Assembly: GCA_903821355.1 (NCBI GenBank)
Contig: CAIJKW010000018.1
Span: 1,453 to 65,452, forward strand
Direction: 5' to 3'
Length of the DNA stretch: 64,000 nt
From: an uncultured bacterium
GTDB lineage: Bacteria > Patescibacteriota > Minisyncoccia > Phycocordibacterales > CAIZLB01
The position numbers and the translations under genes were made by a program. The notes below the pieces were generated by a model. That model saw nothing but the letters and a program-made list of their open reading frames with translations. It did no database searches and had not been told where the DNA came from. Shown here one piece after another: positions 1-64,000 of the stretch. The stretch's first letter is position 1, and the number at the start of each line of letters is the position of its first letter.

Positions 1-19
1 TTATTAATAATCAATCAAC

Positions 20-379
20 ATGGATCAAACACAAAACAATTCGAATCATTTAACAGCTGACGAAATAGCTTCTCTTCATGGTGAGGATTTAAAAAGAGCT
101 CTCAGTGAAAGATTGCAGGGGTTTAAAGATGGGGTTGCTCAAATAGATTCTTCACTTGAAAGTGTTAAAGAAGAGGTTGATAACATGCCGGAAGTTGATG
201 AAAAAAAGGTTAATAAAGAAGATGATGTGGTGATTGCTGAAATGGTAAAGAAGTTAGACGAAGACTTAAATTCTGCAGCGGTTGACTTGGCCACGGATGA
301 CCAAATACTAGAGGATGTTAACAGTGTTGATGAAAACGAGGGTGACTCCGAAGATTTGGATACGGAGCCAATAGCCTAA
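20..379 (+). CDS. Hypothetical, strongly acidic (D/E-rich) 119-aa protein
   Basis: Complete ORF with ATG at 20; highly acidic composition and no recognisable motif; hairpin plus T-run terminator at about 405-440. Confidence 0.4.
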   Translation: MDQTQNNSNHLTADEIASLHGEDLKRALSERLQGFKDGVAQIDSSLESVKEEVDNMPEVDEKKVNKEDDVVIAEMVKKLDEDLNSAAVDLATDDQILEDVNSVDENEGDSEDLDTEPIA

Positions 380-507
380 ATATATATTTTACTTCTGGGG
401 CTATAAGAAAGCAGGGCACACTCCCTGTTTTCTTTTTGCCCTGTTTTTTATCCCATAAAGGTATATAATATCGATATAAATTATACAGTTAATAACCAAT
501 AAGAAAT

Positions 508-1815
508 ATGTTTGAATTTTTAAAACACAAGAATGTTGTGGAAGAGGCTAACAAAGAGACTTTAACAACTAATTCTTCCGAAACCGTAAATGATTTGGGT
601 TTAGAAACTGAAGGTGAAAATAATCTAGAGTTGTTCTACAAAACACCAGGATATGAAGAAGCTAAGGGTGTGTATGATATTGTTGGCCAAGAAGATTTTC
701 TTATCGAATTACAGAGCCAGATTACAGAAGCAGGCTCTCAAGATGAAGATATAAATAATATACTCGTCGAGACAGACTTGGGTGCTGAAAATACAGAACT
801 TATCATGGAAGTAAAGCCAGAAGATGTTGCTGATTCTATTTTGGCAGAACAAACAGGACAAGTTGTCGGCGCTGAAGACGTCGGAGCAACACAAGGTCTT
901 GTTCATTTTGGAAAGAACATAGGAAAAAACCTACTAGTGCCAGCTGCTGCAGCCTTAACCCTTGCTTTCATTTCCTGCGACAATTCAAGAGATAAATACC
1001 CTCGTTATAAGGCAGATGCAGATGAAAAAGAAAACGTAGAAGGTGGTGTTACAAAGCAAGCAGAAACTTCGTCAAAAACAGAAACATCAACAACACAAAC
1101 TGAGTCAACAAAGACTGTTGAAAAGACTACAGATGTAAAGCCAGAAGAGGTAAAACCAGCAGAAATAAAACCTCAACCCCAAACTGAGAACGCTGTTCCA
1201 ACATCACCAGCTGTTGAAAAAGTTAGAGGACAAACAGTAGAGTCAACACTCCCAACAAGAAGAGGGGTGGCGGAGGTTTATGAAAAATTTGCTCCAGAAA
1301 TGTTGCCTTCAGGCGATCCTGTTTATGGTTATTTAACATTGAATGATGCGACAGCTGAGGCTGCAGCCAAGGGTGGTTTGAAACCCCTTCCAGAGCTTGG
1401 TATATATTCACTAGAGGTTGCAAAAAATCCAGAAAAACAAGGCATACCATTTAAATCGGTTTGGATTTTAAAGTTGAGCGAAGGAAAACTGCCAAAACCT
1501 CTAATAAAAGATGCGTCCTTTACTAGTTATATAAGTAAAACTCCCAATGGTGTTTTTCATATAAAAAATGAGAATCTTGCTAAATATAAAGCAGATTTAG
1601 CAAAAAGTATTAAAGCATCATCTGTAGACAGGGCAGGAAAATTTAGCCAAGAAGTATACAGAAGAAAGATGGAAGAAACGGCTGGTTTTTCAACAGATGA
1701 ATTGAACACAATTCTTAAATGGCTAAATGCCAAAGAAGCAGAAAGGGCGAGTCTTGTAGATAAGTGGGTTAAACCATATCAAAACAGGACGGGTACTATA
1801 AAAGATAATAAATAA
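508..1815 (+). CDS. Hypothetical membrane-anchored protein: acidic N-terminal region, internal TM segment, Thr-rich linker, C-terminal domain
   Basis: 435-aa ORF; hydrophobic stretch NLLVPAAAALTLAFIS; TETSTTQTESTKT low-complexity linker. Confidence 0.45.
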   Translation: MFEFLKHKNVVEEANKETLTTNSSETVNDLGLETEGENNLELFYKTPGYEEAKGVYDIVGQEDFLIELQSQITEAGSQDEDINNILVETDLGAENTELIMEVKPEDVADSILAEQTGQVVGAEDVGATQGLVHFGKNIGKNLLVPAAAALTLAFISCDNSRDKYPRYKADADEKENVEGGVTKQAETSSKTETSTTQTESTKTVEKTTDVKPEEVKPAEIKPQPQTENAVPTSPAVEKVRGQTVESTLPTRRGVAEVYEKFAPEMLPSGDPVYGYLTLNDATAEAAAKGGLKPLPELGIYSLEVAKNPEKQGIPFKSVWILKLSEGKLPKPLIKDASFTSYISKTPNGVFHIKNENLAKYKADLAKSIKASSVDRAGKFSQEVYRRKMEETAGFSTDELNTILKWLNAKEAERASLVDKWVKPYQNRTGTIKDNK

Positions 1816-1858
1816 AGACATTCTCGTTACAATCAACGGGTTTTGACATCACTAATTC

Positions 1859-2362
1859 ATGTATAAGACAACATCGTACTCACTTGAAGAAACCAAAAAA
1901 TTTGCAAATCTTGTTTTAAGTGAGGTTTTTCAAATTAGAAAAGAAAAACCAGAAAATAAGGCTCTATTGCTAGTTTTAAGGGGAGACCTTGGATCTGGAA
2001 AAACAGCTTTTACAAAATGTATTGGAGAAATTCTGGGAATTAAGGATGAAATAACAAGCCCGACATTTACCATAGAAAAGAGGTATAATATAAAAGGTGG
2101 AGACAGAGATCTTTGTGGTGTAGAGTCATTGATTCATATCGACGCTTTTAGACTAGAGTCTGGCAATGAAATTTTGGGAATAGATTTTAGTGAAACCCTG
2201 AAAGACCCCAAAAATCTTATTTGTTTTGAATGGCCAGAGATGGTTTCCGATATTGATATTCTGCCAACAAACGCTCCTATTGTTGAGTTTGAGTTTGTTG
2301 ATGAAAATACAAGAAAAATGTATTTCAGCCCATCACCAAACACCACACTAGAGGAGTTGTAA
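1859..2362 (+). CDS. tsaE: tRNA threonylcarbamoyladenosine biosynthesis ATPase TsaE (YjeE)
   Basis: P-loop RGDLGSGKTAF followed by SPTFTI, characteristic of TsaE; size 167 aa. Confidence 0.75.
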   Translation: MYKTTSYSLEETKKFANLVLSEVFQIRKEKPENKALLLVLRGDLGSGKTAFTKCIGEILGIKDEITSPTFTIEKRYNIKGGDRDLCGVESLIHIDAFRLESGNEILGIDFSETLKDPKNLICFEWPEMVSDIDILPTNAPIVEFEFVDENTRKMYFSPSPNTTLEEL

Positions 2363-2367
2363 AAATA

Positions 2368-4902
2368 ATGATAAAAAAAACCAAGATATTAGAAAAAATA
2401 AAAAAAGATGACAGCGTGAAAGAAAAGGTGGTGGATGGTAAAAAGAAAACCTTGGTACTGCTTGATTCGCATGCGATTATTCATCGTGGTTATCATGCGT
2501 TGCCAGATTTTGCCACATCCAAGGGTGTGCCAACTGGCGCGCTCTATGGTCTTTCGTCAATGTTAATTGGAATCATTGAAAAATTTAGCCCAGATTATAT
2601 TGTTGCTTGTTATGATTTGCCTCAGCCTACCTATAGACATGAAGCTTACAAGGACTACAAGGCAGGTAGAAAAAAGAGCGATGGGGAATTGGTGGAACAG
2701 CTGAAATCATCTCGTAAAATTTTTGAGAATTTTAACATTCCAATGTACGACAAACCTGGGTTTGAGGCGGATGACATACTTGGAACTATCGTTGAGCAGA
2801 CAAAAGATATATCAAATCTAAATATTGTTATTGCATCAGGGGATATGGACACACTACAACTTGTTCGTGACAAAGAGGTTCAAGTTTTTACTCTAAAGAA
2901 GGGGATTAAGGATACTGTGACATATGATGAAGACGCTGTGGTTGAGCGATTTGGTTTTTTGCCAAAATATTTGCCAGATTACAAGGGACTTAGGGGTGAT
3001 ACATCTGATAATATTATTGGAATTGTTGGCATTGGAGAAAAAACAGCTACAACTCTAATTTCCCATTTCAAAACCATAGAAAATATTTATAAGGTTTTGA
3101 ATGATCGTAAAAAAGATGGCGCTCAAGAGTTTAAAAAACTTGGTATTACCGATAGAATAATTGAACTTCTAAAAAATGGAGAAGATGAAGCTGTATTTAG
3201 TAAAATGCTCGCGACAATCAGACGCGATGCTCCAATTAAGTTTGAATTGTTGGAGAAAACATGGAAAGAGTCTTTTGATATTAATAAAGCTGAGCAGATT
3301 TTTGACGAATTTGAATTTCGTACACTTGGCGCAAGATTAAAAAACATTATGCAGAAGCAGGGTGTTGATGTTTCTGGTAATAACGCATCAGGCGGTGGTC
3401 TATTTGATGCGACCGTTGACGGCAATATTAATTCTACAATACCAACATCGGTTGAAGTTCTAGAAGACATCAGTGATGAGCAAAAGAAAAAGGTTTGTAT
3501 TGCTTTGTGGGTTTTAAATTCCAGTCTAACAAATCCATCGTATGAGGATGTCTTAAGGTATACAAAATCAAAAAAATATGAAGATATAGAAAAATATCTT
3601 CTAAAAGAGATTGAAAAACAAGGATTAAATAGGGTTTTAAATGAGATTGAATTACCACTAATCCCTGTGATTTCAAAAATGGAGGAAGATGGAATTTTGC
3701 TTGATAAAAAATATCTAAAAAAACTATCTGAAGATTATCATGTTGAATTGAGTAGATTGGAAAAAGAAATTTGGAAAATGGCCGGAAGAGAGTTTAATAT
3801 TGATTCACCAAAACAACTCGGTGTTGTAATTTTTGAAGAAATGAATTTGGGAGATGGAATGGGTGCAAAACGTCTCAAAAAAACCGCGTCGGGTGCTCGT
3901 TCGACAAAAGAATCTGAATTGGAAAAATTAAAAGGTGTTCATCCTGTGATTGATAAAATTTTGGAATATAGAGAATTAGCAAAACTACTCTCTACCTACA
4001 TTGACCCATTACCACTTCTTACGGATTCAAAAAATAGGCTACATGCAAAATTTCTACAAGCAGGCACAACAACAGGGAGAATGTCATCGCAAAATCCTAA
4101 TTTACAAAACATTCCAACAAAGACTGATTTAGGAAGGAGGGTTAGGGGCGGATTCATTGCAGACAAAGGTTCTGTCTTGCTTGCTTTTGATTATTCTCAA
4201 ATAGAACTTAGAATTGCTGCAATAATGTCTGGCGATAAAAACTTGATAGAAATTTTCAAAAAAGGACAAGATGTTCACACCGGTGTCGCTTCAAAAGTTT
4301 TTAAGGTCAAAGAAAATGAGGTGACTAAAGACATGCGAAGACAAGCAAAGGTTATTAACTTTGGAATATTGTACGGGATGGGGGTAAACGCACTTAAAAC
4401 AAATCTTGGAAGCACTAAAGATGAAGCTCAAACTTTTTATAATGAATATTTTAAAACTTTCTCACGTGTCGCTGAGTTTTTGGAAGAGACAAAAAGATTT
4501 GCTGAGCAAAATGGTTACACAGAGACACTGTTTGGTCGCAGGCGTTATTTTGAGGGTATTAGGTCTAAACTACCGTTCATTAGAGCTGCTGCTGAGCGTA
4601 TGGCCATTAACGCGCCAATTCAAGGTACTTCTGCTGATATAATTAAAATAAGTATGCGTAAGATATTTGATTATATTAATGATTCCAAAAACAAAGAGGT
4701 TTATGGTCGAGTTAAAATGCTTTTGCAGGTTCATGATGAATTGGTTTTTGAAGTTGTAGATGATAAAGATTTTATAAAGAACATATCAAAACAAATTCAA
4801 AATCTTATGCAGGATGTTTTGAGTGTGGAGCAATCCAAGGGCGTGCCGATTGTAACATCGTCAAATATTGGATTAAATTGGGGAGAAATGAAGGATTTGT
4901 AA
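2368..4902 (+). CDS. polA: DNA polymerase I (5'-3' exonuclease plus polymerase domains)
   Basis: 844 aa; N-terminal 5'-nuclease region; polymerase motifs RRQAKVINFGILYG and LLQVHDELVFEV. Confidence 0.9.
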   Translation: MIKKTKILEKIKKDDSVKEKVVDGKKKTLVLLDSHAIIHRGYHALPDFATSKGVPTGALYGLSSMLIGIIEKFSPDYIVACYDLPQPTYRHEAYKDYKAGRKKSDGELVEQLKSSRKIFENFNIPMYDKPGFEADDILGTIVEQTKDISNLNIVIASGDMDTLQLVRDKEVQVFTLKKGIKDTVTYDEDAVVERFGFLPKYLPDYKGLRGDTSDNIIGIVGIGEKTATTLISHFKTIENIYKVLNDRKKDGAQEFKKLGITDRIIELLKNGEDEAVFSKMLATIRRDAPIKFELLEKTWKESFDINKAEQIFDEFEFRTLGARLKNIMQKQGVDVSGNNASGGGLFDATVDGNINSTIPTSVEVLEDISDEQKKKVCIALWVLNSSLTNPSYEDVLRYTKSKKYEDIEKYLLKEIEKQGLNRVLNEIELPLIPVISKMEEDGILLDKKYLKKLSEDYHVELSRLEKEIWKMAGREFNIDSPKQLGVVIFEEMNLGDGMGAKRLKKTASGARSTKESELEKLKGVHPVIDKILEYRELAKLLSTYIDPLPLLTDSKNRLHAKFLQAGTTTGRMSSQNPNLQNIPTKTDLGRRVRGGFIADKGSVLLAFDYSQIELRIAAIMSGDKNLIEIFKKGQDVHTGVASKVFKVKENEVTKDMRRQAKVINFGILYGMGVNALKTNLGSTKDEAQTFYNEYFKTFSRVAEFLEETKRFAEQNGYTETLFGRRRYFEGIRSKLPFIRAAAERMAINAPIQGTSADIIKISMRKIFDYINDSKNKEVYGRVKMLLQVHDELVFEVVDDKDFIKNISKQIQNLMQDVLSVEQSKGVPIVTSSNIGLNWGEMKDL

Positions 4903-4918
4903 AACAACAATACACAAC

Positions 4919-5641
4919 ATGCTTTATTTACTACACGGTACAAACACAAACAAAGTCAGGGCTAAACAAAAAGAGCTTATTGGTATTATGCAAAGCAAGC
5001 AACCTGATGTTTCTTTGTATAAAATAGCGCAGGAAAATTGGAATGAAAATATTTTGGACGAACTTCTAGGAAGCCAGGGGTTGTTTTTGGCCAAGTACAT
5101 TGTAACCCTTGACGGGCTTCTGGAGAATAAGGAAATTGCACCATCTATCATCGGTATTTTAAACGATTTAAAGGAAAGTGATCATGCTTGGATAATTATA
5201 GAAGAAAAAATTAGTGCACCCAATCTTAAAAAGTTAGAGAAGTTTGTTTTTAAGACTTTTGATTTTAATAACAGTAGTGGCACAGATGAAAAGAAACAAA
5301 GAATAAATGCCTTTAATTTTGCAGAACAGTTTGCTTCCAAAAATAAAGTAGGAGCTTGGAATGAGTTTTTAAAATTAAAAGAAGCTGAACTTGCGGGGGA
5401 GGAGATACATGGAGTGTTGTGGTGGCAGATGAAGTCTGTTTATTTAGCAAAATTTTGTAAAACGGTTGATGATACTGGGTTGACCCCATATTCCTATCAG
5501 AAAGCGCTTAGGTTCTCCAAGGCTTGGGAAATAAAAGAAATAAATACGATATTAGATAGGTTAGTTGAAATGTATCATGAGGCACACAGAGGGAACTCTG
5601 ATTTGTTGGTCAACCTTGAAAAAGTGTCTCTGCAGCTTTAA
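4919..5641 (+). CDS. Hypothetical; weak resemblance to DNA polymerase III delta subunit (HolA-like)
   Basis: N-terminal LYLLHG pattern and position directly after polA; similarity judged by eye only. Confidence 0.3.
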   Translation: MLYLLHGTNTNKVRAKQKELIGIMQSKQPDVSLYKIAQENWNENILDELLGSQGLFLAKYIVTLDGLLENKEIAPSIIGILNDLKESDHAWIIIEEKISAPNLKKLEKFVFKTFDFNNSSGTDEKKQRINAFNFAEQFASKNKVGAWNEFLKLKEAELAGEEIHGVLWWQMKSVYLAKFCKTVDDTGLTPYSYQKALRFSKAWEIKEINTILDRLVEMYHEAHRGNSDLLVNLEKVSLQL

Positions 5642-5705
5642 CTCCTAAATATAGAAAATTTTAATATTGGAACTAAAAGGTGAAAACCATTAGACTTTGT
5701 AATTT

Positions 5706-5781
5706 GTCCGCTCGGTAGGAATCGAACCTACGACCCTCTGCTTAAAAGGCAGGTGCTCTACCGACTGAGCTACGAGCGGAT
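5706..5781 (-). tRNA. tRNA-Lys (anticodon TTT)
   Basis: Cloverleaf on the minus strand; 7-bp acceptor TCCGCTC/GAGCGGA, T-arm GGTTCGATTCC, anticodon loop CTTTTAA. Confidence 0.8.
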
Positions 5782-5851
5782 ATATTTGATCAAACTAACA
5801 TTCTTGTCTGTATTATCAAATAATGTTAAAACTATATCAAATAATCAAAAA

Positions 5852-6418
5852 ATGTCTAATATTAAGAACGATAAAGATTTAAAAAGCCATGATTCAACAA
5901 ATGGCCTGGTGGCAAAAGGTTCACGCCATCATGATTTTGAGGCTGTCGTTGTTTTGCCTGACATAAGGAGTGCCCATAATGTTGGCTCTATTTTCAGGAC
6001 ATCTGACGCTTCTGGGGTAAGTAAGATCTATCTTTCTGGCTATACCCCAACGCCTTTAAATAAATTTCATAGACCCCAACCCCAAATTACCAAGACCGCA
6101 CTTGGTGCAGAAAAAACAATTCCTTGGGAATATTTTGAGAGCCATATCGTTTTGTTAAATAAATTAAAAAAGGAAGGGTTTAAGATTATTGCTGTTGAAC
6201 AAACAATAAAATCTGTAAATTATAAAGATTTAAAAAATGACGATTTGTTTGGTGTGAATAAAAAAGTCGCGTTTGTTTTTGGGAACGAGGTTGATGGTTT
6301 GCCAAAGGTAATATTAAACAAAACAGATGTTTGTGTAGAGCTACCAATGAATGGGGCGAAAGAGTCTCTAAATGTTTCCGTGACAGCGGGAATTGTGTTA
6401 TTTCAATATTTGACTTGA
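5852..6418 (+). CDS. SpoU/TrmH-family RNA 2'-O-methyltransferase
   Basis: SpoU motifs VVLPDIRSAHNVGSIFRTSDASG and C-terminal VELPMNG..SLNVSVTAGI; the ORF-track start 5753 overlaps tRNA-Lys, so the start was moved to ATG 5852 (MSNIKND). Confidence 0.7.
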   Translation: MSNIKNDKDLKSHDSTNGLVAKGSRHHDFEAVVVLPDIRSAHNVGSIFRTSDASGVSKIYLSGYTPTPLNKFHRPQPQITKTALGAEKTIPWEYFESHIVLLNKLKKEGFKIIAVEQTIKSVNYKDLKNDDLFGVNKKVAFVFGNEVDGLPKVILNKTDVCVELPMNGAKESLNVSVTAGIVLFQYLT

Positions 6419-7398
6419 TGTTTGTCACAGTAATGAGTGCTTCTTCCTCCTACCACAATTCTTTTTATAATCGTATCTTTTTTCCCAAAGCATTCTTTTT
6501 TGCTACATTTTTGTCCTGTTTTTCTATAAGCATTATGTTTTTCTTGGAAAGAACCCTTCTCCCCATCGATGTTTCTATAATCGGACATGGAGTCGCCACC
6601 AAAATCTATTCCATTTTTTAAAACTAACAGAATGGAATCAAAGAGATTCTTTAAGGCTTTTGATTTTATTTTTTTAACAACACTTTCAGGGTGAATGTCT
6701 GCAAGCCACAGAGCTTCATCGGAATAAATATTTCCAATACCGGCAATAATTGTCTGATCAAGTAAAACCGTTTTTATTTTTCCGTTTGGTTTTTTGTTGA
6801 TTTGAGTTTTGAATATTTCAAAATCAAAATCTTTAGTTAAAGGTTCAGGTCCTAAGTGTGCCAAATCAGGGGAGTGAAAAATATTATCAGTTTTAATAAC
6901 CGTAACCTTTGCGAATTTTCTGGTATCAGAGAGAACGAGATGTTTTTCTTCGTCTGATTTTTTTGTATTTTTAGCACCATCAATTTGAAGGCTAAAAACA
7001 AGCCTGATATGGGAGTTAAAGGGGTCGTTCAGTGCTTTGTTGTTTTTGTCGGCTGGTTTCCAGGGATCCTCTTTGTTTTTGCTTTTCTGAGCATTGTTGC
7101 TTACATGGGTGTTTATATATTTACCAAACATTAGATGTCCAGTCATCTTCATGTGTATAAGAATTGTTTCTTTGTTATCAAGGTGGATTAAGATGTTTTT
7201 TGCACGACGCTCTGCTTTTAAAACTTTTGCACCAATAATTCTTTTCTTAAACTCTGTAAAAAATACTGGATCTTTTATATTTTGTTTGGATTTATAGTAT
7301 GGGCTGTTGTAAATACTCCAAATATCGATGACTTTTGCACCTTTAACTTTTTTATTTAATCCATCAACAGTTGTTTGTACTTCAGGTAGTTCTGGCAT
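6403..7398 (-). CDS. mutM: Formamidopyrimidine-DNA glycosylase (Fpg/MutM)
   Basis: N-terminal MPELPEVQT (catalytic Pro2/Glu3); C-terminal zinc finger C..C..C..C; H2TH region. Confidence 0.85.
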   Translation of the reverse strand: MPELPEVQTTVDGLNKKVKGAKVIDIWSIYNSPYYKSKQNIKDPVFFTEFKKRIIGAKVLKAERRAKNILIHLDNKETILIHMKMTGHLMFGKYINTHVSNNAQKSKNKEDPWKPADKNNKALNDPFNSHIRLVFSLQIDGAKNTKKSDEEKHLVLSDTRKFAKVTVIKTDNIFHSPDLAHLGPEPLTKDFDFEIFKTQINKKPNGKIKTVLLDQTIIAGIGNIYSDEALWLADIHPESVVKKIKSKALKNLFDSILLVLKNGIDFGGDSMSDYRNIDGEKGSFQEKHNAYRKTGQKCSKKECFGKKDTIIKRIVVGGRSTHYCDKHQVKY

Positions 7399-7457
7399 TT
7401 GATTAAATTGGTTCGTTTGTGTGTTAAAGATTACTTCAAAAATTTGGGACGTTAACT

Positions 7458-8075
7458 TTAGCTTAACATTTTAAGCGTCGCTTTTATTATTGCGCCAACA
7501 TCTTTGCTGTCTTTAGTTTCTTTAGAAACATTCTCAAGAGCCTCTCTTGCTTCTCTTTGTGTATAGCCCAGAGATTTAAGTGCCTCTAATGCTTCCACTT
7601 CAACACTTCTACCTTGCTTGTTGTATTGAGAAAGTCCTTCATCATCAGAACCTTCCTCTGTGCTCCCCAAGATTTTTCCCTTAAGTTCTAGTATAATTTT
7701 TTCAGCTATTTTTTTACTTATGCCAGACACACTCGTTAAATATGACGAATCTTGGGAAACGATAGCTTGTCTTAATTTAGTTGTGGTTGCTAAACCTAAA
7801 ATATTTAAAGCCGATTTTGGCCCTATTCCGGAGACACTGAGAAGGAGATCGAAAAAATCTAAGGATCCTTTGTTTTTAAATCCGTATAAGTCTATAGCAT
7901 CGTCCTTGACGACTGTGTGAATCCAGAGGTTTGCATGTTCACCAATACCCACTTCTGATATAAAATCAGGTGTTGTGTAAACCTTATACCCAACACCACT
8001 TAAGCCATCTCCAGTGTTTACAATCAAGAATTTATCATCTTTATAAAATATTTCTCCCTTTAGGTATCCTATCAT
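7458..8075 (-). CDS. ruvA: Holliday junction branch-migration protein RuvA
   Basis: MIGYLKGEI start; helix-hairpin-helix GIGPKSA; C-terminal domain III; 205 aa. Confidence 0.85.
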   Translation of the reverse strand: MIGYLKGEIFYKDDKFLIVNTGDGLSGVGYKVYTTPDFISEVGIGEHANLWIHTVVKDDAIDLYGFKNKGSLDFFDLLLSVSGIGPKSALNILGLATTTKLRQAIVSQDSSYLTSVSGISKKIAEKIILELKGKILGSTEEGSDDEGLSQYNKQGRSVEVEALEALKSLGYTQREAREALENVSKETKDSKDVGAIIKATLKMLS

Positions 8076-8127
8076 TCTTGTATTGTAGCATAAAAAGGCT
8101 TGTTAATTAATCAAAAGAATTGTAGTA

Positions 8128-8880
8128 TTTTATTGGAATTGGGCGGGTGCCTAATTTTTGAACAATTTGAACCCATAACACCGAAGTAACAAATGAAAAG
8201 TCTAGTTAGTTCTAGTTCTCAGGTTTTGATGAGTGGCCACGCACTAAGGAGGATGGATCAATGGAGATTGTCGCCTTGGCAAGTCGTCGACAGCTTGGCT
8301 TACGGGAGGGCTTTGGAGATAGAGTCTGGGCGGGACGATTTCCTTGCCGGCATCAAAAAGTATGGAATTTGGAATTTTGCACTTGGTCAAAGCATGACAA
8401 CTGTTGTTGCGCCAGACCATTGTATTATCACCATGTACCCGACCAGACATTTTTTCCTAGGCAAGGACCGGGTTAGATCCATATCACACCTCTCAAGAAG
8501 CCCCTACTTCTTACCAGAGCTCTCCCTTTCCATGAGCTCAAAGTTTGAGGTTTCTGTTTTGGCGCAAGAGCGGGGTGCTCCACGCTTTGCGTGCCCCAAC
8601 ACTTTTGTTGCTAGCAGAATTTGCAAATCAAACAAGACGCCCCAGGTCTTGCAACTACTCAGGTCTCGATGTTTGAAGAAGATGGTAACTTCAATTTGCA
8701 ACGAGGAGTTGGAGGGGTTAATCCCGATTGACATTCGTATAGGAGACGGGGTCAAGATTCCTCTCTCCGCTGTGTTTGAACGGCAGGACCACCAAGGCAG
8801 GACTATTTTGCCGTGGACATCCAGGAGGGATTGATGTTTCAGCCTAGATGGCCCCGCGCGTTTTACGCGCGGGGCCATTC
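8128..8880 (+). other. GC-rich island 1 (about 50% GC): no credible protein, ending in a perfect GC hairpin; candidate structured RNA or decayed foreign insert
   Basis: Sharp GC jump against about 35% flanks; overlapping ORFs on both strands (213 aa on +, 126 aa on -) with Ser/Arg/Leu/Cys/Trp-rich composition typical of non-coding GC-rich DNA; ends in ggccccgcgcg-tttta-cgcgcggggcc. Confidence 0.4.
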
Positions 8881-8940
8881 TCAATTAATCCACTCAAAAT
8901 TTGTCAAAACAACTCTTTTCTGCTATTGTTTCAAATACAT

Positions 8941-9201
8941 ATGCCAATAACCAAATCAGCAAAAAAAGCACTTAGAGGTTCAGAGAGAAAGAGAGTTGTT
9001 AATGTTCGTCGTAAGAAAAAAGTAGATACAGCCGTTAAGGATGTAAAGAAACTTACAACTACAAATAAAGCTGATGCTCAATCAGCACTTTCTAAGGCTT
9101 ACAAGGAATTAGACAAAGCTGCAAAAAACGGTCTTATAAAGAAAGGCGCAGCAGATAGAAAGAAATCAAGATTAAGTAAGATGGTAAAGAAGTTAGGATA
9201 A
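8941..9201 (+). CDS. rpsT: 30S ribosomal protein S20
   Basis: MPITKSAKKALRGSERKRVVNVRRKK matches the S20 N-terminus; start set to ATG 8941 rather than the ORF-track start 8848, which lies inside the GC island. Confidence 0.8.
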   Translation: MPITKSAKKALRGSERKRVVNVRRKKKVDTAVKDVKKLTTTNKADAQSALSKAYKELDKAAKNGLIKKGAADRKKSRLSKMVKKLG

Positions 9202-9223
9202 TATTTTTATAATCTATAAAAAC

Positions 9224-9262
9224 AAAAACCTTAGACATGGATGTCTAAGGTTTTTGTTTTGT
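9224..9262. terminator. Bidirectional rho-independent terminator between rpsT and the convergent membrane-protein gene
   Basis: aaaaccttagacat-gg-atgtctaaggttttt hairpin with T-runs on both sides. Confidence 0.6.
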
Positions 9263-9277
9263 TTGTTGAGTAAAATC

Positions 9278-9979
9278 TTACTGATTTGTGTTTAAATCAA
9301 AGGATTCCTTTTCATGAATATTTTTAAATTCATTTGAATTACCGTTTCCTTCGTCAGCATCTATTACTGTGAGGGGTGTGGGTACACCATTGTCTTCAAC
9401 TAAGACATGATTTTCCGTGCCTCTATGGTTGTTTAAACCAACATCAGCATTTTCTTCTTCTATGATCAATTCCATAATAATATCTTTTACCCTTTGTGGA
9501 TCAGAGACTTGTTCAAAGAAAAACTTATGGTCTTTACCTGCGGTTTGTATTTCTACAACGCCGTAGTTAAAAAAGGTAGGTATTAAACCCTCAATTCTAT
9601 AAGACACATCTTGTATTTTATCTAACTGTAGTTCCGCCACGTTTCTGTTAAAGAACCCTCCTTGCAAACTATCAATGATTCTTTTTGTCGTTACAATCCA
9701 ATTATCCAAAGTGTACATTGTGATTGTATAGAATAACCAAAACCACAAAACAAGATAGTATGTAACCCAAAAGAAAGAAAAAATAGATATTAGATTATAA
9801 TTTACGATAAAAGAACTTAGTACCACTAATAATACAATAGGTAAAAAGATGTAGATAATCACAAGTAATATTTGTACACTCAATGTAAACCAATGCCTGT
9901 GTAAAACCAAAACAACATCCTCTGTGTCTTCTTTTCCTTCGAAAAACCAATTTTGTTTTTTAAGTATAATTCTTGCCAT
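9278..9979 (-). CDS. Membrane protein with bacterial PH-like domain (YdbT/YdbS-like)
   Basis: Two N-terminal TM helices followed by a soluble domain; pattern VVLVLHRHWFTLS typical of bPH_2 proteins. Confidence 0.45.
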   Translation of the reverse strand: MARIILKKQNWFFEGKEDTEDVVLVLHRHWFTLSVQILLVIIYIFLPIVLLVVLSSFIVNYNLISIFSFFWVTYYLVLWFWLFYTITMYTLDNWIVTTKRIIDSLQGGFFNRNVAELQLDKIQDVSYRIEGLIPTFFNYGVVEIQTAGKDHKFFFEQVSDPQRVKDIIMELIIEEENADVGLNNHRGTENHVLVEDNGVPTPLTVIDADEGNGNSNEFKNIHEKESFDLNTNQ

Positions 9980-9980
9980 A

Positions 9981-10223
9981 TTATTTTAGGTTAGCTTTTG
10001 GGGTGTTATTTTGAATTCCTGTAAAGATACTTTGCCAATTTATCTGTGTAAAAAGCATAAAACTTAATATGCTTAATACAATTGATCCCGCTAAAAAGAC
10101 GGTAGCAATCTTTTTGGGCCAAGATGTGATTCCATATTTAATAAGGTGGTAAACAATAAAGAATGCTCCTATCCAGTAGATAGCCAAGTATATTAGAGGT
10201 ATTGAAATCAGTATGCCTTTCAT
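9981..10223 (-). CDS. Small integral membrane protein, hypothetical
   Basis: 80 aa with 2-3 predicted TM helices; start is 2 nt from the upstream ORF stop, suggesting co-transcription. Confidence 0.35.
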   Translation of the reverse strand: MKGILISIPLIYLAIYWIGAFFIVYHLIKYGITSWPKKIATVFLAGSIVLSILSFMLFTQINWQSIFTGIQNNTPKANLK

Positions 10224-10292
10224 GTTTATAGTTTATCACACAAACATGACGTTTTGGTAGTGTCTCGATCGAGAATTTCTTATGAAATATTT

Positions 10293-10367
10293 TGGTGCTC
10301 CCGGTAGGAATCGAACCTACATTTTAACTTCCGCAAAGTCATGTCCTATCCATTGAACGACGGGAGC
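10293..10367 (-). tRNA. tRNA-Arg; anticodon reads GCG, CCA encoded, 4-nt variable loop
   Basis: Acceptor GCTCCCG/CGGGAGC, D-stem GTTC/GGAC, anticodon loop TTGCGGA, T-arm GTAGGTTCGATTCCTAC, 3' ACCA; isotype assigned by hand folding. Confidence 0.6.
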
Positions 10368-10442
10368 GTCTTTAAAGCCGTATACCGCAAACCTAACCCT
10401 TGTGAGTCATGGTGGCTTGATATAGAAAATACCACATAATCG

Positions 10443-10925
10443 TTAAAAACCCAAGCTTTCCAGTACCGCATGAGAAAAAGATTCATCCATCTCTTTTTCT
10501 AATAAATTATATAACAAGAAGTCTCTGACATCCTCCGTTTCCACTCCATCAAGTGGGATAATCAATAACGGAACCATTGTTTTTCTGGATTTTATAAAAA
10601 GTTGCGACATTCTGTCGTGCTCGCTATTATCTTGTACCCAAAAAGCCTCCAATGTTGCATATGGAAAAAGCTTGTTATTAATTCTCACCCCCATCTTGTT
10701 TAGTTCAAAGATAATAAGTTTGGGATGTCTGGAGCCAGCAATACTAAGGGTAACACCCATAACAACAAGTAATACCCCAAAGATATAATTACCAAAAATG
10801 ATTGATAGAAATGAAGCTGTGATGACTAAAATTCCAAGAGACCAATACCAGTCTTTACTTTTTTCACGATGCTCGTGCTCATAAGCTTCCCATGTTATTG
10901 ATTTTACTTGAGTATCTTCATTCAT
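10443..10925 (-). CDS. Membrane protein, hypothetical (two TM helices plus PH-like soluble domain)
   Basis: 160 aa; hydrophobic segments WYWSLGILVITASFLSIIFGNYIFGVLLVVMGV. Confidence 0.4.
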   Translation of the reverse strand: MNEDTQVKSITWEAYEHEHREKSKDWYWSLGILVITASFLSIIFGNYIFGVLLVVMGVTLSIAGSRHPKLIIFELNKMGVRINNKLFPYATLEAFWVQDNSEHDRMSQLFIKSRKTMVPLLIIPLDGVETEDVRDFLLYNLLEKEMDESFSHAVLESLGF

Positions 10926-11022
10926 GTTTGTAATGATTATACCACAAATGTTTTAAATAAAAAGATTTGTAAACATAAAGTGTCATACTTGGAATTATAT
11001 TTCTATATGCTAATCTTTAACT

Positions 11023-11697
11023 ATGAAAACCGTACTTATTACCGGGGTCTCAAAAGGGATAGGGGAGGCTTTGTTTAGAAAATTTACCAAAGAGGGGTTT
11101 TGTGTCTTGGGAACGGTGTATTCTGGAGATTCGATAAATAGAGGAGGTGAATCGTTAATCTTTAAATTGGATCTCTCATCGCCAGAGAGTATTTCTAGTT
11201 GTACCAGTGAAATTATTGCTACTGGAAAGAAAATAGATATTTTGATTAACAACGCCGGTGTTCTTTTTGACGAAGATGAAACGAGCGTCGTTGTTGATAA
11301 GCTACGCAAAACACTGGAGATTAATTTAATTGGCCCAATAGATTTTACAGAAAGACTTATTTCTTCCATTAACCCAGGTGGACATATTGTTAATATTTCA
11401 TCTTCCGCCGGCTCACTTGAAAAAGCAACACACGCAGAGAGTCATCACCCTTATCATTACCCGAGCTACAAGATATCAAAAACAGCTTTAAATATGTACA
11501 CGTGCACTCTCGCACTTAGACTTAAGGATTCAGATATTACCGTATCCTCAGTTCATCCTGGTTGGGTAAAGACAGACATTGGGGGACAAGAAGCGGACAT
11601 TACTCCAGACCAAGCGGCAGAGGGTATATTTGATGTAGCTGTGTCTAGACCTGAAACTGGTAAATTTTGGTTTGGAAAGGAAAAATTACCTTGGTAG
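11023..11697 (+). CDS. Short-chain dehydrogenase/reductase (SDR) family oxidoreductase
   Basis: Rossmann motif VLITGVSKGIGEAL, NNAG motif, catalytic YKISK (YxxxK). Confidence 0.75.
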   Translation: MKTVLITGVSKGIGEALFRKFTKEGFCVLGTVYSGDSINRGGESLIFKLDLSSPESISSCTSEIIATGKKIDILINNAGVLFDEDETSVVVDKLRKTLEINLIGPIDFTERLISSINPGGHIVNISSSAGSLEKATHAESHHPYHYPSYKISKTALNMYTCTLALRLKDSDITVSSVHPGWVKTDIGGQEADITPDQAAEGIFDVAVSRPETGKFWFGKEKLPW

Positions 11698-11765
11698 CAA
11701 AAAGAGCGACCTAGTCGCTCTTGCTTACTATTCTGCACTCTAGATGAAACTGTGTGATTGTATTG

Positions 11766-11852
11766 CGGAGGAGGTGAGATTCGAACTCACGGTCCCCGTA
11801 AAGAGACTCTTGTTTTCAAGACAAGTGCATTAGACCTCTCTGCCACTCCTCC
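11766..11852 (-). tRNA. tRNA-Ser (anticodon TGA), long variable arm
   Basis: Acceptor GGAGGAG/CTCCTCC, anticodon loop CTTGAAA, long extra arm, T-arm GAGTTCGAATCTC; 87 nt. Confidence 0.8.
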
Positions 11853-11985
11853 GTGCTTGCTATACTATCAAAGATTAATAAAAAAACAATAGTGCTAATG
11901 TTACCTGACCATCGTCGAGCCATTTTTGTGACGCTGACACGGTATTGGCTACAAACCATTCTTTTTGCTAGACTATGATTAATAT

Positions 11986-12822
11986 ATGATAGAAAATAGT
12001 ACAGAAAGCAACAAAAGGGTCGTCGGCATAGATTTTGGTTCAAAAAGGATTGGTATTGCTGTGTCTGATGAATTAGGCTCATTAGCTTTTCCTCTTACAA
12101 CCGTCGTAGGCTTTGGCCACGATACAGAGAAAAAGGAATCAAAAAAAGAGCAGGCGGAACAAGAAATTATGGAAATTTTAAAAGACAAAGATGTCAAGAT
12201 CGTCATAATTGGACATTCCGTCAATTTAAAAGGTGAAGATAATGCCATAATGGAGGATGCTAAGTGTTTGGGTAATAAATTAGAATCGAACGGCTTTAAT
12301 GTCATTTATGAGCCGGAAATGTTTTCCACAGTCCAGGCCAGAAGGTTTCAAACTGAGAACAAGCAGGTTGATGCTTCAGCGGCGGCAATTATTTTACAAA
12401 GTTATTTAGATAGAGTTAAATTTAAAAACATGAATATACAAACAGAGTTAGACAACAATAAGGAAGCAGGTAATAAAGAAGCTGAGGTTGAAAAAAGTTA
12501 CATAACAATAGATGATTTTATAAAAGTTGAAATAAGGATAGGTCAAATTTTGAGTGCAGAAAGAATTGAAGGATCTGATAAGTTATTAAAACTAGCTGTT
12601 GATTTTGGCGAAGAGTCTCCAAGGCAGGTTCTTTCTGGAATTGCAAAGCTTGTCGAAATGGAGGAAATTGTTGGAAAAAAGTTTCCCTTCGTAACAAATC
12701 TTGCCCCAAGAAAAATGATGGGTATGGAAAGTCAGGCTATGATACTGGCCGGAAGTTTTGGTGATGATCTTGCTCTGTTAAATCCTAGCAAAGACTTACC
12801 TAATGGCACAAAACTAAAATAA
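11986..12822 (+). CDS. Fusion protein: RuvX/YqgF-like putative Holliday junction resolvase (N-terminal) plus Myf/EMAP/CsaA-type tRNA-binding domain (C-terminal)
   Basis: N-terminus VVGIDFGSKRIGIAVSD (YqgF/RuvX signature); C-terminus DFIKVEIRIGQILSAERIEGSDKLLKLAVDFGEE...QVLSGIAKL matches the OB-fold tRNA-binding domain of MetRS C-terminus/Trbp111/CsaA. Confidence 0.65.
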   Translation: MIENSTESNKRVVGIDFGSKRIGIAVSDELGSLAFPLTTVVGFGHDTEKKESKKEQAEQEIMEILKDKDVKIVIIGHSVNLKGEDNAIMEDAKCLGNKLESNGFNVIYEPEMFSTVQARRFQTENKQVDASAAAIILQSYLDRVKFKNMNIQTELDNNKEAGNKEAEVEKSYITIDDFIKVEIRIGQILSAERIEGSDKLLKLAVDFGEESPRQVLSGIAKLVEMEEIVGKKFPFVTNLAPRKMMGMESQAMILAGSFGDDLALLNPSKDLPNGTKLK

Positions 12823-12877
12823 AAAGTTAAGTGGTGATAATTAATCATAACAAAACTATTTTGTTATGGTAGAATAG

Positions 12878-14008
12878 TTGTACATGTCGTACTTAGAGTT
12901 ATTTAATAAATATTTTCCAACACCACACTATTTGGAGATGTCTCATGCCGGAATAGACATCAGCTCTTCAGTAGTTCGTATGGCAGAAATAATAAGAACA
13001 TCTAAAGGTTTGAAGCTAAGGTCTCATGCAGAAGAAAAATTAGAATCTCCAATTCTACCAAATCAGTCTTTGTTATCTCATCAAAATTTGATAGAAGTTT
13101 TAAAAAAAATACAAAAAGATCACAAATTGAAGTTTGTAGAGGTCTCTATACCTGAAGAAAAAGCCTATTTGTTTACAATAGAAATATTGGATGGTTCTAA
13201 GGAGGAGATTAGAACTAGGGTTGAAATGCATATTGAGGAAAATGTGCCAATATCAATAGATGAGGCTGTTTTTGATTATCATAGAATAAAAAAGAACGAA
13301 AAGACCGGAATGCAATTTTTGGCCGTATCCGTTGTCCCATTGGCTGTTATAGAAGAATACATTGCGTTGTTTGAGTTGTGTAAAATGACCCCTATTTCTT
13401 TTTTAATAGAAAATCAAGCGCTATCTAGGGCTATAATCAAAAAAGACGATCGAGAAAACTATTTGATTGTAAATGTCAGTCACAAAAATACAGTTTTATC
13501 CATTGTTAATGATGGTGCCGTCCAATTCACATCAACAGTTTCAATTGGATCTGAAAACTTTACCAACGCGGTTGCAACTAAACTTTCTATCGATGAAAAA
13601 CAAGCTGAGTTTTTGAAGTACGACAAGGGTTTTTCTAGGAGCGATGATAACAAAGATGCATCTATCGCTTTAATTGAAACGGCAAATATTTTGGTTGAAG
13701 AAATTAAAAAAGTTTTCGTTTATTGGAATAGTATAAACAGTTTTAAGAACACAAAAACAGATTCATTAAATTTAACAGATGAGGCCGAAGCTTCTTTTGT
13801 TGGAGTCAAGAAGGTATTAATTGCAGGAAAAGAGGCTGGTATAATAGGTTTTAGGGATTTTTTGACAATATCTTTAAAAATACCCGTTGAAGTTGCAAAT
13901 GTTTGGATGAATATCATGTCTTTCGAAAATGAGATACCAGAGATTTCAATGAAAGAATCTCTAAGCTACGGCACTGCTTTTGGCCTAGCTTTATTAAAAG
14001 ACCAATAA
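12878..14008 (+). CDS. pilM: Type IV pilus assembly ATPase-fold protein PilM
   Basis: N-terminus GIDISSSVVRMAEI resembles the PilM actin-like fold; followed by PilN/PilO-like genes. Confidence 0.55.
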   Translation: MYMSYLELFNKYFPTPHYLEMSHAGIDISSSVVRMAEIIRTSKGLKLRSHAEEKLESPILPNQSLLSHQNLIEVLKKIQKDHKLKFVEVSIPEEKAYLFTIEILDGSKEEIRTRVEMHIEENVPISIDEAVFDYHRIKKNEKTGMQFLAVSVVPLAVIEEYIALFELCKMTPISFLIENQALSRAIIKKDDRENYLIVNVSHKNTVLSIVNDGAVQFTSTVSIGSENFTNAVATKLSIDEKQAEFLKYDKGFSRSDDNKDASIALIETANILVEEIKKVFVYWNSINSFKNTKTDSLNLTDEAEASFVGVKKVLIAGKEAGIIGFRDFLTISLKIPVEVANVWMNIMSFENEIPEISMKESLSYGTAFGLALLKDQ

Positions 14009-14012
14009 AACC

Positions 14013-14564
14013 ATGTTACATTTATTAAGCGATCAACAAAAAAATAAGGTAATCAAAGAGTATAGAATGAGGCTTGTTGTTGTTGTTTGTTGGTTGATTG
14101 TCTTTTTGTCTCTTGCGGGGGTTGCAATGCTTATTCCTAGTTATTTAACAGCAATCGGCAAGGTTAATTCGATCAAAAGCGAAAACCTTCAAAAAGAGAA
14201 TTCAATTCAGTCTCTAAATGCACAAAATTTTACAGAAAAAATAAAACAAGTTGATTCCGACTTAAATGCACTTAAGATTTCAGTGGTCATCTTATCGCCT
14301 AGAGAAGCTTACGATAAAATATTAAGCAGTCTTCCCGTTGGTGTTGTTGTTGGTAGATATACTTACAGCTTAATTGATAACAATATGGCTTCAATCAGTA
14401 TTGATGGAACGGCTCCTGACAGAGAAAAATTAGTAGAATTGCAAAATCAATTAAAGTTAAATCAAGAATTTACCGGAATTGATATTCCAATTACAAATTT
14501 TGCAAAGAAAAAAGATTTGACTTTTTCTCTAAAATTTAATTTAACTAAAATTACTAAAAAATAA
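14013..14564 (+). CDS. PilN-like single-pass membrane protein
   Basis: 183 aa; N-terminal TM helix then periplasmic domain; position in the pilM operon. Confidence 0.4.
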   Translation: MLHLLSDQQKNKVIKEYRMRLVVVVCWLIVFLSLAGVAMLIPSYLTAIGKVNSIKSENLQKENSIQSLNAQNFTEKIKQVDSDLNALKISVVILSPREAYDKILSSLPVGVVVGRYTYSLIDNNMASISIDGTAPDREKLVELQNQLKLNQEFTGIDIPITNFAKKKDLTFSLKFNLTKITKK

Positions 14565-14566
14565 TT

Positions 14567-15136
14567 ATGTTAAAAAGTACTATTTATACATTAGTTATAG
14601 CGATACTTTTAGCAATAACCTCAATTGCCGGGTATCTTTATTCTGTTATGTATGTTGGAAGTATGGGTAGTGATTTGGGTGACATGTACAGAAAATCTAA
14701 TGATTTAAGTAAAGAAGAGGACAGGCTTAATTCGATAAAAAGAGTCGCTCAAAACGCAGGCCAGAGAAACGCTGAACTTTCAAAGTATATAGTACCGATA
14801 GAGAATGAGGGCTCCATTGAGTTTGTGAAGACAATAGAAAATACAGCAGATAAATATGGACTTAGTTCAAATACAAATTCGATAGAAATAGTTTCCGATG
14901 ATAATTTGTCAAAAATTAATAAGGAATATCTTAGTGTTAAAATGACCATTTCTGGCTCTGATATCTCAATTGCAAATTTTGTAAAAAAGATTGAATCTAT
15001 TCCTTTTAATATTAAAATCACAAGTTACTCTTTAACAAACCTTGGTGGTGGGTCGATTGGTTCTTTAGCAAAAAATAAAAATACATTTAATAATCAACAG
15101 TTAGATTTCGGAATAATGGTTATTAAAGAAAAATAA
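14567..15136 (+). CDS. PilO-like single-pass membrane protein
   Basis: 189 aa; N-terminal TM helix and predicted coiled coil; synteny. Confidence 0.35.
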   Translation: MLKSTIYTLVIAILLAITSIAGYLYSVMYVGSMGSDLGDMYRKSNDLSKEEDRLNSIKRVAQNAGQRNAELSKYIVPIENEGSIEFVKTIENTADKYGLSSNTNSIEIVSDDNLSKINKEYLSVKMTISGSDISIANFVKKIESIPFNIKITSYSLTNLGGGSIGSLAKNKNTFNNQQLDFGIMVIKEK

Positions 15137-15137
15137 T

Positions 15138-15419
15138 ATGAAAATAGAACTAGGACAATTTGGAGACAAATTTAAAAAAGTTTATGTTTTGGGTAGTAGG
15201 CCAATTCAAGACTGGCCTAGGATAATATGCGTATGGTTTTCCATTATGCTAGGAGTTTTTATTTGGAGTTACTTCTTTTATTTTTCTGTGCAGGCGGAGT
15301 TTAAATCAGATTTTAGTACAAACTCGGAAGTGGCGCCGGTTAAAGATAAAGAATCGGAAATCAAAGATGTGGTAGATAAGTACCAAGCAAAAGAAGTGGA
15401 TTTCAATACGGGGAATTAA
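15138..15419 (+). CDS. Small membrane protein, hypothetical (pilus operon tail)
   Basis: 93 aa; one TM segment; start 2 nt after the upstream stop. Confidence 0.3.
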   Translation: MKIELGQFGDKFKKVYVLGSRPIQDWPRIICVWFSIMLGVFIWSYFFYFSVQAEFKSDFSTNSEVAPVKDKESEIKDVVDKYQAKEVDFNTGN

Positions 15420-15469
15420 AAAAGAAGGGGGCTAGTAAAATCTATAAATATCTGCTATCGTATTGTCAC

Positions 15470-15541
15470 GCTCTCGTAGTTCAATGGATAGAACTGCGGA
15501 CTTCTAAGCCGTTAATGTAGGTTCGATTCCTACCGAGAGCA
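15470..15541 (+). tRNA. tRNA-Arg (anticodon TCT)
   Basis: Acceptor GCTCTCG/CGAGAGC; anticodon loop CTTCTAA, identical to E. coli tRNA-Arg(UCU); T-arm GTAGGTTCGATTCCTAC. Confidence 0.75.
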
Positions 15542-15659
15542 CAAGAATTAAAACGCCCTTCTGGGCGTTTTAATTTTGGGCGCGAGAGCAAGCCAATTGA
15601 TTGGCTTGCGTGTGAAAATCAAGATATTCTTGATTTAAAAGAAATAAAGAGTAATATCT

Positions 15660-16855
15660 TGATTGGGCGGATTGGCTTAATCGCTAATCCAAATGGACAA
15701 ACACAAACTCGCAAAAAATATGCAAATGATGTCAGATGTTTATAAAGCGTGGGAGCTCAAGTTCAAGGGGTTGCCTGTTCCGCTGGAGACTGTGACGGTT
15801 AAGGGTCCGGGGAATGTTTGTTGGCAGTATGCTTTTGGTCAGGACTGCGAGAAGCTTGTTTGTTCAAGAGATTCTTCAGGTCATGTCAGAAAAGTTCGGA
15901 ACGAAGAGATCCTCTACCCAAGCTCGATTCATGGCAGGGCCAAAGAGCTGAGGGATATTGACGCCCTCAGTGAATATGGTTTTAACAATAAGGGTCCAGC
16001 AGACCATGTTGCCGTTGGCAAGAACGGTTCCCCAGATGTTCACAAGATCTTTGCCTTCAGTCACAGAAGATTTTCCAAATCAAAATATTCCAGAAATATC
16101 ATCAAGACGGCTGCGGAGGATCTAACGACCCTAATGCTCGCCAAGTGCATGGTTCTTCCCAAGAGTAAAAAAAATCTTCGTCAGAGCAAATGGATTTCTG
16201 GCCAAGGCTTTCAAAATACGATGGGGTGGGAATTTGCGCCGACGTTTTGTTGGATGAGGAAAGTCGGAAGTGTTACATTGATGTGGACTCAACGGTTTTG
16301 TTGGCAGTCGACGCTTTACTGATTAAGGAGCGAGACGACAAAAACGCCTTCAGTTTGATGAAGATTAATTGTGAGTTAAAAGATGGAAAAAGTGCCTTAC
16401 CCGCCCCTAAACCATCTTTACTCGTCGTCGATATAAGACGGGGAGGATTTACAAGATATCAGACGCTGACAGGCAGGAGTTTTTTGGAGACCGTGGAGGA
16501 CCACTTTTTGAGGGAATTTTCAGGATGTTGGACAACTTGGAATATGGAGGGAGAATTGAAGTTGAGGAGTCAGAGAAAAAAATCCAAGGAAAGTATTTCT
16601 TGATGACTACAAAAATGGAAACTCACTCGCATAGAAAAGCTTGTTCCACAGACTTATGTTTGAGGGATGTATCCATGGTTGCATCCCTGCTGGACAGTTC
16701 CTTGTCGTCTCTGGTTGGTGTAGCAATACATGTCAACCTGTCAGGCCTAACTTCTTTTGAGGGGGTAGAACTCCTATCAGTTGTGTGGCGTCCGCAAGGT
16801 TCTTTTGCAGCCGAGGATTGTCCTCTGTGCAAACTCAAACCTTAGCGGCAAAACG
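15660..16855 (+). pseudogene. GC-rich island 2 (about 48% GC) between tRNA-Arg and tRNA-Val: three consecutive same-strand ORFs in different frames with no recognisable domains
   Basis: ORFs 15693-16322, 16190-16603 and 16525-16845 overlap in different frames; composition differs from the host; GC-clamp terminator immediately downstream. Confidence 0.35.
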
Positions 16856-16876
16856 TTTTTAAACTAAACAACGTGA

Positions 16877-16908
16877 AAACCCGCTCGGCATCGCCGAGCG
16901 GGTTTCTC
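16877..16908. terminator. Bidirectional GC-clamp terminator serving tRNA-Val (minus strand) and island 2 (plus strand)
   Basis: cccgctcggc-atc-gccgagcggg hairpin flanked by T-runs on both strands. Confidence 0.6.
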
Positions 16909-16914
16909 TGTGTT

Positions 16915-16990
16915 TGGTGGGCGATAAGGGACTCGAACCCCTGACCTTCTCAGTGTAAATGAGTTGCTCTACCAACTGAGCTAATCGCCC
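16915..16990 (-). tRNA. tRNA-Val (anticodon TAC), CCA encoded
   Basis: GGGCGATTAGCTCAGTTGGTAGAGC...anticodon loop TTTACAC...GGTTCGAGTCC...CGCCCACCA; close to E. coli tRNA-Val(UAC). Confidence 0.8.
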
Positions 16991-17041
16991 TCATTTGCTC
17001 CAATAATATATACTATAATTGAAATAATATCAATATCAGGT

Positions 17042-17881
17042 ATGATGACGATAATGTTATCCATAATATATCAAGATAATGACGTACTGGTCATAAATAA
17101 GCCTGCTGGAATTATTGTGCACGGCGATGGTAAGACCCAAGAAAAAACCTTGGCGGATCTTGTTGCTGATGAATTTCCGAGTGTTATAAACGTAGGTGAA
17201 CCAATGGTAATTTCACATGGTCCAAATAAGGAACCTACAGTTCTCCCAAGGCCGGGTATAGTTCATAGGCTAGACAAAGAGACATCTGGAGTCATGATCG
17301 TGGCCAAGACTCAAGCCGCGCATGCAATTCTTAAAAAGCAGTTTCAAGATCATACAATAAAAAAGACTTACAATACTTTTGTTTGGGGGCTCGTAAAAGA
17401 AGATGAGGGGATAATTGACAGGTTCATAGGGAGAAGTAAAGGAGACTTCAGAAAATGGAGCGCCCAACGTTTTGCACGAGGTGATCTTCGTCATGCTATA
17501 ACTGAATACAAGGTCGTCACCAGATTTGAAGGAGATCCTGTTATGAATAGGGGAAGTATTATGGTTGGAAAGGGTAATTCAAAAATTCCGCTAGCTTTTA
17601 CTTTGCTAGATGTGTATCCCTTGACCGGAAGAACCCATCAGATAAGAGTGCATTTTAAGGCTATAAATCATCCTTTGGTAGGTGACAGCCTCTATGCGGA
17701 GAATCACCCATTCGCATTGGGGTTCTCTCGCCTGGCGCTTCACGCACGAAAGATTAAGCTGGTTTTGCCTTCCGATGCAATTATTGACGATGAAGGTGGG
17801 GTAAGCGGTAAAATAAGCGAATTTGAGGCGGAGCTACCAGCCGATTTTAAGTTGGCTACAGATAAGGTGGTCTTAAAATAG
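17042..17881 (+). CDS. RluA-family pseudouridine synthase
   Basis: VLVINKPAGIIVHG, catalytic HRLDKETSGVMIVAK, and HQIRVH motifs. Confidence 0.8.
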   Translation: MMTIMLSIIYQDNDVLVINKPAGIIVHGDGKTQEKTLADLVADEFPSVINVGEPMVISHGPNKEPTVLPRPGIVHRLDKETSGVMIVAKTQAAHAILKKQFQDHTIKKTYNTFVWGLVKEDEGIIDRFIGRSKGDFRKWSAQRFARGDLRHAITEYKVVTRFEGDPVMNRGSIMVGKGNSKIPLAFTLLDVYPLTGRTHQIRVHFKAINHPLVGDSLYAENHPFALGFSRLALHARKIKLVLPSDAIIDDEGGVSGKISEFEAELPADFKLATDKVVLK

Positions 17882-17918
17882 GGATAATTGCAAAATGACA
17901 ACATAAGGTCGTGTTGAT

Positions 17919-18473
17919 TTGCAAAAAGCCTGCATCTCTGCTATATTGCTCCCTATGACAGCAGCTAAAAAAACAGCAACAAAGACTCCCGTGGTGGCTA
18001 AAACAGATGCTACTAGAAAGGATTTTGATATGCGCGTAGGGGATACCGTTAAGGTATACCAAAAAATTCAAGAAAAGGGTAAGACTCGTCTTCAGGTTTT
18101 TGAAGGTCTTGTTCTTGCAAGAAAACACGGAAGTGAAGCTGGCGGTACTTTTACCGTTAGAAAAGTTTCTGGCGGATATGGAGTAGAAAGAATCTTTCCA
18201 TTGTTTTCACCCAATATTGATAAAATAGAAGTTACAAAACGTGCCAAAGTTCGTCGTGCTAAACTTTATTATATTAGAGACAAGGCAGCTAAGGAAATAA
18301 GTAAGAGAATGAAAATGGAAATGACAAAGCGTGATTCATCTCATCTAACAAAGGCAGAGGCGGCAAGACTAGAGGCAGAAGAAGCTGCGGCTGAAGCAGC
18401 AAACGCAGTAGCTGAGCCAGAGGTTGTAGCCGAGGTTGCAACTCCGGAGGTTGTGGAAACTGCAACTGAATAA
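17919..18473 (+). CDS. rplS: 50S ribosomal protein L19 with an Ala/Glu-rich C-terminal extension
   Basis: Core [66 protein letters not shown] matches L19; true start may be an internal ATG (MTAAKK). Confidence 0.8.
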
Positions 18474-18494
18474 ACTATTTCAAATAAGATATCA

Positions 18495-18528
18495 AAAAAC
18501 AAGACCAGCAAAAGCTGGTCTTGTTTTG
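18495..18528 (+). terminator. Rho-independent terminator after rplS
   Basis: caagaccagc-aaaa-gctggtcttg followed by TTTTGT. Confidence 0.6.
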
Positions 18529-18557
18529 TATGCACCTTTTGTGCATAATATGTTTAA

Positions 18558-18641
18558 GCGCGAGTGTTGAAACTGGTAGACAAGCACCCTTGAGGTGGGT
18601 GTGCCCGTAAGGGTGTGGAGGTTCAAGTCCTCTCTCGCGCA
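18558..18641 (+). tRNA. tRNA-Leu (anticodon GAG), long variable arm
   Basis: Acceptor GCGCGAG/CTCGCGC, anticodon loop TTGAGGT, long extra arm, T-arm GGTTCAAGTCC. Confidence 0.75.
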
Positions 18642-18669
18642 CATTAAAAAGTATTGCCTGTCGATATTC

Positions 18670-19983
18670 CTATTTAATCTTTCCCTTGAATTCTTCTGGA
18701 ATAGTTAGTTCTGTAAAAGCGTCTTCCTTCTTAAAATGCAAAGATAGGTGTTTTACAGCTTTGTTGTAATCAGCCTTAGATATACCATTCAAATAGTCAT
18801 TTAATTTTTCAATTTCTCTACCAGAAGCGATTTGTCTTTCCGCCGACTCTGCTATGCTGCCACTCAAATATTCGCTCGCTAATATTTTGTCAATTTCTAC
18901 AACCCTCTCTCTTTCTGTATCCTCTTTGTATTCTCCCTTTATAAATCGATCAATTGTATCCCATATAATTTCCTCTGCCTCTTTTACATTTTCAGGCGCA
19001 ACTTTCACCCAAATATTTTGAGAGATAAATTTTGGATTTTGATTAAAACTTACTCCAACGCCATAGCACCAACTATTATCGTGACGCAATCTTCTAAATA
19101 ATATTTCCCGCAATGTGCTTTCTATCAAACCTAGCGTGTATCTATCAGTCCTTTTACGCTCAAGAAGTCTGTCTATTTCAAGGACCGCTTGTTTTGTCTC
19201 TGTTCTACCAATTTCTGTATAACTTTTTACCCACCTCCTTTCTTTTGGCAAGTTTATTTTTGAAGGTATTTTCAAGGGCTTACGTTTCTTTCCACCAGGA
19301 ACTTTGTCAATTATTTTCTTGATTTCTTTAATGATTGAATCATTGACTACTCCTGCCAAGACAATGCTGGAGTTTTCACGAACATAGTTTTTATGTGCGC
19401 TAAGAATATCTTTTTTTGTGATATTTGCTACAGTATCAATCCATCCAAGTGGGGAACTCATTCTGACTCTTTCGGGAATATCTTGGTAAACATTTTCATT
19501 CCACTTTTTCATGTAGGCGATGTGTTTTTCGTTTAACAGAAAACCCCAACCTTCTTGGGTTATGACCTTTCTTTCATGTTCGATATCTTCCGGCTTTATT
19601 AGTGGTTTAAATATTAGATTGTATATTCCATCCAGTGCAGGATGTGCTTTTTGTGGTAAAAACTTGCAAACAAAGCATGTGTCTGTAAAGCGGGTGTGAG
19701 CGTTTAAGGAATCAAGCAAGTATTCTTTTGAGAATAGGTCTATTGATTTTTTATCTGGATAAAGAGGGTTTCCGTCAAAAGTCATGTGTTCTAGAAAGTG
19801 TGCCGTACCTTCTTTTCCTGCTTTGTCATCTTGGGCACCATTATTTATTATCCATTTTAGAAACGTGCAATTAGCCCAAGGCAGTGGTTTGGTATAGATA
19901 TTAACCCCTTTGTATGTTTGTTTTTTAAAATCATAAGGGTCAAAGTGAAGTTTGGGGAGATTTATTTTGTTCTTTTTGCTCAT
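18670..19983 (-). CDS. M16 (pitrilysin/insulinase) family zinc peptidase
   Basis: Inverted zinc-binding motif HFLEHMTF (HxxEH) near the N-terminus; 437 aa. Confidence 0.7.
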   Translation of the reverse strand: MSKKNKINLPKLHFDPYDFKKQTYKGVNIYTKPLPWANCTFLKWIINNGAQDDKAGKEGTAHFLEHMTFDGNPLYPDKKSIDLFSKEYLLDSLNAHTRFTDTCFVCKFLPQKAHPALDGIYNLIFKPLIKPEDIEHERKVITQEGWGFLLNEKHIAYMKKWNENVYQDIPERVRMSSPLGWIDTVANITKKDILSAHKNYVRENSSIVLAGVVNDSIIKEIKKIIDKVPGGKKRKPLKIPSKINLPKERRWVKSYTEIGRTETKQAVLEIDRLLERKRTDRYTLGLIESTLREILFRRLRHDNSWCYGVGVSFNQNPKFISQNIWVKVAPENVKEAEEIIWDTIDRFIKGEYKEDTERERVVEIDKILASEYLSGSIAESAERQIASGREIEKLNDYLNGISKADYNKAVKHLSLHFKKEDAFTELTIPEEFKGKIK

Positions 19984-20012
19984 GGTTGATATGATATCAT
20001 TATATCGATTTA

Positions 20013-20039
20013 TTAAAAGAGACGCCCGGCGCGCGAAGC
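20013..20039. repeat. Perfect GC-only hairpin/palindrome in a divergent promoter region
   Basis: cgcccggcgcgc-gaa-gcgcgccgggcg; 12-bp all-GC stem in a 35% GC genome. Confidence 0.6.
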
Positions 20040-20073
20040 GCGCCGGGCGGACAGGTAACTAACTTAAAAAGCC

Positions 20074-20640
20074 ATGACATTATTCACGGGAAAAGGAGAC
20101 GATGGAACAACTAAAACCTTTGGCTGTGACCAAAGAATTTCAAAAAGTTCAAAAATAGCTGAAGCCCTTGGCTCACTTGATGAGACCAACTCGTTTCTAG
20201 GTTTGATTAAAGTCAAATCAGATGGGCTAGTTGGACTAGTCGGCGATTTTGAAATACTGGGAAAAAGTTTTACGGAAATAGTTAACAATATTCAACAGAA
20301 CCTTTTTATAATTCAAGCGGAGGTTGCAGGATCAAAAATGACAATTTCTGAAGAAAAGCTAAGAGAATGTGAAAACTACGTTAATGAGGCTGAAAAAATT
20401 CTTCCCCCAATCAAAACCTTTTTTGTATCAGGTGGTACAGAACTCGCGTCGCTCTTTGATGTTTCAAGAACATTAGCCAGAAAAGCTGAGAGAAGAGTGG
20501 TCTCTGCCTTTGATGGAGATTTAGAATTTGGAAAAATTAGTCTAGCTTATTTAAATAGACTTTCATCACTTCTATATGCTATGGCAAGATTATCAAACCA
20601 TGTTTTTGGAGTAGCAGAAGATGCACCTTCTTATAAATAA
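20074..20640 (+). CDS. PduO-type ATP:cob(I)alamin adenosyltransferase family protein
   Basis: N-terminal FTGKGDDGTT motif (PduO/MMAB signature) and size 188 aa. Confidence 0.6.
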   Translation: MTLFTGKGDDGTTKTFGCDQRISKSSKIAEALGSLDETNSFLGLIKVKSDGLVGLVGDFEILGKSFTEIVNNIQQNLFIIQAEVAGSKMTISEEKLRECENYVNEAEKILPPIKTFFVSGGTELASLFDVSRTLARKAERRVVSAFDGDLEFGKISLAYLNRLSSLLYAMARLSNHVFGVAEDAPSYK

Positions 20641-20684
20641 TGTATTATTTATAAAAATATTACAAAAAATTGAACCACAAATAA

Positions 20685-22031
20685 ATGGATCCAAACGCCA
20701 AATCAAACACGACAGAGGAAAATAAAACAGAAAAAGCTATACAAAAGTATTCAAAATCTAAGGATTTAATCATTGCAATCTTAGGAATAATAATTTTTGT
20801 AATAATAGTATCGCTACTTATATATGAAGGTGGTAATTCGCTTTTTAAATACTATGCAAAACATAATCCCAACTCAATCGCCGCATCTAATGGTGAATTA
20901 GACTCTATATCCACTGGAGACGCTGATATATCTTCTGTGGTTGATGGTATTGGCAATAGAATTAATAATATACTCGGAGGAAAAGATGAATTTGATAGTA
21001 AGAACAAAGACAGTTTGGTTTTATTAGATCAATCCACCACTACAGCATCAAGCACGCTAATTACAAAACCAGATACTCAATATGTAATAATATCTTTCGA
21101 TGGATCGAGATCTATTCCAATGTGGAATGAGACTCGTCAGTTCGCAAAAGATATGGCTTCTAAAGGAAAGCCTGTTCATTTTACTTATTTTATAAATCCA
21201 ATTTATTTAATTACAAAAGATGTTGCCAAAAAGCTTTATCAACCACCTACATCAAAGATTGGTGATTCACTCATTGGTTATGCCGATAGTGAACAGGATG
21301 TCAAATCAAGGGTTGAGCAAATAAATCTAGCTTATTCAGAAGGTAATGAAATTGGCTCCCACAACGTAGGACATTTCAATGGCTCAAAATGGAGTCTTGA
21401 TCAATGGCTACAAGAGTCTAATTCTTTCGATTCTATAATTGCTAATGTTCAAAAAAATAATCCAGATGTCGTAATTCAACCTTGGATATCTGGATTAACA
21501 AATGTTGTTGGTTTCAGGGCGCCAGAGCTTGGGGTTAATAGCGATTTATATAAAGCTTTGTCTGAAAAGAAGTATCTTTATGACGCTAGTGGAATTAGGA
21601 TGCCAAATAAATATCCAGTAAAAGACAAGAATGGTATTTGGCATATTGGTTTGGGTATTGTAAAAATGAAGGATTTAACATCTGATGGAATTGCCAGTGT
21701 TGGTAAACCTCATTACGTTTTATCCATGGACTATAATTTTTGGATGTTGCAATCTAGGGTCAAAAATATTGCCACAAAAGGAACACCGCTTTGGAACACC
21801 TACTTTGCTGAAATGAAAGACTCGTATTTAAATTATTTTAATAATAATTACGAAGGGAATCGTGCTCCAGTTGTTATCGGTCATCATTTTTCAGCATGGA
21901 ACGACGGCGTTTATTGGGAGGCTCTAAAGTCTTTTGCGGAAGATGTTTGCGGTAAGCCAAACGTTAAGTGCGTGACATTTAGAGAATATGTAGACTATTT
22001 GAATTCAGCTTCAAAACAAGACGCAAAATAG
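20685..22031 (+). CDS. Membrane-anchored protein, possible divergent polysaccharide deacetylase (NodB-like) domain
   Basis: N-terminal TM helix; VIISFDGSRS and GSHNVGHF resemble degenerate NodB motifs 1 and 2; weak. Confidence 0.35.
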   Translation: MDPNAKSNTTEENKTEKAIQKYSKSKDLIIAILGIIIFVIIVSLLIYEGGNSLFKYYAKHNPNSIAASNGELDSISTGDADISSVVDGIGNRINNILGGKDEFDSKNKDSLVLLDQSTTTASSTLITKPDTQYVIISFDGSRSIPMWNETRQFAKDMASKGKPVHFTYFINPIYLITKDVAKKLYQPPTSKIGDSLIGYADSEQDVKSRVEQINLAYSEGNEIGSHNVGHFNGSKWSLDQWLQESNSFDSIIANVQKNNPDVVIQPWISGLTNVVGFRAPELGVNSDLYKALSEKKYLYDASGIRMPNKYPVKDKNGIWHIGLGIVKMKDLTSDGIASVGKPHYVLSMDYNFWMLQSRVKNIATKGTPLWNTYFAEMKDSYLNYFNNNYEGNRAPVVIGHHFSAWNDGVYWEALKSFAEDVCGKPNVKCVTFREYVDYLNSASKQDAK

Positions 22032-22119
22032 GCTCAAAAGTAACTCATGAGTAAAATTCGTCAAAAGACGATATTTGTGATATATATAGAGGGCATTAAA
22101 ACAAGATAATGCAACACAT

Positions 22120-22191
22120 GGTGCCCATAGCTTAGTGGTAAAGCTCCGGTCTGTGGATCCGGCTACGAGAGTTCGATCCTCTCTGGGCACC
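22120..22191 (+). tRNA. tRNA-His (anticodon GTG) with genome-encoded G-1
   Basis: G-1 plus acceptor GTGCCCA/TGGGCAC, discriminator C, anticodon loop with GTG, T-arm GAGTTCGATCCTC. Confidence 0.75.
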
Positions 22192-22258
22192 CAATTAGCC
22201 AACAAAAAAGCGATGCGAGAGCGTCGTTTTTTTGTTGGTGCTAATTGGTTGTGCTTTG
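22192..22258. repeat. 19-bp inverted repeat flanking a 17-nt core directly after tRNA-His
   Basis: ccaattagccaacaaaaaa ... ttttttgttggtgctaattgg flanking gcgatgcgagagcgtcg; terminator or protein-binding site. Confidence 0.4.
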
Positions 22259-22311
22259 AGCTTCTGAAAGAAGCGAGCAGTGCACCTATAATTAGATGAT
22301 ATAATCATATT

Positions 22312-22569
22312 ATGTTCTCCGTTTATATACTAGAATGTTCTGATAAAAGCCTTTACGTTGGCTGTACTAATGATTTAGAAAAAAGATTAAATCAACATAA
22401 TAATCTAAAGTCTGGTGCGCATTACACAAAAATCAGACGACCTGTTGTTTTGAGGTACTCGGAAAACTTTCCTACACTATTGGAAGCAAGAGGTAGGGAG
22501 GCGGAAATTAAAAGATGGAAAAGGGAGGAAAAGATGAAATTAATACGTGTTACAACACTAAAAATATAG
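22312..22569 (+). CDS. GIY-YIG nuclease family protein (UPF0213/YhbQ-like)
   Basis: VYILECSDKSLYVGCTNDLEKRLNQHN GIY-YIG signature; 85 aa. Confidence 0.7.
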   Translation: MFSVYILECSDKSLYVGCTNDLEKRLNQHNNLKSGAHYTKIRRPVVLRYSENFPTLLEARGREAEIKRWKREEKMKLIRVTTLKI

Positions 22570-22578
22570 TACAATGGT

Positions 22579-23193
22579 ATGATGAATTTAATATCGGATC
22601 CAGTCGTTTTTCTAACCAGCATACTAGGCTTTGCCTCATATTTTAGATATCCATTAATTGCCATTGGTACTATTATAGAGGGACCGATATTGATGATTGC
22701 TTCAGGTTTTTTTTACAGAACAGGCTTTTTTGAAATAGTCCCTCTATTTATAGCAATATTAATAGGAGATTTGATTGGCGATGTTTTCTGGTATGTTGTT
22801 GGTAGGTATTTTGCTGAGCCGGTTTTAAATAGGCATGGAAAATTTGTTGGAATTACACCTGAGAGATTTGAAAAGATAAAAGAATTGTTCAAAAAATACC
22901 ACGAAAGAATATTACTTTTTTCTAAATTGACTATAGGGCTTGGATTTGCCCTCGGAGTCTTGATTGTGGCTGGAGCTACAAAAGTTTCTTTTAAAAGATA
23001 TATGATCATTAATCTTTTAGGAGAAGTTTTCTTGGTCGCTATAATGCTTACTATCGGATACTTCTTTGGGGAAGTTTATTCTAATATATCGGATAACTTT
23101 AAAGCCGGATTCCTGATAATAGTCGCTTTGCTTATTTTATCTTTCTCTTACTTCTTCTCTCGATATGTTAAAAAGAAGAGCGAAGAGTTATAA
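22579..23193 (+). CDS. DedA/TVP38 family membrane protein
   Basis: Multi-TM protein with a glycine-rich reentrant region typical of DedA; 204 aa. Confidence 0.55.
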   Translation: MMNLISDPVVFLTSILGFASYFRYPLIAIGTIIEGPILMIASGFFYRTGFFEIVPLFIAILIGDLIGDVFWYVVGRYFAEPVLNRHGKFVGITPERFEKIKELFKKYHERILLFSKLTIGLGFALGVLIVAGATKVSFKRYMIINLLGEVFLVAIMLTIGYFFGEVYSNISDNFKAGFLIIVALLILSFSYFFSRYVKKKSEEL

Positions 23194-23230
23194 TATTAAT
23201 TAAATAAACAACACACAAAAACACAAACAT

Positions 23231-23944
23231 ATGATTTCCTTTATTATTCCGACGCTGAACGAAGAAAAAACCATAGAAAACACTCTTAAATCAATAGGTG
23301 TTTTTTCTGGAGAGAAGGAAATTATAATTTCCGATGGAAAAAGTGGGGACAAAACAGTTGAGATTGCCAAAAAATACACAGATAAAATTGTTGTGCATAA
23401 TGGTTTTGGAAGACAAAATATTCCACAAGGTAGAAACGATGGTGCAAAGATAGCGACGGGCGAGTACATCGTCTTTGTTGATGCTGACGTAACCATTTTG
23501 GATATTAATAATTTTATAGCGCGTGGTGAAAATTATTTTAAAAAAGACAAAAAACTAGTTGCTATTACCGCTGGATGCATCGTCTTTGAAGATGTTGCGA
23601 CAATCTTTGATAAAATAATTTTTAAGATTCTAGCCCTATACTTTACATTCCTTAATTTTATTGGACTTGGGGCAGCGGGAGGGGAGTTTCAAATGATTAA
23701 AAGAGAGGCCTTTCTTAAGGTTGGGGGTTTTAATGAAAAACTTGCAGCAAGTGAAGACATGGATTTGTTTTGGCGCTTAGCCAAAATCGGTAGAACTAAA
23801 TTACCCATCGGATTTAACGTCTATCACACAGGAAGAAGAGCTCATAAAATTGGTTGGCCAAAACTTTTGTGGCAATGGTCATCTAATACAATAAAGGTTT
23901 TTTTCTTTAAAAAAGCCCCTAGTGAGTGGAAGGAGATAAGATAA
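23231..23944 (+). CDS. Family 2 glycosyltransferase
   Basis: ISFIIPTLNEE start, DxD motif (VDADV); 237 aa. Confidence 0.7.
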   Translation: MISFIIPTLNEEKTIENTLKSIGVFSGEKEIIISDGKSGDKTVEIAKKYTDKIVVHNGFGRQNIPQGRNDGAKIATGEYIVFVDADVTILDINNFIARGENYFKKDKKLVAITAGCIVFEDVATIFDKIIFKILALYFTFLNFIGLGAAGGEFQMIKREAFLKVGGFNEKLAASEDMDLFWRLAKIGRTKLPIGFNVYHTGRRAHKIGWPKLLWQWSSNTIKVFFFKKAPSEWKEIR

Positions 23945-24045
23945 AAAGTCTTAATAGTAAAATAGTCCGAAAAATAATTGGAAATGTTTTTAAATGTATC
24001 ATTATCGGTATGGATTTATATTTGTAAGTCAGTATAATTAGTGAG

Positions 24046-24723
24046 ATGAAACTTCACATAGTCTTCAACAAAGAAACTTGGTATTCGAGATTACTTTCTA
24101 TCATTTTTTTACTCGGCGTATTTCCTTGCCTTGTGTTCTATATTGGCCAAAGATATCAAGAGTATATTGATTTTATGGACGGCACAGCATATACGTCATT
24201 AGATTGGCATAATTCTGACTATCTCCAAGATTACAATCCTCGTAATAATCAACAGTATATATTAGAAAATAAAATAGAAGGGAAATGGAAGAGCGTTAAT
24301 GACCCCAAGTTTACCCTAATATTTATTGACCTAAATAGATATTTTGAATATTACGATGGTTCGATAGTCAATTCTGGGGCTTGGTTTCTAAAGCAGAGTT
24401 TGATCAATACAAAATTTGCAAATATGCCATCATCAAGTTTTGTGATTGGATCTAGTACAAAATCAGACGATGTAAACACCTATTTATATGAAAGACTAAT
24501 AGACAGTAATCAAAGTCTTGCCCAGAAACAACAAGTACAGAAAGAGTTGATATCCAAAAAAACCGACAAGGGTCTTCTAAATTTATATAAAAATGATTTT
24601 ATTTATAAAATCTCTTTTTCTTCTGACTACAATAAATTAACCTTATTATTTCTTGAGACGGGTGAGACATTGAATTTTACGAGAGAATTTTATAACCCCG
24701 GAAGTTTGGATGATCTAAATTAA
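24046..24723 (+). CDS. Hypothetical membrane-anchored protein
   Basis: 225 aa; N-terminal TM helix; no recognisable motif. Confidence 0.35.
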   Translation: MKLHIVFNKETWYSRLLSIIFLLGVFPCLVFYIGQRYQEYIDFMDGTAYTSLDWHNSDYLQDYNPRNNQQYILENKIEGKWKSVNDPKFTLIFIDLNRYFEYYDGSIVNSGAWFLKQSLINTKFANMPSSSFVIGSSTKSDDVNTYLYERLIDSNQSLAQKQQVQKELISKKTDKGLLNLYKNDFIYKISFSSDYNKLTLLFLETGETLNFTREFYNPGSLDDLN

Positions 24724-24738
24724 GATTTAAAATATACC

Positions 24739-25992
24739 CTAGAGAAAACGAGCCGTAGTGGTCGCAATCATGTCGTTAACCCCACTCGGTTCTGTACCCG
24801 TTCCCTCGGAGGTTACGTTGATGGTACTGGTCGATGTTGTTGGTGTTGTTGATGATGAGGTTGTTGTTGCTGTAGAAAAATTTAAGAAATCTTGAATAGT
24901 TATCTTATCGGTAAAAATATCTTTTGCATTGTCTACTCCTATATATCTAAAATGCCAAGGCTCATAAATATAGCCAGTTTCTTTTTGTTTTTTATCAGGA
25001 TAACTCATTATAAAACCATATTTATAACTGTTTTGCGCCATCCATTTTCCTTCTTTACTATTTGCAAAACTCGGGCTAACCCCAGCATATCCAATACTTT
25101 TTCCGCTCACATCTATTGTTGTACCTAGTTGATGCTCAGAGTGTCCCGCTTCTGCAATACCTGCTTTTGCGGCATTACCACTTTTATTTATCCAAAGAGA
25201 ATAAAGAAACTTTTGCATTTCAGCACTTCTATAGGAAGATGTAATAGCAATGTCTAACTTTTGTTTTTTTGCATCGCCAATCATTTCATCTAGGTGCCTA
25301 ACTATTCTTTCAGAAACACACATTACGCCAATGGTTTTTATTGGATTTAAAACCCTAGTCAAATCTTGAGGAATATAATCAAGTGGTACAGACGTTGATC
25401 TATTTAGGTTCTCAAAAACCTTATTGAAATCACTTTCTACCATATTATCAACCCCAATTTTTCTAACAGCTGTTGGGCAAAGTTCCTTGTACACCAACTC
25501 GTTGACGACAGATTTTGTTACAGTGTCTAATTCTCCCGTTATTGGGACGTTAAGCTTTGCCTGTAAACTTCTGAGGGCGGATTCTGTTTTTGGTCCAAAA
25601 TTATTGGTCATAGTCCATTTTGTTTTATCATTTAACAAAGATTTTAATATAATTTGAAGAACCATAACATCATTGCCTTTTGACCCCCTTTTTAATTTTC
25701 TGTTGAAATCGCCATTTTCTTGCCAAACCTTTATTGCATTGATTGCTATTGTTGGAGAGGCTGTATTTTCTAAAAGGCTAACCGCGTCTGTGCTTGTTGC
25801 CGTGTTTGCTGCCGTGTTTGTTGTCGTACTTGTACTCGTTGAAGCATTCATCATCGAGTTTGTATTCAAAATATCAATTTGTGGGGAATAGGGGATGGTT
25901 ACTGATGCTTGTGCCGGAGATATAGCCCAAATACTTCCTGAAATCAGAAAAACAGCAATGACAATATTTGGTTTGTGGATATTTGAAATCAT
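24739..25992 (-). CDS. Secreted peptidoglycan-binding D,D-carboxypeptidase (VanY/M15B family)
   Basis: Signal peptide; PG_binding_1-like segment (GSKGNDVMVLQIIL); VanY motifs SSYRSAEMQ, SEHQLGTTIDV, EPWHFRY. Confidence 0.7.
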   Translation of the reverse strand: MISNIHKPNIVIAVFLISGSIWAISPAQASVTIPYSPQIDILNTNSMMNASTSTSTTTNTAANTATSTDAVSLLENTASPTIAINAIKVWQENGDFNRKLKRGSKGNDVMVLQIILKSLLNDKTKWTMTNNFGPKTESALRSLQAKLNVPITGELDTVTKSVVNELVYKELCPTAVRKIGVDNMVESDFNKVFENLNRSTSVPLDYIPQDLTRVLNPIKTIGVMCVSERIVRHLDEMIGDAKKQKLDIAITSSYRSAEMQKFLYSLWINKSGNAAKAGIAEAGHSEHQLGTTIDVSGKSIGYAGVSPSFANSKEGKWMAQNSYKYGFIMSYPDKKQKETGYIYEPWHFRYIGVDNAKDIFTDKITIQDFLNFSTATTTSSSTTPTTSTSTINVTSEGTGTEPSGVNDMIATTTARFL

Positions 25993-26022
25993 ATTATTTT
26001 ATATAAGTAGTATACTATAAAT

Positions 26023-26406
26023 ATGACAAATTCTAACAATGAACAAGGTATGTGGTCTCTTGGTCTAGTCTTTAAATCTTTCGGATATGCCTTAAACGGC
26101 ATCAAACATGTTTTTAAAAATGAAAGAAACTTTAGGTTGCATGTTCTAAGCTCCATTTTGGTTCTGATTTGCGCATTCTATTTTAACTGTGATTTAATCG
26201 AATTTGCCCTTTTGGTAATTGTCATGTCTGTGGTCTTGATAACAGAAATAATTAACAGCGCCATTGAATACACTTGGGACAAATTAGAACCCAATCATCA
26301 TCCTGTCATTGGAATTATAAAAGACGCCATGTCTGGATCGGTCTTAATTGCATCCCTCTCTGCTCTAATCGTTGGTATAATGGTAGTGCTTAGACATTTA
26401 ATTTAA
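26023..26406 (+). CDS. dgkA: Prokaryotic diacylglycerol/undecaprenol kinase (DgkA family)
   Basis: 127 aa, three TM helices, ERNFRLH motif region. Confidence 0.65.
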   Translation: MTNSNNEQGMWSLGLVFKSFGYALNGIKHVFKNERNFRLHVLSSILVLICAFYFNCDLIEFALLVIVMSVVLITEIINSAIEYTWDKLEPNHHPVIGIIKDAMSGSVLIASLSALIVGIMVVLRHLI

Positions 26407-26441
26407 GATCGTATTATTATATTCAGACAATTTCTACCAAA

Positions 26442-27008
26442 ATGAATTCAACTATACTTTTATTTGCACAAAAACTAGATATAAATGTTCTGCACTTCAT
26501 ATCTAGTCACACAAGTCCTTTTGGTATTAAATTAGCAATATTCGCCAGCAGTATTGGTAGTCCGTTGTCTTTCTTTTTGATTACGATTGGTATGTGCTTA
26601 ATATTTTGGCTACATAAAAAACCTTACCATTTACTTCAGTTTTTAATTACATTAGCTTCTGGATTCATCGTTGTTTACTTAATAAAGATATTTACAGCAA
26701 GACCAAGACCCGCGGAAGCGTTAATTGAAGTTAGTGGATATTCCTTTCCAAGCGCGCATGCCACAATTGCAACTTTGTTCTGTTTTATAATTATATTTGC
26801 TTACAAGAGTCATATAAAAAACCGTTTATTAAAATTTATTTTTATACTATTTTTCATAATTTCAGCATTAGCCATATCTTTTAGTCGAATATATTTGTCG
26901 GCTCACTATATGAGCGACGTTGTCGTTGGGATCACTATTGGTTTGCTTATTTCCTCAATCTCTGTCTTCATATTTGAAAACTTTTTTGGGAAGGAGAATC
27001 TGATATAA
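26442..27008 (+). CDS. PAP2-family lipid phosphatase
   Basis: PAP2 motifs KIFTARPRP, SFPSAHA, SRIYLSAHYMSDV. Confidence 0.7.
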   Translation: MNSTILLFAQKLDINVLHFISSHTSPFGIKLAIFASSIGSPLSFFLITIGMCLIFWLHKKPYHLLQFLITLASGFIVVYLIKIFTARPRPAEALIEVSGYSFPSAHATIATLFCFIIIFAYKSHIKNRLLKFIFILFFIISALAISFSRIYLSAHYMSDVVVGITIGLLISSISVFIFENFFGKENLI

Positions 27009-27016
27009 TTCTTTCT

Positions 27017-27811
27017 ATGAACATAATACATGCAATAATTTTGGGTGCAGTTGAGGGAATTACGGAGTTTTTACCAATATCTTCAACTGGACACATGATC
27101 TTGGTTTCAAGGTTGCTTGGTTTAAAAGACACAGATTTTTTAAAAACTTTTGAAATATTTATTCAACTTGGAGCTATTCTTGCTGTTGTGGTCCTATACT
27201 TCAAAAGGTTAATAACCTCAGTAGATACCATCAAAAAAGTTATAATTGCATTTATCCCAACAGCTATTATAGGCCTAATTCTTCATGATTTCGTTAAAAA
27301 ATATTTATTAGCAAGTCCTGTCGTTGTTTCTGTCGCTCTAATCGTCGGCGGTGTCTTGATCATTTGGTTTGAAAAATGGAATGCAAAACAACACGTAGGT
27401 CCAAGTATTAAACAGGGTGATAAAATAAATATCAGTTATATGCAAGCTGTGAAAGTTGGATTGTATCAATCAATTGCTATGATTCCTGGAGTTTCAAGAT
27501 CTGCTGCAACAATTGTTGGAGGTCAAATTTCTGGTATCTCGAGAATTGAAATTGTGGAATTTTCTTTCTTCCTAGCTATTCCTACAATGGTCGCTGCATC
27601 TGCTTTGGATTTATATAAAGGAGTAGGGGAGATTGGGTCTAATGAAATAATACTTTTATCCGTTGGTTTTGTCTCTGCTTTTGTGGTTGCCATCCTTGCG
27701 ATTAAAAGCTTCTTAAATTATATTAAGAAACATAATTTTGTAAATTTTGCCATATATAGAATAATTGTAGGTATTTTGTTTTTGATTTTGTTATACACTA
27801 TTGGTTTCTAA
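27017..27811 (+). CDS. uppP: Undecaprenyl-diphosphatase UppP (BacA)
   Basis: AIILGAVEGITEFLPISSTGHMIL N-terminal signature and second conserved block PGVSRSAATI. Confidence 0.85.
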   Translation: MNIIHAIILGAVEGITEFLPISSTGHMILVSRLLGLKDTDFLKTFEIFIQLGAILAVVVLYFKRLITSVDTIKKVIIAFIPTAIIGLILHDFVKKYLLASPVVVSVALIVGGVLIIWFEKWNAKQHVGPSIKQGDKINISYMQAVKVGLYQSIAMIPGVSRSAATIVGGQISGISRIEIVEFSFFLAIPTMVAASALDLYKGVGEIGSNEIILLSVGFVSAFVVAILAIKSFLNYIKKHNFVNFAIYRIIVGILFLILLYTIGF

Positions 27812-27908
27812 TCTAATAGATAGATAAAAATTATATTATACATTGTTGTTGTTTCGTTTTTTAAAAAAATATTTGAATCTTTTTATAATACTCTGCTATA
27901 ATATATGT

Positions 27909-28907
27909 ATGGTAATTAAAAAACAACTTAAGAAAGATGGAGGAGATATAAAAAGTTTTCTAGAATTGAACTCAATACTAAAAATTGTTTCAATATTATT
28001 TATTTTATCAATAACTGTATTGGCTATCGTAAATATTTTTGATGGAAAAGAAAATAAATCAGATGCACAAAATGTAATAAGTGTTTCTGGTCATGGTGAA
28101 ATTAGTTTGAAGCCTGACACAACTAAATTTACAATTTCTGTAACGGAGACAGGTAAAGACATGAAGACTTCTCAAGATGCTGCAAAAGCTAAGATAAATA
28201 GTGCAATTGCAATTCTTAAACAAAACGGTGTTCCTGATAAGAACATTAAGAATATAAATTATGATACGTACCCAAAGTACAGTTCAAGAACTTCCACCTG
28301 CTCTCCCTCCTCGGTCATTAAGGGTGCTCCCATAGCGGCTCCTGCTCCAGCCCTAAAATCATTAAACACATCTTCATCAAGTGTTGTTAAGAGCCGTGTT
28401 GTTTCAAAGACCAGCACCACAAAAACTAATGTCGCCAGTGTTGCCGTTGCCGGAAGCGCAGGGGTTGCTGGATCGGTTTCTCCAAATTGTATAGACAGAA
28501 CTTCTGAAATTATTGGATATGAAACTAATCAATCTATAGAGGTTAAAATTACAGATATAAGCAAAAATCCAGATTTGGCTGGAGTATTGATCTCCGCTGT
28601 TGGGGCTATTGGGGTACAAACAAGTGGACTAACAAGCTTTATTGATAATATTGACTTATCGAAACAATATGCCAGAGAACAAGCTATATTAAAGGCAAAA
28701 ACTCAAGCTAAAGACATTGCTGAGTCTTTAGATATAAAGCTTGGTAAAATAACTTCTTTCTCTGAAAATACTAATGGTGGTGGATATCCATATCCAATGA
28801 TGATGAACGCAAAGGTGACTGGGCCTGCTGATTCAGCTCCAATTAGTCTACCAACAGGGGAGACTACGGTTACATCCGATGTCAATATTACCTATAGTAT
28901 TAGGTAA
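27909..28907 (+). CDS. SIMPL/DUF541-like secreted protein with an inserted Ser/Ala-rich low-complexity segment
   Basis: ISVSGHGEISLKPDTTKFTISV core; ORF-track start 27843 contains a TATAAT (about 27893), so the start was moved to ATG 27909. Confidence 0.5.
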   Translation: MVIKKQLKKDGGDIKSFLELNSILKIVSILFILSITVLAIVNIFDGKENKSDAQNVISVSGHGEISLKPDTTKFTISVTETGKDMKTSQDAAKAKINSAIAILKQNGVPDKNIKNINYDTYPKYSSRTSTCSPSSVIKGAPIAAPAPALKSLNTSSSSVVKSRVVSKTSTTKTNVASVAVAGSAGVAGSVSPNCIDRTSEIIGYETNQSIEVKITDISKNPDLAGVLISAVGAIGVQTSGLTSFIDNIDLSKQYAREQAILKAKTQAKDIAESLDIKLGKITSFSENTNGGGYPYPMMMNAKVTGPADSAPISLPTGETTVTSDVNITYSIR

Positions 28908-28947
28908 GTTAGAGCTCAGGGTGCCAGGAAGATAACCCTCGCTCTAT

Positions 28948-28976
28948 TTGACAGAATCAGATTGAGACTATATACT
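28948..28976 (+). promoter_or_regulatory. Sigma70-like promoter for the secE-nusG-rplK operon
   Basis: TTGACA-17-TATACT upstream of secE. Confidence 0.4.
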
Positions 28977-29036
28977 CATAAACGTTAAAATAACATCTTA
29001 AAACGCCCGAAAGGGTGTTTTAAAATACCAAAATAT

Positions 29037-29222
29037 ATGTCAATAAAACAATATATAAGCGAAACAAAATCAGAAATGAAGCACGTAAGTTGGCCAACAA
29101 GAAAGCAGACTATTGTTTACACAACATTAGTTATCGTCGTCTCATTGGTCGTAGCTTTATACGTTTCAGGCCTTGATACTGTCTTTACAAGTTTGTTCAC
29201 ACAATTTGTATTGCGTTCTTAA
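29037..29222 (+). CDS. secE: Preprotein translocase subunit SecE
   Basis: 61 aa; ETKSEMKHVSWPTRKQT followed by a single TM helix; upstream of nusG. Confidence 0.75.
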   Translation: MSIKQYISETKSEMKHVSWPTRKQTIVYTTLVIVVSLVVALYVSGLDTVFTSLFTQFVLRS

Positions 29223-29242
29223 AAGTTAATTTTTAAATAACC

Positions 29243-29785
29243 ATGTCAAAACAAGAACAAGGAGAAAGAAATTGGTATGCCATTCATACCTATGCTGGAT
29301 ATGAAAATGCTGTTATGAGAAATCTCAAACAGCGTACTGAGTCTCTTTGCATGGATGATCGCATATTCAATGTAATTGTTCCCACAGAAAAGAAGATTAA
29401 AATAAAAGGCAGCAAGAGAATAGAGGAGGAAGAAAAAATCTACCCAGGTTACATCTTGGTAGATATGATTGTAAACGATGATACATGGTACATGGTTAGA
29501 AACACTCCTAGAGTTACTGGCTTTGTTGGTTCAGGTACAATTCCTGTTCCTCTAGACAAGAAAGAAGTGGAGGAGTTGTTTAGAAGAATGTCCAACGATA
29601 ACGTTAAGCATACAATTAATCTTAACATTGGTGACCTGGTTAAGGTTGTAGACGGTCCATTTAAGGACTTGGAAGGTAAGGTCTCCGAGATTGATACAGA
29701 GAAGGGAAGAGTCCGTGTCCTTGTATCGATGTTTGGTAGAGAGACACCGGTTGAGCTCGACTTCTTGCAAGTTAAGCCGATATAG
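29243..29785 (+). CDS. nusG: Transcription termination/antitermination factor NusG
   Basis: NWYAIHTYAGYENAV NGN domain and C-terminal KOW (GDLVKVVDGPFKDLEGKV). Confidence 0.85.
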   Translation: MSKQEQGERNWYAIHTYAGYENAVMRNLKQRTESLCMDDRIFNVIVPTEKKIKIKGSKRIEEEEKIYPGYILVDMIVNDDTWYMVRNTPRVTGFVGSGTIPVPLDKKEVEELFRRMSNDNVKHTINLNIGDLVKVVDGPFKDLEGKVSEIDTEKGRVRVLVSMFGRETPVELDFLQVKPI

Positions 29786-29872
29786 GGTATTTTATAAGAA
29801 CCTTGGCCAGAGACGTCTTCGCTTCTTAGGCGGTTATGGCCATAAATAAAGAAAAACAATTAATATATATTT

Positions 29873-30298
29873 ATGGCAAAAAAAATAATCAAATCATTAA
29901 AGTTAGAAATTCCTGCTGGAAAAGCAAATCCTGCTCCTCCAGTTGGTCCTGCACTTGGTCAGGCTGGTGTTAACATTGGAGAATTTGTTAAAAGATTCAA
30001 CGACGCAACAGCTCCTATGGCAGGGGATATTATACCTGTAGTTATAACAGTTTTTGAAGATAGAACTTTTGACTTCGTTCTTAAAACTCCTCCAGCAGCA
30101 AGTTTGGTGCTTAAGGCAACTGGAGTAGAAAAAGGATCAGGTCACCCAAATACAAAGAAAGTTGGAAAAATCACAAAAGCTCAAGTTCAAAAAATTGCGG
30201 AGCAAAAGATGCCAGATCTAAACGCAAAAGATTTAGCTGGTGCAATGAAGATGATAGAAGGAACATGTGCTTCTCTAGGGATAGAGGTAATTGCATAA
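29873..30298 (+). CDS. rplK: 50S ribosomal protein L11
   Basis: [24 protein letters not shown] signature. Confidence 0.9.
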
Positions 30299-30325
30299 CT
30301 CAAAGAGGGTCATTTGGTATCAAGC

Positions 30326-30365
30326 AAAACCTCATGGATAAAACCATGAGGTTTCGTGTGTTTTA
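30326..30365 (+). terminator. Rho-independent terminator after rplK
   Basis: aaaacctcatgg-ataaaa-ccatgaggttt plus T-run. Confidence 0.6.
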
Positions 30366-30491
30366 TATATAAACCTTTGTTGCCAGTATCATTTGTCTGT
30401 TTGGGGGTATTTACAAAAGCCAGTATTTGTTGTAGTCTATGTCGGCTACAAAGTGTAGTTTGAACATTCAACCCCCACCACCCAGAATCCC

Positions 30492-31031
30492 ATGAACACC
30501 AATGAAGTTTTCGAAGATCTTTTGAAACTGCCGACCCCTAAAATTATCTTGTCGGGCAAGGTAGATCGGGAGATGCGTAATCGTGTATTCAGGTCTCTTA
30601 CTTTTCTCACAACCAAAGGCTCTCCGGATGTGGAAATCATCATTGAGTCTAGTGGCGGTGAGGTGAGTCACGGCCTCGACATCTATGATGCACTCCGCTT
30701 GTATCAAGGCAAGAAGAAAGGGATTGTCATCTCAGAGGCAGGATCTATGGCGGCAATCATCCTCCAGGCTTGTGACACTCGCCAGTGCGCTTCACACGCC
30801 TACATCCTTGTTCACAATGGAGATTGTCGGATAAAATTTGATGTCCTCTTTGACGATGCCGCTTTGGCTGCATTCAAAAAAGAAAAGCAAGAAACCCTGT
30901 CTCTGCTCCACACAATCCTTTCGACCAAGACCGGCAAAGAGGATCGTGAAGTTGTTGAGATGTGTAAGCCCGATAAATGGATAACGGCACAAAAGGCCTT
31001 AGAACTAGGATTGATCGATGAGATCGTCTGA
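30492..31031 (+). CDS. ClpP-like (S14) serine protease on GC-rich island 3
   Basis: IIESSGGEVSHGLDIYDAL (like ClpP INSPGG...GLAIYDTM), GSMAA catalytic Ser context, ILVHNG His context; about 48% GC against 35% flanks. Confidence 0.55.
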   Translation: MNTNEVFEDLLKLPTPKIILSGKVDREMRNRVFRSLTFLTTKGSPDVEIIIESSGGEVSHGLDIYDALRLYQGKKKGIVISEAGSMAAIILQACDTRQCASHAYILVHNGDCRIKFDVLFDDAALAAFKKEKQETLSLLHTILSTKTGKEDREVVEMCKPDKWITAQKALELGLIDEIV

Positions 31032-31134
31032 GTCCAAAACCTCTCCCTCCTCCATTTTCACAAACAGCGTTGCCCAGACGGGCGGCGCTGTTTTTTCTGT
31101 TGTGATTATTTTATTGCATGATAATATACAAACC

Positions 31135-32910
31135 ATGAAGAAAGTTATTACTAAAGCCATATTGGAAGCTGTTAAGGATGATAGTTCTGTTGATTTCTTA
31201 GAGAACAGAGAGTTGTTGGACAGACCAGCGGATTTATCTCACGGAGACTATTCTACAAACGTTGCTATGATCTTAGCCCCAAAACTTGGTGTTAAGCCTT
31301 TAGATTTAGCCAATAAAATTGTTATAAAACTTCAAGATAAGATCTCTGGTGTTAAAAAAGTAGAAGTCGCAGGCCCTGGATTTATCAATTTTCACCTTGA
31401 AGAAGAATCCAGTTTAAAATTAATAAAAGAAATTTTTGACGAAAAGATTGGCGGGTTGAATTATGGAAAGTCAGATTTGCACGCCGGAAAAAGGATTGTC
31501 TATGAATATACTGATCCAAATCCATTTAAGCAATTTCATATTGGACATTTGATGTCTAACGCAATAGGGGAATCAATGTCTCGTCTTGCTGAATGGTCCG
31601 GGGCAGAGGTAAAAAGATATTGTTATCAGGGAGATGTTGGTAGGCATGTCGCTCTTACATTCTACGGTTTTGATTTACTGAAAAGTGAGGAAGGAGCGGT
31701 TTGGCCAAGTGATGAAATAACTCTTAGCGAAAAGGTGGCTTTTTTGGGAAAGATATACGCAAAGGGGGCGACTCATTTCAAGGATCACCCAGAAGATGAA
31801 GAAAAAGTTCAAGAGATAAATAAGAAAATTTACGATAAGTCAGATGAAGAAATAAACAGACTATATGATTTGGGAAAAAAATGGAGCCTAGAACATTTTG
31901 AAGAGCTTTATAAAATTCTTGGAACAAAGTTTGATCAGTACTTCTTTGAGAGTGATAGTTCAGCGATCGGACTTGAAGAAGTGAAGAAAGCACTAAAGTC
32001 AGGCGTATTTGAGGAGAGTGAAGGCGCCGTTATTTTCAAAGGAGAAAATTATGGGTTGAACACTCGTGTTTTTATAAATAAATTTGGATTGCCAACTTAT
32101 GAGGCTAAAGAACTTGGACTTGCTTTGCTTAAAAGCAAGAGAGAACCGTTTGATATTTCTTATACAATAACGGCCAATGAACAAGATAATGTCTTGGCGG
32201 TTTCCTATAAAGCAATTGAACAAATATATCCAGAAATTGCAAAAAAGAATTTCCATATTTCTCATGGGATGTTAAGACTCACCACAGGCAAGATGGGATC
32301 AAGGACTGGTAATGTGATTACAGGGGAGTCGATGATTGACGATATGACAGAAATGGCTCTTGAGAAGATGAAAGAAAGAGAAATTCCTGAAGTAGAGAGA
32401 AAAGAAATTGCACAGCAGATTGCTGTTGCCGCAATTAAATATACAATTCTACGTCAAACAATTGGAAGAGATATAATTTTTGATGCGCAAAAGTCATTAT
32501 CATTTGAGGGTGACTCTGGTCCATATCTTCAATACTCTTGTGTTCGTGCCAAGTCAGTCTTGGACAAAGCGGAGAAACAAGGTTTGTCTGCTGAGCTTCA
32601 TAATCTATCCGTTGATAAATTAAAGGAGTTAAATATTTGCAGCCTTGGTTGGGCTGGTGGAAAGTTAGAAAAAATGCTGATTAGATTTCCAGAAATACTT
32701 TTACGCTCTGAAAAAGAGCATGCCCCACATCATGTTGGACAATATCTATTAGATTTGGCGTCTGAATTTAATTCGTTCTATGCAAACACTCAAATTATTT
32801 CTGAGAATGATGAGCTTACCCCATATAAATTATCTCTGACAAAAGCTTTGTTAATAGTTTTAACTAATGGATTGGATGTTCTAGGAATCAAGGTACCAAG
32901 CAGGATGTAA
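31135..32910 (+). CDS. argS: Arginine--tRNA ligase
   Basis: HIGHLMSNAIG (HIGH) and C-terminal DALR anticodon-binding region; start set to ATG 31135 (MKKVITKA) rather than 31018, which overlaps the ClpP-like gene. Confidence 0.9.
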   Translation: MKKVITKAILEAVKDDSSVDFLENRELLDRPADLSHGDYSTNVAMILAPKLGVKPLDLANKIVIKLQDKISGVKKVEVAGPGFINFHLEEESSLKLIKEIFDEKIGGLNYGKSDLHAGKRIVYEYTDPNPFKQFHIGHLMSNAIGESMSRLAEWSGAEVKRYCYQGDVGRHVALTFYGFDLLKSEEGAVWPSDEITLSEKVAFLGKIYAKGATHFKDHPEDEEKVQEINKKIYDKSDEEINRLYDLGKKWSLEHFEELYKILGTKFDQYFFESDSSAIGLEEVKKALKSGVFEESEGAVIFKGENYGLNTRVFINKFGLPTYEAKELGLALLKSKREPFDISYTITANEQDNVLAVSYKAIEQIYPEIAKKNFHISHGMLRLTTGKMGSRTGNVITGESMIDDMTEMALEKMKEREIPEVERKEIAQQIAVAAIKYTILRQTIGRDIIFDAQKSLSFEGDSGPYLQYSCVRAKSVLDKAEKQGLSAELHNLSVDKLKELNICSLGWAGGKLEKMLIRFPEILLRSEKEHAPHHVGQYLLDLASEFNSFYANTQIISENDELTPYKLSLTKALLIVLTNGLDVLGIKVPSRM

Positions 32911-32987
32911 GCCCTGATGCTTTTTGTTTTGGCCTATGTGGTCTTAATGGAACTAACAAAATTGGTTTTTTGTGATAGTATACTTCC

Positions 32988-35900
32988 ATGACTTCAAAAC
33001 AAAATGATTTGGCCGAAGATAAAGGTCAAAACGGGGTAGGGCTACCCGTTCAAGACAAGTCCGAAACTATCAAAAAAGAAGAAACTGCAGAAAGTACCAT
33101 ATCAATTAAAGAAAAGGCTGTTTTGTCTTTTTGGAATGAGAATAAAATTTTTGAGCAATCTCTAAAAAAAGACTCTCCACTTGGAAATTTTGTGTTTTAC
33201 GATGGACCTCCATACGCTACAGGGCTTCCTCATTATGGGCATATTTTGCCAAACTCGTTAAAAGATTTATTGCCTAGATACAAGACGATGAGGGGTTTTC
33301 ATGTTGATAGAAAATGGGGGTGGGACTGTCATGGACTACCAATTGAAAACTTGATAGAGAAAAAGCTTGGTCTCAAAGATAAAAAAGCTATTGAGGAATA
33401 TGGGGTTGATAAATTTAATAAAGCTGCCAAAGAAAGCGTCCTAGTTTATGCAGAAGAGTGGAGAGAAAGAATTCAAAGGATTGGTAGATGGGTTGATATG
33501 GATAATGATTACAGAACAATGGATTCAAGTTATACAGAATCTGTTTGGTGGTCTTTTTCTGAATTAAATAAAAAAGGTCTTGTTTTTGAAGATTACAAGG
33601 TAATGCAGGTCTGTCCTAGATGCGGAACCCCTCTTTCAAATTTTGAGGTTGCTCAAGGGTATAAAGATATTGCTGACATTTCTGTTTATGCAAAGTTTGA
33701 AATTAAAGATCAATCTCTCGCTTCAATAAAAAGTTATTACGATATAGATGCTGACTCAAAAACATATTTCCTTGCTTGGACAACAACCCCATGGACACTT
33801 CCAGGAAACGTTGCTCTTGCAGTTAATCCAGAGTTAACATACGTTTGTGTTTCTGTTAAGACAGGATCAGATGCAGTTTTGACAAGAGAAAATTATATTA
33901 TTGCCGAAAGTCTCTTTGAAATATTAAAATCCAAAAAAATACTTCCTGATGATGCGGAGTTGCTTGTTGCCAAGAAAGCTCTGACAGGAAATGGTTTGAC
34001 CGGTCTTTCATATGAACCCGTATTTGACTACTACAAAAAAGAGGGAACACTAGAGTTGCATGAAAAGGAAAGAGGAAATATTTGGAAGGTTTATACCGCG
34101 CCCTTTGTCACAGCAGAAGACGGAACGGGGATTGTTCACATTGCTCCCGCTTATGGAGATGATGACATGAAGTTGTCTAAGACATATTCTCTACCTGTAA
34201 TTAAGCATGTTGGTTTTGATGGACTATTTGTTGATTTAATAACTGAGATGAAAGGTAAGTCAGCAAAGCCTAAAGAAGATCACCAAAGCGCTGATATCGA
34301 AATCATTAAAATTCTTGCACAAAAAGGAGTGTTGCTTGCTAAGGAAAAAATGACTCACTCGTATCCTCATTGTTGGAGATGCGAGACTCCACTGATTAAC
34401 TTTGCAACAACAAGTCTTTTTGTTAGGACAACATCTCTGAAAGATAAACTAATTGAAGAGAATAATAAAATAAACTGGGTACCAAAAGAGATTGGATCTG
34501 GACGTTTTGGTGAGTGGTTGGAAAACATAAGAGACTGGGCAATTTCAAGAACAAGATATTGGGGTGCACCTGTTCCCATGTGGAAGTCAGATAGTGGAAA
34601 AATAGAAATACTTGGGTCGTATGCTGATCTTAAGGAAAAAATTCGTCAAAACTCTAATAACAACGGATACATTTTAATGAGACATGGAGAGGCTGAGTCA
34701 AACGTAAAAAATATTATCAATGCTCACGATTTAAATCTTTATGGATTAACAGAGAAGGGTGTTGAGCAAGTAAAAGAATCGGCTTTGAAGTTGAAAGAGG
34801 CTGGAGTTATGGCAGGGGATATAACAAGTGATCCTGTAAAAGAAGATGTTGGTAGAAAAACTGGTCCAATCACAAAAATTTATTGTTCTGATTTCAGGAG
34901 AACAAAAGAGACCGCTAAAATTGTAGCAGAGGTACTTGGTCTTGATGAATCAAAAATAATATATGATCCACGTATTAGAGAATGCGACAATGGTGAATTG
35001 GAAGGCCATAATGGCGATGAGAGAACTGCTTGCTTTAAATCGGAAGAACAAAGATTATATTTTGGTCCAGGTGGAGGGGAATCTGCTTATGAAATTAAAA
35101 AGCGAGTCGCAGGTTTTCTATATGACATAGACTCACTAAACAAAGATGAAAACATCCTTATTATAACTCATGGATTGCCATTGAGAATGATCAAGGAGGC
35201 ATCTAAAGGGAGAACTGCTAGAGATATGTATAGAAGTGGTTGGCAGGATGTCTCTGATCCAAACGCCTCACTTCACTCCATCGATTTTGTCCAAATGCCA
35301 CATGATGAAAATTTTGAGCTTGATGTCCATAGACCATTGATTGACGCAATTACTTGGAAAAACGAAGACGGAGAACTCATGAAGAGAATCCCTGACGTCT
35401 TTGATGTTTGGTATGACTCTGGGTCAATGCCTTTTGCTTCTCAACATTATCCATTTGAAAACAAAGAAGAGTTTGAAAAAGCTGATAGTAAAATATTCCC
35501 CGCTGATTTCATCGCTGAAGGTTTGGATCAAACTAGAGGTTGGTTTTATTCATTACTCTGTCTTGGCGTTAGTTTGTTTGGAAAATCTCCATTCAAGAAT
35601 GTTTCCGTTAATGGTTTAATTTTGGCAGAAGACGGAAGGAAGATGGCAAAGAGTCTGAATAACTATCCTGAGCTTATGGGCGTCATTGAAAAATACGGCG
35701 CTGATTCATTAAGATATTTTTTGGTTACATCTCCCGCTGTTACAGCAGAGGAGGTTGCCTTTTCGGAAAAATCTTTAGATGAGATTAATAAAAAAATATT
35801 CAACAGACTAGATAATGTTTATACATTCTATAAAACATATTCAGAAATGTTTGGGAAAGACTCTTCCGACGTTTTACACTCACTCAAATCAGAAAATGTG

Positions 35901-36737
35901 TTAGACCAATGGATTTGGGCAAAACTTAAAAAGTTGAACAGAGACATGACCAGAGATTTTGATTTATATTTAATATCAAAAGGAGCTCGTCCTATCGCTC
36001 AGTTTGTCGATGAACTATCTACTTGGTATCTAAGAAGGTCCAGAGATAGGTTTAAGGGGGACAATACAGTTGATAGAGATTTTGCAATTGCAACACTTAG
36101 GTCTGTATTATTAAATCTATCAAAACTAATCGCTCCAATTATTCCTTTCTCTGCAGAGGATTTATATCAAAAAGTTAAAGATGCAAACTCTAAATTGAGT
36201 GTGCATTTGGAGGACTGGCCAGAACTCGGAGAGCTTTCTGAAAAGGAAGAGTTGTTGCTTGTTAATATGGATGCGGCCAGAAATTTAGTAGAAACGGGTC
36301 TATCTCTTCGTGCTAAATCTCAAATAAAAGTTAGGCAGCCTCTTTCATCTTTTATCTATACAAATAAGGAAGGTAAGGGACTGCATTCAGAAATAGAAGA
36401 AATTATTAAAGATGAGCTGAATGTAAAGTCAGTAGCAATCGGTGAGGCGGTTTTTCTCGACACAGCTATAACCCCAGAATTAAAAGAAGAAGGAATGTCT
36501 AGAGATTTAATTAGAGCAATACAGGAAGCTAGAAAAGCATTTGGTTTTTCTCCAAATGATAAGATTATTTTACTTATCGAAAATAATTCTGCTGGTAAGT
36601 TGATGGTAGAAAAATATTATTCATCAATCGCCAAAACTGTATTAGCTGAAAATATAAGTCTATCTGATTTTGAGGGAGGTGAGGCGGTTTCAATTGGTGA
36701 TCAAGAGGTCAGATTCATCGTAAAATCAGTAAAATAA
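32988..36737 (+). CDS. ileS: Isoleucine--tRNA ligase with an inserted histidine-phosphatase (phosphoglycerate-mutase family) domain
   Basis: HYGH (HIGH), WAISRTRYWGAPVPMW, DVWYDSGS, KMAKS (KMSKS); about 200 inserted aa bearing LMRHGEAESN, RRTKETAKIVA and ITHGLPLRM (RHG...H catalytic dyad) between the WxISRxRxWG and DxWxDSG blocks; 1249 aa total. Confidence 0.9.
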   Translation: MTSKQNDLAEDKGQNGVGLPVQDKSETIKKEETAESTISIKEKAVLSFWNENKIFEQSLKKDSPLGNFVFYDGPPYATGLPHYGHILPNSLKDLLPRYKTMRGFHVDRKWGWDCHGLPIENLIEKKLGLKDKKAIEEYGVDKFNKAAKESVLVYAEEWRERIQRIGRWVDMDNDYRTMDSSYTESVWWSFSELNKKGLVFEDYKVMQVCPRCGTPLSNFEVAQGYKDIADISVYAKFEIKDQSLASIKSYYDIDADSKTYFLAWTTTPWTLPGNVALAVNPELTYVCVSVKTGSDAVLTRENYIIAESLFEILKSKKILPDDAELLVAKKALTGNGLTGLSYEPVFDYYKKEGTLELHEKERGNIWKVYTAPFVTAEDGTGIVHIAPAYGDDDMKLSKTYSLPVIKHVGFDGLFVDLITEMKGKSAKPKEDHQSADIEIIKILAQKGVLLAKEKMTHSYPHCWRCETPLINFATTSLFVRTTSLKDKLIEENNKINWVPKEIGSGRFGEWLENIRDWAISRTRYWGAPVPMWKSDSGKIEILGSYADLKEKIRQNSNNNGYILMRHGEAESNVKNIINAHDLNLYGLTEKGVEQVKESALKLKEAGVMAGDITSDPVKEDVGRKTGPITKIYCSDFRRTKETAKIVAEVLGLDESKIIYDPRIRECDNGELEGHNGDERTACFKSEEQRLYFGPGGGESAYEIKKRVAGFLYDIDSLNKDENILIITHGLPLRMIKEASKGRTARDMYRSGWQDVSDPNASLHSIDFVQMPHDENFELDVHRPLIDAITWKNEDGELMKRIPDVFDVWYDSGSMPFASQHYPFENKEEFEKADSKIFPADFIAEGLDQTRGWFYSLLCLGVSLFGKSPFKNVSVNGLILAEDGRKMAKSLNNYPELMGVIEKYGADSLRYFLVTSPAVTAEEVAFSEKSLDEINKKIFNRLDNVYTFYKTYSEMFGKDSSDVLHSLKSENVLDQWIWAKLKKLNRDMTRDFDLYLISKGARPIAQFVDELSTWYLRRSRDRFKGDNTVDRDFAIATLRSVLLNLSKLIAPIIPFSAEDLYQKVKDANSKLSVHLEDWPELGELSEKEELLLVNMDAARNLVETGLSLRAKSQIKVRQPLSSFIYTNKEGKGLHSEIEEIIKDELNVKSVAIGEAVFLDTAITPELKEEGMSRDLIRAIQEARKAFGFSPNDKIILLIENNSAGKLMVEKYYSSIAKTVLAENISLSDFEGGEAVSIGDQEVRFIVKSVK

Positions 36738-36805
36738 TTAGGGCCAATAAATATTCCTCTAATATTCACGTAATAGGGTCTAATCGGAAAAAATAAATTA
36801 AAATT

Positions 36806-37402
36806 GTGTCATATAGAATTTACCACACGGAAGGTTATATTATAGACAGTTCGACCTCTGGAGAATCAAATAAGGTCTTTACGATTTTAACATCGGAACT
36901 TGGAACTATTATTGCAACTGCTCAAGGTGTTCGAAAGTTAGAGTCCAAGCTAAGGTACAGTTTACAAGACTTAACCTATGCCAAATTTGCTTTAGTTAGA
37001 GGAAAAGAAATTTGGAGAATTACGGGCGCTGAAAAAATCGTAAATATTTACGATAAGAAAATCCCTGTCCAAATTAGACAGTTTTTGGCACGCACGCTCT
37101 CTTTTATTAAGAGACTTTCGCCTGGAGAGGCTGTGAACAAAAGGGTTTTTGAAGAGTTCGACAATTTACACAAAGCTGTAATATCTTCAAAAATGATAAG
37201 AGACAACAGTGATTTGAATGCCGTTGAAAATTTGATGTATCTCAGAGTTGCTCATCATTTTGGCTACGGAACACCAAGTGAAAAACTGAAAGCTATTGTT
37301 TACTCTCCTTCTTGGAACATTGAGATTAGAGACAATGCGATAGATTTGATTGAAGAGACAAAAAAAGAGCTAGCTTCAATACTTTCTGAGACTCAATTGT
37401 GA
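36806..37402 (+). CDS. recO: DNA repair protein RecO (short form)
   Basis: N-terminal OB-fold pattern EGYIID...GESNKVFTILTSELGTIIATAQGVRK; C-terminal LRVAHHFGYG matches the RecO hLGY motif. Confidence 0.6.
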   Translation: MSYRIYHTEGYIIDSSTSGESNKVFTILTSELGTIIATAQGVRKLESKLRYSLQDLTYAKFALVRGKEIWRITGAEKIVNIYDKKIPVQIRQFLARTLSFIKRLSPGEAVNKRVFEEFDNLHKAVISSKMIRDNSDLNAVENLMYLRVAHHFGYGTPSEKLKAIVYSPSWNIEIRDNAIDLIEETKKELASILSETQL

Positions 37403-37483
37403 TTCAGCAGACGATTCAGCAGAATCGCCACGGGCTCGCCACGGGCTCATCCAAACGACGATTCTGCTGAATCGCCTACTGGG
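37401..37483. repeat. Palindromic intergenic repeat, copy A (two GGCGATTC-N4-GAATCGCC-type palindromes, tandem ACGGGCTCGCC, then TACTGGG)
   Basis: acgattcagcagaatcgcc / acgggctcgcc acgggctc / acgattctgctgaatcgcc tactggg; TATAAT at 37540-37545 sits 7 nt before ATG 37553. Confidence 0.7.
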
Positions 37484-37552
37484 TAGTCTTTCGGTTTCTT
37501 GTCTGTGGTCGTCTACTCATTTTTCTATACACAATATGCTATAATTTAAACC

Positions 37553-39487
37553 ATGAATGATGACGAAGGAAAAATCGAAGAATTAAAAAAGAAGCTTTAC
37601 TCGCACACTGAGAATCTACCAAAGATGAAGCATGTTAAACTGCATGAGCATCATGTTTTGGTTAACAGAGACTGGGATGAGAAGGTGGAACAAGAAGAAA
37701 TACCTAAAATAGAATATGGTAGAAATAGATTTTACAAAGTCCTAAAGGGCTTGATAGTTTTTTCTATTATTTTTCTTGTGTTTGCCATGGGTGTTGCGTA
37801 TTACTACTTCAATATCAATCCTAACGTTATTTCTGGTGCAAATATTGACATAAGCGTTTCTGGTCCAGTTGTTGTTTCATCTGGCCAAGAATTGTCATTG
37901 GATGTTAACATTTTTAACAATAATCCTTCAGTGATACAATCGGCGGATTTAATTGTGACATATCCAGATGGAACAAGAAGAGCTGATGATAAGGTAACAA
38001 GCTTGATCACAGACAGAATTTCAATTGGTGATATACAGGCCGGTGCAACAAGTAGGACTACAATTAAATCAATTATTTTGGCAGAAGAAGGTTCTACAAA
38101 AAATATTAATATTGCCCTAGAGTATAAAATGCCGGGGACAAACAGTCTTTTTGTAAAAGAAAAATCTTATCCGATGGGTATCAGTTCTGGTCCAGTTTCT
38201 ATTTCTGTCGATTCAATCAAGGAAATTACGCCAGAACAAAATACAAAGTTTCTAGTCTCTGTTAAATCAAATTCAGATAGTGTTATAAAAAATGTCGTAC
38301 TTAAGGCTGAATATCCATTTGGTTTTGATTTTACTTCATCTTCTCCGGTCCCATCCTCATCTAATATTGGATGGAGATTGGGAGATATTGCGCCAGGGGA
38401 GATAAAGAAGATAGAAATTACCGCAAAGATTTTTGGCCAGGCAAATCAAGAGAGGACAGTTAGATTTTTTGCAGGCACGGCTCAGACTAAGGATCCAAAT
38501 GAAATCGATACAATTTTTGCTTCAGCTGATCAGACCTTTAATCTAAAGGCTCCATTCCTTGGTGCTGATATTGCAATAAATGGTAATGGTAGTGAAATCG
38601 TTGTTGTTAATAGTGGTCAGTTTATACGAGGGGAAGTTTTGTGGAAAAATAATCTTGATGTCTCAATTCACGATGTTGCAATTGAAGCTAAACTAGGTGG
38701 TGTTAGTGCGGATAGGACGAGTGTTAATGCGGAAAATGGATTTTATAATTCAACTAACGATACATTGTATTGGGAGAAGAGTAATAATCCAGAACTTGAA
38801 GATGTTGCCCCAAACAAAAGTGGAACTTCTTATTTCAATATGAAAGTCTTTGATTTGACGAAAGATTTAGCCTCAAACCTAAGAAGGCCTGAAATTACTC
38901 TGAATTTTACAGTTAAGGGAAACAGATTAAATGAAAACAAAGTTTCAGAAGAAGTGACTTCACAAGCTTCTCGTAAAATTAGAGTTGCAACTGATATGGG
39001 GTTAGATACTAGACTTCTTTATAATGATGGCCCATTTCAGAATACTGGACCAATGCCTGCAAAGGTGGACAGCAGGACCACATACACTGTAAATGTTAAG
39101 GTCTACAATTCATATAACAATGTAAAGAATGCAATCTATACAGCAAAATTACCGATCTATGTTAATTGGCTTGGGGTAGTTAATCCTGTAACAGCAAGCT
39201 CAACGGTTGTTTATAATTTGGAAAATAGGACGATAACATGGAACGCGGGGGATGTTGCTCCAGGAGCTGGTTATATTTCTAATCCAAAAGAGATGTCCTT
39301 TCAGGTTGAATTTTTACCAAGTCTATCTCAACAGAATCAATCGCCAATTATAATTAATGGTCAAAGAATTGCTGGAACAGATAGTTTTACAAATACCGTA
39401 GTTAGTGCAGATGGATATTCCTTGAATACTCAAATAACTTCTGACTCCAAATATGATATGTCATTGGATAAAGTTGTTGGCAAATAG
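37553..39487 (+). CDS. Large membrane-anchored surface protein, hypothetical (N-terminal cytoplasmic segment, one TM, repetitive beta-rich ectodomain)
   Basis: 644 aa; TM LIVFSIIFLVFAMGVAYYYF; repeated V/S/T/N-rich beta-strand-like segments; promoter geometry implies a leaderless mRNA. Confidence 0.45.
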   Translation: MNDDEGKIEELKKKLYSHTENLPKMKHVKLHEHHVLVNRDWDEKVEQEEIPKIEYGRNRFYKVLKGLIVFSIIFLVFAMGVAYYYFNINPNVISGANIDISVSGPVVVSSGQELSLDVNIFNNNPSVIQSADLIVTYPDGTRRADDKVTSLITDRISIGDIQAGATSRTTIKSIILAEEGSTKNINIALEYKMPGTNSLFVKEKSYPMGISSGPVSISVDSIKEITPEQNTKFLVSVKSNSDSVIKNVVLKAEYPFGFDFTSSSPVPSSSNIGWRLGDIAPGEIKKIEITAKIFGQANQERTVRFFAGTAQTKDPNEIDTIFASADQTFNLKAPFLGADIAINGNGSEIVVVNSGQFIRGEVLWKNNLDVSIHDVAIEAKLGGVSADRTSVNAENGFYNSTNDTLYWEKSNNPELEDVAPNKSGTSYFNMKVFDLTKDLASNLRRPEITLNFTVKGNRLNENKVSEEVTSQASRKIRVATDMGLDTRLLYNDGPFQNTGPMPAKVDSRTTYTVNVKVYNSYNNVKNAIYTAKLPIYVNWLGVVNPVTASSTVVYNLENRTITWNAGDVAPGAGYISNPKEMSFQVEFLPSLSQQNQSPIIINGQRIAGTDSFTNTVVSADGYSLNTQITSDSKYDMSLDKVVGK

Positions 39488-39558
39488 CTTTTCGTACAAG
39501 ATTTATATCAGACAGGATTATCTTTTGATATTCCCGTAAAAGCTGATACTATATTGCT

Positions 39559-40914
39559 ATGGAAGAAATAATTGCTTTAGCTAAAAGACGTGGCTTTATA
39601 TATCAAGGCTCAGAAATATACGGCGGCCTTGCTGGAACTTGGGACTATGGACATTTAGGCCTAGCCCTTAAAAACAACATAAAAAATACCTGGTGGAGAC
39701 GTTTCGTTTTAGACAGAGAAGATATGTATGGCGTTGACGCTGCAATTCTCATGAATCAAAACGTTTGGAAGGCAAGTGGTCACGTTGCTGGTTTCTTTGA
39801 CCCGCTAGTTGATGACTTGAAAACCAATAAAAGATATAGAGCTGACTCTCTGCTTGAAGAGGCAGGCCTTAGCATAAAAGGCATGTCTATTGAAGACATG
39901 AATAACTTGATCAAAGAGAAGGGAATTAAAAGTCCTGAAGGAAATCCCCTTGGAGAAGTTAGGCAATTTAGAATGATGTTTACAACTCACGTTGGAGCAA
40001 ATCAAGATGAGGCTTCTGTTTCATACTTGCGACCTGAGACTGCACAAGGAATGTTCGTTAACTTTAAAAATATTTTAGATTCTTTCCATCCAAAGATTCC
40101 TTTTGGTATGGCTCAAATTGGAAAGGCATTTAGAAATGAGATTGCTCCTAGAGATTTTATATTTAGAACTCGTGAATTTGAACAAATGGAGATCGAGTAT
40201 TTTGTTAATCCAAAAGCGTGGGAGACATCCTTCGATCATTTTAGAAATGAAATGCATGCATTTGCATCTGATGTTGGACTCAATCCAGCAAAAGTCCATG
40301 AACATGAAATTGCTCCAGAAGACTTGGCACACTATTCTAAGAGAACAATAGACTTCGAGTTTGATTTTCCAATGGGTATAAAAGAACTTTATGGATTGGC
40401 TTACAGAACTGATTTTGATTTGAAGAGTCATAGTGATGCGTCCGGTGTTGATTTGTCTTTTTTTGACGAAGAAACAAAAGAGCGATACATCCCTCATTGT
40501 ATAGAGCCTTCCCTTGGAGTCGACAGAACTGTTTTGGCGGTTTTAACAGATGCCTATTCTGAGGATGATGTTGGTGGGGAAAAAAGGGTTTATTTAAAAC
40601 TTTCTCCAAAGATTGCACCCGTTTTGATTGCGGTTTCACCGTTGCTTAAGAATAAGACTCAATTGGTTGAGAAGGCTAGGGAGGTCTATGGAATTTTACG
40701 AAAGGAATTTCCTGGTAGAATAATGTTTGACGATAATGGAAATATTGGAAAGAGATATAGAAGACAAGATGAAATTGGTACTCCATTTTGTATAACTATA
40801 GATTTTGATACGGTAGAGAAGGATCAGACAATGACACTTAGATATAGAGACTCTGCCACACAAGACAGACTTTCAATTGAGCAAATTGTTAAGGTTGTGA
40901 AGGAGGCGATTTAG
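39559..40914 (+). CDS. glyS: Glycine--tRNA ligase, alpha2 (archaeal/eukaryote-like) type
   Basis: N-terminus IIALAKRRGFIYQGSEIYGGLAGTWDYGHLG characteristic of alpha2 GlyRS; class II motifs. Confidence 0.85.
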   Translation: MEEIIALAKRRGFIYQGSEIYGGLAGTWDYGHLGLALKNNIKNTWWRRFVLDREDMYGVDAAILMNQNVWKASGHVAGFFDPLVDDLKTNKRYRADSLLEEAGLSIKGMSIEDMNNLIKEKGIKSPEGNPLGEVRQFRMMFTTHVGANQDEASVSYLRPETAQGMFVNFKNILDSFHPKIPFGMAQIGKAFRNEIAPRDFIFRTREFEQMEIEYFVNPKAWETSFDHFRNEMHAFASDVGLNPAKVHEHEIAPEDLAHYSKRTIDFEFDFPMGIKELYGLAYRTDFDLKSHSDASGVDLSFFDEETKERYIPHCIEPSLGVDRTVLAVLTDAYSEDDVGGEKRVYLKLSPKIAPVLIAVSPLLKNKTQLVEKAREVYGILRKEFPGRIMFDDNGNIGKRYRRQDEIGTPFCITIDFDTVEKDQTMTLRYRDSATQDRLSIEQIVKVVKEAI

Positions 40915-40928
40915 CAAAATCTCCCCAT

Positions 40929-40985
40929 GGCGATCCTGCTGGATCGCCTACTGGGCGATTCAGTAGAATCGCCTACACCGGCTCG
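40929..40985. repeat. Palindromic intergenic repeat, copy B
   Basis: ggcgatcctgctggatcgcc tactggg cgattcagtagaatcgcc tacaccggctcg; TATAAT at 41032-41037. Confidence 0.7.
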
Positions 40986-41060
40986 ACTATCGGGCGTTCT
41001 GTAGACACTGCACCCTGGCTGGGCTTTGCAGTATAATCAATCTGGTGCTATTCTTTAGGT

Positions 41061-42134
41061 GTGCCAGATAAAAGTAATTCGTTAAATCTAAATATAAGCT
41101 TCACTACGCTCTTTAAGATAGCGGTCTTTTTGCTTGGGGTATATCTATTATTTGTTCTAAGGGGTCTCGGTTTGATAATACTTACAGGTATTGTGATTGC
41201 TTCTGTTGTGGAACCTGCGGTTAAATGGTTTGTAAAAAGAAATCTTCCCAGAGCCCTTTCTGCTATATTGGTCTACGCTTTAATTATAGGTTCGCTCACT
41301 TTGGTGTTCTCCTTTGCAGTTCCTCCTCTTTTAGGAGAGATGGTTTCAGCTGTTAATAGTATTCCTAAATACGTTAAGACCATTGATATATTCACTCCTA
41401 TAAACAAAAATGCTTATAGCGGTACAAAGTTGTTTTTCCCAGATATCCCTACAACAATCTCAGTCGGCGATGTTATTTCAAATACAACCGGTGCAATCTC
41501 AAATTTCTCTGGTGGTATGTTTGATACTGTGGCAGGATTCTTTGGTGGAATCATTAGTTCTATTTTAGTTCTGGTTATATCTTTCTACCTTTCCGTTAGA
41601 GAGGATGGGGTTGGAGAATTTTTATCTATTGTTACTCCGCCTGAGAAAGAAAAATATGTTAGAGGCTTGTGGCAAAGAGCTGAAACCAAAATTGCTAGAT
41701 GGATGCAAGGTCAGGTAATGTTGGGGCTAGTTGTTTTTGTCTTTATATATATCGGATTGGTTTTAATTGGTGTGAAGCATCCATTGCTTCTTGCTATGAT
41801 TGCTGGAATATTTGAATTAATTCCAGTTGTGGGAATGACTCTATCCGCAATACCCGCATTCTTTATGGGGGTATTAGATGGAGGAATAGGAGTCGGATTG
41901 TTTATCGTCGGACTTTACTTGATAGTGCAACAAATAGAGGCACATGTGTTTTATCCTTTGGTTGTTAAGAAATTAATTGGAGTTCCACCACTTCTGGTTA
42001 TTATTTCACTTGTTGCCGGCGCTGAACTTGCCGGAATTGTTGGTGCGATACTTGCTATTCCGGTCTCTGTTGCACTCATGGAATACATAGATGATGTAGA
42101 GAGACGAAAGAAAGATGATTTGGTGAAGGGGTAG
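41061..42134 (+). CDS. AI-2E family (PerM/YhhT-like) transporter
   Basis: 357 aa polytopic membrane protein with the AI-2E topology; apparent GTG start. Confidence 0.5.
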   Translation: MPDKSNSLNLNISFTTLFKIAVFLLGVYLLFVLRGLGLIILTGIVIASVVEPAVKWFVKRNLPRALSAILVYALIIGSLTLVFSFAVPPLLGEMVSAVNSIPKYVKTIDIFTPINKNAYSGTKLFFPDIPTTISVGDVISNTTGAISNFSGGMFDTVAGFFGGIISSILVLVISFYLSVREDGVGEFLSIVTPPEKEKYVRGLWQRAETKIARWMQGQVMLGLVVFVFIYIGLVLIGVKHPLLLAMIAGIFELIPVVGMTLSAIPAFFMGVLDGGIGVGLFIVGLYLIVQQIEAHVFYPLVVKKLIGVPPLLVIISLVAGAELAGIVGAILAIPVSVALMEYIDDVERRKKDDLVKG

Positions 42135-42149
42135 AAAAAATACAGGATA

Positions 42150-42177
42150 CCGCCGCAGGCAGGCCTGCCTGCGGCGG
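42150..42177. repeat. Perfect 28-nt GC-rich palindrome between the AI-2E gene and metG
   Basis: ccgccgcaggcaggcctgcctgcggcgg equals its own reverse complement. Confidence 0.6.
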
Positions 42178-42181
42178 GGGT

Positions 42182-43708
42182 ATGAAAATCGATAATAAAA
42201 ATAATAGAATGTCACAAACTCAAAAAACTTTTTATATTACTACGACTCTGCCTTATGTAAACGCAGATCCTCATATTGGATTCGCGATGGAGATAATCAG
42301 AGCTGATGTCATAGCTAGATACAAGAAATCATTAGGATATGATGTGTTTTTTAATACTGGCACTGATGAACACGGTTTAAAATTATTTGAAACAGCAAAA
42401 GAAAAAAAGATGGATATCATGGATTTTTTGAATGAAGTTTCCTCAACTTACAAAAATCTTCTGGTGGATCTGAATATTTCTAGAGACGTGCATTTTATAA
42501 GAACTACAGATGAACATCACAAAAAAAGCGCACAAGCACTTTGGAAAAGGGTTAAAGACAACGGTTATATTTATAAGAAAAACTATCAAACAAAATATTG
42601 TGTTGGGTGTGAAGAAAATAAGACTGACTCAGAACTAGTTGACGGCAAGTGTCCATTGCACCCTAATCGTGAACTAGAAATTATCGATGAAGAAAACTAT
42701 TTTTTTAAACTCTCCGCACTCGCCGATGATCTGTTTACTCTTTTTGAGTCTAATCCAAAACTAGTTATTCCAGAGACAAGACTAAATGAAATGAAGGAGT
42801 TTGTGAGAAGAGGTCTGGAGGATTTTAGTATTTCAAGGCTTAAATCAAAGATGCCATGGGGAATCGATGTTCCAGATGATACAGAACATGTCATGTATGT
42901 TTGGTTTGACGCTCTTACAAACTACATCTCTACTTTAGGTTGGCCAGAAAATGAAAATGACGATGGGAAAAACGGCACTGACAACGGAGATTTTAATAAG
43001 TATTGGGTCACGGGATCGCCTGTTCAGTATTGTGGAAAAGATAACACAAGGTTTCAATCAATTACATGGCAGTCGATGCTTTTGGCTGCAAAGTTGCCTA
43101 CCACACATAGTATTATTATAAATGGTTGGATTACAGGGGAGGGTGGGGTGAAGATGTCTAAATCGTTAGGAAACACCATTAATCCAAGTGAAGTCGCGAA
43201 AGAATATGGGGCCGACGCGTTAAGATTTTTTGTAACAAAAGAATTGCAACCATTTGAAGATTCTCCTTTCGCAATAAATAAATTCAAAGAAGTCTATAAT
43301 GCCCACTTGGCAAACGGAATTGGCAATCTAGTTTCTAGGACAATGAAGATGGCGACTTCCTATGAAGCCAAACTTTCTGAGGAGGACATTAAGGCTGTAC
43401 ATCTTTCAGTAGACATTTTAAATGGTACAGAAAATAAAGATGTAGAAAACTTTAGATTAGATTTGTATGTTCAAGAAATTTTTGACGAATTTACAAAACT
43501 AGACCAGTTCATCCAAGAAGAGCAACCATTTAAAAAGTTTAAGGTAAATCCAGAAGAGGCTCGCAATGATTTGGTGTACATACAAAAACAATTGCTGACG
43601 GGTGTTTATAAGTTGTCTGTTGTAATGCCTGAGACATCAAAAGTTGTTGTTGATTGTATCGTAAATCACAAAATGCCAGAAGCCCCATTGTTTTTAAGAA
43701 AGGATTAA
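42182..43708 (+). CDS. metG: Methionine--tRNA ligase
   Basis: PYVNADPHIGF (HIGH-type), zinc-knuckle Cys cluster, VKMSKSLGN (KMSKS); true start may be MSQTQ at 42209. Confidence 0.85.
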   Translation: MKIDNKNNRMSQTQKTFYITTTLPYVNADPHIGFAMEIIRADVIARYKKSLGYDVFFNTGTDEHGLKLFETAKEKKMDIMDFLNEVSSTYKNLLVDLNISRDVHFIRTTDEHHKKSAQALWKRVKDNGYIYKKNYQTKYCVGCEENKTDSELVDGKCPLHPNRELEIIDEENYFFKLSALADDLFTLFESNPKLVIPETRLNEMKEFVRRGLEDFSISRLKSKMPWGIDVPDDTEHVMYVWFDALTNYISTLGWPENENDDGKNGTDNGDFNKYWVTGSPVQYCGKDNTRFQSITWQSMLLAAKLPTTHSIIINGWITGEGGVKMSKSLGNTINPSEVAKEYGADALRFFVTKELQPFEDSPFAINKFKEVYNAHLANGIGNLVSRTMKMATSYEAKLSEEDIKAVHLSVDILNGTENKDVENFRLDLYVQEIFDEFTKLDQFIQEEQPFKKFKVNPEEARNDLVYIQKQLLTGVYKLSVVMPETSKVVVDCIVNHKMPEAPLFLRKD

Positions 43709-43711
43709 TTT

Positions 43712-44536
43712 ATGAAATTTCAATATATAGATACTCACGCCCATGTAAATTTCCCAGAATTTGATGAAGATAGGGAAGTCGTTTTGAGAAATGCCTTGGA
43801 CGAAGGAGTTTTTGTTGTTAATGTTGGAACTAATTTAGAATCATCTAGACGGGCTATTTCTATCGCAGAACAATATAACGAAGGGGTTTATGCGATTGTT
43901 GGAATACATCCTCACGAGGTGATGGAATTAGAAAAAAACGGTTTGATTGATAGTACATTGGCAGAGCTTAAGGAGCTGGCAAAACACGGAAAGGTTATTG
44001 GAATAGGGGAATGTGGTTTGGACTTCTTCAAAATTGAAGAATACAACAAAGGCGTAACGGTTGAAGATGTGAAAAAAGTCCAAGAAAAAGTGTTCAGGGG
44101 TCAGATTGATATTTCCCTAGCTCTTGACAAACCTCTAATGTTACATTGTAGAGACAGCTACAGCGAAACTTTAGAAATTCTTTATAATTATTCAAGGGTA
44201 CCTAGTGTAAAGTTGCGAGGGAATGCACACTTCTTTGCTGGTTCATTAGAGCAGGCAAAGGCATTCATAAGTTGCGGATTCACAATATCTTTCACAGGGG
44301 TTATCACTTTTGCTAAGAATTACGAGCTTTTAATCAAAGAGATTCCTCTAGATAAGATTCTTTCTGAAACGGATTGTCCATATGTGGCGCCAGTGCCTTT
44401 TAGGGGTAAAAGAGCAGAACCTTTGCATGTTAAGTTGGTGGTTCAAAAAATAGCTGAAATTAAGGGTATTTCTACCGAAGAGGCTAGGGAACAGATAGAA
44501 AAGAACGTAAAACAGATGTTTTTTGACTCGGTCTAA
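43712..44536 (+). CDS. tatD: TatD-family metal-dependent hydrolase/DNase
   Basis: YIDTHAHVNF N-terminal metal-binding motif; 274 aa. Confidence 0.8.
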   Translation: MKFQYIDTHAHVNFPEFDEDREVVLRNALDEGVFVVNVGTNLESSRRAISIAEQYNEGVYAIVGIHPHEVMELEKNGLIDSTLAELKELAKHGKVIGIGECGLDFFKIEEYNKGVTVEDVKKVQEKVFRGQIDISLALDKPLMLHCRDSYSETLEILYNYSRVPSVKLRGNAHFFAGSLEQAKAFISCGFTISFTGVITFAKNYELLIKEIPLDKILSETDCPYVAPVPFRGKRAEPLHVKLVVQKIAEIKGISTEEAREQIEKNVKQMFFDSV

Positions 44537-44609
44537 TCTCTCTTTGTGGCCAAAGGAGTGGTTAGGGCATAAGGTTGCTCATATTAACCTTTTGTGTTAG
44601 TCTTCTGAC

Positions 44610-45209
44610 ATGGCAAAAAAAGTTGAACTTACACAAGAGGACCAACAGCTTGAGAACAGGGTTTATGAACTCGGTTTTCACTTCGTCTCAACAATAGTTG
44701 AGGATGAGGTCGCTGTACAATTCTCGCATCTTAAGTCACTTATTGAGAAACGCGGAGGACAATTTATCGCAGAAGAAATGCCTAAATTTAAAAACCTTGC
44801 ATATCCAATAAGTAAGACAGTTAAGACGGATAGAAAGAATCATTTATCATCATATTTTGGATGGGTTAAGTTTGAAATTAATCCTGAAGAGATAATTCCA
44901 TTAGAAAAAGAGATAAAGGCCTTTGGCCCAATGCTTAGATTTCTTTTGATAAAGACTGTTAAGGAAAATACTTTCCTTGGAGCAGTAGCAGAAATCAAAG
45001 TAGATTCATCAAAAATAGTTAAAATTGTTGATGAGCCTGCAGAGGACGTAGTTTCAGAGGGTGATTCTGAGGGATCTCATGCAGAGACAGCAAAAGCTGT
45101 TGAGGCCACTCCTGAAGTCGCTCCAAAAGACGTTTCTGAAGTTGAGTCTCTTGATGCTGTGAATGAGATTGTAGATACTGAAAAAATGGGTAATATCGCA
45201 ACTGAATAA
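44610..45209 (+). CDS. rpsF: 30S ribosomal protein S6 with an acidic C-terminal extension
   Basis: YELGFHF...NLAYPISK...MLRFLLIK matches the S6 core; first gene of the rpsF-ssb-rpsR operon. Confidence 0.7.
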   Translation: MAKKVELTQEDQQLENRVYELGFHFVSTIVEDEVAVQFSHLKSLIEKRGGQFIAEEMPKFKNLAYPISKTVKTDRKNHLSSYFGWVKFEINPEEIIPLEKEIKAFGPMLRFLLIKTVKENTFLGAVAEIKVDSSKIVKIVDEPAEDVVSEGDSEGSHAETAKAVEATPEVAPKDVSEVESLDAVNEIVDTEKMGNIATE

Positions 45210-45274
45210 GTGATCACCTACTGGGTGATTCTGCTGACGATTTAACAAAATCGTCACAGGGCTCGCCTACAGGG
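45210..45274. repeat. Palindromic intergenic repeat, copy C (degenerate)
   Basis: gtgatcacc tactggg tgattctgctga cgatttaacaaaatcg tcac agggctcgcc tacaggg; TATAAT at 45301-45306 sits 6 nt before ATG 45313. Confidence 0.6.
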
Positions 45275-45312
45275 TGGTATTAATCAAAACTAAAGTATTA
45301 TATAATATCACT

Positions 45313-45804
45313 ATGTATTTAAACAAAGCAATAATTATCGGAAATTTAACTCGTGATCCAGAAATGAAGGCATTGCCTTCAGGGATGAGTGTCACATCAT
45401 TCTCAGTTGCAACCAACAGAGTTTGGAAAGACAAGAACGGAGCAAAGCAAGAGGCAGCAGATTATCATAATGTGGTAGTCTTCGGTCGCCAAGCTGAAAC
45501 ATCTGCTCAATATTTAAAAAAAGGAAGTAGCGTATTGGTAGAAGGTAGAATGCAAACTCGTTCTTGGGACGGAGCCGACGGTAAAAAGCTATATAGAACA
45601 GAAGTTATAGCTGACAACATTCAATTTGGTTCAAGACCAACTGATGGTGGAGCTGGATCTTTTGGTGGAGGAGCATCAAATGGCGGAAATGCAGCCGCTG
45701 GAGCATCAGCTAAAAAAGCAGATGATACAGGTAACGCATTAAATCAATTAGATTCAATAGAATATCCAGAAGAAGAAATTAATCCAGAGGATATACCATT
45801 CTAA
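45313..45804 (+). CDS. ssb: Single-stranded DNA-binding protein
   Basis: MYLNKAIIIGNLTRDPE OB-fold start, Gly-rich linker, C-terminal acidic tail ending DIPF; start set to 45313 rather than the ORF-track start 45274. Confidence 0.85.
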   Translation: MYLNKAIIIGNLTRDPEMKALPSGMSVTSFSVATNRVWKDKNGAKQEAADYHNVVVFGRQAETSAQYLKKGSSVLVEGRMQTRSWDGADGKKLYRTEVIADNIQFGSRPTDGGAGSFGGGASNGGNAAAGASAKKADDTGNALNQLDSIEYPEEEINPEDIPF

Positions 45805-45837
45805 TCTAGTCACTTACAGGATAATTAAATTAAAATC

Positions 45838-46041
45838 ATGACAAAACATTGTTATTTCTCACAAAACAACATCAAACACGTTGATTATAAAGATACAGAA
45901 CTTATAAAAAAGTTTCTTAACCCTCACGCAAGACTTCTTTCAAGAAAGAAGACTGGTGTTGCGGCTAAAAATCAACGTAAACTGGCTCTAGCAGTAAAGA
46001 GAGCTAGATTTATGGCTCTATTGCCATTCATCGCTCAATAG
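45838..46041 (+). CDS. rpsR: 30S ribosomal protein S18
   Basis: CYFSQNNIKHVDYKDTELIKKFL...RKKTGVAAKNQRKLALAVKRARFMALLPF. Confidence 0.85.
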   Translation: MTKHCYFSQNNIKHVDYKDTELIKKFLNPHARLLSRKKTGVAAKNQRKLALAVKRARFMALLPFIAQ

Positions 46042-46116
46042 ACATAGTAAGCCCAATTAGGGCTATATTAGGGCTATATTGTAGCTACTCAGTTAGATTC
46101 GAAAAGTTGTATAAAT

Positions 46117-46150
46117 AACAAAACACCGGAGCTGTAATAAGCCTCGGTGT
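46117..46150. terminator. Bidirectional terminator between rpsR and efp
   Basis: aaaacaccggag-ctgtaataagc-ctcggtgtttt. Confidence 0.55.
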
Positions 46151-46232
46151 TTTGTTATGTTTGAATTTTGTATTTAATTTGGCCGACTGACTTTAGAATT
46201 CTAAACCCTTCAAAAAATACCCGCCTTCAAAC

Positions 46233-46817
46233 TTATTTAACTCTTTCTACGTATTCTCCTGTTTCTGTATTTATTCTGACGATGTCTCCTTCTACAACGA
46301 ACATTGGAACATTAAGCCCCGCTCCAGTTTCAAGTACAACAAGCTTGTTGCCACTTTTTGAGGAGTCACCACGTAGTACTGGGGGAGCCTCCTTAACCAT
46401 AAGTTCTATTTTGATAGGTAAATCAATTCTGAAGATTTGTTCATCAAAAAGAGATGCTTCAACTATTGAGTTTGGTTTTAGGAATTTTCCACTATTTCCA
46501 AGAACACTTTCATCTATCTTAAAACGAGCCGCTGGATTGTTTTCTTCACAAAACCACCACTCACCTTTGTTTGCATACAAAAATTTGATCTTCTTTGAAT
46601 CAATTTCAGCTGTATGAACCTTGTCAGTAGCTCCAAAGGAGTGTTCCACAATCCTACCGTTTAATAAATTTTTTAATTTTGTATCGTTAACAGGCTTTCT
46701 CATTTGCTTTCTGAAAATGTGAGAACTCATAACTTCATATGGCTCACCCTCAAAAACGATAAACTTTCTTACTGTAATTTCATTATAATCGTACATAATA
46801 TGGCCATTGTAGACCAT
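46233..46817 (-). CDS. efp: Elongation factor P
   Basis: EFP blocks FRKQMRKPVNDTKLKNLLNGRIVEHSF and C-terminal GDIVRINTETGEYVERVK; ORF track extends to 46874, an internal Met was chosen as start. Confidence 0.75.
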   Translation of the reverse strand: MVYNGHIMYDYNEITVRKFIVFEGEPYEVMSSHIFRKQMRKPVNDTKLKNLLNGRIVEHSFGATDKVHTAEIDSKKIKFLYANKGEWWFCEENNPAARFKIDESVLGNSGKFLKPNSIVEASLFDEQIFRIDLPIKIELMVKEAPPVLRGDSSKSGNKLVVLETGAGLNVPMFVVEGDIVRINTETGEYVERVK

Positions 46818-46969
46818 AAGAGGGGAGATGTCCATGTCAGGGTGCGATTTTTTGGGTTCTTGTTTTGCAGGCAAATATAGTTGAAAAAATTATAATTTCT
46901 TTGGGATTTCTTTAGAAATTCTTTACAGGAAATTTGGGGTTGGTTTGTTAGAATGGGTAAAGCAAAAAA

Positions 46970-47344
46970 ATGGAAATAAAGAACGATTTTAATACTGAAA
47001 ATAAATATCCACCTAAAAATCCTGCTGTAGGGCGGGGTGAAGTTTTTTGGTGCTATCTTGGTATGAATATTGGATCTGAACAAAACGGGGCAGGCAGTGA
47101 TCTGATGAGACCTATGTTGATAATAAACATATTTTCGGAAAATTTCTTTTTGGCCGCGCCACTGACCACTAAAAAACATACTGGTAACTGGTATATAAAG
47201 GTTTCGCTTAATGATTCTTATGTTATTTTAAATCAGATAAGACCAATTGACATAGATAGGTTGAGAGAAAGTATAGGCTACCTACCTGAAGATGAACTAA
47301 GAAATATAATCGATAGTTATATTCAACTTATTAAATATGTATAA
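46970..47344 (+). CDS. MazF/PemK-family endoribonuclease toxin-like protein, no adjacent antitoxin ORF
   Basis: GRGEVFWCYLGMNIGSEQNGAGSDLMRPMLIINIF...LAAPLTTKK...VILNQIRPIDIDRL matches the MazF/PemK fold motifs (GDIxxVDFxPxxGSEQxGxRPxLVxS...TS...DQIRTID..RL). Confidence 0.6.
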   Translation: MEIKNDFNTENKYPPKNPAVGRGEVFWCYLGMNIGSEQNGAGSDLMRPMLIINIFSENFFLAAPLTTKKHTGNWYIKVSLNDSYVILNQIRPIDIDRLRESIGYLPEDELRNIIDSYIQLIKYV

Positions 47345-47554
47345 GGTATAGAACGAAAAAAACACCAAACAAATGGTGCTTTAATCGCTAAATAAAAGTA
47401 TTTGCATACTTTCGGCTGGGTTTCCCCAAAACTGTCCTTAATAAATTGTCATCTGTTGCCTAACGAGTAGGTCAGAATCGAAAAGATTAACATTGAGCTA
47501 ATCTATAAGGTATCTAAAGTTTATCAAAAAGCTTTTGGCTGTCAAGTAAAAGTG

Positions 47555-47590
47555 AAAGTAAAAAACACCATTGATTTGGTGCTTTTTACC
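47555..47590 (-). terminator. Rho-independent terminator downstream of recA
   Basis: aaaaacaccattgatttggtgcttttt; reverse complement is a hairpin plus T-run. Confidence 0.55.
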
Positions 47591-47615
47591 GTCCAGATTA
47601 TTACCTGAAATGTTT

Positions 47616-48863
47616 CTACAGCTCCTTCAAATGCTCTCTGATTTTCTTCAATATCTCATTACTAATCTTTGTATTAGCACGCAAAAATTGACGAGTAGCA
47701 TCATATCCGCGTCCCAATTTTTCTTCTCCGTAAGAATAACTTGTTCCGCTTTTGTTGATAATATCTAGCTTCTCACCAAGTGCAATTATCTCTCCCTCTT
47801 TTGAAATACCCTCATTGTACATAAGGTCAAATTCAGTTTGTCTAAATGGAGCTGCAACTTTATTTTTTACAACCTTAACCCTGACGCGTCCACCCATAAT
47901 TTCTTCACCCTTTTTGATTTGAGCGATCCTTCTAATATCCAATCTAACAGAAGTGTAAAACTTAAGAGCCTTTCCTCCTGGGGTAGTCTCAGGGTTACCA
48001 AACATCACACCAATTTGCATTCTAATTTGATTGATGAATATAACAATAGTTTTACTTCTTGCGACAATTGCAGTCAGCTTTCTTAGAGCTTGAGACATCA
48101 ATCTTGCTTGCTTACCCATGTGAGATGCTCCCATGTCTCCTTCAATCTCATCTTTTGGGGTAAGTGCGGCAACTGAGTCAATAACAATAACATCGAGTTT
48201 TCCTGATCTAACAAGACTTTCAACAATTTCCAGCGCCTGCTCTCCAGTATCTGGCTGGGAAATTAAAAGTTCATCTATTTGAACACCAAGTCTCTTTGCA
48301 TATTCAGGATCCATTGCATGCTCTGCATCAATGAAGGCACAGATTCCATCCTTCTTTTGTGCCTCCGCGATAACATGAAGGGACAAAGTTGTCTTACCAG
48401 AAGACTCCGGTCCAAATATCTCTATAATACGTCCACGAGGAAGACCTCCGACGCCAAGCGCTGCATCTAGCCCAATTGAACCAGTTGATATTGCATTAAC
48501 ATCAACTCTTGGCTTTTCTCCAAGGCGCATAATTGCGTCATCGCCAAATTTTGTTTTGATTTGTGCGATAGTGTCTTTGATTGATGAATTATTATCTTTT
48601 TCTTTGGATTTCTTTTTTGAAGAACCAAAGGATGATTTAGAAGACGATGAAGACCCCGAAGAAGGGGATTCATCATCTCCATCCTCATCATCATTTTCCT
48701 CACGAGCCTCTGGATTTCCCAATACTGCTTTTTTTGTTTCTTCCTCCACATCACCCTTAGGGGTTTTTGGTGCCATTTCTTTTGCTGACACCTTTTTTGT
48801 TTCCTTTTCTTCTTTCTTTTTTACCACATCTTTTTTAATAACTACTTCTTTCTTCTTTGCCAT
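47616..48863 (-). CDS. recA: Recombinase RecA with a lysine/glutamate/serine-rich N-terminal extension of about 95 aa
   Basis: [25 protein letters not shown] (Walker A), [10 protein letters not shown], full RecA core; low-complexity N-terminal extension absent from canonical RecA. Confidence 0.9.
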
Positions 48864-48954
48864 AATATTGATAAATTAATTTAATTTATAAAAAACCGAT
48901 TCTTATTCTTATTAATGAGACCGATGATTTTACTACTTAAAATAATTTTATTAT

Positions 48955-49449
48955 TTAAATAGTTTTACCATTAGATTTACTACTAGTTGCATTGTCAGAT
49001 TTGTCGCTAAGTTTAACAGCAGGCTTGTCTACAGGCTTGGCCGCGAGATTATCCACGGACTTATCAGTAGTTTTATCGTCATCACTACCATTGTAGACCA
49101 TCTGTAGTTCTTTTTTTACATGAGCTCCAAATTTATCCGTAGCTTCTAGTTTAATGACATTATATCCCGGATAGAGAAGGACTTTTTCTTTAAATTGCCC
49201 AGTCTCATCTATAGGTATCAACCTGTCATTTAATGTAACCACCGAGACATTTTTGACGATACCGGAAACATCTACTGCACTGTCTTTGGCACTAGTTGTG
49301 CTTGGACTTTGTATTGTGATTTGAGGACCACTAATTATTTTTTTTGATTGAAATCCTGCGTATCCGCCAATTGCGCAAATTATAATGACGACAAGAACAT
49401 TTCTAATTATTGTTTTTCCTTCTTTTATACTTTTGCGCGTTCCTATCAT
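48955..49449 (-). CDS. Hypothetical secreted or membrane-anchored protein
   Basis: 164 aa; N-terminal TM/signal helix; no motif. Confidence 0.35.
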   Translation of the reverse strand: MIGTRKSIKEGKTIIRNVLVVIIICAIGGYAGFQSKKIISGPQITIQSPSTTSAKDSAVDVSGIVKNVSVVTLNDRLIPIDETGQFKEKVLLYPGYNVIKLEATDKFGAHVKKELQMVYNGSDDDKTTDKSVDNLAAKPVDKPAVKLSDKSDNATSSKSNGKTI

Positions 49450-49513
49450 ACAATTGTTGTTTAAAGTTTCTATAAAGAATTTCTAAAGAAATCCCAAATA
49501 TTTAATGTAATAA

Positions 49514-52048
49514 TTAATCTTCCTCGACCTTATTTTCTATTATATCAGAGTTTCCTGAAGAAGTGTTATATTCTGTGCTTTCTGCTTCGGACGACCTTGT
49601 CATGTTGCCGTTTGCATTACTATTGTAGCTGTTGTCTAAAATATCATTTCCATTTGAGCCTCCATTCTGGGTGTTGTTTTGGCCACCATTTTGACCACCC
49701 TGCTGATTTCCGCCATAGCTTAGTATTTCTCTTGGTTTCGAGCCGTCAGAAGCCCCGATAACTCCCTTATCTTCAAGAATATCCATAAGCCTAGCTGCAC
49801 GAGCATATCCAATCCTCAACTTTCTTTGAAGATATGAAGTTGAAGCGCGCCCCGCTTCTATAACAAGCTGTTTTGCTTCATCGTACAAATCATCCTCGTC
49901 CTCATCATCAGATCCTCCAAAAGATGAACTAAATACAGCATCTGGAGTAGGGGATGCACCTTGCTCGCCATTAAATGATATTTCTTGAGGCAATGAATCA
50001 GTGGAATCTATTAAGTATTTAACCAATTTCTTTGTCTCGTTCTCTGTAACATAGGCACATTGAATTCTAATTGGTGTTGGTATATCTCCTGAAAGATAAA
50101 GCATATCTCCAGCACCCAAGAGTTCTTCAGCTCCTCTCATATCAAGAATGGTCCTTGAGTCAATTTGCGATGCAACCTGAAGTGCGATACGCGCAGGAAC
50201 GTTTGCCTTAATAAGACCTGTAATAACGTTAACAGAGGGACGCTGTGTTGAAATAATAAGGTGAATTCCAACAGCTCTAGACATTTGAGCTAGCTTAACG
50301 ATCCCAGACTCTAATTCTCTAGGATATGCTTGCATAATATCTGCCAACTCGTCCAAAACAATAACTATATAAGGCATTGTTTCAGGCGCTTCTTCACCTG
50401 CAATATAGCCATCGCTCTTCCTTCTGTCTAAAAGAGGTTTCAATATGTTCTTATGATATGAATCGATGTCTCTGATCCCGTTCTTTTCTAGTATATTGTA
50501 TCTCCTTTCCATTTCTTTTGCCGCCCATTTAAGTGAAAGGATAGACTTCTTAGCGTCAGTAATAACAGGAGTTAGAAGATGGGGAATCTTGTTATACATT
50601 GTCAACTCAACTCTCTTAGGGTCAATCATGATGAATTTAAGATTGTCAGATGAGTTCTTGTACAAAAGGGAAGCGATAATTGCGTGAATTGTAACTGATT
50701 TTCCAGACCCTGTTGCTCCAGCGATAAGCATGTGAGGTGCTTTGGCGAGGTTGGTAAAATATGACCTTCCCGAGATACCTTTTCCTAAGGCAACCATAAG
50801 AGGCTTTTCTGATTTTTGATATTCCTCTTGGGCCAAAAGAGAGCCAAGTCCAACTGTTGTTTTGATGGTGTTTGGAATTTCAATTCCGACAAGTGACTTA
50901 CCAGGGATTGGCGCTTCAATTCTTATTGGGTGTGCAGCGAGTGCAAGGGAGAGGTTGTTCTGAAGTCCTAGAATTTTTGAAAGCTTAACACCTTCTGCTG
51001 GCTTAAGAGCATATCTTGTAACTGATGGTCCGATTGAAACTTCATCCATCTCTACATCTATTCCAAAGTTTTGCAGAGTTCTTTTTATTATATTTGCATT
51101 TGCTTTGATGTCTCCAACTCCAGGCTTACCTTTGTCTTGTTCTAATATAGAAAGTGGGGGAGGAACAAAAGCTTTTCCACTCCATGTGCTTTTTGCTTTT
51201 AGATCAATTGAGTCATCTTCTTTTTCTTTTGACGATTTTCCATCCGCTCCATTTACTTTATTTTGATCTTGATGGTTTATGTTTCCTGAGGCTCCATCTT
51301 TGCCACTATCTGCATTTCCTGGTTTTGATGTCGCAGCATCCAGTACCGCCTTGTTTCCAATAGCACTAGCTTCCGCATCTTTAATTGATTTAGAAATCTT
51401 CTCATCTTCCGTCGCTTTTATTACCCCATCAGCTGAGCCTGCCTCTGCTTCAATATTTGATTTTTTGCTAAACAATTTCCAAAACATTAAGTGCTCTTTT
51501 TTGATTGATGAGTCATATATAATGAGTATTGATATCAATGAAAGTGCGATTGTGATTACATAGCTAGTTGGATAATCAAAAAGCTTAACTAGGGGAATTG
51601 CAACTATCTTTCCAATGAAACCTCCGCTGTCTAGGTTGATCAAACTTATTATACCCAAAGATGATAGTAGGAATAGTAGGGCACCTAGTGATTTTGATAG
51701 ATAAAACTTCCTGTTTCTCTCTCCAAAAAAGGCAACAGATAGTAGTATAAAGGTTAATGGTATTAGATAGTATCCAAGACCTAGAAGTTGGGACAATGCA
51801 TTGTATATTGCGCTCCCTGCAGATCCACCTCTGTTCAATGAAGCAAAAAGAAAGAATATTGCCAATACAAACATGGTAATACCCCAAACACTTTGTATAG
51901 TGCTGGATTTAAGTACTTTTTGCTCCACCACTCCTTCTTCTGTGGACAACTTATAAGGACCCCTTTTGTTATCTCTGGTGGTATCCCTTGAGTTATCTCT
52001 TTTGTATTCATTATCTTTTTTGTATTTTTTCTTATCTCGATTTGCCAT
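49514..52048 (-). CDS. ftsK: DNA translocase FtsK/SpoIIIE
   Basis: N-terminal TM helices; Walker A AGATGSGKS; C-terminal gamma (winged-helix) domain LVIEAGRASTSYLQRKLRIGYARAARLMDILEDKGVIG. Confidence 0.85.
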   Translation of the reverse strand: MANRDKKKYKKDNEYKRDNSRDTTRDNKRGPYKLSTEEGVVEQKVLKSSTIQSVWGITMFVLAIFFLFASLNRGGSAGSAIYNALSQLLGLGYYLIPLTFILLSVAFFGERNRKFYLSKSLGALLFLLSSLGIISLINLDSGGFIGKIVAIPLVKLFDYPTSYVITIALSLISILIIYDSSIKKEHLMFWKLFSKKSNIEAEAGSADGVIKATEDEKISKSIKDAEASAIGNKAVLDAATSKPGNADSGKDGASGNINHQDQNKVNGADGKSSKEKEDDSIDLKAKSTWSGKAFVPPPLSILEQDKGKPGVGDIKANANIIKRTLQNFGIDVEMDEVSIGPSVTRYALKPAEGVKLSKILGLQNNLSLALAAHPIRIEAPIPGKSLVGIEIPNTIKTTVGLGSLLAQEEYQKSEKPLMVALGKGISGRSYFTNLAKAPHMLIAGATGSGKSVTIHAIIASLLYKNSSDNLKFIMIDPKRVELTMYNKIPHLLTPVITDAKKSILSLKWAAKEMERRYNILEKNGIRDIDSYHKNILKPLLDRRKSDGYIAGEEAPETMPYIVIVLDELADIMQAYPRELESGIVKLAQMSRAVGIHLIISTQRPSVNVITGLIKANVPARIALQVASQIDSRTILDMRGAEELLGAGDMLYLSGDIPTPIRIQCAYVTENETKKLVKYLIDSTDSLPQEISFNGEQGASPTPDAVFSSSFGGSDDEDEDDLYDEAKQLVIEAGRASTSYLQRKLRIGYARAARLMDILEDKGVIGASDGSKPREILSYGGNQQGGQNGGQNNTQNGGSNGNDILDNSYNSNANGNMTRSSEAESTEYNTSSGNSDIIENKVEED

Positions 52049-52243
52049 ATTCCCTTTATTTTAACACGTATTATCTTAGGTTAAAAATTAATGCAAATTA
52101 AAACACGATGTCCTATACTATGGGACTTGTCAGATGTGCTGACTTATATATAATGTCTTTGAACTTGCCAGTCAGTTTTGACTTTTTGGGCAAATCTATT
52201 AAAGACAAAATTGAGGGGTAGTTAAAAGACATAATAAAAGACT

Positions 52244-53170
52244 ATGAATAACCTATCAGACAATGATTCAAATAAGGGGGTGGACAAGACACTAGATTTA
52301 ACTTCTTTGAGTTTTTTTAATTCTGACCCATATTTCAACTTTGTATATAAGAAATCAGAAAGGCTTTGCATGGCAATCTATTTGATAACAGACTTCTTTC
52401 CCGTTAAAGATTCTATAAAGGACAATATGAGAAAGGCTGGTACAGATCTAATTAAAATTTCATTGTCCTTAATAACAGCGTCATCTTCCTACAGGAAGGA
52501 CATCTTAAATGATATTAGTCGTATTTGTTTGGAGGTTGTTTCTTTATCTAAGGTGGCATCTAACTTAGGTATGACATCATTACCAAATCACAATGTACTA
52601 GAAAGTGAAATTAAAAATTTTATTGGAGTTATAGAAGAGAGGGAAATGCCAAGTACAACAGGACAAGGTTTTGTCCTTAATGAAGAAATACTTGGAACAA
52701 GAACATGTGATATTTCTGATATAACTCAAATTGCAAGACAAGATCCTTTACCACAATCTTACACGTCAAAATCCTACTATCATGTTGAAGAAAAAACTGA
52801 GGTCAAAATGAACACTCAAGTAGGGGATTCATCGGGATTGGATAAGAAGGTTGTACAAGTTAAAGATCTGTCAAAACCGCAAGATGTTTCAAAACATGGA
52901 AATGTGGTAAAAACTCAAAATAATCTAGGTAGCACAGGTAGTGGTACAAATACTGTTGTTGGTACAAAGTCTGTAATGCAAAAAAATGAGAGACAGCAAA
53001 TCATATTGGATATAATTAAAGAAATAGGAGAGTCTTCAATTAAAGACATATCTGACAATATAAAGGATTGTAGTGAAAAGACTATTCAAAGAGAGCTTAA
53101 TACTCTTATATATGACGGTGTCCTTAAAAAGATAGGGGAAAGGCGTTGGAGCAAATATGTTTTAGCTTAG
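52244..53170 (+). CDS. Hypothetical protein with C-terminal winged-helix DNA-binding-like domain
   Basis: 308 aa; C-terminus ILDIIKEIGESSIKDISDNIKD.SEKTIQRELNTLIYDGVLKK resembles a wHTH. Confidence 0.35.
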   Translation: MNNLSDNDSNKGVDKTLDLTSLSFFNSDPYFNFVYKKSERLCMAIYLITDFFPVKDSIKDNMRKAGTDLIKISLSLITASSSYRKDILNDISRICLEVVSLSKVASNLGMTSLPNHNVLESEIKNFIGVIEEREMPSTTGQGFVLNEEILGTRTCDISDITQIARQDPLPQSYTSKSYYHVEEKTEVKMNTQVGDSSGLDKKVVQVKDLSKPQDVSKHGNVVKTQNNLGSTGSGTNTVVGTKSVMQKNERQQIILDIIKEIGESSIKDISDNIKDCSEKTIQRELNTLIYDGVLKKIGERRWSKYVLA

Positions 53171-53317
53171 TTTTATATAAAACTTACTATGGCGATGGGT
53201 AAAAACTGATAGTAATTGAGAGACCGTGTCTTTTATGGTTCAAAAAGTCATATAAAAGACATGGTGATTTTTGCTTTGAGTTTCAAAAAGTCCTTAATTG
53301 AAAAGCTTAAACAGAAT

Positions 53318-53347
53318 TTGACACTTTTAATAATTGTTGACTATATA
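53318..53347 (+). promoter_or_regulatory. Sigma70-like promoter inside a 577-bp intergenic region
   Basis: TTGACA-17/18-TATATA followed by an 8-bp stem hairpin ctgtacac...gtgtacag. Confidence 0.35.
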
Positions 53348-53783
53348 GGCGTTTTTCTGTAATATTACTGACTGTACACCGTCATTATGTGTACAGGCGC
53401 AGATTGGGGCTTATTTTAGTAACCATGTTGCAAACTAAGGCCCTTAAGGATATCGTTAAATAGCCTGGTACTTTGACAAATCAATAGATAGTTTCTCATA
53501 ATCAGTAATTCCGCCAATTATCCTCCAATTCAGACTGACGGCATCCCAAATGACATAGTCCAGTTATTCCGTTGATTCCTGTGAAAACAGTGGGTCAACA
53601 AGTGCGAATCCGTAGAGATACTCAATTTAAATTTAATTACTAAAAATATTTAACTTTTTGTTTAGTGTCTTTACGGGTTCGTACGGTTAGTATTAAAAAC
53701 CCGAGGATATTCTATTCCACACATTATTAATTTTAAAAGTTAAGTGGATGAAAATATCTTTAATAAATTTTATAAAAATTCAT

Positions 53784-55655
53784 ATGAAAAAGATTTCTTC
53801 AATAATCGTAATGTTGGCTCTTGCATTCGCTCTTACTGTTACAGTATCAGCTGATTCAGGATACTCATTTACAAAGACTCTTAAATTAGGCTCAAGAGGT
53901 GCAGATGTTTCTGCTCTTCAAACAGTTCTAGTTTCCAAAGGTCTTCTAACTATGCCTGCAGGTGTAGCTATGGGATACTACGGATCATTAACAGTGTCAG
54001 CTGTAAAGGCATACCAAGCTTCAAAGGGTATCTCAACAGTAGGACAAGTTGGACCAGCTACTCGCGCAGCATTGAATGCTGAAGGAGCAGTTGTTTCAAC
54101 TAACGTTGCAGGTTGTGTTGCAGGTGCATTGTTCAGTTCAGTAACTGGACAACCTTGTACTACAACTTCAACAGGTGGAACAACATCTACAGTAGGAATC
54201 ACAACTCCTGGAGTTGCAGGAACACTTGATATTGCAAGAGGTTCAGCTGTAGGAAATGGAACAACATACAATGATGGTCAATCAGGTTCTATTATATCTT
54301 ATGACCTTAAGGCTGGAGCTTCAGATGAAGCTGTTACAGCTTTGAGTGTTGATTTCAGTGTAAGACCATGGTTGTACGTATCATCACTTTCTTTTGTTAA
54401 TCAACAAACTGGTGCAACAATTGCAACAGTTTCAGGCCTAACAGCTGCTAATTTCACAGAAATTACAGTAGGAAGTGAGTACAGAATAACTGTTCCTGTA
54501 ACAGGAATGATTGTTCCAAAAGGACAAAGAGTTACTGTAATAGTAAATGCTACTATGGCAGGCTCAAACAGAACTGGCCCAGTTAATGTTTTTATGACAA
54601 GAGCTGAGGCTAGAGCTGTTGATGGAACAGGGGTTACAACTACAAGTCAATTACTTGCACAAACAGATAAATTTGTTTATGGAGGTGTATCAAACTCAGC
54701 TTTGATTACAACTCTTGATGTAAGTTCACCACAATCATCAATTATCCAAACAAGTGTTTCTGCTGTAACAAACAATGTTTCTCTTGCGGTATATAGCTTC
54801 AAGTCACAAAACATTGCTTCTACATTGCAACAAATTGCTATGAAGATTAGTACAGCTACTTCAGGTGCTGCTTATGCTCCAGAAAATGTATTCCAAAACG
54901 TACAATTGGTTTCAGGATCAACTGTTCTTTCTAATGGTACATTCGGAACATCTGCAAATGGTTCAACCACTGTAACATTTAACAACTTCAACCTAAATCT
55001 TCCACAAGATGTTTATGTTCCTGTTAAAGTTATAGCTTCAGTACAAAAGAATGTAAGTGGCGTTACAGCTTCAACAAGTCTTACTGTAAACAGTACAAAT
55101 CTTGTTGGAATTGATGCTAACTCAAATAGTTTGACTGTTAATAGTTCAGGAACTGTAATCTCAAGTGCGATATTACAATTCTCAGCTTCAGGAGCTACTT
55201 TGACAGCACCTTCATTCAGTATTACACCTCCATTATCTAACAGTACTGGAATCTACAAGACAGCAATCTTTAGTGGTGCATTTACTCTTACAGCTGGAAA
55301 CAATCCAATCTATGTAAGTAGAACACCTGCAACTGCTTTGACTGCAACTTCATCAAACGTAGCTTCTTCAACAGCTACTCTTGACAGTATCGGAGCTGGA
55401 AATGTTTTGAGTAACGATCCAACAGGATTCTACCAAATAACTCCAGGTCAATCACGTACATTTAGTTTCAGTGGTACATTGACAAACACTTCGACAACTA
55501 CAGGAAATGTATCTAATGCCACAGCTGGTATTACTACAATATACTTTACTGACGATACAGGTACAGCACAAAAGTCATCTATATCAACTGGTCTAGATGC
55601 ACTTAATGCATACTTTGGTGTTGTTAACTCACGTGTAACTCTAGGAACTCTATAG
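53784..55655 (+). CDS. Secreted peptidoglycan-binding-domain protein with a long Ser/Thr/Val-rich beta-rich region
   Basis: Signal peptide MKKISSIIVMLALAFALTVTVSA; PG_binding_1-like LKLGSRGADVSALQTVLVSKGLL...AVKAYQASKG; start set to the signal-peptide Met rather than 53748. Confidence 0.5.
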   Translation: MKKISSIIVMLALAFALTVTVSADSGYSFTKTLKLGSRGADVSALQTVLVSKGLLTMPAGVAMGYYGSLTVSAVKAYQASKGISTVGQVGPATRAALNAEGAVVSTNVAGCVAGALFSSVTGQPCTTTSTGGTTSTVGITTPGVAGTLDIARGSAVGNGTTYNDGQSGSIISYDLKAGASDEAVTALSVDFSVRPWLYVSSLSFVNQQTGATIATVSGLTAANFTEITVGSEYRITVPVTGMIVPKGQRVTVIVNATMAGSNRTGPVNVFMTRAEARAVDGTGVTTTSQLLAQTDKFVYGGVSNSALITTLDVSSPQSSIIQTSVSAVTNNVSLAVYSFKSQNIASTLQQIAMKISTATSGAAYAPENVFQNVQLVSGSTVLSNGTFGTSANGSTTVTFNNFNLNLPQDVYVPVKVIASVQKNVSGVTASTSLTVNSTNLVGIDANSNSLTVNSSGTVISSAILQFSASGATLTAPSFSITPPLSNSTGIYKTAIFSGAFTLTAGNNPIYVSRTPATALTATSSNVASSTATLDSIGAGNVLSNDPTGFYQITPGQSRTFSFSGTLTNTSTTTGNVSNATAGITTIYFTDDTGTAQKSSISTGLDALNAYFGVVNSRVTLGTL

Positions 55656-55709
55656 TAACTAAGGTTTAACGTTTGCTAAAATACTAATTAAGTATCTAAG
55701 TAAATTAAC

Positions 55710-55740
55710 AAAAACCACCTCGCAAGGGGTGGTTTTTGTT
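55710..55740 (+). terminator. Rho-independent terminator
   Basis: aaaaccacc-tcgcaa-ggggtggttttt. Confidence 0.6.
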
Positions 55741-55935
55741 ATGTCAAAAATTACGACAATTAATATTCTATAGATAATATTTTTCACAATATCCCATTGC
55801 TAAGATTATTGTCATTACTACTTATGGGTATATAATTAATTAGGCATAGATCTTTACAAGATTCTTTATTGTATTAATTGAAAGATTAAGACAATAAATT
55901 TGCCAAATTTTCGAAGTATGTGTCTAGGTTAGTTT

Positions 55936-56235
55936 TTGAAATTCAAACCAATTGCAATCAAACAATCAGAAAACATGAAATATCTATTACTGCCGGTGGT
56001 AATGCTGATTAAGTTGTATACATTGGGCGTCGTGAGACTTTCCGAGTATATCCTTGGACATTCAAAATCTTTGGTGCCTTGGTCAGAGCTTGGCTGGCAC
56101 GATGTTCACGATTTCTTTATCAGCTGTCTCGTTTCTGCTTTCACTGTCTTTTCGATTTTCTTCATCGCCTTTATCTGCATGTTGACTATTGAAGATATAG
56201 ACATCGCTGGAGATTTGGAAAAACCCAAAATCTAG
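55936..56235 (+). CDS. Small membrane protein, hypothetical
   Basis: 99 aa, two hydrophobic helices. Confidence 0.3.
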   Translation: MKFKPIAIKQSENMKYLLLPVVMLIKLYTLGVVRLSEYILGHSKSLVPWSELGWHDVHDFFISCLVSAFTVFSIFFIAFICMLTIEDIDIAGDLEKPKI

Positions 56236-56295
56236 AACCTCTAACTCTTTCTTAATTCCAACCCACTGCCGACCATCGTGTCGGCAGTAATTTTT

Positions 56296-56354
56296 GTGAT
56301 TATGCATAATCACCCCGTGGCGATTTTGAAGAATCGCCTACCGGGTGCTATAAT
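56296..56354. repeat. Palindromic intergenic repeat, copy D, with an extra upstream palindrome and a TATAAT box
   Basis: gtgattatgcataatcac cccgtg GGCGATTTTGAAGAATCGCC TACCGGG tgc TATAAT; the palindrome overlaps a TTGAAG -35-like hexamer. Confidence 0.7.
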
Positions 56355-56362
56355 ATCAAGTA

Positions 56363-56455
56363 ATGTTTGATAAAACTTCATTCACATTAATCATAGGATT
56401 CTTGTTAATTCTACTCTTTGGCTTCGGCATCTTTATTGCTTCAGCAAATCTTTGA
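56363..56455 (+). CDS. Possible leaderless 30-aa hydrophobic peptide (MFDKTSFTLIIGFLLILLFGFGIFIASANL)
   Basis: ATG 8 nt downstream of the TATAAT at 56349-56354 (leaderless geometry); single TM-like peptide; not in the ORF track because of its length. Confidence 0.3.
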   Translation: MFDKTSFTLIIGFLLILLFGFGIFIASANL

Positions 56456-56529
56456 GGTTGAATGTGTCTAAATTTAGAATTTAGAATTTTAAATTTGACA
56501 GATAAATTGTTTTTGATATTATATAGATA

Positions 56530-56691
56530 CAAATGGGATGTCCCACCCGCCCGAGCTCCAAAAGAGCTCGGGCTTAAGGTTTGTCTATTTTATAAGATTT
56601 CTTACGGACGTTCCCGTTTTCCCTTTGTTAACTGGAATTTGCAAGAAAGGGCCTTCACTTGTAAATAGTTATTTACAAGTCGTCTTTTTTT
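56530..56691 (+). ncRNA. Candidate small RNA of about 160 nt, class unknown
   Basis: Promoter TTGACA (56495-56500) -16/17- TATTAT; internal 9-bp hairpin cccgagctc-caaaa-gagctcggg; terminal cttgtaaatag-ttatttacaag hairpin plus TCGTCTTTTTTT; preceded by AATTTAG tandem repeats; only short overlapping ORFs. Confidence 0.4.
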
Positions 56692-56953
56692 ATAAAATAA
56701 CCAAGAAAATAAGGGTTGTTTAGAATTTGACTTGTTTCTATGACTCAATAAATGAATAAGTCTTATTATCAAAAATGGGTAATAATAAAAAATACCAGTC
56801 TTTAGACCTTTGTTCATAGAGGTTTAAAGAATGTCGCATTATCAAAGGCTATGATAATAGAAAAATAGACCTAGTCAATTATAGTGAAACGTAGTTCTAT
56901 AGAAGTCACTCGTTGACTTGGCATTTCAGATATGATACACTATTGTTATAATT

Positions 56954-57568
56954 ATGAAAAGCAAGAATAACCTTATAGAACAGTTAAAAACCTTACCCCA
57001 CTTCAATAAAAACACCATTCATCAGCTTGGGGTACGGTTGGGGTTAAGGGATTCAACGATTGATGTTTATATTAGTCGCTTTTTGAAGTATAAGGAAATT
57101 TATAAGCTTAAAAATGGATTATATGTATCTACTGATTTCTTTGACAAGAATAAAAATGATATTTCTTATTCATTTTACCTTGCTAATATACTTCGTACAC
57201 CATCGTATGTAAGTTCATGGGCAGCACTTCAGTATTATAATTTAACCACAGAAGCTATTCATTCAATTACTTCAGTTACACAGAAAGTGACAAAAGAATA
57301 TCAGACAAGAGCAGGAAATTTTGCATACCAGTCTATAAATAAAGAATTTTTTTCTGATTTCTCGCTTGTAAAAGGAAAGTTTGATTTTTTCATTGCGTCT
57401 CCTTCAAAGGCATTGTTTGATCTATTGTATTTCAGAACTAATCAGTTTAGAGGGCTTTCAATACAAAATATTAAAGCAATAGTAGAGGAGTTACGGATAG
57501 ATATCGATGAGATGGACAAAGAAGAACAGTCAAAATTTTATTTAATGATTAAAAAAACAAATGAGTAA
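56954..57568 (+). CDS. AbiEi-like antitoxin/transcriptional regulator (type IV TA / abortive infection)
   Basis: 204 aa; N-terminal wHTH-like region with LKNGLYV (AbiEi_4 pattern); overlaps the downstream gene by 8 nt. Confidence 0.45.
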   Translation: MKSKNNLIEQLKTLPHFNKNTIHQLGVRLGLRDSTIDVYISRFLKYKEIYKLKNGLYVSTDFFDKNKNDISYSFYLANILRTPSYVSSWAALQYYNLTTEAIHSITSVTQKVTKEYQTRAGNFAYQSINKEFFSDFSLVKGKFDFFIASPSKALFDLLYFRTNQFRGLSIQNIKAIVEELRIDIDEMDKEEQSKFYLMIKKTNE

Positions 57569-58844
57569 ACAAATTAAGACAATTTTAAAGAAAAAACTTG
57601 ATGACCTTGCCTCTTATGGTGAGATTGGCGCAGAGACACGTCGTAATGCACTTAAAGAAGACTTGCAGTTTTATGTTCTCAATTTTATCTATCATCATCC
57701 AGAATACAATAAATGGATTATGTATGGTGGTTCTGCACTCCGTATCGTTCATGGTCTTGATAGAATGTCGGTTGATTTAGATTTTGAAATTTTTCATTCA
57801 ATAACAGATAAATTTTTAGAAGAATTTAAGAAAGAAATTGAAGACCATTTTACAAATACATATGGCGCTGGAGCAGACTTTCTTAATATTAAAATAACCA
57901 CCGGTAGAGGATTGATTCTAAAATTCTATGTTGGCGATGAGTTAAGTTTTGGACATCCTTCAAAACAGGTTCATATAAAAATTGATCTAAATCATTTTGT
58001 AGCGCCTAAAATTGTGACTGAACGTAGACCAATAAATCAGGATCAGCTTTCTTTTGTTATTCTAACTTATAACATGTCGGCTCTTATGGCGAGCAAGCTT
58101 GCCGCCATCTTTCTAAGAGGGACTCGGGGTATTGGTTCTGCTATATATGAGGAAAAAGGGCGTGATATATATGACCTTCTCTGGTACATGAATAAAAAGA
58201 TTGTGCCTGACTTAGATTATCTAGTAGCTAAAGGAATTGACGTAAAGGATCCTCGGATGATCTTTGATAAACTTACAATTCAGATGAGTAAAGTTAGCGA
58301 TGAAAATCTCAAACAGGATCTTCTACCTCTATTTGTCAACAGGGGTTTTATTGAGAGTTGGCTTAAAAATTGGCGTGAAAGTTATTTTAGACTTCTTAAC
58401 GATTATAAAATTCGTACAGTAGCAGGATTAGAAAAAATCGGAATTTATCAGGATTTTTCCTCAGGTAACTTTTCTTTTGTTTATTGGTACAAAACAGAGA
58501 ATGGTGAATTAATTAGAGTTTACTACACTATAAGTGACTACTGGATTGATCTTGCTGAAGGTAATTTGCTAATTGAATCAGATTCAGAATTGGAAAATAA
58601 GATGGAATTTGGTAATAATGCTGGAAGTGGTCGTACATCTTTACAAGATAAGATTAAGCAATATGCAACTTTATTTTATCAGAAAACGGAAAGATACTTA
58701 AAGAAGACGAATAGAATTATGCTTGGAGACAATGTTATTACTAAGGTGATTCGCATGACAGCTGACGGTTTAAATCAGAAAGAACAGATTGTACTTAATA
58801 AATCAGCCCTATTTTCATGTGAGTTAGATGATCTATTGAAGTAA
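57561..58844 (+). CDS. AbiEii/DUF1814-family nucleotidyltransferase toxin-like protein with a C-terminal extension
   Basis: MYGGSALRIVHGLDRMSVDLDFEIF matches the AbiEii GGTAL...R.S.DlDf signature; 427 aa against about 300 aa for typical AbiEii. Confidence 0.6.
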   Translation: MSKQIKTILKKKLDDLASYGEIGAETRRNALKEDLQFYVLNFIYHHPEYNKWIMYGGSALRIVHGLDRMSVDLDFEIFHSITDKFLEEFKKEIEDHFTNTYGAGADFLNIKITTGRGLILKFYVGDELSFGHPSKQVHIKIDLNHFVAPKIVTERRPINQDQLSFVILTYNMSALMASKLAAIFLRGTRGIGSAIYEEKGRDIYDLLWYMNKKIVPDLDYLVAKGIDVKDPRMIFDKLTIQMSKVSDENLKQDLLPLFVNRGFIESWLKNWRESYFRLLNDYKIRTVAGLEKIGIYQDFSSGNFSFVYWYKTENGELIRVYYTISDYWIDLAEGNLLIESDSELENKMEFGNNAGSGRTSLQDKIKQYATLFYQKTERYLKKTNRIMLGDNVITKVIRMTADGLNQKEQIVLNKSALFSCELDDLLK

Positions 58845-58914
58845 AGCAAATCTTTGATTTTTCTTTAGAAATTCTTTATAGAAACTTCATATCTTTTTTC
58901 TATGATGTGAGGAT

Positions 58915-61900
58915 ATGAATAAAAGATATAATATATTGGCTAAATTAGTTTTTCTAATTTTCTTGATTTTAATAATAATTGGGATTATTTTTGGTAATTT
59001 TGGTAATAAAAAAGTTATTGCCTCAGATCTGCCACCTGGCGTTTCTTGTGGGGGAGTAATCAAACAAATTAGGTATATCAGTACACCAATTACAATACAG
59101 AGTAATCAATTTTGGTCAGCTGATTTTGATTATGAAATAACCGCTCAAGTCACAATACTAGCAAGCACCTCTTTAAGTATTGAAAATGGTGCAAGTATAT
59201 CAATAAGTAATAATGCATATTTTGATATTGAGGGTGGTGTTTTGAATATCGGGTTTGCAACAGGTACATCTGGCGTGTCCACAACTTCTGTACCCGCACC
59301 ATCTGCATCAACTGATTTTTTGTCTGATATTAATTCAGTGAGCAATTCTTTAAGCGGTGGTTTGATGGATCTTTTTGCGGTGGACAATGTTTTTGATTCA
59401 ACACAATACAAATCACAGCCAACACTTAACTCTCAGATTAATATTTCTGGAGTTGGCTATAATAACATCTTCAATATTAATAATGGCGGAGTAGTTAATA
59501 TCAGAAAAACAAATATTGAGGGGTGGAAAAATTCAATCGTTTCAGGCGATGGAACTGCTACGAGTGGATATAATGATCTAGAAAGAACACTTTTTGGTGT
59601 ATATAGAAAATCAAAACTGAATATTTTTGAAACAAATATTAATAATGTTGAGGTCAAAGGAACTCAGGCTTTTTATGCCTATGATAACAGTCAAATTATT
59701 TTATATAGAAGTAACGTAAATGGATTTGCAGGAAATGAGTTTTCAAATATATTCAAAAGCTCAAGCCTAAATATCTTTAGGACAAAAATAACTGATGCTA
59801 GGGTAAATAATGGGGTAGGTGTTTATTCAAAAAGCATCTTAAATTTTCAGAAATCCTCAATATCTGCTAATCCTTTAGTTTTGGCTAGTTCTGGTTCAGG
59901 AACGTGTTTCTCTGGTTATAGCGGCACAACAGTTAATGTTTTAAATTCTGACATTGGTCCATGTTTTAAGGCTTTTAATTTTAGTGGAACAGGCAACTTT
60001 AAAGTTAATCAAAATAATTTTTCTGGCAACGGAGATGTCGTTTTGAATTTTAGCCCATACGTTGATTTCAAAAATAATTGGTGGGGAAGAAGTGATGGTC
60101 CAAGACCTTTGGATTTATCAAGCTTAGATCCTGATGGTAATTATTCTAACGATGATTATATAAAGGCAATTAAGAACCAAAATGCTGTAGAGGATTATTC
60201 AAACGGTGTGGTATCTGTTCCTTTTTCGCCCACTCCTTTTAGAGAAGCAGTTCCATGTTGCTCTTCAGTCTTGTTTATTCCAGGAATTCAGTCTAGCCGG
60301 CTTTACAAAAGAGGTTTGTTTGGAACAGAAAATCAACTATGGGAGCCAAATAGAAATAAGGATGCAGAGTCTTTGTTTTTAAATTCAAGCGGTCAGACCA
60401 AAGACTCGTCAATTTATACCAGAGATATTATCGCAAAGACTAATTTTTTTGGACCAATTGGCGCTATCGATATTTATCAAAGTCTCATTGATTTTTTCGC
60501 CAAAGAAAAATCTGATAAAAATATTAACGATTTTCAAACCCTCGCCTACGACTGGCGAATGCTCCCTTCTAATATTCTATCCTCTGGAATCAAGACTGAT
60601 TCTTATACTGTGATGTTGAAAGATAAGATTAAGGAGATGGCAAAGGCGGCTCCATCTGGAAAGGTTATTATTGTTGCGCATAGCTATGGCGGTCTTTTGG
60701 CAAAATCATTAATGGAAGATCTTGAGAAAGAAGGTCAAGATGACTTGATTGAATCTGTTGCTCTTGTTTCTGTCCCTGAATACGGTACACCGCAAGCTAT
60801 TCCATCACTTTTCTATGGAGATAATGAAGATTTGCTTGGAGGTTTGATATTAAGTAAATCGACGGCGATTTCTTTGGGTAAAAACATGTTATCAGCACAT
60901 TTGCTTTTGCCATCATCGTCATATTTTACGGAATCTTATGGAGTGCAAGATGGAAGCCAGGCTGGTGCGCAGACTGGAGGACAGACTGGATCGCAGGTTG
61001 GATCGCAGGCCTTGAAAAATATAATAAGTTTTGACAATTGGGTTTCTTCTAAATACAAACTAGGTCTAACAAAAATTGACTCTTATTCAGAGACGGCAGA
61101 TTTTTTGAAAAATAAGAATATTGTTTCATCTAGTGGTATAAATTCTTCCTTATATGACAGAGCTGAAACGGAGCATGATTTGATAGATAATTATTCTGCT
61201 AATTTATCAGCAAAAACTTATTCAATTGTTGCTGTTGGCATACCAACGCTCTCTAGTATGACCTATGTAAAACCAAAATGTAGGGGCTTTTTCTTCTGCT
61301 CATCAAGCAATACCAGCTTGCCAGATTTTACTAGAAAGTATTCTTTAATGGGCGATGGTGTTGTCATCGCACATAATCTTGGCAGAAGGACGGGGTCTGT
61401 CTTTACTGTTGATATCGGAAAAGAAAATGAGATTAAAAAGACAGCTCCGGTATATTTTAGAGAAGATCCAATTAGTCACAAAGATGTATTCAGATCTTCT
61501 GGTGTTAAGGACGTATTGCACGCAATATTGAGTCGGTCAAAAAAGGAATCAGAAATGGTCAATTCTTTTGGCTTACTTTCAAACCCTTATGTTTCTTACG
61601 TTTCCGGTTCGCTTTCCAAGCCTGGTCCAATTCTTGGGGCTTATGGAAATTCTTCAATCTTCTCTGGAATATCCAAGATTGCAGAAGATGCTGCGGACTC
61701 TGATTTTATGCAGAGATTTAATAACAGCAAGATGTTTACCATAGAAGCATATGGTCCCATAATTTTAAAAACAAATTATCAAAACATTAGCGATTTGCAG
61801 AACAAGCCGTTTGACCAACTGAATTTAGAAAATAGGATTGTCAATTACACTAAATATTCTGATAGTAATAGGGTTGGTGTCGTGTCGGCTGTATATAGTG

Positions 61901-62610
61901 GCACTAATAGCGGCACTAGTGGAGTTGGTACAAATATCTTTGGGCAGGGAAGCGGGGTTGGTACTGTGCAGATTGTGACGAAAATCGATAATAAAGAAGT
62001 TATTTATCCAAATACTTCAATTACTCCTTCAACTGTCGTTGGTGTTGATTCTTCCACAACGACTATTGCCATAGATAATAACGGCGATGGTACGGCTGAT
62101 AAAATAATCAAACCGCTTCAAATAAATGATGGGACATCGACTGATTCCATGAACGCGTCTACTAGTTCAGAATCTATAGACGATCTTTTTGTGAAAGCAA
62201 AAGTAAGAATACAAAAATTTGTAAGTGGAGGAGGGACAACTGGAACTGCTGGAATTTCAACACCTGTGAGTGCACCCTTTGCAACATCGTCAGTCTATTT
62301 GGCAAATAAGTATATAGAAAAGTTGGATGTTGCACAGAGAAGATATCAAAAGTTTGGCGTGTTTCAGTCTTTGAATCAATTGAAATCTTTCTACGGCACA
62401 ATGGAGTCAAACATGAACGTAATTTCTAATCTGATTATTACCTATAACAAGGAACAGGGTTTTTATGTTTTAAATAACTTTTTGGAAACCAATAAAAAGG
62501 TTCTATTTCTAAACCAACGTCAAAAAGAAATTAGAGAAGAAATTCTTGTCTACTTGGAAATTCACGATGCTTTTGCCGAGCTGATGCAAAAGATGGGAGA
62601 GGGTCTATAA
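58915..62610 (+). CDS. Giant membrane-anchored protein: parallel beta-helix repeat region plus alpha/beta-hydrolase (lipase/esterase, GxSxG) domain plus C-terminal domain of unknown function
   Basis: 1231 aa; N-terminal TM anchor; PbH1-like repeats with NNWWGRSDGP; YDWRML and IIVAHSYGGLLAKS (AHSxG nucleophile elbow) as in PGAP1/LCAT-like lipases. Confidence 0.5.
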   Translation: MNKRYNILAKLVFLIFLILIIIGIIFGNFGNKKVIASDLPPGVSCGGVIKQIRYISTPITIQSNQFWSADFDYEITAQVTILASTSLSIENGASISISNNAYFDIEGGVLNIGFATGTSGVSTTSVPAPSASTDFLSDINSVSNSLSGGLMDLFAVDNVFDSTQYKSQPTLNSQINISGVGYNNIFNINNGGVVNIRKTNIEGWKNSIVSGDGTATSGYNDLERTLFGVYRKSKLNIFETNINNVEVKGTQAFYAYDNSQIILYRSNVNGFAGNEFSNIFKSSSLNIFRTKITDARVNNGVGVYSKSILNFQKSSISANPLVLASSGSGTCFSGYSGTTVNVLNSDIGPCFKAFNFSGTGNFKVNQNNFSGNGDVVLNFSPYVDFKNNWWGRSDGPRPLDLSSLDPDGNYSNDDYIKAIKNQNAVEDYSNGVVSVPFSPTPFREAVPCCSSVLFIPGIQSSRLYKRGLFGTENQLWEPNRNKDAESLFLNSSGQTKDSSIYTRDIIAKTNFFGPIGAIDIYQSLIDFFAKEKSDKNINDFQTLAYDWRMLPSNILSSGIKTDSYTVMLKDKIKEMAKAAPSGKVIIVAHSYGGLLAKSLMEDLEKEGQDDLIESVALVSVPEYGTPQAIPSLFYGDNEDLLGGLILSKSTAISLGKNMLSAHLLLPSSSYFTESYGVQDGSQAGAQTGGQTGSQVGSQALKNIISFDNWVSSKYKLGLTKIDSYSETADFLKNKNIVSSSGINSSLYDRAETEHDLIDNYSANLSAKTYSIVAVGIPTLSSMTYVKPKCRGFFFCSSSNTSLPDFTRKYSLMGDGVVIAHNLGRRTGSVFTVDIGKENEIKKTAPVYFREDPISHKDVFRSSGVKDVLHAILSRSKKESEMVNSFGLLSNPYVSYVSGSLSKPGPILGAYGNSSIFSGISKIAEDAADSDFMQRFNNSKMFTIEAYGPIILKTNYQNISDLQNKPFDQLNLENRIVNYTKYSDSNRVGVVSAVYSGTNSGTSGVGTNIFGQGSGVGTVQIVTKIDNKEVIYPNTSITPSTVVGVDSSTTTIAIDNNGDGTADKIIKPLQINDGTSTDSMNASTSSESIDDLFVKAKVRIQKFVSGGGTTGTAGISTPVSAPFATSSVYLANKYIEKLDVAQRRYQKFGVFQSLNQLKSFYGTMESNMNVISNLIITYNKEQGFYVLNNFLETNKKVLFLNQRQKEIREEILVYLEIHDAFAELMQKMGEGL

Positions 62611-62639
62611 AGGGTCATGCAGGAGGTAAATAGCAAAAA

Positions 62640-62924
62640 CAAACTTGCCTTTTTCTCTGCCGTGATGTAATATCTTGCCTAAGACTTCAGATACCATAGG
62701 TGGCGTGATATATCGATATATTAAGCTATAAAATCCTGTGCAGAGGTTGAGAAACAGGACTTACGTTCTATTTTTCAAATACTCCTAAAACTGAAGTCCA
62801 ATGCCAAAAGCGTTGGATTTCTGTTTTTTAGTCAAAGTCTTGGATTCGGCAGGTCTGGCAGGTTTTAAGGTCGAGCGGTTAATCGGTTTCAAATTACAAA
62901 ATAAAACGCATTGCGTTCATTGAT
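62640..62924 (+). promoter_or_regulatory. Putative rplJ leader (L10/L12 autoregulatory leader-like 5' UTR)
   Basis: 285-nt untranslated region upstream of rplJ containing hairpin tccaatgc-caaaa-gcgttgga followed by TTTCTGTTTTTT (attenuator-like). Confidence 0.35.
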
Positions 62925-63419
62925 ATGCCTATACAAAGAGCAAAAAAAGAAGAAATAGTTTCAAAGGTTAAGGAGATTCTTGATTCCCAAAAAAGCTTGG
63001 TGTTTGTGAATTTTCACAAATTGCCAGTTATTGAAACAGGAGAGGTAAGACGTGAACTTAGAGCTCATGAGCTTGGATACTATGTAGCAAAAAAGACCCT
63101 CGTAAAAAAGGCTCTTGCTGACGCAGGTATTAAGGGTGAGCAACCATCATTTGATGGCGAGCTAGCACTAGTTTATGGTAAAGATCTTTTGGCACCAGCC
63201 AGAGAAATTTATGCCTTTCAGAAAAAGATGGATAAAAGAGTTTCAATCTTGGGTGGTATCTTTGATGGAGAATACAAAAACAAGGAAGAGATGGAGTCAA
63301 TTGCTACCATCCCTTCAAAAGAAGGTCTATTGTCTATGTTCCTCAACGTTATCAACTCTCCAATTCAAGGTTTTGTTGTCGCAATAAATGCTATAGCAGA
63401 AAAGAAGGAGTCAAATTAA
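62925..63419 (+). CDS. rplJ: 50S ribosomal protein L10
   Basis: MPIQRAKKEEIVSKVKE start and L10 fold pattern; followed by rplL. Confidence 0.85.
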   Translation: MPIQRAKKEEIVSKVKEILDSQKSLVFVNFHKLPVIETGEVRRELRAHELGYYVAKKTLVKKALADAGIKGEQPSFDGELALVYGKDLLAPAREIYAFQKKMDKRVSILGGIFDGEYKNKEEMESIATIPSKEGLLSMFLNVINSPIQGFVVAINAIAEKKESN

Positions 63420-63466
63420 ATCGCAGAGATTAAAGTTAAAAATTAAAAGTAATTAAAATAAATATT

Positions 63467-63973
63467 ATGGACGAATTAAATACAACAGGAGCTGACGTTA
63501 CAACTGATGTTGCAACAGAAGAAGTTGCCGTAGAGGCAGAGCCTAAGGCAGAAGCTAAGGTTGAGGCGAAAGCTGAAGCTAAGGCAGAAGTAGCAGAGAA
63601 AGTAGAGACACCTGCACATTTTAAAGCTATTGTTGATTCAATAGAAAAAATGACAGTTCTAGAACTTCACGAGCTTGTGAAATTCCTAGAGAAGAAGTTT
63701 GGAGTATCAGCTGCAGCAGTTGCTGTTGCTGGTCCTGCAGCTGGTCCTGCAGCTGAAGAGAAGACATCTTTTGATGTTAATCTAAAGGATGCTGGAGCAA
63801 ACAAGATTTCTATTATTAAGGTTGTTAAGGAAGTTCTAGGACTTGGCCTAAAAGAGGCAAAGGATCTAGTTGACGCTGCTCCTTCAACTCTTAAGTCTGG
63901 AATGAAGAAAGAGGATGCTGAGGCTCTTAAGAAGCAAGTAGAAGAGGCTGGTGGAACTGTAGAGCTTAAATAA
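63467..63973 (+). CDS. rplL: 50S ribosomal protein L7/L12
   Basis: N-terminal dimerisation region, Ala/Glu-rich hinge, C-terminal [22 protein letters not shown]...[11 protein letters not shown]. Confidence 0.9.
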
Positions 63974-64000
63974 GCCACAAAAGCTAAACAAAAGCCTACA

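Follow-up and report, generated by a model that had tools for sequence, protein, structure and literature searches.

We find that two overlapping genes on the forward strand of the window (the whole stretch of 64,000 nucleotides that was analysed) very likely form an AbiE-type toxin-antitoxin (abortive-infection) locus with the general AbiE mechanism, an estimate that leaves aside the role of an additional C-terminal domain in the toxin. The system is of a known kind, and the form present here, with its extra C-terminal domain, is a variant that we have not found described in the literature. This long-form subfamily is from CPR/Patescibacteria wherever a source name is given.

Gene organization and genomic context of the cassette

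The first gene, an abiEi-like antitoxin and putative autorepressor gene (56954-57568, forward strand), starts with ATG and encodes 204 aa, as placed by the ORF listing and its PADLOC AbiEi match. The second gene in the ORF listing, the abiEii-like toxin gene (57561-58844, forward strand), also starts with ATG and encodes 427 aa. The first-pass annotation had reported an 8-nt overlap between the two, and positions 57561-57568 indeed read ATGAGTAA, so that the toxin ATG lies within the last codons and stop codon of the antitoxin gene. Since each protein has more than 1600 homologues and a dN/dS of about 0.1, both open reading frames are real genes. The antitoxin gene is directly upstream of the toxin gene in 85 of the 86 related loci.

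Across these loci, the sole conserved unit is a 1.93-kb cassette composed of a promoter with a dyad and the two genes; only the antitoxin and toxin genes cluster, with no third conserved gene or recombinase. The neighbours differ from locus to locus and include serine recombinases, transposases, restriction-modification genes and GIY-YIG genes. No relative of the cassette was found among the viral contigs of IMG/VR, and plasmids yielded just distant short-form AbiEii proteins matching the N-domain only at 25-29% identity. Rfam searches of the window and the locus, by gathering threshold and by E-value, returned nothing relevant near the pair.

Comparison with sibling loci by blastn placed the cassette in a variable island of 3.1 kb (55754-58860, not assigned to a strand), a toxin-antitoxin hot-spot flanked by the gene of a PG-binding-domain protein and an LCAT-like gene. 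Homology between the window and one sibling locus (L092) ends at 55753 and restarts at 58861, with 243 nt between the two points in the sibling, and the sibling loci L087-L090 are occupied there by genes for PemK, NYN and PemK. The cassette is absent from the syntenic site in sibling genomes, where other toxin-antitoxin genes sit. The GC content is 0.31-0.32 at the island versus about 0.36 for the window, and no direct repeats of 8 nt or more flank the island or the cassette.

Apart from the cassette, the island comprises about 1.16 kb in which a candidate sRNA and a small peptide gene lie; neither is conserved with the cassette. The upstream 1.26 kb was rejected as a part of the cassette, as neither blastn nor tblastx found anything similar to it in the 86 loci; it had no phage match either. 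The first-pass annotation had also counted a giant lipase-like protein downstream as a member of the accessory neighbourhood. That 1231-aa protein does carry an LCAT/alpha-beta-hydrolase domain, so the description as lipase-like holds, but its gene is syntenic core in siblings without the pair, and the accessory neighbourhood is therefore limited to the 3.1 kb of the island.

Since AbiE modules stabilise plasmids and islands (PMC3985639), the cassette might serve chiefly as a selfish module for addiction or stabilisation, or as a general stress toxin-antitoxin system, with no part in phage defence and with the C-terminal domain serving oligomerisation or stability. Such a role would fit the recombinases and transposases around the cassette in several loci, the PemK/NYN genes in the same hot-spot of the siblings, and the duplicated or paralogous copies on some contigs. 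We nevertheless consider it unlikely: PADLOC defence models match both proteins strongly and the pair adjoins restriction-modification genes in several loci, and roles in defence and in addiction are not mutually exclusive.

The distribution is patchy (446 loci in 185,579 species genomes, spread over many CPR classes). Across those classes, the amino-acid identity is about 75%. Recent horizontal spread was ruled out as the source of this cross-phylum identity, because synonymous sites are saturated (median pairwise pS 0.79). Such an identity is unusually high for a defence gene, which speaks to some extent against the AbiE reading: the role might be linked to a conserved partner in the cell and not to phage.

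The toxin has a DUF1814 nucleotidyltransferase domain

The downstream protein had been assigned to AbiEii from a DUF1814 signature, YGGSALRIVHGLDRMSVDLDFE, which we located at toxin residues 55-76. The PF08843 profile bore this assignment out, matching residues 45-274 at 79.1 bits (gathering cut-off 22.5, E = 6.3e-22). The presence of all four DUF1814 motifs and a fold like that of MenT3 and JHP933 reinforced it. The PADLOC AbiEii model PDLC02293 matched residues 16-279 (E = 5.3e-31). From PF08843, PADLOC AbiEii and AF2/Foldseek, the nucleotidyltransferase domain was delimited to residues 1-283 (57561-58409, forward strand).

Motifs I to IV of the DUF1814 family have been defined and mutagenised previously (PMC3985639). 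In the toxin, motif I is Y55-G56-G57; motif II, of the pol-beta nucleotidyltransferase type with the family-specific Arg, is R68-M-S70-V-D72-L-D74; motif III is K179-LAAIFL-R186, with the K and R 7 residues apart; and motif IV is R201-D202-I-Y-D205 (+DxxD). Residues G56, R68, S70, D72, D74, K179, D202 and D205 were invariant in 29 sequences down to 29% identity, and R186 and R201 were at least 90% conserved in the same set. The R-x-S-x-D-x-D strand matches in spacing the active-site residues R76/S78/D80 of MenT3 (PMC11375011) and R63/T65/D67/D69 of S. agalactiae AbiEii. Thus, R68 is at the position of R76 in MenT3, and Ser70, two residues before the first catalytic Asp, is at the position of S78, the phospho-acceptor position of MenT3 and AbiEii.

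The AF2 model of the toxin had a pLDDT of 90.2 and a pTM of 0.88. When it was compared with the PDB by Foldseek, the best matches were the MenT3/TglT structures 6j7r, 6j7s and 6j7o (6j7r, E = 1.8e-6), with JHP933 (4o8s, E = 1.6e-5, and 4ok0) also among the best; the MenT3 and JHP933 matches had E values of 2e-6 to 5e-5 and a probability of 1.0. MenT3 belongs to the MenA3-MenT3 pair of M. tuberculosis (Rv1044-Rv1045, TglT/TakA; also MenT1 and MenT4), and while it is the best structural match, it shares only 12-13% sequence identity with the toxin and, at about 290 aa, has no C-terminal addition. The query-normalised TM-score against MenT3 was only 0.35 because the C-terminal domain is unmatched.

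By sequence, the closest solved proteins are the H. pylori DUF1814 nucleotidyltransferase JHP933 (4o8s, 4ok0) and AbiGII (9hlo). AbiGII was found directly (9hlo_B, E = 4.6e-5, residues 47-221), and JHP933 with a profile. The motif I/II block agrees with theirs nearly residue for residue (GGsal...LdRmSeDLDF versus GETAL...LNRFSEDLDF). Both proteins have 225-287 aa and match the catalytic domain only, and JHP933, unlike the toxin here, has no described AbiEi partner.

The antitoxin and its putative operator

The upstream protein had been called AbiEi-like from a putative N-terminal wHTH with the string KLKNGLYV, which is found at antitoxin residues 51-58. Sixteen PADLOC AbiEi models matched the antitoxin, led by PDLC02241 (E = 2.2e-34, residues 15-188 of 204) and PDLC02230 (E = 5.6e-33), and the alignments span both halves of the protein. 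These models, the strict operon linkage and the source names of its homologues, COG5340-type "predicted transcriptional regulator of viral defense system" or "AbiEi family antitoxin", uphold the AbiEi identity. Of the 1967 homologues, the best 120 have 197-228 aa (nearly all 202-208) and are 77-90% identical, with no precomputed Pfam domain on any of these 120. The Pfam AbiEi families to which the first-pass annotation had pointed (PF13338/PF11459) failed to recognise the protein: none of AbiEi_1 to AbiEi_4 matched at E ≤ 1, and the sole Pfam match, to Toxin_10 (E = 0.018), was dismissed as spurious. The antitoxin had no match among PDB sequences, including a profile search, and no solved AbiEi or MenA3 structure was found by sequence.

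Pairwise distances of the antitoxin correlate with those of the nucleotidyltransferase domain at r = 0.59 versus r = 0.27 with the C-terminal domain. This weakly suggests contact between the antitoxin and the catalytic domain of the toxin, as in the published complex.

A promoter scan and an alignment of 71 loci predicted the promoter/operator of the cassette at 56913-56953 on the forward strand. The window promoter has a -35 box TTGACT (56913-56918), a 17-nt spacer and a -10 box TACACT (56936-56941) that is followed after 12 nt by the ATG; the cassette form is TTGACA-17-TACACT with dyad symmetry, likewise 12 nt before the ATG. In 65 of the 71 loci, TTGACA or TTGACT is separated by 17 or 18 nt from TACACT or TACAAT, located 11-12 nt before the ATG. 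Since there is no space for a Shine-Dalgarno sequence, the cassette mRNA is probably leaderless or nearly so. Within a conserved promoter region of 45 bp, the positions from the -35 box to the ATG are 80-99% conserved among the 71 loci, versus about 35% further upstream, and this conservation persists although synonymous sites are saturated.

This region contains an imperfect dyad of about 38 bp, centred 12 nt upstream of the ATG, that runs from ATTTCA (56922) to the first codons (ATGAAAA). The centre is at -12 in 60 of the 71 loci, with a mean of 12.0 complementary pairs out of 19, versus 9.5 ± 1.15 in shuffled sequences. In the window copy 11 of the 19 pairs are complementary, and the symmetry is modest. 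The dyad would be consistent with autorepression, and from these sequence features we infer a transcription start and repressor binding at the promoter.

The C-terminal domain of the toxin

Known AbiEii profiles end at about residue 274-279 of the toxin and the solved relatives have 225-290 aa, in agreement with the first-pass estimate that the toxin is some 130 aa longer than canonical AbiEii. What had been described as an extra C-terminal region of unknown function proved to be a conserved, family-defining domain. It was delimited from AF2 and HMMER to residues 284-427 plus the stop codon (58410-58844, forward strand). These approximately 145 residues were confidently predicted as an α/β domain with a pLDDT of 89-90 in AF2, either alone or in the full-length context. 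The predicted layout begins with an acidic and more variable three-stranded antiparallel beta-meander (284-324). Next come a long basic helix (359-382) and two or three more strands, and the domain closes with two short helices at the C-terminus. The second half of the domain is net basic. In the domain, the polar residues that are invariant or nearly so are K375, R398 and T400.

Foldseek found no significant match of the domain either in the PDB (best E = 0.018, TM 0.3) or in BFVD. There was no consistent Pfam match over 25 members, no match in a profile search of PDB sequences, and none among plasmid sequences. Of 1.84 billion representatives, searched exhaustively with HMMER, just 63 matched. 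In every full-length match the domain is the C-terminus of a 418-487-aa protein (418-435 aa in all but one), and the carriers are AbiEii proteins; those with a named source all come from CPR bacteria. Derivation of the domain from the antitoxin was rejected (hhalign probability 0.2%).

Purifying selection acts on the C-terminal domain (dN/dS 0.06-0.21), even with saturation at synonymous sites. Residues 361-427 have a dN/dS of 0.065, compared with 0.07 for the catalytic domain and 0.21 for residues 284-360, which are the fastest-evolving part of the toxin (62% mean identity) and whose divergence is poorly correlated with that of the rest of the toxin (r = 0.25 against the N-domain). A constraint on DNA or RNA (from an overlapping element, for example, or an attachment site) was ruled out as the reason for the near-invariance of the last 65 residues, as the synonymous-codon entropy there (0.79-0.88) is no lower than elsewhere.

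Based on charge, conservation and analogy, we give nearly an even chance to the idea that the C-terminal domain is a docking or selectivity module for the RNA substrate (tRNA), acting through the basic helix 359-382 and K375, R398 and T400. The acidic variable segment (284-360) may be a regulatory or partner-binding surface. It is also conceivable, though rather unlikely, that the whole domain is a sensor or regulatory module that recognises a phage protein or auto-inhibits the nucleotidyltransferase, which would make the toxin a fused sensor-effector and the antitoxin a second layer of control. Fast and poorly correlated divergence at 284-360 is what would be expected of a surface tracking a variable partner, and the related AbiG is reportedly activated by a phage tail protein (review PMC13064643). 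However, a dN/dS of 0.21 is still purifying selection, the nearly invariant and basic residues 361-427 fit a conserved ligand such as RNA better, and canonical AbiE and MenT systems do without such a domain.

CCA-adding enzymes have body and tail domains that help hold the tRNA. The basic invariant residues of the C-terminal domain are reminiscent of these, and together with the dN/dS of 0.07-0.1, the saturated dS and the occurrence in many CPR classes they would suit a regulated, housekeeping-like CPR RNA nucleotidyltransferase for tRNA repair or tailing, with the upstream protein merely its transcriptional regulator. We regard this as very unlikely given the patchy distribution of the cassette, its absence from the syntenic site of close relatives, which suggests that it is dispensable, and a varying context with no conserved neighbours. 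The strict pairing with an AbiEi-type protein and the retained phospho-acceptor Ser of toxin control argue against it as well.

Discussion

As an AbiE-type locus, the cassette resembles AbiE of S. agalactiae and Lactococcus (COG5340-COG2253; PF08843) in that it is bicistronic with the antitoxin gene first, and in its pol-beta-type DUF1814 nucleotidyltransferase with motifs I-IV and an R-x-[S/T]-x-D-x-D active-site strand. It also resembles them in an antitoxin recognised by AbiEi HMMs, a promoter dyad that would fit autorepression, and a mobile or accessory location. It differs in that the antitoxin is too divergent for the Pfam AbiEi models, and in that the two 23-bp inverted repeats of S. 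agalactiae AbiE are replaced by one 38-bp dyad over the -10 box and the start codon, with a predicted leader of only about 4-7 nt. The C-terminal domain of about 145 aa is found only in the long form, and not in S. agalactiae AbiEii, MenT3, JHP933 or the plasmid AbiEii homologues.

We propose that the cassette moves horizontally as an autonomous AbiE-type toxin-antitoxin and abortive-infection unit and belongs to a long-form subfamily. The sequence shows an operon that is bicistronic and translationally coupled, driven by a sigma-70-type promoter with a conserved dyad. In the model, the first product, AbiEi/COG5340-like, would repress this promoter as expected from its family. The antitoxin would cover the active site and trigger auto-phosphorylation of the invariant Ser70, as has been reported of MenA3-MenT3 and S. 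agalactiae AbiEi-AbiEii. When freed, for example by phage-induced shut-off or loss of a labile antitoxin, the DUF1814 nucleotidyltransferase would add nucleotides to tRNA 3' ends and thereby arrest translation. The likeness to MenT3 suggests nucleotidylation of the tRNA acceptor stem and control by antitoxin-induced auto-phosphorylation; it is from homology that we infer toxicity, antitoxicity, tRNA modification, phosphorylation and phage defence. For phage defence there is also support from context: in some loci restriction-modification genes and recombinases are close by, and here the cassette occupies a toxin-antitoxin hot-spot. The "type IV" label of such systems is being revised to type VII, for antitoxin-induced auto-phosphorylation of the toxin (2026 preprint 10.64898/2026.01.19.700257).

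AbiE/MenT nucleotidyltransferase toxins are among the commonest bacterial defence and toxin-antitoxin modules, and their tRNA tagging and control by auto-phosphorylation are under active study. In groundwater bacterial genomes, including CPR, AbiE is in the five most prevalent defence families, with the long and canonical forms not separated (PMC12259885). The form in the window is a separate long architecture, whose C-terminal domain is under as much constraint as the active site and has no recognisable relative. The cassette, at 1.93 kb with its own conserved promoter/operator, is compact and easily tested in a heterologous host. If the C-terminal domain sets the choice of substrate or senses the trigger, the known design space of this toxin family would be widened, and defence and the control of translation would become more accessible to study in organisms not yet cultured. 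It is possible, if somewhat unlikely, that the domain is an unseen fold that CPR bacteria have added to AbiEii/MenT, where it would pick the RNA that is tagged or couple the toxin to its trigger and define a "long-form AbiE" class with a specificity of its own. If so, the specificity of long-form AbiE may be tuned to the unusual tRNA and ribosome biology of CPR bacteria or to their episymbiotic lifestyle.

An AbiEi/AbiEii pair encoded by an operon

The first-pass annotation placed an AbiEi-like antitoxin gene (204 aa; 56954..57568, forward strand) directly ahead of an AbiEii-like toxin gene (427 aa; 57561..58844, forward strand). Both ORFs have exactly these coordinates, and the peptide strings quoted from them are found in the two translations. 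The genes form an operon with an 8-nt ORF overlap (ATGAGTAA) that puts the toxin start codon inside the final codons of the antitoxin gene. GC content is slightly lower here (0.31-0.32) than in the window (~0.36), the rest of which is housekeeping as proposed, with tRNAs and, at its end, rplJ/rplL.

The toxin matched Pfam AbiEii (PF08843; gathering score 22.5) with E=6.3e-22 and 79 bits over residues 45-274, and sixteen PADLOC AbiEii models (top E=5.3e-31, residues 16-279); NCBIfam gave no match. The Pfam search suggested in the first-pass annotation thus succeeded for the toxin but failed for the antitoxin, which hit no AbiEi family at E<=1. We nevertheless kept the AbiEi assignment, because sixteen defence-specific PADLOC AbiEi models matched the antitoxin (top E=2.2e-34, residues 15-188 of 204) and the operon context supports it. 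Its homologues are annotated at source as 'predicted transcriptional regulator of viral defense system' or AbiEi-family antitoxin. The AbiEi/AbiEii pair is real and was correctly interpreted.

Standard defence finders already pick up AbiE systems in CPR genomes, AbiE is counted among the commonest defence families in groundwater bacterial genomes (PMC12259885), and NCBI names some toxin homologues 'AbiEii/AbiGii toxin family', so the pair as such is already known. Literature searches found no published account of the long-form toxin architecture, the extra domain or the conserved promoter/operator.

The toxin has all four motifs that define AbiEii/DUF1814 (Dy et al. 2014, PMC3985639): motif I at Y55-G56-G57, motif II with the family Arg at R68-M-S70-V-D72-L-D74, motif III at K179...R186 and motif IV at R201-D202-I-Y-D205. 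G56, R68, S70, D72, D74, K179, D202 and D205 do not vary in an alignment that extends down to 29% identity. The R-x-S-x-D spacing is identical to that of R76/S78/D80 in M. tuberculosis MenT3 (PMC11375011) and R63/T65/D67 in S. agalactiae AbiEii, placing Ser70 at the phospho-acceptor position. Because MenT3 S78 and AbiEii T65 are auto-phosphorylated upon antitoxin binding, a 2026 preprint (10.64898/2026.01.19.700257) moved AbiE from type IV to type VII. Among proteins of solved structure, AbiGII (9hlo) and H. pylori JHP933 are nearest to the toxin in sequence. The AlphaFold2 model of the toxin (pLDDT 90.2, pTM 0.88) has the fold of MenT3/TglT and JHP933 (Foldseek E=2e-6 to 5e-5, probability 1.0).

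The toxin carries an additional C-terminal domain

The proposed extra C-terminal region was borne out: the AbiEii models all stop at about residue 280, and residues 284-427 were predicted confidently both in the full-length context and alone (pLDDT 89-90). In the extension, residues 284-324 form a beta-meander of three strands, and a poorly ordered loop (354-358) leads into a long helix (359-382); strands at 386-398 and 409-411 and two short helices at the terminus complete the domain. Foldseek found nothing recognisable in the PDB (top E=0.018, TM 0.3) or BFVD (top E=0.015), 25 diverse members had no consistent match in Pfam, the extension profile matched no PDB sequence, and 72,556 plasmids contained no match. 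Derivation of the extension from the antitoxin was rejected (hhalign probability 0.2%).

When 1.84 billion cluster representatives were searched exhaustively by HMMER, using just the extension as query, only 63 proteins were retrieved. The full-length ones are 418-487 aa long, all but one 418-435, with the extension always C-terminal, and 15 of the 16 aligned have a canonical AbiEii domain N-terminal to it. The sole source-named protein is from Dojkabacteria, a CPR lineage. In contrast, plasmid-borne AbiEii homologues of cultivated bacteria align to toxin residues 17-296 only, at 25-29% identity.

The full-length toxin gave 1674 matches, the best 120 of which are 421-428 aa long with 74-87% identity (bar one 100% self-match); their sources include Berkelbacteria, WWE3 and Parcubacteria. 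A set with a single genome for each GTDB species yielded 446 toxin loci, and the best 80 (67-86% identity) are almost entirely from Patescibacteria of many classes. Recent spread was ruled out as the cause of this high identity because synonymous sites are saturated (normalised codon entropy ~0.8 throughout; median pairwise pS 0.79).

Selection acts on the extra domain as well. Among the 117 least-diverged pairs, dN/dS was 0.07 for the NTase domain (residues 1-283), 0.21 for residues 284-360 and 0.065 for residues 361-427, the last being constrained as strongly as the active site; no DNA-level constraint was found at the 3' end of the gene. These low ratios in both parts indicate a functional extension. 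Acidic residues predominate in its first part (6 K/R, 12 D/E) and basic ones in its second (12 K/R, 8 D/E); K375 is invariant, while R398 and T400 are almost so. We favour the speculative reading in which the basic helix and K375/R398/T400 let the extension dock or select the RNA substrate. Alternatively, and as speculatively, it could be a sensor or regulatory surface, a role that would suit residues 284-360 as the most variable part. Antitoxin pairwise distances track NTase-domain distances (r=0.59) better than those of either extension part (r=0.27), weak evidence that is in line with the published complex, where AbiEi is bound across the active-site face of the toxin.

A mobile cassette with a conserved promoter and candidate operator

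The antitoxin gene lies directly 5' of the toxin gene in 85 of 86 loci, and ORF clustering within +/-6 kb showed that these are the only genes common to the loci. The cassette is mobile and patchily distributed. Its neighbours vary: serine recombinases (7 loci) and GIY-YIG proteins are among them, as are probable DNA methyltransferases, judged by eye from sequence; Berkelbacteria loci have transposases, type I restriction-modification genes and RhuM. No relatives were found in IMG/VR viral contigs. In locus L032 (5300-9560) the whole pair is repeated perfectly in tandem over at least 2,054 nt, either a recent duplication or an assembly artefact, and on contig JBAXTU010000009.1 (L052, L061) a second, diverged copy lies 8.7 kb from the first (88% identity between the toxins, 94.5% between the antitoxins). 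Cassettes of about 70% identity also occur on a contig labelled Candidatus Woesearchaeota archaeon (DPANN; L056, PEXD01000020.1) and on contigs binned as non-CPR bacteria (L009, L045, L063, L084 and others; Pedobacter, Gammaproteobacteria, Clostridia, Spirochaetales), which may reflect mis-binned CPR contigs or genuine transfer.

Conservation at the DNA level sets in sharply at the -35 box of the cassette. In 65 of 71 loci the promoter consists of TTGACA/TTGACT and TACACT/TACAAT separated by 17-18 nt, with the ATG 11-12 nt further on (elements at 56913-56953 in the window). The spacer and the positions after the -10 box are 80-99% conserved, compared with ~35% further upstream; as coding synonymous sites are saturated, this conservation points to a candidate operator. 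This region forms an imperfect 38-bp dyad, centred 12 nt 5' of the ATG in 60 of 71 loci; on average 12.0 of its 19 pairs are complementary, compared with 9.5 +/- 1.15 in shuffles. Its outer arms (TTTCA/TGAAA, the right one extending into codons 1-2) and inner arms (ACA(C)T/A(n)TGT) are conserved. A transcription start 3' of this -10 box would leave only ~4-7 nt before the antitoxin ATG, and no Shine-Dalgarno sequence precedes the ATG, so the mRNA is probably leaderless or nearly so.

The cassette lies in a TA/defence hot-spot

Siblings are genomes with an L10 protein from the 90%-identity cluster to which the window's L10 also belongs. The ancestral order is preserved in sibling loci L092-L094: FtsK, a 310-aa gene, a PG_binding_1 protein, 243 nt, the LCAT-like protein, L10 and L12. 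The blastn break-points in the window, 55753 and 58861 (16 nt past the toxin stop), delimit 3.1 kb of extra DNA (55754-58860) containing a peptide gene, a candidate sRNA and the cassette. The corresponding interval is empty in L092 (5734-5976, 243 nt), and another sibling lineage (L087-L090) carries PemK-NYN-PemK genes there (L087, ~2800-5080); the site between the PG-binding-domain and LCAT-like genes is therefore a TA/defence hot-spot. The proposed accessory neighbourhood stands as this variable island, but the lipase-like protein attributed to it, the 1231-aa LCAT-like gene product, is core and kept in siblings. No flanking repeats were found at the island, and its left 1.16 kb is unrelated to every other AbiE locus.

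Just 3' of the PG-binding protein gene, a hairpin (55706-55741) with a 14-bp stem and T-runs on both strands resembles a bidirectional terminator, and L092 retains it (87% over 47 nt); its sub-threshold Rfam match to STnc370 (37 bits vs gathering score 54) most likely reflects just a terminator-like structure. A candidate 99-aa ORF with hydrophobic stretches (55936-56235, forward strand), followed by a terminator-like hairpin (56265-56288), had no Pfam match, and its exact sequence is absent from the protein collection. The hydrophobic 30-aa peptide gene (56363-56455, forward strand; MFDKTSFTLIIGFLLILLFGFGIFIASANL) probably encodes a real small membrane peptide, since a homologue of 30 aa (MFDKNSFKLIVGFLIILIVGFAVFVISAHL) occurs in the variable region of L087 (~2680-2770). 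It appears leaderless, as a TG-extended TATAAT box ends 8 nt 5' of its ATG, and its product is possibly a type I toxin-like peptide. The candidate sRNA (~165 nt; ~56495-56692, forward strand) has a strong promoter-like site (TTGACA-16-TATTAT), a predicted fold of -55.7 kcal/mol (z = -5.4) ending in an AT-rich stem and T-run, and no Rfam match. Its promoter and 5' end are conserved in opposite orientation in L087 (4749-4829), where the GC hairpin differs in sequence yet remains self-complementary, which suggests covariation.

By homology to MenT and AbiEii systems described in the literature, the toxin would nucleotidylate tRNA 3' ends and so block translation. The antitoxin would likewise repress its own promoter and induce auto-phosphorylation of toxin Ser70, and phage attack or antitoxin depletion would release the toxin.
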